NCBI GenBank assembly: GCA_044228265.1
Contig: JBGAVC010000037.1
Span: 5,726-37,725 of the forward strand
Direction of reading: 5' to 3'
DNA length: 32,000 nt
From: Pyrinomonadaceae bacterium
GTDB taxonomy: Bacteria; Acidobacteriota; Blastocatellia; Pyrinomonadales; Pyrinomonadaceae
The notes beneath the pieces are model-generated. The model did not search any database and was not told the DNA's origin. It saw nothing but the letters and a program-made list of their open reading frames with translations. Made by a program: the position numbers and the translations under genes. Positions 1 to 32,000 of the stretch are shown here, piece after piece (positions within the stretch are counted from its first letter, which is position 1; the number at the start of each line of letters is the position of its first letter).

Positions 1-806
1 ACTCGAAGCGCGATCCGTCTGACGATCGACTCAACGATGGCATAGATCTCGCCGGATGTGACCTCGACGGCGGCCGGGCTGCCGGTTTGAACATCGCGCC
101 CGCGGACCTCCATTGTTCTGGAAATGTCATCGGGCAAGTAGGCCGAAGAGAACTGCGTCTTGAGCAGTTCGGTGGTCTCCTCGCCGACCTGAAGGCCGCG
201 ATGACGTCTAAGGTGCGTCGCGAGGCTCTCGTTTATCGCATTGCTGCCATAACGCTCGGAGGTCGAATGTACGACAGAACCTTTGGCAATGATCGCGATA
301 TTTGTGGTGCCGGCACCTATATCGATGATCGCCGAAGCGCGCCTGTCCGATGGCAGTACGCCCGCGCCGAACGCCGCAGCGAGCCCCTCTTCCATCATAA
401 AGACCTTTCCGATGCCGGCTTCGTCGGCCGCATTGAGCAACGCACGCTGCTCTACGTGCGTCACGTCCGACACTAGGCTCATCACAGCACGTATAGAGAT
501 GTTGGAGCCGCCCGTTTTGCCCTTCTTTACAAAGTGGGCAAGCATCTTCTTGGTCCGCTCAAAATCTCCGACCACGCCGCCGATTAGCGGGGCCCGAACG
601 ATAACATCGCGGCCCTCGCGTCCCGACATGTCGGCAGCTTCCTGTCCGAAGGCAACTACTTCGTCAGTGAGTTCGTTGGTTGCGACCAACGAAGGTTCGT
701 CCAACACGATGCCCCGGCCTTTGACGGCAATGATAGTGCTCGCCGTGCCGAGGTCGATAGCCATCGAATCGGTAACCAGTTTTTTCAGGGATGAGATCTT
801 GAGCAT
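1..806 (-). CDS. mreB: MreB-like actin-family ATPase (rod-shape protein); the C-terminal part runs off the window start
   Basis: Absent from the ORF track because there is no stop codon inside the window. Reverse-complement reading from the ATG at 806..804 gives MLKISSLKKLVTDSMAIDLGTASTIIAVKGRGIVLDEPSLVA...RASAIIDIGAGTTNIAIIAKGSVV... This carries the MreB/actin phosphate-binding motifs (DLGTA, DIGxGTT). The + strand ORFs 87..476 and 283..813 are its antisense shadows. Confidence 0.8.
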   Translation of the reverse strand, partial: MLKISSLKKLVTDSMAIDLGTASTIIAVKGRGIVLDEPSLVATNELTDEVVAFGQEAADMSGREGRDVIVRAPLIGGVVGDFERTKKMLAHFVKKGKTGGSNISIRAVMSLVSDVTHVEQRALLNAADEAGIGKVFMMEEGLAAAFGAGVLPSDRRASAIIDIGAGTTNIAIIAKGSVVHSTSERYGSNAINESLATHLRRHRGLQVGEETTELLKTQFSSAYLPDDISRTMEVRGRDVQTGSPAAVEVTSGEIYAIVESIVRRIALR

Positions 807-841
807 ATGGTAGAGCTTATTAAAAAGTCCTGCCGCGGGAC

Positions 842-871
842 ATTATATTCTTAATACAAGATATGTGGCAA
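842..871 (-). promoter_or_regulatory. Candidate sigma70-type promoter for the mreB-like gene
   Basis: On the minus strand: TTGCCA (871..866), 18-nt spacer, TATAAT (847..842). It lies about 35 nt upstream of the ATG at 806, within the 70-nt gap after the cyclase stop codon. Confidence 0.3.
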
Positions 872-876
872 CAAAA

Positions 877-2601
877 TCATGTCCAATTCAGTTCGAATAA
901 TCTGACCGGCTGACGTCGGTTTTTGACCACGATCGGCTCTTTCGGTTTAAGCGGAAACAGGTTCCCCGCGGCGGTCGCGGTCTCTTCGCTGAGGAGTACC
1001 TCACGGCCCCTGGCGATGCTTTCGAGTCTGGACGCGACGTTGACCGTGTCGCCGATCGCCGTGTACTCGGACCTTTTCTCCGATCCGATATATCCGATCG
1101 TGGCCTCGCCGGTATGCAGCCCGATGCCGACTCCGATCGGCGAGAACCCGTCACGACCAAGTTCTTCGTTGAGCGAGACAAGCCGTTTTTGCATAGCGAC
1201 CGCGGTCTTGACCGCGTTTGCGGCGTCATTCGGGGTTGCCGTCGGGGCCCCGAATATAGCCATCAATCCGTCGCCGATATACTTATCAAGCGTTCCGCCG
1301 TGGGCGAAAATTATCTCCGACATCGCCGTAAAGTACTTGTTTAGCAGTCCGACGACCTTCTCGGGATTCTCGTGCTCGGACATTGCGGTAAAGCCGCGAA
1401 TGTCGGCAAACAGTACCGTGATCGTCTGATTCACGCCCCCGAGACGAAAAGAATCCGGATTTTCAAGGAGCTGCCTGACGACATACTCGGGCATGAAACG
1501 GCTGTAATTTGCACGTGCGACCTCTTCGCGGGCGAGGCGCTTGTGTGCTTTGACGGTCTCGACCGTCACGGCCGTCTGAGCAGCGACGGCGCTTATCAAT
1601 GCAAGATCGTCCGCCGAAAACGCGGCAAACGGATCGAGCCGGTCCGCATACAGGACACCATGAACGTTTGACTCGGTTATCAAAGGAGCACAGATCGTCG
1701 ATCTTACGCCCTGCGAGACTATCGACTCGGCGTGGGCGAACTGCTCGTCCATCCTCGCGTCCTGCGACAGTAACGCGACCTTTTCACGCATCACTTTGTG
1801 CGTGATCGTCCGGCTGACGGTCAGTTTGTCGGTCGAGCTGTCGATATTCTCGTCACGGGTCTTTGCACCGATCTGGAACAGACTGTAATCGAGTATCTTG
1901 CCTTCTGTCGTTTCGTCCGCAAGCAGCGCTATCACCCGATCAGCCGGTGTCCCGCGAAAGATCAGCTCGGTCGCCTTTTCAAAGATCTCTCTTAAATCAA
2001 AAACCGTGCCAAGCGTTTTGCTCATTTCGTAGAGGAGTTCGAGCATCCTGGCCTTGCGCCGCAGGGTCTTGACCTCATCAGGCGTCGCTGTCGCTGACTC
2101 CATCGAGGCGTGCGATTGGGCGCCGATGATCTCGTTCGCCGTCATCTGGACCATCGTGTGGCCAAGCGGCGAGTCGTCAAACCGGACGCCGAGCGGCGCG
2201 GCGGCAGTCGGAGCCCCTGCCGCGGCTATCGAAAATGAGGCTGCCGCGTTCTCGGGCCTCTCGGCCACGGGCGTCTTTGCAGCGGCGAGGGTCTTGAACT
2301 CGAGGCTGCTCTCACCGATGACGATGATGTCGCCATTCTCAAGCAATTTCTCGATCGACGGCTGTCCGTTGACATAGACATGATTGATACTGCGGACGAT
2401 CTGCCCATTCTCGATGCTGCCGTCAACGATGCGAAAATCCGGGCCGTCGGCCTCGATATACGCGTGTTTACGCGACACGCGGCGATCGTTCAGGACGATG
2501 CCGTTCTCCTTGGCCCGCCCGATAGTATAGATCGGCCCGGCAGCGAGACCGACCTCCCAGGACCTTCCGTTCGGTTCTGTAACTACTAAGATAGCTTCCA
2601 C
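877..2601 (-). CDS. FHA - GAF - class III adenylate/guanylate cyclase multidomain signalling protein
   Basis: FHA signature YTIGRAKENGIVLNDRRVSRKHAYIE...VNGQ (approx 2299..2538). GAF-like middle region (approx 1564..2031). Class III cyclase motifs ITVLFADIRGFTAMSE, GDGLMAIFGAP, GLHTGEATIGYIGS, YTAIGDTVNVASRLES (approx 949..1428). The ORF stays open up to 3183, but that extension is antisense to the cysteine desulfurase gene. I place the start at GTG 2601..2599, just before the FHA domain and downstream of a good promoter. Confidence 0.8.
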   Translation of the reverse strand: MEAILVVTEPNGRSWEVGLAAGPIYTIGRAKENGIVLNDRRVSRKHAYIEADGPDFRIVDGSIENGQIVRSINHVYVNGQPSIEKLLENGDIIVIGESSLEFKTLAAAKTPVAERPENAAASFSIAAAGAPTAAAPLGVRFDDSPLGHTMVQMTANEIIGAQSHASMESATATPDEVKTLRRKARMLELLYEMSKTLGTVFDLREIFEKATELIFRGTPADRVIALLADETTEGKILDYSLFQIGAKTRDENIDSSTDKLTVSRTITHKVMREKVALLSQDARMDEQFAHAESIVSQGVRSTICAPLITESNVHGVLYADRLDPFAAFSADDLALISAVAAQTAVTVETVKAHKRLAREEVARANYSRFMPEYVVRQLLENPDSFRLGGVNQTITVLFADIRGFTAMSEHENPEKVVGLLNKYFTAMSEIIFAHGGTLDKYIGDGLMAIFGAPTATPNDAANAVKTAVAMQKRLVSLNEELGRDGFSPIGVGIGLHTGEATIGYIGSEKRSEYTAIGDTVNVASRLESIARGREVLLSEETATAAGNLFPLKPKEPIVVKNRRQPVRLFELNWT

Positions 2602-2611
2602 GACACTCGAT

Positions 2612-2640
2612 ATTGTAGATGGTAGCCCTGCAATTGTGAA
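2612..2640 (-). promoter_or_regulatory. Candidate sigma70-type promoter for the cyclase gene
   Basis: Minus strand: TTCACA (2640..2635), 17-nt spacer, TACAAT (2617..2612). The GTG start at 2601 lies 10 nt after the -10 box, which implies a leader of only a few nucleotides. Confidence 0.4.
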
Positions 2641-2650
2641 CACGTGATTG

Positions 2651-2656
2651 TATAAT
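2651..2656 (+). promoter_or_regulatory. Consensus -10 box (TATAAT) 5 nt upstream of the cysteine desulfurase ATG; leaderless geometry
   Basis: Sequence gattgTATAATcgcgaATGgcc. There is no room for a Shine-Dalgarno sequence. The -35 region is weak (ctgcaa at 17-nt spacing). Confidence 0.4.
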
Positions 2657-2661
2657 CGCGA

Positions 2662-3828
2662 ATGGCCGCAAACCCGACTTGCATGATCTATTTCGATAAC
2701 AACGCCACGACACGCGTTGCACCAGAGGTGTTTGACGCGATGAAACCCTTTTTGGACGAGAGCTGGGGCAATCCCTCGTCCGCACACTCGGTAGGACGGG
2801 TAGCGGTATCGGCTATTGCTGACGCGCGCGAACATATCGCCGTGCTCCTCGGAGCCCGTTCGCCAAATGAGGTCATTTTCACCGGCACGGGAAGCGAGTC
2901 CGACAACTGGGCGATCAGAGGCGCACTCGCGGCGTCGCCCAATAAAAAGCACATCATCACAACGCGTGTCGAACACGAGGCCGTCCGCAAACTCTGCGAG
3001 CTGCTCGAGCTGGACGGCTGCCGCGTCACATGGCTCGACGTGAACGCCGATGGATTCCTTGATCTCGATGAACTGCGGTCCTCGTTGACCTCCGACACGG
3101 CCGTCGTTTCGATCATGCTCGCCAACAACGAAACGGGCATAATATTTCCGGTCGTTGAGGCGGCGGAGATCGTAAAGGAACACTCAACCGCGTTGTTTCA
3201 CACCGACGCCGTAAACGCCGCAGGAAAGGTGCCGATCGACCTTAAATCGACCGAGATCGACTTGCTCTCGATATCGGGGCATAAATTTCACGGGCCGAAA
3301 GGGATCGGAGTACTTTACATCCGCGACGGAGTGTCGATCCCGCCCGGGGTGATCGGCGGCGGACAGGAACGCGGTCTTCGCGCCGGAACCGAAGCGGTCC
3401 ACCAGATCGCAGGTCTCGGGGCAGCCGCAAAATTAGTTCTCGAGAGAAGCGAAACGGCCCGGATCGGCGCGATGCGCGACCGGCTTGAGTCCGAGATCTT
3501 GGATACTATTCCAAATTCTCGTTTAAACGGCACCTCTGACCGGAGGCGGCGCCTGCCAAACACGTCGAGCATCTCGTTCGAGAACACCAACGGCGAAATG
3601 ATCATGGCGCGGCTCGACAACCTGGATATCTGTGTCTCCACGGGCTCGGCTTGTCACACGCAAGATCATCGCGCGTCCGCCGTTCTACAGGCGATGAACG
3701 TACCTTACTCTTGGGCGATGGGCTCGATACGGTTTTCGCTCGGGCGTTACAACACGGATGACGAGATATCGCGATTGACCCACGTTCTGCCCGAGATCGT
3801 CAACGATCTGCGACAACTCTCGATGTAA
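2662..3828 (+). CDS. nifS: Cysteine desulfurase, NifS/IscS class V aminotransferase family
   Basis: 388 aa. PLP-lysine motif SGHKFHGPKGIGVLY. Active-site cysteine loop STGSACHT. N-terminus IYFDNNATTRV is typical of the family. Confidence 0.9.
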   Translation: MAANPTCMIYFDNNATTRVAPEVFDAMKPFLDESWGNPSSAHSVGRVAVSAIADAREHIAVLLGARSPNEVIFTGTGSESDNWAIRGALAASPNKKHIITTRVEHEAVRKLCELLELDGCRVTWLDVNADGFLDLDELRSSLTSDTAVVSIMLANNETGIIFPVVEAAEIVKEHSTALFHTDAVNAAGKVPIDLKSTEIDLLSISGHKFHGPKGIGVLYIRDGVSIPPGVIGGGQERGLRAGTEAVHQIAGLGAAAKLVLERSETARIGAMRDRLESEILDTIPNSRLNGTSDRRRRLPNTSSISFENTNGEMIMARLDNLDICVSTGSACHTQDHRASAVLQAMNVPYSWAMGSIRFSLGRYNTDDEISRLTHVLPEIVNDLRQLSM

Positions 3829-3831
3829 CTG

Positions 3832-4233
3832 ATGGAAATAGAGGAATTTAAACGAAAAATGAAGATGAAACTCATTCAACTCTCTATCTTCACGATGTTT
3901 TTGATCGTGGTAGCTTTCTCGCAAACAAAGGTCTCGGCTCAGGCCGATCAGATCGTCGGCGGATATGGGGATATTTCCGTTAAATCAAAAGAGGCACGCC
4001 GTGCCGCAGATGTCGCGGTCCATAGCCGATCCGCTAGGACCGGGAAAAAGATCACGCTCGTTCGTATCAAAAAAGCTGAACAGCAGGTCGTCGCTGGGCT
4101 CAATTATCGCATCTGCATGTCCGTCCGCGAAGGTCGCCGCAAACCCTACCTTGTGACCGCTGTGGTCTACCAGAACCTCAAGAACAAACGCAGTCTGAGC
4201 AAATGGAAAAAAGGCGATTGCACGGATCTCTAG
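3832..4233 (+). CDS. Secreted cystatin-like protein (putative cysteine-protease inhibitor fold)
   Basis: Signal peptide KLIQLSIFTMFLIVVAFSQTKVSAQA. The mature part has the cystatin layout: N-terminal IVGG, a helix, the literal QVVAG hairpin motif (EQQVVAGLNYRI), then VVYQNL...SKW. The start could instead be the ATG at 3859 or 3865 (MKMKL). Confidence 0.6.
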   Translation: MEIEEFKRKMKMKLIQLSIFTMFLIVVAFSQTKVSAQADQIVGGYGDISVKSKEARRAADVAVHSRSARTGKKITLVRIKKAEQQVVAGLNYRICMSVREGRRKPYLVTAVVYQNLKNKRSLSKWKKGDCTDL

Positions 4234-4274
4234 GATTCGTAAGCCAAAGAAAGACGGTTTATTGACGCCCGGAT

Positions 4275-4454
4275 CTACAGCTTTAGCCGCTCATATTGGG
4301 CAAAGAGCTTTGTGATCTCGGCATTGATCGCTTGCTTTGCGGCAAGGCTTGTCTCCTTGTCACGGCGTTTGACCAACTCTTCAATTTGGTGCTGCAGGAC
4401 CTCGATCTTAGTCTCGGGTTTTCTGCTTTTGCTGATTTGATATTTATCGTCCAT
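4275..4454 (-). CDS. Small (59 aa) lysine/glutamate-rich helical hypothetical protein
   Basis: Below the ORF-track length cutoff. Reverse complement from ATG 4454 reads MDDKYQISKSRKPETKIEVLQHQIEELVKRRDKETSLAAKQAINAEITKLFAQYERLKL, with stop TAG at 4277..4275. Its composition is far more protein-like than the overlapping listed ORFs 4283..4522(-) and 4296..4496(+). No clear RBS or promoter. Confidence 0.3.
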   Translation of the reverse strand: MDDKYQISKSRKPETKIEVLQHQIEELVKRRDKETSLAAKQAINAEITKLFAQYERLKL

Positions 4455-4546
4455 GAGTCTGCGCTCGGGGTTGACAAAAGTGTTTTCTGCCTTTGAGTAC
4501 GATGATATACTGGTCGGCGCATCTTACATAAAAAGGAGGCAGACGT

Positions 4547-4750
4547 ATGTCAGCAACATCTGCGGCGCAAGCCGGGCGTAAATTCATTGACTGCAGCGAA
4601 TTTCCGAGCGACAGCAACTGCACGTTGAAAATTTCGGGCAAGGAAGACGAGGTCATTCCGATCGCTGCCTACCATGCCGCGACCGTGCATGGCCACGAAG
4701 ACACACCGGAAATGCGTGAAAAACTCCGTTCATTCTTAAAGGACGAATAA
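4547..4750 (+). CDS. DUF1059 family small protein
   Basis: 67 aa. FIDCSEFPSDSNCTLKISGKEDEVIPIAAYHAATVHGHEDTPEMREKLRSFLKDE matches my memory of DUF1059. Strong RBS AAAGGAGG ending 7 nt before the ATG. Confidence 0.8.
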   Translation: MSATSAAQAGRKFIDCSEFPSDSNCTLKISGKEDEVIPIAAYHAATVHGHEDTPEMREKLRSFLKDE

Positions 4751-4769
4751 AGCGAAGGGCCGCAAAAGT

Positions 4770-7700
4770 TCAGGCGGCTTTTTCGATGCCGTAGCGGGCT
4801 AGTTTGAGGTAGAGACCGCGACGGGTGAGTCCGAGTTCGTTTGCGACACGTGAGATGTTCCAGTTGTGGCGGGTGAGAGCGGCTTTGATCATCTGCAGCT
4901 CGAGTTCCGAGACGGCGTCTTCAAGGGTTCCGCCCGGCGTCAGGTTGGTGAACGGAGATACCACGCCGTCGTAGGACGCTATCGGACGGACGTTGGACCC
5001 AGGATCGAAGGTGGTCAACGGCTTTGCACTACGTTTGAGCTCGGGCGACAAATGCTCAGGCGTGACGACCTCGTTATCGACCGCACGGGCAACTATCCTT
5101 TGTATCTCATTGCATAACTGCCGGACGTTCCCTTCCCAGTTACACACCATAAGCAGGTCGACCGTCTGCGGCGTAAATGTAATATCGCGTTTGCCGAAAC
5201 GCGCCGAGTAGTGGTTGACGTAGTAATTGACGATCGGCGGTATCTCCGAACGCCGTTCCCGCAGCGGAGGCACACGCAACCGGATCACGTTCAGCCTGTA
5301 GTAGAGATCTTCGCGAAAGGAGCCTTCGGCAACCTTTTCCTCAAGAGGCATGTTGGTGGCGGCGATGATACGAACATCGACCTTCATGGGACGCTTTTCG
5401 CCAAGCGGCTGGATCTCGCCTTCCTGAAGAAAGCGGAGCAGTTTGGGCTGCACATCGAGCGGCAGGTCGCCGACTTCATCCAGAAACAGCGTACCGCCGT
5501 CGGCAGTCCGGATAGTACCCGGCGAATCCTGGACGGCGCCGGTGAACGCGCCTTTTCGGTAACCGAACAGATGCCCTTCAGCCAGCTCTTTTGGCACCGC
5601 CGTGCAGTTGAACGGGACAAAGATCCTGTCCTTTCGGTTCGAGAGTGTGTGAATGGCTCGCGAAACGAGCTCTTTTCCGGTTCCCGATTCGCCCGTGACG
5701 AGCACCGTCACATCGGACGAGCGTATCTTATAGACTTCCTCAACCAGCGCCGTCATCGCCGGCGACGAGTGAATAAAGCCGGGCATTAGGCTGTTGGACG
5801 TGTACGGTCCGGAATCCGATTCCGCGGGTCGCGATTTGTCCTTCTCACGAAGGGCGACCAGGTCCATTCCCATTTCAACGACCCGCAGCAGCGGCTGCAG
5901 CGAACTTTCATCCGACAGGACGGCGCCGGATTGCGGGCTTATGATCAAGACGGCTGGCGAACCCGCACTGCTTCGGAGCGGAATGACGGCGACGTTTTTT
6001 GTCCTGGCAAAGGTCTTTTCCTCGCCTTTCTGCATCGCTTCGTTGAGCTTTCTTACAAGTTCGTTGCTCTCCTGCGGCGAGTATCCGTGAGTAACGAACG
6101 GATAAAGCCGCTTCTGTTCGCCGTGCTCGGCGACGATCACACGACGAGCGTTACTCTCCTGCTGCAGCACTGCAACTAGCTCCCGAAACAATAGTTCTCG
6201 TGATGCAGTGGCTTCGGCCAGCCGTACGGTAAGAAGCTGGAAGACTACCGAATTTGTCCTGCGAGTCGGCTGCTCGCCGGACGGCTCCGACATTTTTGCC
6301 AGGCGGGCCCGAGCGCTTTCGACCGCGCTGGCAAGCAGCTTGTTTCCGAGCTTATTGAAAACGTCGGAGGCCGTGGCGAGATGATTCGCGGCCCTCGCGG
6401 ACTGCCGTCGGTCAAGATTGGACCCGAGCAAAAGGTGAATCAGTGCCGTGTGATACAGGTCCTCGGCTGCTTCAAAGATCGTCAATGCACGATTAAAGTG
6501 GTGGATCGCAAGTTCAGTGTCCTGTTCTTCAAGGGCCGCCAAGCCCCGGATACGCTGAATGTTGCCTAGCACGAAGAAGTCCGACGTCGCGTCGGTCTCC
6601 TCGATGGCCCTCAGTGCGGCGTCGCATTCCTCGACGTCGTTTCTCAACAGCGAACTTTCGGCCAGAACGAGGCCCGCCATGTTCGCGTAATGCTTATCGC
6701 CGACCTCATGCGCTAGGGCTATGGTCTCTTTTGCCTTCTCGGCCGCCGCATTGAGGTCACCACGTGCAAGGTTCAGGCGCGCGATGTTTCGCATTGCCTG
6801 AACCTTGTACCATTGGTTCTTTCGTTCGGTGGCACATTCGACCGCCTTTTTGAGCAGCGATTCGGCTTCGTCCCATTCACCGCGGAGGATCATCAATTCT
6901 CCCAGCGAATCATATATGCCTGCCAGGTGGGTATAATTTCCTCTCAAAGCGATCTCGAGCGCACGCCTGATCATGGCTTCGGCTCTTATCCAGTCGCCGA
7001 TCAAAGCCAGATTGATCCCGAGATTGTTATAGGCTATGACTGAATTGAGAGCGTGTTCCGTACGGTCAAAGAACTCGATCGATTTCTCGAGGCACTCGAT
7101 ACCTTCCTGCGGGCGGCGAAGAAACCAATAAGCGCCGGACATATCGGTATAGAGCTTGCCCAGCATGAAAGGCGCCGAGTTGTCACCGATGATCTTGATA
7201 CCCAGTTGAAAACTCTCGAGAGCCTTATCGCTGTTTCCCTCCTGATGCAGGCTGTTCGCGATCTCACGATACGCTTCTGCCATCCCCAGCCAATTGCCCT
7301 GTTCGCGGAAATTGTCGAGCGCCTTTTCGGCAAAATCCCTGCAGATCGGATATTCGTTGAGTCTTCGGTAAACGCGGGCGAGTCCGGTATTGATAAAACC
7401 CGCCAGATGCGGCAGGTTGTATTCTGACGCTTTCTTTAAGGTGTCTTTGAGCAACGTGATCGCCTTGGGCTGATCGGTCTGGTTATTGTAGGCAATGGCG
7501 AGCTGGGTAATGACCTTGACCTGTGTCTCGGTCGAGAGTTCAGCCAGATTCTCCTCATCCTCGTAGGGTTTTAGTATCTCCAGGGATTCATCGTAGCGAC
7601 CAAGAGTCTCGAGAGTGAAAGCAAGCAGCCGCTTGAGGTGTGCGAGATTATCCGGCGTATGCTCGTAGTCATTGATAGTTTCCGTCAAGATACGCTCGGA

Positions 7701-7823
7701 TTCTCCGGACAAGCCCTCGCGCAGTTTCTGGCCGACACTTGAAAATACCGCGTCGATCTTCTCCGCTGAGATCTGATGCGCGGCACGAGCCGAACTTTTC
7801 AATGTTTGCGACCTGACCTTCAT
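4770..7823 (-). CDS. Sigma54-dependent transcriptional activator (bEBP) with long N-terminal TPR region and GAF-like domain; no receiver domain
   Basis: Walker [11 protein letters not shown] (approx 5673..5697). GAFTGA loop RKGAFTGAV (approx 5533..5556). REDLYYRL arginine-finger region. C-terminal Fis-type [30 protein letters not shown]. About 500 aa of TPR-like repeats at the N-terminus. ATG at 7823 is preferred; the ORF track extends to a TTG at 7850. Confidence 0.85.
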
Positions 7824-8068
7824 TTGTACGTAAACGAACGAAACAGCCAATTACGGCTTCGTTTCAGCCTAAAAACGCGTCTCAGAGGATAAAATTGAAT
7901 ACTTACTACACAGCGCAGGTGCAATGTAGCAGATAATCGAGCTTGCGTCCATATCCGCGTGTCTGAAGATATCACCGTCGCTGCAAGAGATTTCGAACGT
8001 CGGCCCGACAAACTGCATCCAATCGGGCTTGAAGTGATGGGCGGATTAGCGGAAAATCTGCTTACCGG

Positions 8069-11000
8069 ATGGAAAACGAACCTACATTTGAAAAAGGCCG
8101 GCCCGTCTTTCACGATACGCGCGGACGGCGCAAGCATTATTTCTCGTCATTGGCGATCGTCCTAATGGGCATCTCGACGGTGATGCTGGCATTTTTCACG
8201 ATCAGTGTTTTGGTCAACCCGTTTCTGCCTCAGATAAAGCTAAAGCCCGTGGCTGTACTCCCGCAGCAGGCCCCCAATTTTCATCCCCCTGAACTCCCGC
8301 TGTCGCGCCGAGCAACCGCGGCCAAACAAACAGGTGAAAAGGCAAGGCTTGAACAAAAGAAACGCGAAGACCAGAAACTGCAGCGAATGGCCGAGGCCGA
8401 ACTGCTGGTGGCGTCAAAGGGCAGCCCGATAGAACGGGCGACGCATGTGGGGAACCCGCTGGCGATAGGGTTCTTTGTGAACTGGGACGACTCGAGCATC
8501 GCATCGCTGAGACAAAATATCAACAATCTCGACTGGCTCGTCCCCGAGTGGATCCGTTTGTCCGGCAACAGTGCAGACCCGCTTACGCTCGACATCGACC
8601 CGGACGCTGTCAAGTTCGTCGCCGAGAACAAACCCGAGATGCCGATTTTGCCGCTGCTCCAAAACTACAAGGACGAACAGTGGAATTCGGATATCTTAGT
8701 AAATTCGATCAGTACCGAGGACGAAAGGCGTAATCTGATCAACGCGCTGCTCAAAACGATCGATACGTACAAGTTCGGCGGATTGACGATCGACATCGAG
8801 GAAGTGCCCGAATCGGCCCAGACCAACTTGTTCATATTCATGAAGGAACTGCGTGCCGAATTTCAGCCGCGTGGGTTGATCCTCGCGCAGGCAGTGCCGT
8901 TCGACAATCCGGACTGGAATTACACTGCATACGCCAGCGTCACCGATTTTCTGATGCTTATGGCATACGATCAGCATTGGTCGACCGGTCCTGCCGGGCC
9001 GGTCTCGGGCCAGGACTGGTATGCTGCGGGGCTAAAGAAGCGGATGGCTGAACTGTCGCCCTCGAAAACGATCGTCTGCTTTGGAAATTACGGTTATAAC
9101 TGGGCCTCTGGCGACAAGGAAGCAGAAACCGTCACATTTCAGGAATCGCTTCTAGCAGCTCGCGAGTCACTTGACTCACCCGAGGAGATCAAGTTCGATC
9201 CTGCGTCGAAAAACCCATATTTTTCCTACACCGAAGACGACGGCAAGGAGCATACGGTCTGGTTCCTAGACGCGGCGACCGCGTTCAACCAGATCCAAAA
9301 TGCACAACAATACAAGGTAGCTGGATATGCTCTTTGGCGTATGGGCAGCGAGGACCCGTCGCTTTGGAATGTGTTCGGATCGGGCGGCAAGATGGCACCG
9401 GCAAACGATCTGTCGACGATCAAATACGGGTACGACGTCGATTTTCAGGGTACGGGCGAGATACTACAGGTCATCGCGCAGCCGCAGGACGGCAGACGGG
9501 ACCTAAAGATCGACAACGACGGTGAGATAACCGATCAGGTGTATCGCCAGATACCGTCGTCATACGTTATCCAGCGAACCGGTGACAAGCCGGGCAAGAT
9601 CGTACTCACTTTCGACGACGGGCCAGATCCGGTTTGGACACCCAAGGTCCTGGACGTGCTCAAACGAGAGAACGTTCATGGGGCATTCTTTATCGTGGGG
9701 ACTAACGGCCAGGCTTATCCCGAGATCGTTAAACGCATCTTCGACGAGGGACATGAGCTTGGCAACCACTCATTCACTCATCCAAATCTGGGTGAGGTTC
9801 CGCGTCAGGTAACTGATATCGAGCTAAACGCCACTCAACGGTTGATCGAGTCGCTCACGGGACACTCGACACGCCTGTTCCGCGCGCCTTATTTTGGCGA
9901 CGCCGAGCCGCGAACGCCCGATGAGGTGAATCCGACCGTCCAGGCGCAAAATCTCGGTTATATCTCGATCGGCCTTCATCTCGACCCCGATGACTGGAAA
10001 CTGCGAAACGACGACGGGTCGCCCCACACAGCGGACGAGATGGTCGACGAGATAATGCAGCAGGTCGCCATTACGACGCCTGAAGAACGCGGCAACATCG
10101 TCCTGCTGCATGACAGCGGCGGCGACCGATCGGCGACGATCGAGGCCTTGGAAAAACTGATACCGCTGCTGCGGAGCAAAGGATACGAGTTTACGACCAT
10201 CGCTGATCTTGCAAACATGACGCGCGACGATGCCATGCCACCCGTGTCACGCGACAAGACATTTTATTCGCGAGCGGACTCTTACGTCTTTTATGGGCTG
10301 TCGCTCGGCGGATGGCTGATGCGGTGGATGTTCTTTATCGGCATCGTGCTGGGCCTCGGGAGAATGGTGTTCATCGGGATTCTCGCCTTCGCACAGTTCG
10401 TTCGGTCGCGACGCCGCGAACGTCTGCATTTCGGTGAACGGTACAAACCGCTTGTCTCGGTCGTTGTTCCAGCATTTAACGAGGAAAAGGTCATCGTCCG
10501 GTCGCTGCAGACACTGCTCGCCTCGGAATACGACAAATTCGAGATCATAGTCGTCGACGATGGGTCGACCGACGGCACGTATGAAACCCTCAAAGCGAAT
10601 TTCGGTGATGACGAGCGTGTGGCAATTTACACAAAGGAGAACGAAGGTAAAGCCGACACTTTGAATTTCGGCTGGCGAAAATCGAACGGTGACGTGATCA
10701 TCGCGCTCGATGCAGATACTCAATTCGGCCCCGAAACCATCGCTGCGCTCGCTCATCGTTTCGCCGACCCGGACATTGGAGCAATAGCAGGAAATGCAAA
10801 GGTCGGAAACCGGATAAATATCGTCACCAAATGGCAAGCCCTGGAATATGTGACCTCGCAGAACTTTGACCGCCGGGCATTTTCCTCGCTCAATTGCATC
10901 ACCGTCGTCCCGGGCTCCGTCGGTGCATGGCGGCGGTCGGTCTTGGAGGAGACGGGCGGTTTTTCCTCCGACACTCTCGCCGAGGACCAGGACCTGACGA

Positions 11001-11569
11001 TCCAGGTGCGGAAACTCGGTTACAGCATCGGTTACGAAGAACTCGCGATCGGGCTTACGGAGGCTCCTGACAGCCTCCGCAACCTCGCAAAACAGAGGTT
11101 TCGCTGGTCGTACGGAACGCTCCAGTGCATGTGGAAACACAAGGATGCGTTGTTAAATCCAAAGTACGGGTCGCTCGGTTTCATAGCGATGCCGAACGTC
11201 TGGATATTTCAGGTGTTCTTCCCGCTTATTTCGCCTTTGATGGACCTGATGTTCGTATGGACGCTGCTATGGGCGCTTATCGCCTCGCTCGAGCACCAGC
11301 AGGAATACGCTCACACTCCGACGAACCTTAACCAGGTGATCTTTTATTACGCTTTGTTCCTGGCGGTGGACTGGTTCGGGGCGTTCGCTGCGTTCCTGAT
11401 GGAAAAGGGAGAACAAAAACGCTTGCTGGTTTGGCTGCTGATTCAGCGGTTCGGTTACCGGCAGGTCATGTATTGGGTGATGGTTAAATCCGTATTCACT
11501 GCCCTGCGAGGAGCACTGGTCGGCTGGGGCAAACTCGAACGAAAGGCCACGGTCGGCGTGAATACGTAA
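8069..11569 (+). CDS. Fused exopolysaccharide machine: TM - GH18-like domain - CE4 (NodB) polysaccharide deacetylase - TM - processive family-2 glycosyltransferase (PgaC/IcaA/NodC-like) - TM bundle
   Basis: 1166 aa. GH18-like region approx 8456..9373 (GGLTIDIEEV, MAYDQHW, YGYNW). CE4 motifs TFDDGPDP, HSFTHP, FRAPYFG, IVLLHD (approx 9590..10213). GT2 motifs VVVPAFNEE, VVDDGSTDGT, ALDADT, AEDQDLT, QRFRW (approx 10451..11143). Hydrophobic segments at aa 27-50, 742-777 and 1035-1150. Confidence 0.85.
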   Translation: MENEPTFEKGRPVFHDTRGRRKHYFSSLAIVLMGISTVMLAFFTISVLVNPFLPQIKLKPVAVLPQQAPNFHPPELPLSRRATAAKQTGEKARLEQKKREDQKLQRMAEAELLVASKGSPIERATHVGNPLAIGFFVNWDDSSIASLRQNINNLDWLVPEWIRLSGNSADPLTLDIDPDAVKFVAENKPEMPILPLLQNYKDEQWNSDILVNSISTEDERRNLINALLKTIDTYKFGGLTIDIEEVPESAQTNLFIFMKELRAEFQPRGLILAQAVPFDNPDWNYTAYASVTDFLMLMAYDQHWSTGPAGPVSGQDWYAAGLKKRMAELSPSKTIVCFGNYGYNWASGDKEAETVTFQESLLAARESLDSPEEIKFDPASKNPYFSYTEDDGKEHTVWFLDAATAFNQIQNAQQYKVAGYALWRMGSEDPSLWNVFGSGGKMAPANDLSTIKYGYDVDFQGTGEILQVIAQPQDGRRDLKIDNDGEITDQVYRQIPSSYVIQRTGDKPGKIVLTFDDGPDPVWTPKVLDVLKRENVHGAFFIVGTNGQAYPEIVKRIFDEGHELGNHSFTHPNLGEVPRQVTDIELNATQRLIESLTGHSTRLFRAPYFGDAEPRTPDEVNPTVQAQNLGYISIGLHLDPDDWKLRNDDGSPHTADEMVDEIMQQVAITTPEERGNIVLLHDSGGDRSATIEALEKLIPLLRSKGYEFTTIADLANMTRDDAMPPVSRDKTFYSRADSYVFYGLSLGGWLMRWMFFIGIVLGLGRMVFIGILAFAQFVRSRRRERLHFGERYKPLVSVVVPAFNEEKVIVRSLQTLLASEYDKFEIIVVDDGSTDGTYETLKANFGDDERVAIYTKENEGKADTLNFGWRKSNGDVIIALDADTQFGPETIAALAHRFADPDIGAIAGNAKVGNRINIVTKWQALEYVTSQNFDRRAFSSLNCITVVPGSVGAWRRSVLEETGGFSSDTLAEDQDLTIQVRKLGYSIGYEELAIGLTEAPDSLRNLAKQRFRWSYGTLQCMWKHKDALLNPKYGSLGFIAMPNVWIFQVFFPLISPLMDLMFVWTLLWALIASLEHQQEYAHTPTNLNQVIFYYALFLAVDWFGAFAAFLMEKGEQKRLLVWLLIQRFGYRQVMYWVMVKSVFTALRGALVGWGKLERKATVGVNT

Positions 11570-11585
11570 GAGAGCAGGGACTGTT

Positions 11586-12704
11586 ATGAAAGCGGTAGCC
11601 GTCATTCCGAAAACGGTCAACTCGGTTCATCTCGTCGAAATGGACAAACCGTCCGTCAAGGACATCGCGGACGGCCGCGGCGTTCTTGTCGAGGTCCTCA
11701 GGGTCGGGGCGTGCGGAACGGATCGCGAGATCAACAGCGGGGAGTACGGCGTCGCTCCCGAGGGCTATGATTTCCTGGTGCTCGGGCACGAGAACTTTGG
11801 CCGCGTCGCCGAAGTGGGTGGGAACGTCCGCGATCTCAAGTCCGGTGATCTCGTAGTCGCAACGGTTCGGAGACCGCGTGGGAGCAGCATATACGATAAG
11901 ATCGGCGAGCAGGACTTTACGACCGACAACACTTATTACGAACGCGGGATCTCGCGGCTCCACGGCTATATGGCCGAGTTTTATGTAGAAAGCGAGGATT
12001 TTCTCGTCAAGATCCCGCCCGCGATCGCTGAGATCGCTGTCCTGCTCGAACCGCTCTCGATCATCGAAAAGGGCCTCAAACAGGCGAGCGACATCCAGGA
12101 ACGGCTGAAGATCTGGAACCCGAAGACCGCTGCCGTGCTTGGTACAGGAAATGTCGGCCTGCTCACCATAATGGCGTTGAGAATGAGGGGTTACGAGGTT
12201 CACGGTTTTGGACTCGATAAACGCGACGGTTATCACAACGCCGACCTTATCGAGGCGATCGGCGGCACCTACGACTCGACGTCGGAAACAACGGTGACCG
12301 CCGCGGCAGAAAGATATGGCGAATTTGACCTGATATTTGAATGCACCGGCTACTCGCCGATCATATTCGACGCGATGGAGGCGTTGAATGAGAACGGGAT
12401 ATTGGTCCTCGCATCGGTCACGGGCGGCGGCCGCAAGACCGATCAGGTGCCGTCGGATGCGATCAACCAACGATTTGTGCTTGGCAACCGGGCGATGGTC
12501 GGCACGGTAAATGCGGGGAGAGAGCATTACGACCTGGGCGTACGGGATCTCGCCCTGTGTGAAGCTATGCACGCCGGTTGGCTCGGTCAAATGCTGACGC
12601 ATAAGGTCGAGGGCCTCGATAATTTCGCCAAGGTCTTCGAGATCCTCAACAACTCCTCGCAGTACAAAGGCATAAAGACCTACTTTGAGGTAGCGAAGAT
12701 CTAG
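11586..12704 (+). CDS. Zn-dependent medium-chain dehydrogenase, archaeal-type glucose 1-dehydrogenase-like
   Basis: 372 aa. LRVGACGTDREINSGEYG and LGHENFGRV resemble the GICGTDREI / GHE motifs of MDR glucose dehydrogenases. Starts 17 nt after the upstream gene. The 368-aa minus-strand ORF 11496..12602 is its shadow. Confidence 0.65.
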   Translation: MKAVAVIPKTVNSVHLVEMDKPSVKDIADGRGVLVEVLRVGACGTDREINSGEYGVAPEGYDFLVLGHENFGRVAEVGGNVRDLKSGDLVVATVRRPRGSSIYDKIGEQDFTTDNTYYERGISRLHGYMAEFYVESEDFLVKIPPAIAEIAVLLEPLSIIEKGLKQASDIQERLKIWNPKTAAVLGTGNVGLLTIMALRMRGYEVHGFGLDKRDGYHNADLIEAIGGTYDSTSETTVTAAAERYGEFDLIFECTGYSPIIFDAMEALNENGILVLASVTGGGRKTDQVPSDAINQRFVLGNRAMVGTVNAGREHYDLGVRDLALCEAMHAGWLGQMLTHKVEGLDNFAKVFEILNNSSQYKGIKTYFEVAKI

Positions 12705-12788
12705 CTTCCTTTCCGCAGCAGGACAAACTTACTCGTTACGGTTTGCTGGCATGCACATCGTGCCCAAGGGTATGGCAATATAGATGTT

Positions 12789-13106
12789 ATGCCCGAATTT
12801 CCCGACATCGACGGCGGTACCGACGTACTTGAGGAGACCGATGTCAAACTCGAGAAACCCAAGCTCTACAAAGTGATCCTCCACAACGACGATTTCACGA
12901 CCATGGAATTCGTCGTCTTCGTACTTCAATACGTATTCAATCGAGCCGAGCCTGAAGCGTTCACCATCATGATGAAGGTCCATACAGAGGGCCTTGGCAT
13001 CGCCGGTATCTATCCGTTCGAGATCGCAAACATGAAGTCGAACAAAGCGATGAACCTCGCAAAGGCACGGGAGTATCCGCTGCTGTGCACGGTGGAGGAG
13101 GAATAA
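12789..13106 (+). CDS. clpS: ATP-dependent Clp protease adaptor ClpS
   Basis: 105 aa. KLYKVILHNDDFTTMEFVVFVLQYVF...AFTIMMKVHTEGLGIAGIYPFEIA is a textbook ClpS core. Confidence 0.9.
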   Translation: MPEFPDIDGGTDVLEETDVKLEKPKLYKVILHNDDFTTMEFVVFVLQYVFNRAEPEAFTIMMKVHTEGLGIAGIYPFEIANMKSNKAMNLAKAREYPLLCTVEEE

Positions 13107-13290
13107 CGCCGGCTTGAAAATTGTGAAGCATGGATCGCGGACCGCCACGTTGCTCCCCATTTAAAACAGCGGACGATTTTATGTTATTGTATTTACCGGA
13201 TATGCGGAGGCCATCGCCCATTACTATAGAAAAGTTAGGGACCGGCTCGGATCAATGACCGAGCGGATGGCGAGAGTTTGCCTGACGAGT

Positions 13291-13326
13291 CCCAAGCCAA
13301 CGAAAGGCTTGGGCTTTTTGATTTTG
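13291..13326 (+). terminator. Rho-independent terminator-like hairpin plus U-tract, ending 7 nt upstream of the ileS ATG
   Basis: Stem CCCAAGCC (13291..13298), loop aacgaaa, stem GGCTTGGG (13306..13313), followed by CTTTTTGATTTTG. A second hairpin lies upstream at 13242..13266 (CCGGCTCGG / CCGAGCGG). Confidence 0.6.
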
Positions 13327-13333
13327 TATTGAA

Positions 13334-16192
13334 ATGACAGAAGAGTTAGATCTGAAGAAGACGGTTAACCTACCGCGGACCGATTTTTCGCAGAAAGCGA
13401 ACCTCGGCCAGGCGGAGCCGGCGCGCCTAAAGAAATGGCAGGAAATGGGGCTCTACGAAAAGGTGATGGAGGCACGCAAAGGCCGCGAGAAATTCATCCT
13501 GCACGACGGCCCGCCTTATGCCAACGCCGACATTCACATCGGTACGGCGCTCAATAAGATCCTCAAGGACTTCGTCGTCAAGACGCGTTCGATGATGGGA
13601 TTTGACGCGCCCTACGTGCCCGGTTACGACTGTCACGGACTGCCGATCGAGACCATCGTCGAGAAAAAGCTCACAGAGAAGGGCAAGAACAAGAACGACA
13701 TTCCGGTCGCAACGTTCCGGCGCATTTGTCGAGAACACGCTTCGACTGCGATGAATAGCCAGACGCGTGATTTCCAGCGGCTTGGCATCCTCGGTGAATG
13801 GCAGAACCCTTATCTGACGATGTCACCCGAGTACGAATCGTCTACCGCGAGACTGTTCGGCCGGTTCCTTGAACGCGGATTCGTCTACAAGGGTTTACGG
13901 CCGGTTTACTGGTGCATCCACGACCAGACCGCGCTTGCCGAGGCCGAGGTGGAGTACAAGGAGCATACCTCGCCTTCGGTTTACGTGAAATTTCCGTTGA
14001 AGACAGATCCGGCTGAGATCGACGGTGCCCTCGCGGGCAAGAAGGTGTTCGTCGTCATCTGGACCACGACGCCTTGGACGCTGCCCGCGAACCTGGGCAT
14101 TGCCGTTCATCCTGAGTTTGATTACTCGGCCGTTGAGGCGAATGGCGAGGTTTACATCGTCGCAAGCGAGCTTGCGGGGGCATTTGCCGAAACGTGCAGA
14201 TTTGAGAACATGACCGAGCTTGCCCGGTTCAAAGGCGCAAAGCTCGACCGCATGGAAGCACGCCACGCGTGGCTCGACCGAACGTCGCTCTTGATGAACG
14301 GCGAGCACGTCACATTGGGCGAAGCCGACGCCGAGGTCGAACTGGATGTCCGTTTTGAAGAAAAGTCGGCGAAAAAGAGCGGTACCGGCTGCGTCCACAC
14401 GGCTCCGGGCCACGGCGCGGACGACTTTCATATCGGCAAAAAATACGGCCTCGAGATCTACAATCCGGTCGACGCCGCTGGCGGCTTTGACGCCGATGTC
14501 GAACATTTCGGCGGAATGAACATCTTCGACGCAAACCCGAAGATCGTTGAGTTTCTTGCCGAGCGAGGCATGCTGCTCCACTCGGAAAGGTACAGCCACC
14601 GTTATCCGCATTGCTGGCGGTGCAAGAACCCGGTCATTTTTCGAGCGACGCCGCAATGGTTCATCTCGATGGATGATGCTGTCGACGGAGCCAGCCTGCG
14701 CAAGCGCGCACTTGACGAGATCGCGCGAGTGAAATGGCATCCGGCGTGGGGCGAGGGCCGTATGTCGAACATGTTCAAAGGACGGCCGGATTGGTGTGTC
14801 TCGCGACAGCGATTCTGGGGCGTGCCGATCCCTGTTTTCTATTGCCAGGCCTGTGACGAAGCGGTGGCGGACCCAAAGATCGTCGATCACGTGGCGGATA
14901 TCTTCGCAAAAGAGACTGCCGACGCATGGTATGCGCGCCCCGAGCACGAACTGCTGCCTGAAGGCTACAAATGCGCGAAGTGCGACAGTCAGGACTTTCG
15001 CAAGGAGACCGACATCCTCGACGTGTGGTTCGATTCGGGTTCGAGCTGTGTCGCGGTGCTCGAGACCCGAGGAGAAACATTGCGTTTTCCGGCCGACGTC
15101 TATCTCGAGGGCGGCGACCAATATCGTGGCTGGTTCAACTCCAGCTTGAGCTGCGGCATCGCTGCACATGACCGTGCACCGTATGACCAGATCATCACGC
15201 ACGGATGGGTCGTCGACGGCGAAGGCAAAAAGCAGTCAAAGAGCCTCGGCAACGTGACCGCGCCAAAGGAGATCATCGACCGCTCTGGCGCCGACGTGCT
15301 GCGGCTCTGGGCGGCGGCCGTCGATTATACCGAGGACGTTCGCTGCTCGGACGAGATCCTATCTCGAGTCGTCGATGCCTATCGTAAAATGCGCAACACG
15401 CTGCGCTATGCGCTTGGCAATCTCGACGGATTCGACCCCACGGCCGACATGGTCGATCCTGGCTCGATGTTAGAGATCGACCGATGGGCACTCGCCCAGC
15501 TCGACGATGTTACAGCAAAGGTCGTTGCCGGCTACAAAGCCTACGATTTTCAGGCTGCTTACAACGCACTTTACAGTTTTTGCACGGTGACGCTATCGGC
15601 GCGGTATTTTGACATCATCAAGGACCGGTTGTACATCTTTGCACCGCGGTCCGAGGCGAGGCGTTCCGCCCAGACGGCGCTCTACAATATCGCTGACGCG
15701 CTGTGCAGGCTTATGGCTCCGCTGCTGGCTTTCACGGCCGACGAGGCATGGGAGAACCTGCCGGGAGGCCGCGAAGCGTCGGTCCATATCGCCGAGTTTC
15801 CTGCCGCCGCCTCCGCTTCAAGCGGCGAACTACTCTCAAATTGGGAACGTATATTTGACATACGCGACGAGGTGCTCGGCTCACTTGAAACGGCCCGAAA
15901 CGATAAGCAGATCGGCTCGTCGCTCGAAGCCAAAGTGATACTTACGGTCGACGGAGGTACGGCGCGCTTCCTGCTCGACTATTACGAGCAGCTACGGTAC
16001 ATATTCATCGTCTCGCAAGTAGAGGTGCACGAGGGTGACCAGTTCGCCGTCGTGGTCCGCAAGGCAGACGGCGAAAAATGTGAACGCTGCTGGAACTATT
16101 CAACTCGAGTCGGGCAATTTACCGATTTCCCGACCGTTTGCGAACGCTGCGCCGAGGCCTTGTCCGAGATCGTCCGCGGCGCCGCGTCATAG
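13334..16192 (+). CDS. ileS: Isoleucyl-tRNA synthetase
   Basis: 952 aa. HIGH motif region [20 protein letters not shown] motif KQSKSLGN. C-terminal zinc-finger CERCWNY...CERC. N-terminus [11 protein letters not shown] is typical of IleS. Confidence 0.95.
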
Positions 16193-16200
16193 GAGGCATA

Positions 16201-16635
16201 ATGCTCGTCAGATCCGTCCTAGTGTTGGTCACGCTCGCGACTTTTGCGTTTTCCACTTCAGCACAGAAGGTTTACATGCCCGAAAAGGGTTCGGCGGAAC
16301 GCACGGCGATACTGAACGCTTTGCGTGTGCCCGTCGAACGCGAGTTGAGGCAAAAGATCGTTTTCGACCTGAATCACTTCAACGTCGCTGGAAACTGGGC
16401 GTTTCTCGGCGGCAAACCGCAGTCGGCGAACGGCGGCCGGCCCAACTATCGCGGCACTCGATATCAACGGGCGATCGACGCCGATATGTTCGACAACAAC
16501 TTTTTCGCGATATTGAAACGGACCGGCGGCAATTGGCGTGTCATCCACTATGCCATCGGCTGTACCGATGTTTGCTATGCGAGTTGGTGGCGAACCTACC
16601 GGGCGCCAAAGTCGATCTTCCCGTATACTGAATAA
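16201..16635 (+). CDS. Secreted hypothetical protein
   Basis: RBS AGGAGG (16191..16196) before ATG 16201. Signal peptide MLVRSVLVLVTLATFAFSTSAQ. No lipobox cysteine. The longer listed ORF starting at 16138 overlaps the ileS 3' end. Confidence 0.6.
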   Translation: MLVRSVLVLVTLATFAFSTSAQKVYMPEKGSAERTAILNALRVPVERELRQKIVFDLNHFNVAGNWAFLGGKPQSANGGRPNYRGTRYQRAIDADMFDNNFFAILKRTGGNWRVIHYAIGCTDVCYASWWRTYRAPKSIFPYTE

Positions 16636-16638
16636 AGC

Positions 16639-17184
16639 GTGAACAAGAAACTTCTGTCCTGGAAACTCGCGTACCTCGCCATAGCCGCGGGTGTGTTCAT
16701 GGTCGATCAGACCACAAAAGCGTGGGCCGCTCGGAGCTTAAGATTCGGCGGCGACCGCTCCGTGATCTCGGGTTTTCTCAATTTTACGTACGCGAACAAT
16801 CCGGGAGTTGCCTTCTCGATGCTCGATGACCATGGAGAGGCCGGCCGATGGGGATTGTCGATCGTTGCGATCGTCGCTGCTACGCTTGTTCTGTATTTCT
16901 TCTGGCGTACCCCAAGGGCTGACGATCGCGTTCTCGGGTCCCTGGCGCTGTTACTTGCCGGGATCGTCGGCAACGTCACCGACCGCTTACGGCTGGGGTT
17001 CGTGATCGACTTTATCGATGTCCAGTTCGGCAGCTGGCATTATCCTACATTCAACATCGCCGATACGGCGATCTGTGTCGGAGCCGGCCTCCTGCTTCTC
17101 GATATTGCGTTGAACAAACGAGGCAAACCGGCGACAGATCCGGGGTCGGCGATCCAGGACCCGCAATTGAAAGATGTATCCTGA
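16639..17184 (+). CDS. lspA: Lipoprotein signal peptidase (signal peptidase II)
   Basis: 181 aa, GTG start. Motifs FTYANNPGVAFSML, GNVTDRLRLGFVIDFI, FNIADTAICVG. Confidence 0.9.
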   Translation: MNKKLLSWKLAYLAIAAGVFMVDQTTKAWAARSLRFGGDRSVISGFLNFTYANNPGVAFSMLDDHGEAGRWGLSIVAIVAATLVLYFFWRTPRADDRVLGSLALLLAGIVGNVTDRLRLGFVIDFIDVQFGSWHYPTFNIADTAICVGAGLLLLDIALNKRGKPATDPGSAIQDPQLKDVS

Positions 17185-17989
17185 GCTTTTCCGTATCGGC
17201 AATTTCCCGATCACGACCTATGGCATTTTCCTGGCGTCGGGAATGCTCCTGGCCCTGATCATCGCGTCGAGGCTTGCAGCACGCGACGGCCTGCCGCGCG
17301 AGCGGATCTACGATCTGGGGCTTTGGGTCCTGGTCGGCGGGCTGCTGGGGTCCAAGGTGCTAATGTTCTTCGTCGAACCGGACGTAAACATATTCACGCT
17401 CGATTTCCTGCGATCCGGCGGCGTTTATTACGGCGGTTTCTTAGGCGGCCTGTTGGCTCTCGTTATCCTGATCCGATTCTATAAGCTGCCGTTCTGGAAA
17501 GTTGGCGACGCACTCGCGCCCGGAGTCGCTCTCGGGCAGGCGTTTGGCCGGCAAGGGTGCTTTGCCGCCGGCTGCTGCTGGGGTAAGCCGACATCGCTGC
17601 CATGGGGTGTGCATTTTACAGAACTTGGACACGAATACACGGGCGTCCCGCTCTACGGCCCGGACGGATCGAGCCTTCATCTTCATCCGACGCAGCTCTA
17701 CGAGTCGTTCATAATGCTCGCAGTTTTTGGGTTTCTGGTTTGGCTCCACCGCCACAAGAAATTTAATGGACAGGTCCTCATAACCTACGGTATCATCTAC
17801 TCGTTAGTACGATTTTCTATTGAATTTATCCGTGACGATCCGCGGGGAGACCTTTTCGGACTCACTACCCTGACCGGCCTTTCAACGTCACAGTTAGTGA
17901 GCTTGATCGTCTTCCTCGCGGCCATCGGATTCTTTTTCTGGAAATTCCGGTCCGCCGAGCCACTGCCTGAACGCCCTGACGCGGCGTGA
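17174..17989 (+). CDS. lgt: Prolipoprotein diacylglyceryl transferase
   Basis: 271 aa. N-terminus FPITTYGIFLASGMLLA. Motifs GRQGCFAAGCCWGKPT and HPTQLYES. Overlaps lspA by 11 nt. Confidence 0.9.
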   Translation: MYPELFRIGNFPITTYGIFLASGMLLALIIASRLAARDGLPRERIYDLGLWVLVGGLLGSKVLMFFVEPDVNIFTLDFLRSGGVYYGGFLGGLLALVILIRFYKLPFWKVGDALAPGVALGQAFGRQGCFAAGCCWGKPTSLPWGVHFTELGHEYTGVPLYGPDGSSLHLHPTQLYESFIMLAVFGFLVWLHRHKKFNGQVLITYGIIYSLVRFSIEFIRDDPRGDLFGLTTLTGLSTSQLVSLIVFLAAIGFFFWKFRSAEPLPERPDAA

Positions 17990-18018
17990 TCCTTCTATCG
18001 ATCGCAAGGGGGAGGCTA

Positions 18019-18705
18019 ATGATGCAAAAACTTAATTACCTGGTCGTAGCCGCAATGCTGGCTCTCGGGGCTTCGTCCGTCCTCGGACAGGACGATGGTG
18101 AGGTGCGTATCAGAAAAGCGCTTGAGGGCCGGCAAATACTGTTAAAGATGGATCTCCCGGCCATCGATGCCGGTATCCCGATGATATTCGACGATGCGAA
18201 TGTCAGTTATGACGAGGCCGCCTACAAAAAGCTGGTCAAGGAATACGGCGTTGCGATTCCCCGCGACAGTCGCGCCAGGATCACCGGAGTACGGATCACG
18301 AACAAGGGTATCGAGATCGATCTCGACGGAGGCGGCTTGCCCGGAAGAGACTGGTTTATCGGAAATGTTAAGCTCGTCCCTCCCGACACCCTGGGTAAAT
18401 CGGACCGCGAAGTCGAGCTTGAACGGCAGATATCGCTCGAGACCAACCCGACCAATCTCAACTTTTTGAAAAGCGAACTCGAATTTGAACAACGGGCCCG
18501 CGTTTCGCAGGACCAACGAAATCAGGAGGCCTACCAACGCATGACGCACCTCCGGAGCAAGTATATAGAGGACAATAGAAAGAGTTGGGGCTCCAAATTG
18601 ATCATCGTGGTTCATTCCAGAAAGGCGAGTGTGACGATGCGGGAAATGGTCAAATCGCTTTCCAAGTACGCCGAGCTATTGCCGCGTGAAACAACAGGTC
18701 AATAG
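18019..18705 (+). CDS. Secreted hypothetical protein
   Basis: RBS GGGGGAGG (18008..18015) before ATGATG at 18019. Signal peptide MMQKLNYLVVAAMLALGASSVLGQ. I recognise no family. Confidence 0.55.
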   Translation: MMQKLNYLVVAAMLALGASSVLGQDDGEVRIRKALEGRQILLKMDLPAIDAGIPMIFDDANVSYDEAAYKKLVKEYGVAIPRDSRARITGVRITNKGIEIDLDGGGLPGRDWFIGNVKLVPPDTLGKSDREVELERQISLETNPTNLNFLKSELEFEQRARVSQDQRNQEAYQRMTHLRSKYIEDNRKSWGSKLIIVVHSRKASVTMREMVKSLSKYAELLPRETTGQ

Positions 18706-19678
18706 CAGCTCTCGACAAGAGTTTCAGTATCTATCGCCGGATGAGGCCGACCTGGGGTTGCGTCTCGACGCGTTTCTGGTCAGACACGTGGACGGTTGGT
18801 CGCGCTCGCGGCTCCAACGGCTCGTCGAGGAGGGCGATGTCCTGGTGAACGGCCTCAAGTCCAAACCTTCGTACAAGATACGCCACGGAGACGAGATCGA
18901 AATAGAACTGACCGAGCTGCCTGCGGCGGCATTCGAACCTGAGGACATCCCGCTCGATATCGTTTTCGAAGACGATCGGCTCGCGGTTATTAACAAGCCT
19001 GCCGGAATGGTCGTCCACCCAGGCGCCGGAGTTCAGAGCGGCACGCTGGCAAATGCGATTGCCTATCGTTTCTTATCAGAGCCGGGAGCGATGGCGACTG
19101 GCTCAAATATCGACACATCGAACCGCGTCGGCATCGTCCATCGTCTCGATAAGGACACCTCAGGCCTCATCGTCGTCGCCAAAGACCTGGAAACGCACGA
19201 GGCACTGTCGGAGCAATTTCGCTCAAGAGAGGTCTATAAGTCGTACGTCGCTCTGGTTCACGGCTCCCCTGACCAAAACTCCGGCTCCATCGACGCCCCC
19301 ATCGGCCGCAACAAACACAACCGCCTGAGGATGAAGGTCGCCGCCCATGGCCGCCAGGCCCTTTCGCTTTGGAAAATGCGAAAGCGTTACGACAAATTCA
19401 CCCTCCTCGATGTCGAGATCAAGACCGGCCGCACCCATCAGGTCCGCGTTCACATGGCCTATATTAATCATCCCATCGTAGGCGACGAGATCTACAACGA
19501 AGGCCGCGACAACACCATCGCGGACATAACGGTCCGTAACGCTGTCAAAACCATGCGGCGGTTTTTTCTTCACGCGGAAAACTTGTCGTTTACTCACCCC
19601 AAGACAATGCAAAAATTAGAGTTTAGATGTAATTTACCTAATGAGTTGTCAGAGTTCCTGGAATTGATCGACGGATAA
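18686..19678 (+). CDS. rluD: RluA-family 23S rRNA pseudouridine synthase (RluD-like) with S4 domain
   Basis: 330 aa. Catalytic motif HRLDKDTSGLIVVAK. Also KSYVALVHG and TGRTHQVRVH. The N-terminal region LRLDAFLV...RSRLQRLVEEGDVLVNG is S4-like. GTG start overlaps the preceding gene by 20 nt. Confidence 0.85.
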   Translation: MKQQVNSSSRQEFQYLSPDEADLGLRLDAFLVRHVDGWSRSRLQRLVEEGDVLVNGLKSKPSYKIRHGDEIEIELTELPAAAFEPEDIPLDIVFEDDRLAVINKPAGMVVHPGAGVQSGTLANAIAYRFLSEPGAMATGSNIDTSNRVGIVHRLDKDTSGLIVVAKDLETHEALSEQFRSREVYKSYVALVHGSPDQNSGSIDAPIGRNKHNRLRMKVAAHGRQALSLWKMRKRYDKFTLLDVEIKTGRTHQVRVHMAYINHPIVGDEIYNEGRDNTIADITVRNAVKTMRRFFLHAENLSFTHPKTMQKLEFRCNLPNELSEFLELIDG

Positions 19679-19739
19679 CGATTTAGCCTGGAAATGCGTT
19701 TTAACGAAGTACAGTTTCGGGTGCAGCAGCCAAAACGGC

Positions 19740-20642
19740 ATGTTTCACTGGACTCACAGAGTAATCAGCATCGCCGCCCGGCTACGACAAAAGGCGGTTG
19801 ATCGGATCTGGATCAGACCGCTTTTTGCGAGTATTAGCCACAACGCGACGATATTGGAGATCGGAGGAGGATATCGGCCCCGATTTACAAAGAGCGAATA
19901 CCCGAACGTCTATCACCTCGACCATGCAACGGCCGAGGAACTTCGAAAAAAATACGCGGACGAGCCGGTGGCATGCGATCTGGTCGAGAACATCCAGCCG
20001 GTGGATTTCGTGGCTGACGGGTCGCCAGTCGAAGATCTGATCCCAAAGGAATTAAAGTTCGATGTGATATTTAGTTCCCATGCGATCGAACATCAGGTCG
20101 ACTTGATCGGCCATTTTATTTCTATCGAAAAGCTCTTAAAAGTCGGTGGCCGAGTGATCATGATCATACCGGATTATAGGTGCACCTTTGACGCGCTGCG
20201 CTTTCCAACGGTCGTCGGAGCGGCGATAGTGGTCCACCGACAAGGAAGGACCATCCACCAGGGAAGACAGATCTTTGGGCATATTGCGCGAACGATCGAC
20301 GTCAACCCAAATCGCAAGGTGCGTTCGTTCGATCTCGCCGAAGCTCATTTCAATTGGTCGTTGAGCGAAGGACTTGCAGCCACTGAGAGGTGCGACCAAC
20401 CCGGAGCCCGATACGAAGACGCCCATGCCTGGGTTTTTTGTCCGTTATCATTCAGGCTATTGCTGCTTGAATTGTATATGCTCGGGTATACGTGCTTGCA
20501 GCCGACCGCGATTTCATATACCTACGGGAATCAGTTTTGCGCAGTATTGGAGCGGGATGAACCGTATTCGAGCTCGACTGTTAAGAAGGTAGAGAAAATG
20601 GAACGAGAGCGTCTCACGTTGAGTATGGCTCTGAGACACTGA
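19740..20642 (+). CDS. Class I SAM-dependent methyltransferase-like protein
   Basis: 300 aa. Motif I-like ILEIGGGY. Post-II region FDVIFSSHAIEHQVDLIGHFISIEKLLKVGGRVIMIIPD is typical of Methyltransf_11/23-type enzymes. Substrate unknown. Confidence 0.6.
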   Translation: MFHWTHRVISIAARLRQKAVDRIWIRPLFASISHNATILEIGGGYRPRFTKSEYPNVYHLDHATAEELRKKYADEPVACDLVENIQPVDFVADGSPVEDLIPKELKFDVIFSSHAIEHQVDLIGHFISIEKLLKVGGRVIMIIPDYRCTFDALRFPTVVGAAIVVHRQGRTIHQGRQIFGHIARTIDVNPNRKVRSFDLAEAHFNWSLSEGLAATERCDQPGARYEDAHAWVFCPLSFRLLLLELYMLGYTCLQPTAISYTYGNQFCAVLERDEPYSSSTVKKVEKMERERLTLSMALRH

Positions 20643-20806
20643 CGCAGACTTTCTTCTGCTGCTCTGGTCGCTCTGCCCGACGCGTTTTATTCTGGAACCG
20701 CGAAATCACACCAAAGCTCACGAAAGCGATTTTTTTTTTGCGTTGTTTCGTGTACTTTCGTGGTTCCATCTTCTTTGGCGTGTGAGTTCCGGGCCATAAC
20801 GTCTTT

Positions 20807-23101
20807 ATGAAAATCATCACTTTGTCTCTGTTCATCTTTTTTGTATCAATGGCTGTCTTTGCTCAAAACGATGAGATCAATGTCATTCCAAAACCTGCGC
20901 GAGTCAAACGCCCAGAAGGTTCATTCAAGCTAAGTAGTACAACTGTCATCTTTGTTCCGAACAAGGCTTATCTAAAGAATGCGGTGATTCTCAATGACCT
21001 CTTGCAAACCAACTTTTCGATACGACTCAAGGTTACGTCACAACGCAGAAAGACAAACGTGATCCTTATTGGAGATTCTCCTTTTTCTGAAAACGGAAGA
21101 TATCCGCGTCCAGAGTCGTATTCTCTGACGGTCGAGCCGAATAGCATCAATATTTGGGGAAATGATCGAGGGCAATTTTATGGACTACAAACGCTCGCGC
21201 AACTCATGACGTCATCAAAAAAAGGCGTGGTAGAGATACCATTTACGGCAATTGCAGACTGGCCGAGGTTCCCCTACCGCGGGATGCACCTCGATGTCAG
21301 TCGGCACTTCTTTCCGGTCGAGTTCGTCAAAAAGTACATCGACCTGATGTCGCAGTACAAGTTCAACTACTTCCATTGGCACCTGACGGATGACCAGGGC
21401 TGGCGGATCGAGATCAAGAAATATCCGAAGTTGACCGAGATCGGTTCGAAACGGTCCGAATCCCATCTCGGCCCTTATACGCCCACGTTTAAGGGCGACG
21501 GCGTGCCGGTCGAGGGGTTTTATACACAGGAGCAGATCAAGGACGTCGTTGCCTATGCCAAGGCAAGATACATCACTGTGATACCAGAGATCGAGCTGCC
21601 GGGCCACTCGTCCGCGGCGCTCGCGGCTTATCCGGAGCTTGGCTGCAAGGCGGACTACAAGTACGAGGTAAAAAAAACGTGGGGCATTTTTAAGGAAGTC
21701 TATTGCCCTACGGAAAGGACGTTCGGCTTTCTCGAAGACGTTCTGAGCGAGGTCATCGGCCTTTTCCCCGATTCGCCGTACATCCACGTCGGCGGCGACG
21801 AGGTTTTGAAGGACATGTGGAAAGAGTCGCCCGAGGTCAAAGATTTGATGGCGCGAGAGAACCTCAAGGACGAGCACGAGGTCCAAAGCTATTTCATCCG
21901 CCGGATGGAGAAGTTCATCAACTCGAAAGGCAAAAAGATCATCGGCTGGGACGAGATACTCGAGGGCGGGCTCGCGCCGAATGCGACGGTCATGTCCTGG
22001 CGCGGGACCAAGGGCGGTATCGAGGCGGCCAAAGCGCATCACGACGTGATCATGACGCCGACCGACTACGCTTACTTTGATTTCTCTCAGGGAGACCCGG
22101 CGACCGAGCCTCTCAACATCGGCAATTACCTGACACTCGACAAGGTGTACAGCTTTGATCCGGTGCCAAAGGACCTCTCGCCCGAGGATGCAAAGTACAT
22201 AATCGGCGGCCAGGGCAACGTCTGGACCGAATATATGCAGACGCCCGAAAATGTCGAGTATATGGCTCTCCCACGCATGCTCGCCATGGCCGAGGACATC
22301 TGGTCGACACCCGAAAACAAGAATTTCGCCGACTTTTCGCAGCGGCTTTCGGTGCAATTGTCGCGGCTCGATAAACGAGGGATAAACTTCCGTATTCCGG
22401 AACCCGCGGGCCTCGCGAACCGCGTACTCGGGCACGACGAGGCGGTGGATGTCGAACTTAAGACGGCGATATCCGGTGCGAGCATCCATTACACCACCGA
22501 CGGCACAACGCCTACGTCCGCCTCGCCCGTCATACCGGAAAAGCTCGAGATCAGACCCAACGGCGGAATCCGCACGGACCTCAAGACCGTTATCGTACTG
22601 CCCTCGGGGCGGGCAAGTTCGGTCTATACCGCCACTTTCCTGCGCATGCCGTGGCTCGTAGCCGAGCCCGATCTCAAGGACAAACGTCAGGGTGCGACCT
22701 TTGGACTCGTCGCGTGGCGGCCGGACGGCGTCGCTGAACCGCTCGTGACCAGCGGCGAGACCAAAACTCTGGGTTTTCAGCAATTCGCGAAAATCACTGA
22801 TCTCAAGCGCCCCTTTGCGGTGACTTTCAACGGTTACATTAACGCACCGGTTGATGCGATCTATGAGTTTCAGGTCGAATCGACGTACTCGGCCGCCGTC
22901 GAGCTCGACGGCCTGAAACTGATCGACGAAACCGGTACTGCCGAGCGAAAGACCCGTTCAAATGTCGTCCCCTTGCGGGCCGGCCTGCATAAGATAAGCC
23001 TGCGATACGCCAACAGCAGCGGCGATCCTTTCTGGCGGGTCCGCTGGGCGATAAAAGGCCAGAACTGGCGAAATCTCGGCGGCGGGGAGTTGATCCATTA
23101 G
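20807..23101 (+). CDS. GH20 beta-N-acetylhexosaminidase with C-terminal CHB_HEX_C-like and PA14-like domains
   Basis: 764 aa, with signal peptide. GH20 motifs RGMHLDVSRHFF, HWHLTDDQGWRIE, HVGGDEV. IHYTTDGTTPTS is a chitobiase C-terminal type motif. NGYINAPVDAIYEFQVES...LHKISLRYANS is PA14-like. Confidence 0.85.
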   Translation: MKIITLSLFIFFVSMAVFAQNDEINVIPKPARVKRPEGSFKLSSTTVIFVPNKAYLKNAVILNDLLQTNFSIRLKVTSQRRKTNVILIGDSPFSENGRYPRPESYSLTVEPNSINIWGNDRGQFYGLQTLAQLMTSSKKGVVEIPFTAIADWPRFPYRGMHLDVSRHFFPVEFVKKYIDLMSQYKFNYFHWHLTDDQGWRIEIKKYPKLTEIGSKRSESHLGPYTPTFKGDGVPVEGFYTQEQIKDVVAYAKARYITVIPEIELPGHSSAALAAYPELGCKADYKYEVKKTWGIFKEVYCPTERTFGFLEDVLSEVIGLFPDSPYIHVGGDEVLKDMWKESPEVKDLMARENLKDEHEVQSYFIRRMEKFINSKGKKIIGWDEILEGGLAPNATVMSWRGTKGGIEAAKAHHDVIMTPTDYAYFDFSQGDPATEPLNIGNYLTLDKVYSFDPVPKDLSPEDAKYIIGGQGNVWTEYMQTPENVEYMALPRMLAMAEDIWSTPENKNFADFSQRLSVQLSRLDKRGINFRIPEPAGLANRVLGHDEAVDVELKTAISGASIHYTTDGTTPTSASPVIPEKLEIRPNGGIRTDLKTVIVLPSGRASSVYTATFLRMPWLVAEPDLKDKRQGATFGLVAWRPDGVAEPLVTSGETKTLGFQQFAKITDLKRPFAVTFNGYINAPVDAIYEFQVESTYSAAVELDGLKLIDETGTAERKTRSNVVPLRAGLHKISLRYANSSGDPFWRVRWAIKGQNWRNLGGGELIH

Positions 23102-23121
23102 AAATATGATCGGACAGCTGA

Positions 23122-23141
23122 CCTCCGACTGAAGTCGGAGG
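23122..23141. repeat. Perfect 8-bp stem / 4-nt loop hairpin between GH20 and GH29 genes
   Basis: CCTCCGAC tgaa GTCGGAGG. No U-tract follows, so it is not a classical intrinsic terminator. It may be a REP-like unit or an RNA stability element. Confidence 0.4.
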
Positions 23142-23179
23142 CAATTGAGTAAACCTCAGGCAACGGGGATCGCTTAAGA

Positions 23180-24619
23180 ATGAGCAAGAATAGTTTTGAC
23201 ACAGTTTTGTGTGTGTTCATTGCCATTTTGCTCCTGATATCCTCCACTGTTTACGGGCAAACAAGGACCCCGCCACCACGGCCTGTTCTCCCAGTACCAA
23301 CCGCTGCTCAACTTGCCTGGCAAAAGCTCGAATATTACGCCTTCATCCACTTCGGGATGAACACGTTCGGCGAACACGAATGGGGCGAGGGCCGAGAACC
23401 GGCAACGGATTTTTACCCTACCGCTTTCGACGCTCGGCAATGGGCCCGAGTCGTGAGAGACGCCGGAATGAAGGGCATCATCATTACCGCAAAGCACCAC
23501 GATGGATTTTGCCTGTGGCCGTCGGCTACGACCGAGTATTCGGTCAAGAACTCCAGGTGGCGGGACGGCAAAGGCGACGTACTGCGGGAACTGTCCGACG
23601 CGTGCAAAGAGTACGGCCTTAAATTCGGCATTTACATCTCGCCGTGGGACCGCAACCATCCGCTTTACGGGACCCCGCGTTACAACCGCGTTTACAAGGA
23701 CCAGTGGCGCGAACTGCTCTCGAATTATGGTGAGGTATTCGAATCGTGGCTCGACGGTGCTAACGACGGAAAAAAGCGGATGGTCTATGATTTCGACGGG
23801 TTTTACTCGACGATCCTCGGCATCCAACCCAGCACAATGATCTTCAGCGACGCGGGGCCTGGCATTCGCTGGGTCGGCAACGAACGCGGGATCGCCGGCG
23901 AAACAAACTGGTCGATGCGTGACAACGAGGGTACGTTTCCGGGATTTGCCGATACAGCAGCACTAAACCGCGGCGACGAGAATGGCGACAAATGGATCCC
24001 GGCCGAGTGCGATGTGTCAGTTAGGCTGGGCTGGTTCTATCACGCCGCGGAAGACAAAAAGCTCAAGTCCGTCACCGATTTGATGGACATTTATCTCGGA
24101 TCGGTCGGCCGCAACTGCAATCTTTTGCTCAACATCGGCGTCGACCGCCGCGGCCTTGTCAATGAGAACGACATCGCACGGCTGATGGAGTTCAAAACCG
24201 CGCGTGAAAAGGCGTTTGCCGTAAACCTAGCAAAAGGAAAAATTACAGCATCAAATGTCAGAGGCCGTGACCGCCGTTTTTCGGCCGAGAACGTCCTCGA
24301 CGGAAATTTCGACACCTATTGGGCGACTGATGACAATGTCACAAACGCCTCGATAACGCTCGACTTCGGCCGGGAAACTGATATTGATACGGTAACGCTG
24401 CAGGAAAATATCGCGCTCGGCCAACGGGTCAAAAGGTTTTCGGTCGAGGCATGGGATGGATCGCAATTTGTGACGGTCTCGCGGCAGACTACCATTGGTT
24501 ACAAACGGATAGTTCGATTTCCAAAAACAAGGACCAGGAAGGTCCGAGTTGTGATCGAAGACGCGCGGGCATGTCCGGCCATATCGACGGTTGAAATATA
24601 CAGTTCCGGAGGGAATTAA
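23180..24619 (+). CDS. GH29 alpha-L-fucosidase with C-terminal F5/8 type C (discoidin) domain
   Basis: 479 aa, with signal peptide. GH29 core AKHHDGFCLWPS and YISPWDRN. The C-terminus NVLDGNFDTYWATDD...VRVVIE is discoidin-like. Confidence 0.85.
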   Translation: MSKNSFDTVLCVFIAILLLISSTVYGQTRTPPPRPVLPVPTAAQLAWQKLEYYAFIHFGMNTFGEHEWGEGREPATDFYPTAFDARQWARVVRDAGMKGIIITAKHHDGFCLWPSATTEYSVKNSRWRDGKGDVLRELSDACKEYGLKFGIYISPWDRNHPLYGTPRYNRVYKDQWRELLSNYGEVFESWLDGANDGKKRMVYDFDGFYSTILGIQPSTMIFSDAGPGIRWVGNERGIAGETNWSMRDNEGTFPGFADTAALNRGDENGDKWIPAECDVSVRLGWFYHAAEDKKLKSVTDLMDIYLGSVGRNCNLLLNIGVDRRGLVNENDIARLMEFKTAREKAFAVNLAKGKITASNVRGRDRRFSAENVLDGNFDTYWATDDNVTNASITLDFGRETDIDTVTLQENIALGQRVKRFSVEAWDGSQFVTVSRQTTIGYKRIVRFPKTRTRKVRVVIEDARACPAISTVEIYSSGGN

Positions 24620-24714
24620 CCACAGATGAACACAGATAAACACCGATCAGAAGTCAGAAATCCCAAGTCAAAAGCCAATAGATCGGCTTTCTTTGCGTCT
24701 CTGCGTCTCTGCGG
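24620..24714. repeat. About 95-nt imperfect palindromic (REP/MITE-like) element spanning the GH29-GH92 junction
   Basis: Left arm CCACAGATGAACACAGATAAACACCGATC (24620..24648). Right arm GATCGGCTTTCTTTGCGTCTCTGCGTCTCTGCGG (24681..24714). Inner CCGATC/GATCGG pair perfectly. Outer CCACAGA..CACAGA versus TCTGCG..TCTGCGG pair imperfectly. The GH92 ATG (24626) lies inside the left arm. Confidence 0.5.
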
Positions 24715-27700
24715 TTCGATTCTTTTTATAGCAATTGCAGCCGCAGCCCAAACGCGCGACTTCACGCGTTGGGTAAATCCCTTCATCGGCACCGGCGGTC
24801 ACGGGCATACATTTCCCGGTGCGACGATGCCATTCGGTATGGTCCAACTATCGCCCGACACACGCACCGACAACTGGGACGGCTCATCCGGCTATCACTA
24901 CTCCGACGACATCATCTACGGCTTTTCACACACTCACCTGAGCGGCACGGACATACCGGATTATTGCGATATTTTGTTCATGCCGACGGTTGGTCCTATT
25001 GAAGAATTTAAGGCTCCCTGGGAGACCGGCCTGGAATGGTACGGATCCAAATTCTCGCACGCAAACGAGAAAGCCGAGCCGGGTTATTATTCGGTAAAGC
25101 TCGACAATGGCGACGTTAAGGTCGAGTTGACAAGCACAAATCGTGTTGGGCTTCATCGATATACATACCCAGGTGCCGGAACGAACAATATAGTCTTAGA
25201 CCTAAAATGGCGTGATAAATTGCTGGATTCCACGATAAAGATAGTGGGAAATAACCGGGTCGAAGGGTATCGACGATCAAGCTCTTGGGCAAAAGATCAA
25301 GTTATTTATTTTAGTGCTGAGTTTTCAAGACCCTTTGCTTATGCCCTGTCCCAGGATGGTTCTGCTGACTCGTTACGAGGAGTTCCTCGTTTAAAAGAAC
25401 ATAAGTCTTTTAGCACGGAAAACTATCAACGAGTTTTTCAGTTTAATTTAGCTGATGGAGAACAGGTCTTGCTAAAGGTCGCACTTTCACCTGTCTCGAT
25501 CGAAGGCGCTCGCAAAAACCTCGCCGCAGAGCTTCCAGGCTGGGATTTTGATAAGGTCCGGGCGGACGCAAAAACGGCCTGGAACAAGGATCTGTCCAAG
25601 ATCGAGGTCTCGGGCGGGACCGAAGCTCAGACGACGACATTTTACACGGCGCTTTATCACACGATGATCCAGCCGAATATCTTCAACGATGTCGACGGCA
25701 ATTACCGCGGGATGGATGGCAAGGTGCATTCCCTATGGAACGCGGACGCCCTCGTCCGCAATGAGGGCGGAGCCCGAAACAGCCCTTACGCCGGAGGCAC
25801 CGGCGTTGGCGGACGAGGGCGTCCGCGTTCCGGCCAGTACACCGTCTTCTCGCTCTGGGACACATTCCGCGCGGCGCACCCGCTTTATACGATCATTGAT
25901 CAGAAACGCACCATCGATTTTATCAACACCTTTATCCGCCAATACGAACAAGGCGGGCGGCTGCCGGTTTGGGAGCTGGCGGGGAACGAGACCGACTGCA
26001 TGATCGGCTACCACGCCGTCTCGGTCATCGCCGATGCGATGGCGAAGGGGATAAATGGCTTTGATTACGAAAAAGCATACGCCGCCGCCAAACACAGCGC
26101 GATGCTCGACCACTTCGGCCTCGCCGGCTACAAAAAACGCGGCTACATATCGATGGAGGACGAGAACGAATCGGTTTCGCGCACGCTCGAATACGCCTAC
26201 GATGACTGGTGCATCGCCGAGATGGCAAAGATCATGGGCAAGCGATACGAAGATTGGCTGCTCACGACTAACAAGAAACTCGCCAGTCCTCTGCCAGAAC
26301 AGCAGTACGCCGCCGACTATCAGAAATACTCGGAGCGAGGCCGCTACTTCGAAAACCTCTTCGACCCTGCGACCGGCTTCATGCGGCCGAAAAAGAACGG
26401 CGGCTTTGTCGAGCCATTTGCTCCGAACGAGGTGACGTTCGGCTTTACCGAGGGCAATTCGTGGCAGTACACGTTCTTTGTGCCGCAGGATGTGACGCGG
26501 CTGATGGAACTCGAGGGAGGCCGCGATAAGTTCGTCGCAAAGCTCGATGAGTTATTCACGACGACACAGAAACTCGGCGGCCGCGAGCAGGCCGACCTGA
26601 CGGGGCTGATCGGACAATACGCTCACGGCAACGAGCCCTCGCATCACATTGCTTACCTGTACGACTACGCCGGCGAGCCGTGGAAGACGCAAAAATACGT
26701 CCGAAAGATCATGGACGAGTTCTACAAGCCCGCGCCCGACGGCCTGATCGGCAACGAGGACTGCGGCCAGATGTCGGCTTGGTACATCCTTGCGCGGCTG
26801 GCGTCTACGAGGTGACGCCGGGCTCAGGCGTTTATGCGTTCGGAGCTCCTTTGTTTCCGGAGATCAAATTCAAGCTCGAGAACGGTAAGCAATTTGTGGT
26901 TCGTGCCCGGAACGTGTCCGATAAGAACATCTACATTGCGGAAGCGAAACTTAACGGCAAACCTTACAAAAAAAGCGTTCATTACTTATGAAGACATGAT
27001 GAGCGGCGCCGTACTCGAATTCACGATGACGGACACGCCCGTAAGAACAGCGTTCACGGAGTTTCCTGTTTCGTCGATGAACGCTGATTCTGTCTCGGTC
27101 CCGTTGATCGCGGGCGACCGTACGATCAGGAACGCCGTTAATGTCAACATGTCAACGGTCACTCCTAACGCGAGGATCTATTACGACCGACGGCAGCGAT
27201 CCGTCCACCGAAATCGACGGCATTCACCGCTCCATTCACGATCGACCGGACAACGACGGTAAAGGCGATCGCGATCGACTCGAAGGGGAATTCAAGCCAG
27301 CCGGTCACGGCCAGATTCGTAAAGCCGCCAAACGACTGGACCGTCAAGGTCGTCTCCGGCTACAGCCGGCAGTACACCGGCGGCGGCGACAATGCGATCG
27401 TCGACGGTATTCGCGGGACGGTCAATTTTGCGAGCGGCGAGTGGCAGGGCATACAGGGCAAACCGTACGAGGCGATCGTCGATCTGCAGCGGCCGACCGA
27501 CATCAGCGAACTCGGAGGCAGCTTTTGCAGGTCGCCTCGCCCTGGATCTGGATGCCGGACCGTGTCGAGTTTGAGGTGTCGAGGACGGCGTGACGTTTAC
27601 CAAGGCCGCCGAGATCAAGCCCGGCTTTCCGCAGACCGAGATGACGCCGACGATCAGAGAATACACGCAAAAGATCTCCCCGACCAAAGCTCGCTACGTT

Positions 27701-27796
27701 CGAATGCGTGCCTTCAATTTCGGCAAGATCCCGTCGTGGCACCCCGGAGCGGGCGGCAACCCGTGGATATTTGTGGATGAGATCATCATTAAGTAG
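24626..27796 (+). pseudogene. GH92 alpha-mannosidase with C-terminal CHB_HEX_C-like and discoidin-like domains, broken by about six frameshifts in its 3' third (intact ORF ends at 26815)
   Basis: GH92 motifs VNPFIGTGGHGHTFPGATMPFGMVQLSPDT, GFSHTHLSGT, YTVFSLWDTFRAAHP, GNEPSHHIAYLY, GNEDCGQMSAWYIL. After about 26790 the homologous-looking translation continues only by switching frames:
- AAGVYEVTPGSGVYAFGAPLF...KLNGKPYKK
- AFITYEDMMSGAVLEFTM...ARIYY
- TTDGSDPST
- KSTAFTAPFTIDRTTTVKAIAIDSKGNSSQPVTARF...GGSF
- LQVASPWIWMPDRVEFEVS
- EDGVTFTKAAEIK...WIFVDEIIIK, then stop at 27796. Confidence 0.75.
25737..25831. repeat. 95-nt REPIN-like palindromic element inserted in frame inside the GH92 coding sequence
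   Basis: Perfect 23-nt inverted arms GGAACGCGGACGCCCTCGTCCGC (25737..25759) and GCGGACGAGGGCGTCCGCGTTCC (25809..25831), separated by 49 nt. Each arm is itself a 7-bp hairpin (GCGGACG-CCCT-CGTCCGC). The element encodes an atypical G/R/A-rich segment, SLWNADALVRNEGGARNSPYAGGTGVGGRGRPRSGQ, between the conserved GMDGKVH and YTVFSLWDT blocks. Confidence 0.7.
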
Positions 27797-27803
27797 AGAA
27801 ATA

Positions 27804-27857
27804 GTGTCCGCGGCCCGGCGGCCAAGCACCGTGTCCGCAGCCCGACTGTTAAGGAGG
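27804..27857. repeat. REP-like repeat units upstream of the RAYT-like gene
   Basis: GTGTCCGCGGCCCG (27804..27817) and GTGTCCGCAGCCCGACTGTTAAGGAGG (27831..27857). The second is the near-exact inverse complement of the composite unit downstream of the gene (28480..28522). Confidence 0.6.
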
Positions 27858-27929
27858 CTTTCCCGTTAGAACTGTTCGACTCAAGGTCATTTGAGGGAAC
27901 CTGTTAAAACCGCTCAACTCAAGACCGAC

Positions 27930-28458
27930 ATGAAACGCGACTACATAGAGTTTCAAGAGAGATCCGAGCCTCGCGGTTATTTTTATTTCGATCCGTACAT
28001 ATGGAACCTGGCTGCATGGGGACCGACGAGGTGCGGTAAATCGTCGCTCGTATAACACGGTGGGCATGTCCAAAATGTCGCCAAACAGAAATTTAGAATC
28101 GAGCGACAGAACTAACCTAAAGAACCCGCCAGTGATCCTCGACGCGAAACGCCGAACAGCGGTCGAAAAAGCAATTCGCGAGGTCTGCAAATTTCGCGGC
28201 ATCTGGCTGATCGCAATCAACGTTCGAACGAATCATGTTCACATCGTCATCGGCTCAAGTGGGCGTCCTGAACCGATAATGAATGCCTTTAAAGCTTACG
28301 CAACGAGGAGGCTCAGGCTGGAAGGACTGATCGGCGCCGATACCAAGGTTTGGTCGAGGCATGGAAGTACCAGATATCTATGGACCGAGGAGCATATCGC
28401 GTTGGCTGTGGATTACGTTGTGAACGGTCAGGGCGACGAGTTGCCGAGGTTTGATTAG
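27930..28458 (+). mobile_element. HUH Y1 transposase-like gene (IS200/RAYT-like), interrupted by one frameshift in a T5 run
   Basis: ATG 27930 gives MKRDYIEFQERSEPRGYF. After T-run 27980..27984 the sensible reading continues in the +1 frame: ISIRTYGTWLHGDRRGAVNRRSYNTVGMSKMSPN...AINVRTNHVHIVIGSSG (HUH motif)...VWSRHGSTRYLWTEE (candidate catalytic Tyr)...stop at 28458. The listed ORF 28060..28458 is only the 3' part. Confidence 0.65.
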
Positions 28459-28479
28459 GTCGAATCTGGGTTGGCGGCG

Positions 28480-28522
28480 CCCTCCCTAACGGTCGGGCTG
28501 CCCTCCCTAACGGTGCGGACAC
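28480..28522. repeat. Tandem REP-like units downstream of the RAYT-like gene
   Basis: CCCTCCCTAACGGTCGGGCTG (28480..28500) directly followed by CCCTCCCTAACGGTGCGGACAC (28501..28522). Together they reconstitute CCTCCCTAACGGTCGGGCTGCGGACAC. This is the reverse complement of 27831..27857 apart from two mismatches. Confidence 0.6.
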
Positions 28523-28542
28523 GATCGGGGCGATCGAATATG

Positions 28543-29316
28543 TTACTCGGGTTTAACCTCGCCAATCCTCGCGAGGCCACGTGCGGCCTGCGAGAATTCC
28601 GAAGGTATCAGGACGATCGCCGTTGTGTGGTTCTCGACACCGATCTCGGAGAGCATCTGCATACGGCGAAGCTCGAGCGCGATGGGGCTCTCTTCCATCT
28701 TTTTGGCGCCTTGGGTCAGCTTGATCGAGGCTTCGAGTTCGGCTTCGGCCTTGACGATGCGGGCACGTTTTTCGCGGATCGCCTCGGCCTCGCGGGCCAT
28801 CGCACGCTGCATCGATTCGGGAATTTCGACGTCTTTCATCTCGACCATTTCGATCTTGATGCCCCACGGCTCGGTCGTTGCACCGACCATTGTCTGCAGA
28901 GTCTGATTGATCTTCTCACGATCTCTCAGCACTTCGTCGAGCGATGTCTGTCCGATGATGTTACGCAGAGCGGTGACCGAAAACTGGTAAACGGCCTGGC
29001 CGTAGTTGGCCACCTCAAGGATCGATTTGGAAGCGTCGACGATGCGGAACCACAGAACGGCGTTGACCTTGATGGTGACGCTGTCTTTGGTGATCGTCTC
29101 CTGCTGTTCGAGGTTGACGGTCGTCGTGCGGATGTCGACCTTTTGCTGACGGTCGATGATAGGGATGAGGTAGTAGATACCCGGACCCTTGATGCCGATG
29201 TAACGCCCCAGGCGAAAAACGACGGCCCGCTGGTACTCCTGTGCAATGCGGATACCGGAAAGCAATATAACGACGAAAATGACAAGGATCAACAAAAGCG
29301 GAGGAATGGCTTGCAT
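28543..29316 (-). CDS. SPFH/band-7 (stomatin-like) membrane protein
   Basis: 257 aa. N-terminal TM segment PPLLLILVIFVVILLSGI, then QEYQRAVVFRLGRY...GPGIYYLIPIIDR...TKDSVTIKVNAVLWFRIVD...RNIIGQTSLDEVL...PWGIKIEMVEMKDVEIPESMQRAMA, which is a typical stomatin/PHB core. Confidence 0.9.
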   Translation of the reverse strand: MQAIPPLLLILVIFVVILLSGIRIAQEYQRAVVFRLGRYIGIKGPGIYYLIPIIDRQQKVDIRTTTVNLEQQETITKDSVTIKVNAVLWFRIVDASKSILEVANYGQAVYQFSVTALRNIIGQTSLDEVLRDREKINQTLQTMVGATTEPWGIKIEMVEMKDVEIPESMQRAMAREAEAIREKRARIVKAEAELEASIKLTQGAKKMEESPIALELRRMQMLSEIGVENHTTAIVLIPSEFSQAARGLARIGEVKPE

Positions 29317-29322
29317 ACCCTA

Positions 29323-29350
29323 ACTGTACGCCTAATCGGGCCGCTGTCAA
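29323..29350 (-). promoter_or_regulatory. Candidate sigma70-type promoter with leaderless geometry for the SPFH gene
   Basis: Minus strand: TTGACA (29350..29345), 16-nt spacer, TACAGT (29328..29323), then 6 nt and the ATG at 29316. Confidence 0.4.
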
Positions 29351-29376
29351 TGGCCCATCGGCCTCCGCATAAGACA

Positions 29377-30606
29377 CTATTTTCCGGTCCGCTTAATGTA
29401 TTCGATCGCAGCCTCAAGTTGTGCATCGTGACCGGCCAACAAGCCTTTCCTCGTCAGGCCGATCTCGATGTCCGGCCGAACGCCATTGCCTTCGACTATA
29501 TAGCCTTTTGGCGTGCGCGGCTGGCCGTGAGCGTAGAGCAGTATCGAACCGTCGGGCAGTTTTTCAAGCTCGCCGTCCATGTCGCCGCCCGCGGTTTTGC
29601 GGCCGACGACGACGGCACGGCCCGACGCCTGCATTCCAGCAGAGAACTCTTCGCTCGCAGAACGGCTGAGGTTGTCGACGAGGATGACGACCCTGCCGCG
29701 AAAGGCTGTTTTCATTCCACTGGCTTTGTAGTCAGAAATGTCACCTTTGCGCGTCCTGGTTATCATCAGCACCGTTTCTTTTTCGAAGAACATGCTGGCC
29801 ATCTTGAGCCCCACGCTGTCGTCGCCGCCGCTGTTGCCGCGAAGATCGATGATGATGCCGGGCGCGTCGTTCATCGATTCGATCGTGGAGCGTATCTTAG
29901 GATTGAGGAATTCGAGAAAGTTGCTGAAGAAAAAGTACCCGATGTTGCCCTCAAGCCGTCTGGACTCAAAGAGCCCGTAAAAGCTGACGCCCGCGAGCTT
30001 GCTCTTACTGTCCTCGCCGAGCGGCCGGCGTTCGAGGACGACGTCGCGAGTTTCGTCCCTGTCGTCGAGGTAGGTCAACTTGAGACTTGTGTTCGCCATG
30101 CCGACAAGCTTTTCCTGGGCCTCGGCAAATGTTTTGATGGGAACGCCGTCGACTTTGAGGATCGCAAATCCCGGCTTGATCCCGGCCTGTTCGGCCGAGG
30201 ACCGTTCGAGGACATGTGTTATGACCACGAGCCCGTCAATTTCGCGGTAACCGACGCCGACGATCGCGGGAGCCTGGCGGTATTTGGCCAGAATTTCCGG
30301 CGTGAGGAGATCCATGTGCGAAGTCTTTAGAGTACCGAGCATTTTCGCCATCAAGGCGTAAAATTCCTTGTCCGACGCAGCGGCATTTACCTGCGGTCCA
30401 TACGAGTTGCGAACCGCCTTCCAATCGGTCCCGCCAAAGGTCGGGTCCCAATACTTTTCGTCGACGATCTGCCAGACGCGTTCGAACGTCTTCTGCCTGA
30501 TCTCAGGCGTGAGTGCGTTCTTTTCCTGGCCATATGCAGTAGTGAAGGCAGCCGAAGCTGTGATCAGCAGGAAAATAAACGATCGCAATTTCAGGTTTCG
30601 GAGCAT
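29377..30606 (-). CDS. S41 family peptidase (C-terminal processing / tail-specific protease-like) with PDZ domain
   Basis: Signal peptide MLRNLKLRSFIFLLITASAAFTTAYGQ from ATG 30606. The listed ORF extends 20 codons further, to 30666. Motifs IIDLRGNSGGDDS and SRSASEEFS (catalytic Ser region). PDZ-like GIKPGFAILKVDGVPI. Confidence 0.85.
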   Translation of the reverse strand: MLRNLKLRSFIFLLITASAAFTTAYGQEKNALTPEIRQKTFERVWQIVDEKYWDPTFGGTDWKAVRNSYGPQVNAAASDKEFYALMAKMLGTLKTSHMDLLTPEILAKYRQAPAIVGVGYREIDGLVVITHVLERSSAEQAGIKPGFAILKVDGVPIKTFAEAQEKLVGMANTSLKLTYLDDRDETRDVVLERRPLGEDSKSKLAGVSFYGLFESRRLEGNIGYFFFSNFLEFLNPKIRSTIESMNDAPGIIIDLRGNSGGDDSVGLKMASMFFEKETVLMITRTRKGDISDYKASGMKTAFRGRVVILVDNLSRSASEEFSAGMQASGRAVVVGRKTAGGDMDGELEKLPDGSILLYAHGQPRTPKGYIVEGNGVRPDIEIGLTRKGLLAGHDAQLEAAIEYIKRTGK

Positions 30607-30740
30607 AAGATAGTGGCAGGCCCCGCGCGTTTGACGGCGGAAATAATTAATCTGACCATTTAACACTTGATCGCGTCTAAAAAACCAGTTGGTTCGAAAA
30701 TGACCCTCGTCGATACTACGAAATTTTGAGGTAAGCAGTT

Positions 30741-32000
30741 ATGGATAGACGATATTTTTTGAAGGCAAGCGGCGTCGGGCTCGCCAGTTTTGGTTTTATG
30801 ACCGCGGCACCCGATTTCCTTCACCAATTTGCCACGGCGCAGTCGGCAGCAAAAGGTTACGGTAAGAAGAAGGTCCTGGTCACTATATTTCAGCGCGGCG
30901 CGGTCGACGGCCTCAATGTTGTCGTCCCGCACGGTGAGAGTGAATATTACAACCTGAGGCCGACCATCGCGGTCCCGAAACCGGGACAGACTGACGGTGC
31001 TGTCAATCTCGATGGCTATTTTGGACTTCACCCCTCGATGGCGCCTCTGGAACAGTTTTGGAAAAGCAAACAGCTCGCCATCATCGATGCGGCAGGTTCG
31101 CCGGACAACACGCGATCGCACTTTGACGCACAGGACTATATGGAATCGGGTACGCCGGGCAACAAGGGCACCCGTGACGGTTGGCTCAATCGCGTTCTGC
31201 AAGCCGGCACTTCAAAGGACGATTCGCCATTCCGTGCCGTCTCGATGACGCAGCAGCTTCCACGATCGCTGTACGGCCGGGCTCCGTCGGTCGCCATGAC
31301 CAATCTCGCGGATTTCTCGATCAAGGCCGGCATCTACACACAGAACATGGCGGGCGGTTTTGAGGGCCTGTATCAACAGAACGCCAAAGACAGCCTCGGC
31401 GAGATGGGTAAGGAAACGTTCGAGGCCGTCAATTATCTAAAACAGGCCAATCCGGCCCAGTACAAGCCTGAGAACGGCGCAGTTTATCCGACCAGCCAAC
31501 TCGGACGCTCACTCTCGCAGATCGCCCAACTCATAAAGGCCGGCGTCGGCCTCGAGGTGGCGTTTACCGAAGCCGGCGGCTGGGATACGCACGTGAACGA
31601 GGGCAACGCACGCGGGCAGTTGGCCAATCTGCTACGTGATTTTGCCACGAGCATTGCCGCGTTCGGCACCGATCTCGGCAAACGTATGGACGACGTCGTT
31701 CTGATAACGATGTCCGAATTTGGACGCACCGCCAAAGAGAACGGCTCGCGAGGCACCGACCACGGACACGCCAACGCGATGTTCGTGCTCGGTAATTCGG
31801 TCAAGGGCGGCAAGGTCTACGGCGATTTCCGCGGGCTCAAGAACGCCAATCTCTACGAAGGCCGCGATCTCGACGTCACGACCGACTTTCGCGACGTCTT
31901 TGCCGAGGCCGCCGCAAAACACCTCGGAGCCAAAGACACAAGTAAACTGTTTCCCGGCTACGCGACGAGTTCCGCCAAGTTTAGGGGATATCTGGGTTGA
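30741..32000 (+). CDS. DUF1501 domain protein with twin-arginine signal
   Basis: 419 aa. Tat-type N-terminus MDRRYFLKASGVGLASFG. DUF1501-type blocks GGWDTHVNEG and MSEFGRTAKENGSRGTDHGHAN. RBS GAGG 9 nt upstream. The stop TGA is the last codon of the window. Confidence 0.8.
   Translation: MDRRYFLKASGVGLASFGFMTAAPDFLHQFATAQSAAKGYGKKKVLVTIFQRGAVDGLNVVVPHGESEYYNLRPTIAVPKPGQTDGAVNLDGYFGLHPSMAPLEQFWKSKQLAIIDAAGSPDNTRSHFDAQDYMESGTPGNKGTRDGWLNRVLQAGTSKDDSPFRAVSMTQQLPRSLYGRAPSVAMTNLADFSIKAGIYTQNMAGGFEGLYQQNAKDSLGEMGKETFEAVNYLKQANPAQYKPENGAVYPTSQLGRSLSQIAQLIKAGVGLEVAFTEAGGWDTHVNEGNARGQLANLLRDFATSIAAFGTDLGKRMDDVVLITMSEFGRTAKENGSRGTDHGHANAMFVLGNSVKGGKVYGDFRGLKNANLYEGRDLDVTTDFRDVFAEAAAKHLGAKDTSKLFPGYATSSAKFRGYLG

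Follow-up and report, generated by a model that had tools for sequence, protein, structure and literature searches.

The window analysed here is a 32-kb stretch of contig JBGAVC010000037.1 from a Pyrinomonadaceae bacterium (GCA_044228265.1). Its forward strand carries a GH92 alpha-mannosidase gene at 24626-27796, delimited by Pfam and tblastn, which spans about 1056 codons and ends in C-terminal CHB_HEX_C and F5/8 type C modules. An ORF on the same strand (24626-26815) contains the Glyco_hydro_92N domain (Pfam E 4.6e-80) and the Glyco_hydro_92 catalytic domain (E 4.6e-148), and the window GH92 matches the solved structure 6f8z at 557 bits. The 3' third of the gene is interrupted by six single-nucleotide frameshifts between ~26795 and 27583, and a tblastn alignment of orthologue P0002 to the window passes through the frame order 2>1>2>3>1>3>2. 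A contig that is 96.5% identical to the window (L209) is intact at two of the six frameshift sites.

Within this ORF lies a 95-nt unit composed of two 23-nt arms that are 100% complementary and separated by 49 nt, as delimited by an inverted-repeat search. The left arm, GGAACGCGGACGCCCTCGTCCGC (25737-25759, forward strand), consists of a 5' GGAAC tag followed by the hairpin GCGGACG-CCCT-CGTCCGC at 25742-25759. The right arm, GCGGACGAGGGCGTCCGCGTTCC (25809-25831, forward strand), is its exact reverse complement, with a hairpin at 25809-25826 and the tag GTTCC. Each arm alone folds into a 7-bp stem with a 4-nt loop (-9.2 and -9.4 kcal/mol as single-stranded DNA), a stability matched by none of 200 shuffles. 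Folding places two further small hairpins, GGGCGGAGCCC (25765-25775) and CGCCGGAGGCACCGGCG (25789-25805), in the forward-strand spacer at 25760-25808. The original prediction of perfect 23-nt arms around 49 nt, each arm a small hairpin, therefore holds, and the unit is a pair of inverted REP hairpins bearing a GGAAC tag, joined by a 49-nt spacer with two small hairpins. As DNA the complete unit folds at -47.9 kcal/mol (z = -9.3); as RNA, in a 121-nt context, it folds at -76.2 kcal/mol (z = -7.2).

The arm pattern occurs at two places only in the window, even when up to three mismatches are allowed, and is absent from all 100 dinucleotide-preserving shuffles of it; the 95-nt element is present as a single copy within these 32 kb. 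No target-site duplication is seen at its borders, where the flanks are CCCTAT on the left and GGCCAG on the right, and the copies in L120, L121 and L204-L207 have differing flanks with no duplicated target site in any of them. An Rfam scan of positions 24000-29000 (E <= 1) gave no match at the element and one chance snoRNA match elsewhere. A hammerhead core was considered for the spacer and rejected: its UGA-hairpin-GAAA arrangement is only superficially similar, and the essential C3, U4 and G5 mismatch in a by-eye check.

The unit reads without a stop as ...KVH SLWNADALVRNEGGARNSPYAGGTGVGGRGRPRSGQ YTVFSLWDT..., and four of its six reading frames are open. It occupies all but 13 nt of the segment between His368 and Tyr405 (25730-25837, forward strand), which translation and alignment define as 36 codons, S369-Q404, where canonical GH92 proteins have 6-8. 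Although 95 is not a multiple of three, the frame is kept because the His-Tyr segment as a whole measures 108 nt, in agreement with the earlier claim that the element leaves the frame unbroken. The window gene is frameshifted downstream of the element, so the protein may not be made in this strain; the same element lies in frame within intact orthologue ORFs of 1031-1049 amino acids. Carrier genomes include GCA_031405985.1, GCA_046154245.1 and GCA_016716365.1. An AlphaFold2 model of the 729-residue ORF, built from a 48-sequence alignment, has a mean pLDDT of 54.5, too low for placing the insert.

The His-Tyr loop across GH92 proteins

Comparison with distant homologues places the extra sequence against a narrow canonical spacing. 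From the conserved His to YTVFSLWDT there are 6-8 residues in all 57 parsable distant GH92 genes and in the solved structures, versus 36 in the window; the originally proposed spacing of 8-10 residues was thus slightly too wide. The distance from the PNxxxD anchor to YTVFS is equally constrained, at 25-27 residues in all 57. These outgroups come from a metagenome scan that, among the matches listed, returned mostly distant homologues and four loci from the clade. Their loops contain inverted repeats of only 4-7 nt, which is chance level. Alignment to 6f8z and 7zgm leaves a gap of ~29 residues at the insert position and displays the S369-Q404 region as an insertion. Inside the clade, orthologues P0103 and P0118/L203 retain the ancestral TAxKDTx loop; both branch close to the base of an NJ tree rooted with outgroups, where bootstrap support is weak. 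Judged from these alignments, canonical GH92 lacks the 95-nt unit, which is an insertion that adds a predicted ~29 Gly/Arg/Ala-rich residues, close to the ~30 originally proposed. Unrelated GH92 lineages have no such segment with or without a repeat, and in related orthologues that do have one, an inverted repeat was found in every case examined as DNA.

Among the orthologues, the same loop is filled with 15-74 residues in 118 of 120 (~98%). No other segment of the family varies as much in length (7-74 residues, median 36), and two further variable GH92 loops resemble ordinary protein sequence. An inverted repeat is present in each of the 12 filled loops that were read as DNA, the window included. 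Six of these copies (the window, L120, L121, L205, L206 and L207) share the same, near-identical arms, and the L204 loop holds a subtype with compensatory stem changes. Other repeat families fill the loops of L201, L122, L123, L208 and L155. Roughly nine palindromic families occupy the loop in all; four of them, tagged GGAG or GGAA, start 6-7 nt past the His codon, and some occupants are composite or nested. With ~98% of relatives filled by roughly nine families, the loop is a recurrent landing site and not a one-off. A literature search retrieved no relevant report of such in-frame repeats in Pyrinomonadaceae.

The six near-identical-arm copies sit in host genes that are only ~50% identical to one another at four-fold degenerate sites. 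Between the window and L120, for example, the host genes share 72.6% nucleotide identity and 50% at four-fold sites, while the element is identical at 89 of 95 positions and the arms at 46 of 46. Across genomes, the arms are much better conserved than the neutral sites of the host gene, which disfavours neutral vertical drift. The inner hairpin GCCGGAGGNACCGGC is kept in five of six aligned orthologous copies, the long stem of L204 stays paired through 5-6 double changes, and insert types are scattered across the gene tree. Orthologous copies also share homology in the spacer besides the arms, and for this feature single-origin inheritance under strong constraint fits as well as re-insertion.

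The dispersed hairpin and the downstream Y1 HUH gene

The 18-nt hairpin of the arm was found in a species-representative genome collection at more than 119 loci, a figure that is a lower bound, mostly in Acidobacteriota and Verrucomicrobiota. It is preceded by GTAGG, GTGGG, GGAGC or GGAAC, and a G[GT][AG]-type tag is present on ~100 of the 131 copies listed. Within these 131, the individual tags are GTGGG (24 copies), (G)TAGGG (17), GGAGC (13), GTGGC (8), GTAGG (7) and GGAAC (7); grouped, (G)TAGG(G) accounts for 24, and GTGGG or GTGGC for 32. The hairpin often forms inverted doublets (L004, L036, L059, L075, L102 and L112), with varying spacers, and is also found as singletons. The exact 23-nt arm recurs at other loci in Pyrinomonadaceae and other Acidobacteriota assemblies. 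One assembly carries it at three loci (L033, L049 and L120), and several hairpin loci within one assembly were likewise seen for L004 with L036 and for L016 with L017.

Some hairpin copies are intergenic and adjoin genes (L120:3598 and L202:10704). Three clear cases, identified with Pfam, lie in frame within ThiC, a xanthine-dehydrogenase-like protein and a CobB-like protein. A split of the 131 copies into genic and intergenic by stop-to-stop ORFs was too noisy, owing to spurious long ORFs in GC-rich DNA. When the four open frames of the element were joined and searched against a protein database, only five short domain-less ORFs came back and known carriers were missed, a sensitivity too low for counting in-frame copies. 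From its sequence distribution, the arm hairpin is a dispersed repeat, one of a widely distributed family of REP hairpins that carry a 5' tag.

Downstream of the GH92 gene, on the same strand, lies a Y1 HUH (IS200-like, RAYT-like) transposase gene at 27930-28458, which matches Pfam Y1_Tnp (E 1.3e-7; 32.3 bits, where the cut-off is 23) and is frameshifted at a T5 run at 27980-27984. Its HVH motif falls within NVRTNHVHIVIG. The Y1 proteins score under both NCBIfam cut-offs, for RAYT and for IS200 transposase; for the RAYT equivalog NF047646 they reach 19.5-23.4 bits, where 80 would be required. By these profile scores the gene represents a distant Y1 lineage. Intact 175-residue versions are present in L209 and in the syntenic L206.

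An inverted-repeat search identified flanking repeats on the left, GCAGCCCGACTGTTAAGGAGG (27837-27857, forward strand), and on the right, CCTCCCTAACGGTCGGGCTGC (28481-28501, forward strand). The left repeat belongs to the type c REP family, which differs from the GH92 element, and the L206 copy of the gene is bracketed by a 33-nt inverted repeat of type c with a GTAG tag. Type c fills the GH92 loop in L123 and lies on either side of the RAYT-like gene in three loci: the window, L206 and L209. Similarly, type e fills the loop in L208, and its GGCTTTAGCC hairpin also flanks a RAYT in L201. These genomes thus contain Y1 HUH transposase genes flanked by two of the loop-filling families. No RAYT with GGAAC-GCGGACGCCCTCGTCCGC flanks was found in the 209 fetched loci by tblastn with three Y1 proteins, a search that returned the expected matches and one L108 Y1 gene with its own, different flanks. 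The RAYT-like gene noted 2.1 kb downstream of the element therefore exists, but it is frameshifted, bears a different flanking repeat and is not assignable as the cognate mobiliser of the GH92 element. A cognate Y1 gene possibly lies elsewhere in the window's genome.

Origin and maintenance of the loop occupants

Taken as a whole, the data are probably explained by a REPIN-type doublet that sits in frame in the GH92 loop, where the occupants would have been turned over. We infer a single, early colonisation of the loop in the Pyrinomonadaceae GH92 clade, after which the resident element was repeatedly overwritten or homogenised from each genome's own REPs. RAYT-like HUH transposases would move or replace the elements as single-stranded DNA, acting at the 5' tag, a route that would leave no target-site duplication. 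The resident tag and hairpin in the loop could themselves serve as the target, and the loop would accept any open, frame-preserving insert. The insert most probably represents selfish or neutral cargo, predicted to be translated as a disordered loop. Weighing against the REPIN reading are the window tag, which is GGAA(C) and not GTAG, the single copy of the element in the 32-kb window, the nearby RAYT-like gene with its different repeat and its scores under the NCBIfam cut-offs, and the failure to find a RAYT with matching flanks among the fetched loci.

Alternatively, host selection may keep the palindrome or its peptide, with REP sequences providing mere raw material. We consider this exaptation unlikely, although several observations favour it. 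The loop stays filled in 118 of 120 orthologues, the arms agree at all 46 positions where four-fold sites are only 50% identical, the long stem and the inner hairpin persist, and compensatory changes occur in subtype b. Across more than 12 orthologues, the type b peptide is moreover as well conserved as the remainder of the protein, and the RNA fold is highly stable (-76 kcal/mol, z = -7.2). In an RNA form of this explanation, the mRNA hairpin could pause translation or tune transcript stability in the GH92 catalytic domain; in a protein form, the insert could supply a flexible basic loop near the substrate-binding WD motif. However, the occupants are unrelated families of 15-74 residues that differ in sequence and structure and share no peptide or RNA feature, and a 7-residue loop suffices in two clade members and in every outgroup. 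Identical hairpins also occur in unrelated genes and intergenic DNA, no Rfam family matches, and homogenisation against a genome-wide REP population explains the arm conservation equally well.

A specific version of the exaptation argument would make the His368-Tyr405 loop a selected 'socket' that requires a strong palindrome, the host exapting whichever REPIN family is active. Such a socket would explain why ~98% of loops are filled and why the arms remain perfectly paired while the gene saturates at neutral sites. If it were true, the insert would function as an mRNA or single-stranded DNA hairpin (in pausing, transcript stability or replication) or as a basic loop beside the WD motif. Its probability is likewise low, well below that of the turnover of REPIN-type doublets.

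Bacterial MITEs such as Correia, ERIC and Nezha have transposase-binding terminal repeats, create target-site duplications and originate from DDE insertion sequences. The element resembles them in being short and non-autonomous with inverted-repeat ends, and MITEs too are occasionally intragenic with an open frame. A deletion derivative of a DDE-transposase IS, recognised through its terminal inverted repeats, would account for the perfect 23-nt ends and the total length of 95 nt, and in-frame fusions by MITEs are known (PMC10969869). We nevertheless regard this origin as very improbable. Each terminal repeat is a tagged self-complementary hairpin, which is a REP signature and not a transposase-binding repeat; the hairpin also exists as singletons and in variable-spacer doublets; no target-site duplication accompanies any orthologous copy; and no parent IS with matching ends was seen. 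Of the two architectures first proposed for the element, REPIN or MITE, the tagged hairpin arms fit the former, and the missing duplication counts against the latter.

The least probable explanation involves no mobile family: the palindrome would have arisen locally, when template switching or hairpin-primed repair took place at a fragile site, or would be an artefact of assembly. It could draw on the single copy in the window and on the downstream single-nucleotide indels, which could point to poor sequence quality. It is effectively refuted by the identical arms and homologous spacer that five independently assembled genomes or metagenomes have at this site, and it also conflicts with the arm sequence at many unrelated loci and with other loop occupants that match repeats flanking HUH transposase genes.

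Relation to known palindromic elements and significance

Palindromic repeats that colonise genes in frame are usually presented as a peculiarity of Rickettsia, and the original prediction likewise called them rare beyond that genus. In-frame REPs outside Rickettsia have already been reported (Di Nocera 2013): REP dimers in frame are catalogued in Opitutus, Thauera, Xanthomonas and other bacteria, with intragenic dimers encoding 20-30 amino acids (PMC3733652). A multi-family hot spot at one site is unusual, the sole published hint of same-site REP occupancy being recB of two Xanthomonas species.

The closest likeness is to REP/REPIN elements and their RAYTs (PMC3116915, PMC3733652), which share the inverted pair of REP hairpins with a short spacer, the dispersal as singletons and dimers, and the lack of target-site duplication. 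Several REP families and REP-flanked Y1 HUH genes also occur together within the same genomes. GTAG-REPs have stems of 6-9 bp and dimer spacers of 20-100 bp (PMC3733652), and the 7-bp stem and 49-nt spacer of the element both fall within these ranges. Like GTAG-REPs, the element has a short unpaired 5' tag, and many relatives of the window hairpin have GTAG or GTGG in this position. In contrast, the window tag GGAAC lies outside the published degenerate forms, which are GYAG, GYRG, GTRG, GTMG and GTGG and include neither GGAA nor GGAG (PMC3733652). The host differs as well, since Acidobacteriota (here Pyrinomonadaceae) are outside the REP-bearing phyla listed in 2013 (PMC3733652). Also unlike REP/REPIN systems, no same-arm RAYT was found in the 209 fetched loci, the Y1 genes fall below the NCBIfam RAYT cut-off, and roughly nine families converge on one loop of one gene family in ~98% of orthologues.

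Rickettsia palindromic elements (RPEs) offer a parallel in behaviour. RPEs (Ogata et al. 2000, as summarised in PMC3733652 and PMC10969869) are described as ~100-150 bp long, AT-rich, CGTC-tagged and confined to obligate intracellular Rickettsia, with each insertion site essentially unique. RPEs and the element are alike in placing palindromes in frame in ordinary enzyme genes, in adding extra peptide (predicted here) and in using permissive sites; they are unlike in that the element belongs to a free-living, GC-rich soil host, consists of GTAG-like REP doublets and shares one site with many families. Host, tag and sequence all differ; a relationship at the sequence level was neither expected nor seen.

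The in-frame palindromes described here occur in free-living, GC-rich soil Acidobacteria, with ~120 orthologues, an empty ancestral state and roughly nine families at a single site defined to the codon. They provide a natural experiment on how REP/REPIN populations choose and re-use targets, on how much foreign sequence a glycoside-hydrolase loop can tolerate, and on the fate of REPINs at orthologous sites, which may be inherited, replaced or homogenised. In metagenome catalogues, inserts of this kind enlarge protein families and add to their diversity; for CAZymes, they can lead alignment, clustering and structure prediction astray.

Anatomy and reading frame of the element

In its anatomy, the 95-nt element in the GH92 alpha-mannosidase gene is a REP doublet that probably belongs to the GTAG-like superfamily. 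An inverted-repeat search of the window recovered the two exact 23-nt arms as originally predicted: GGAACGCGGACGCCCTCGTCCGC (25737-25759) and its exact reverse complement (25809-25831), with 49 nt between them. Allowing as many as three mismatches reveals no further copy of the arm in the window, and no copy in 100 shuffles. Each arm is, as anticipated, a hairpin in itself (GCGGACG-CCCT-CGTCCGC; 7-bp stem, 4-nt loop, unpaired GGAAC before the stem), and the full unit folds into a 23-bp stem enclosing two small inner hairpins. Its fold energy is -47.9 kcal/mol as single-stranded DNA (z = -9.3) and, within a 121-nt context, -76.2 kcal/mol as RNA (z = -7.2). Across the spacer (25760-25808) and orthologous spacers, a UGA-hairpin-GAAA layout and a GCCGGAGGNACCGGC hairpin are kept in insert types a (the window's own family) and b; the layout is still kept in orthologue locus L204, where the first spacer hairpin differs in sequence. 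The spacer has no Rfam match, and a hammerhead assignment was rejected.

Published GTAG-tagged REPs combine a 6-9 bp stem with 20-100 bp between the members of a dimer, show degenerate tags such as GTGG, and come in several families per genome; the hairpin family described here matches them in stem, dimer spacing, tag degeneration and multiplicity of families (PMC3733652). Rickettsia palindromic elements are alike in behavior, but an assignment to them was rejected on anatomy, which is that of a REP doublet, probably a GTAG-like one. A MITE was rejected as well, given the absence of a target-site duplication at any copy in the loop DNA of the orthologues, arms that are hairpins, and no parent IS seen.

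The host ORF (24626-26815, plus strand) encodes the GH92 N-terminal and catalytic domains according to Pfam, and the element is translated stop-free as SLWNADALVRNEGGARNSPYAGGTGVGGRGRPRSGQ, leaving the frame unbroken as proposed. Four of its six frames are open. The element's own length, 95 nt, is not divisible by three, unlike the 108 nt that separate the codons of conserved His368 and Tyr405. Solved GH92 structures (6f8z, 7zgm and 2wvx) align on both sides of this segment, with ~29 query residues unpaired. An outgroup sample of 80 metagenome GH92 loci, taken among the matches listed, yielded 57 distant (47-58% identity), parsable loci. All 57 place 25-27 residues between a PNxxxD anchor and YTVFSLWDT, and inverted repeats in them reach 7 nt at most. 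The structure gap and these loci together uphold the view that the segment is extra relative to GH92. The original prediction assumed a short gap of about 8-10 residues; the gap is indeed short, but the His-Tyr spacing measures 6-8 residues in 57/57, so that a similar-length segment lacking an inverted repeat, sought in these unrelated proteins, is found in none.

The window gene runs on to 27796 (~1056 codons) by tblastn of orthologue P0002, through six single-nucleotide frameshifts in its 3' third (~26795-27583) with zero net change: -1 near 26795, +1 in an A7 run (26968-26974), +1 near 27186 and near 27211, and -1 near 27525 and near 27582. A seventh lies in the T5 run of the downstream Y1 gene. 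The shifted GH92 frames are as conserved as the remaining protein; L209, a metagenome contig 96.5% identical, is intact at all covered frameshift sites (two in GH92, three counting the Y1 gene); and the other large window genes with a Pfam match have full-length domain matches. Local sequence errors would account for the frameshifts, as would very recent decay of the gene. Intact orthologues P0015, P0018, P0023 and P0027 carry the same element within uninterrupted ORFs, which indicates, at the sequence level, that the element does reside in frame in a live gene.

At the GH92 5' end (24621-24716, the first ~30 codons) are short direct repeats, CACAGATGAA/CACAGATAAA and ATCAGAAGTCAGAA/ATCCCAAGTCAAAA, plus GCGTCTCTGCGTCTCTGCGG, which is the L122 loop's type f arm reversed. 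They encode ...RNPKSK...SAFFASLRLCG, running into the signal peptide, and the gene may actually start at a later codon. GH92 ends a co-oriented cluster (20807-27796) with a GH20 hexosaminidase and a GH29-like fucosidase bearing an F5/8 module. The cluster is kept in L201 and L206, with GH109 and Y1 genes interleaved in L201, and looks like an N-glycan-degrading set.

Occupants of the GH92 loop

The orthologue set comprised the closest 120 database proteins (66-77% identical to the window protein, ~1005-1108 aa), for a few of which source names are mostly Pyrinomonadaceae, Chloracidobacterium or Acidobacteria/Acidobacteriota. The His-Tyr loop is their most length-variable segment, spanning 15-74 residues (median 36) in 118/120; only P0103 (TAPKDTH) and P0118 (TASKDTN) have a 7-residue loop like the outgroup consensus. 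The next two variable loops are ordinary-looking protein sequence. Nine insert types were distinguished by peptide: a (NADALVRNEG..GGRGRPRS), b (SADTPVRMSAASARK..GDADKSVR), c (LQKPAREQGRNT..ALANARASA), d (NPKSKIQNPKS), e (SPGFSRP..PPKGGTP), f (RRDAETQR), g (HPSFVRRG), h (HSWQAYNAG) and i (SSPHVSKG), with composites c+h, d+f, c+g and g+i.

Related orthologues with filled loops were also checked at the DNA level, and an inverted repeat is present in 12/12, the window's included. The arms CGGAACGCGGACGCCxTCGTCCGCAAT, 93-100% complementary, are shared by the window, L120, L121, L205, L206 and L207. L204 carries a subtype, GGAGTGCGGACACTCCTGTCCGCAT, in which the spacer is homologous and the changes in the stem are compensatory; in L201 GGAGC-GCGGGCTGCCAGCCCGC pairs with GCAGGCTAGCAGCCTGC-GCTCC. 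Arms measure 30 nt in L122 (type f), 32 nt in L123 (type c) and 25 nt in L208 (type e); L155 has nested repeats, and the loop of L203 (P0118) is empty. Four GGAG/GGAA-tagged families start 6-7 nt past the His codon.

An exapted functional role for the hairpin or peptide is disfavored, as the occupants are diverse and basal and outgroup enzymes work with 7-residue loops. In favor of inheritance, type a and b copies have spacer homology and position in common, and derived residues at the junctions are common to the filled orthologues (H-[NQS]-[ILV]...[SG]-[DE]-[QEH]-Y). The window and L120 elements are identical at 89/95 positions (arms 46/46), against host genes with 75.6% protein identity, 72.6% nucleotide identity and only 50% identity at four-fold degenerate sites, which argues, from sequence comparison, against neutral vertical drift. 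L120, of type a, is less similar to the window GH92 than L201 (80.5% aa, another loop family) and L202 (79.6%, type i) are, and insert types are interleaved along the neighbor-joining tree. In the outgroup-rooted tree, the two orthologues with empty loops group as sisters close to the base, with weak bootstrap support (12/30 replicates). We favor a single early colonization of the loop, after which the resident element would have been replaced, nested or homogenized from each genome's REP population, with selection perhaps only for an open frame. By analogy with RAYT and IS200/IS605 systems, Y1 HUH enzymes may mobilize such elements as single-stranded DNA at the tag.

In-frame palindromes had been thought rare beyond Rickettsia, a view at odds with the intragenic REPs on record in Opitutus, Thauera and Xanthomonas as well as Rickettsia (PMC3733652). 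Intragenic REP dimers are thus already documented, and the element itself adds another case. We found no published equivalent of many REP families filling one codon-level site across a near-whole orthologue set; what comes closest is recB, where two Xanthomonas species carry different REPs at approximately the same site (PMC3733652).

Y1 transposase genes and their repeats

The predicted RAYT-like HUH gene is present downstream of GH92: an ORF at 28060-28458 scores above the Pfam Y1_Tnp threshold, with the true start at 27930 and the frameshift at 27980-27984. L209 holds an intact 175-aa Y1 gene, and L206 a 69% identical copy in the syntenic order GH92-Y1-DUF1501. The Y1 gene directly follows GH92 in the window (27837-28501 with repeats), L206 (4157-4794) and L209. 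In all three it is flanked by type c inverted repeats (GTGTCCG[C/T]AGCCCGACTGT.AAGGAGG...), with a GTAG tag in L206; the flanking repeats are 21-33 nt and of CCTAACGGTCGGGCT type. The window's right flank has a tandem partial duplication, CCCTCCCTAACGGT x2, longer in L209.

Type c also occupies the L123 GH92 loop. A different Y1 gene, in L201, is flanked by perfect 27-nt repeats and GGCTTTAGCC hairpins, the latter being the type e motif of the L208 loop. At least two of the families found in the loop thus also flank Y1 genes in these genomes, supporting a REP/RAYT origin of the loop sequences. Among the fetched loci, no Y1 gene flanked by the type a arm was found, and the Y1 proteins score far below NCBIfam RAYT and IS200 cut-offs. 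The downstream gene, with its type c flanks, is therefore context rather than a demonstrated mobilizer of the element.

The L201 Y1 gene with 27-nt repeats lies between GH109 and fucosidase genes, just upstream of the latter. In the window, a solo REP hairpin between the GH20 and fucosidase genes (23120-23148; CCTCCGACTGAAGTCGGAGGCAATTGA) is identical to that 27-nt repeat, and may be a footprint of, or target for, an L201-type RAYT.

The arm as a dispersed repeat

An exact-match search, with each species represented by a single genome, gave at least 119 loci (at least 131 copies) for the 18-nt hairpin, against a chance expectation of a few tens, estimated from pattern length and database size. 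Listed matches cluster in Acidobacteriota (Terriglobia, Bryobacterales, Pyrinomonadaceae), Verrucomicrobiota, Calditrichota and Armatimonadota, and several assemblies contribute more than one locus. Among the matches listed, 5' flanks are non-random (GTGGG 24, (G)TAGGG 17, GGAGC 13, GTGGC 8, GTAGG 7, GGAAC 7). Inverted doublets 40-130 nt apart are frequent (L004, L036, L059, L075, L102, L112). The arm proposed as a repeat does recur beyond the window: its GGAAC...AAT variant is found in L033, L049, L054, L064, L094, L108 and L112 (Pyrinomonadaceae or other Acidobacteriota assemblies), as singletons and as doublets with differing spacers.

Identical 18-nt hairpins are also seen in remote, lower-GC genomes, namely Neisseriaceae bacterium B1 (CP183313.1; L001, L031), Clostridia/Ruminococcus MAGs (L026, L030, L063, L077) and Bacteroidales MAGs (L068, L117), with REP-like tags (GTAGGG, GGAGC, GAAC or GGGGAC). 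A second, inverted hairpin lies near the first in L001, L031 and L077, diverged in L001 and L031. Horizontal transfer of a REP/RAYT system, convergence or contaminated bins might each account for these copies.

Fetched loci with the 18-nt hairpin in frame inside a gene include L054 (ThiC), L039 (a xanthine-dehydrogenase-like protein) and L022 (a CobB-like protein). The L054 ThiC (~4000-5300, Pyrinomonadaceae MAG JBATDM010000108.1) has two in-frame repeat-derived segments: QKPAGEQGRNTQ, of type c, and RNADALVRSSERSDRSS, a lone type a hairpin. On the strength of these two segments, in-frame REP colonization seems to be general in Pyrinomonadaceae, with GH92 not a special case.
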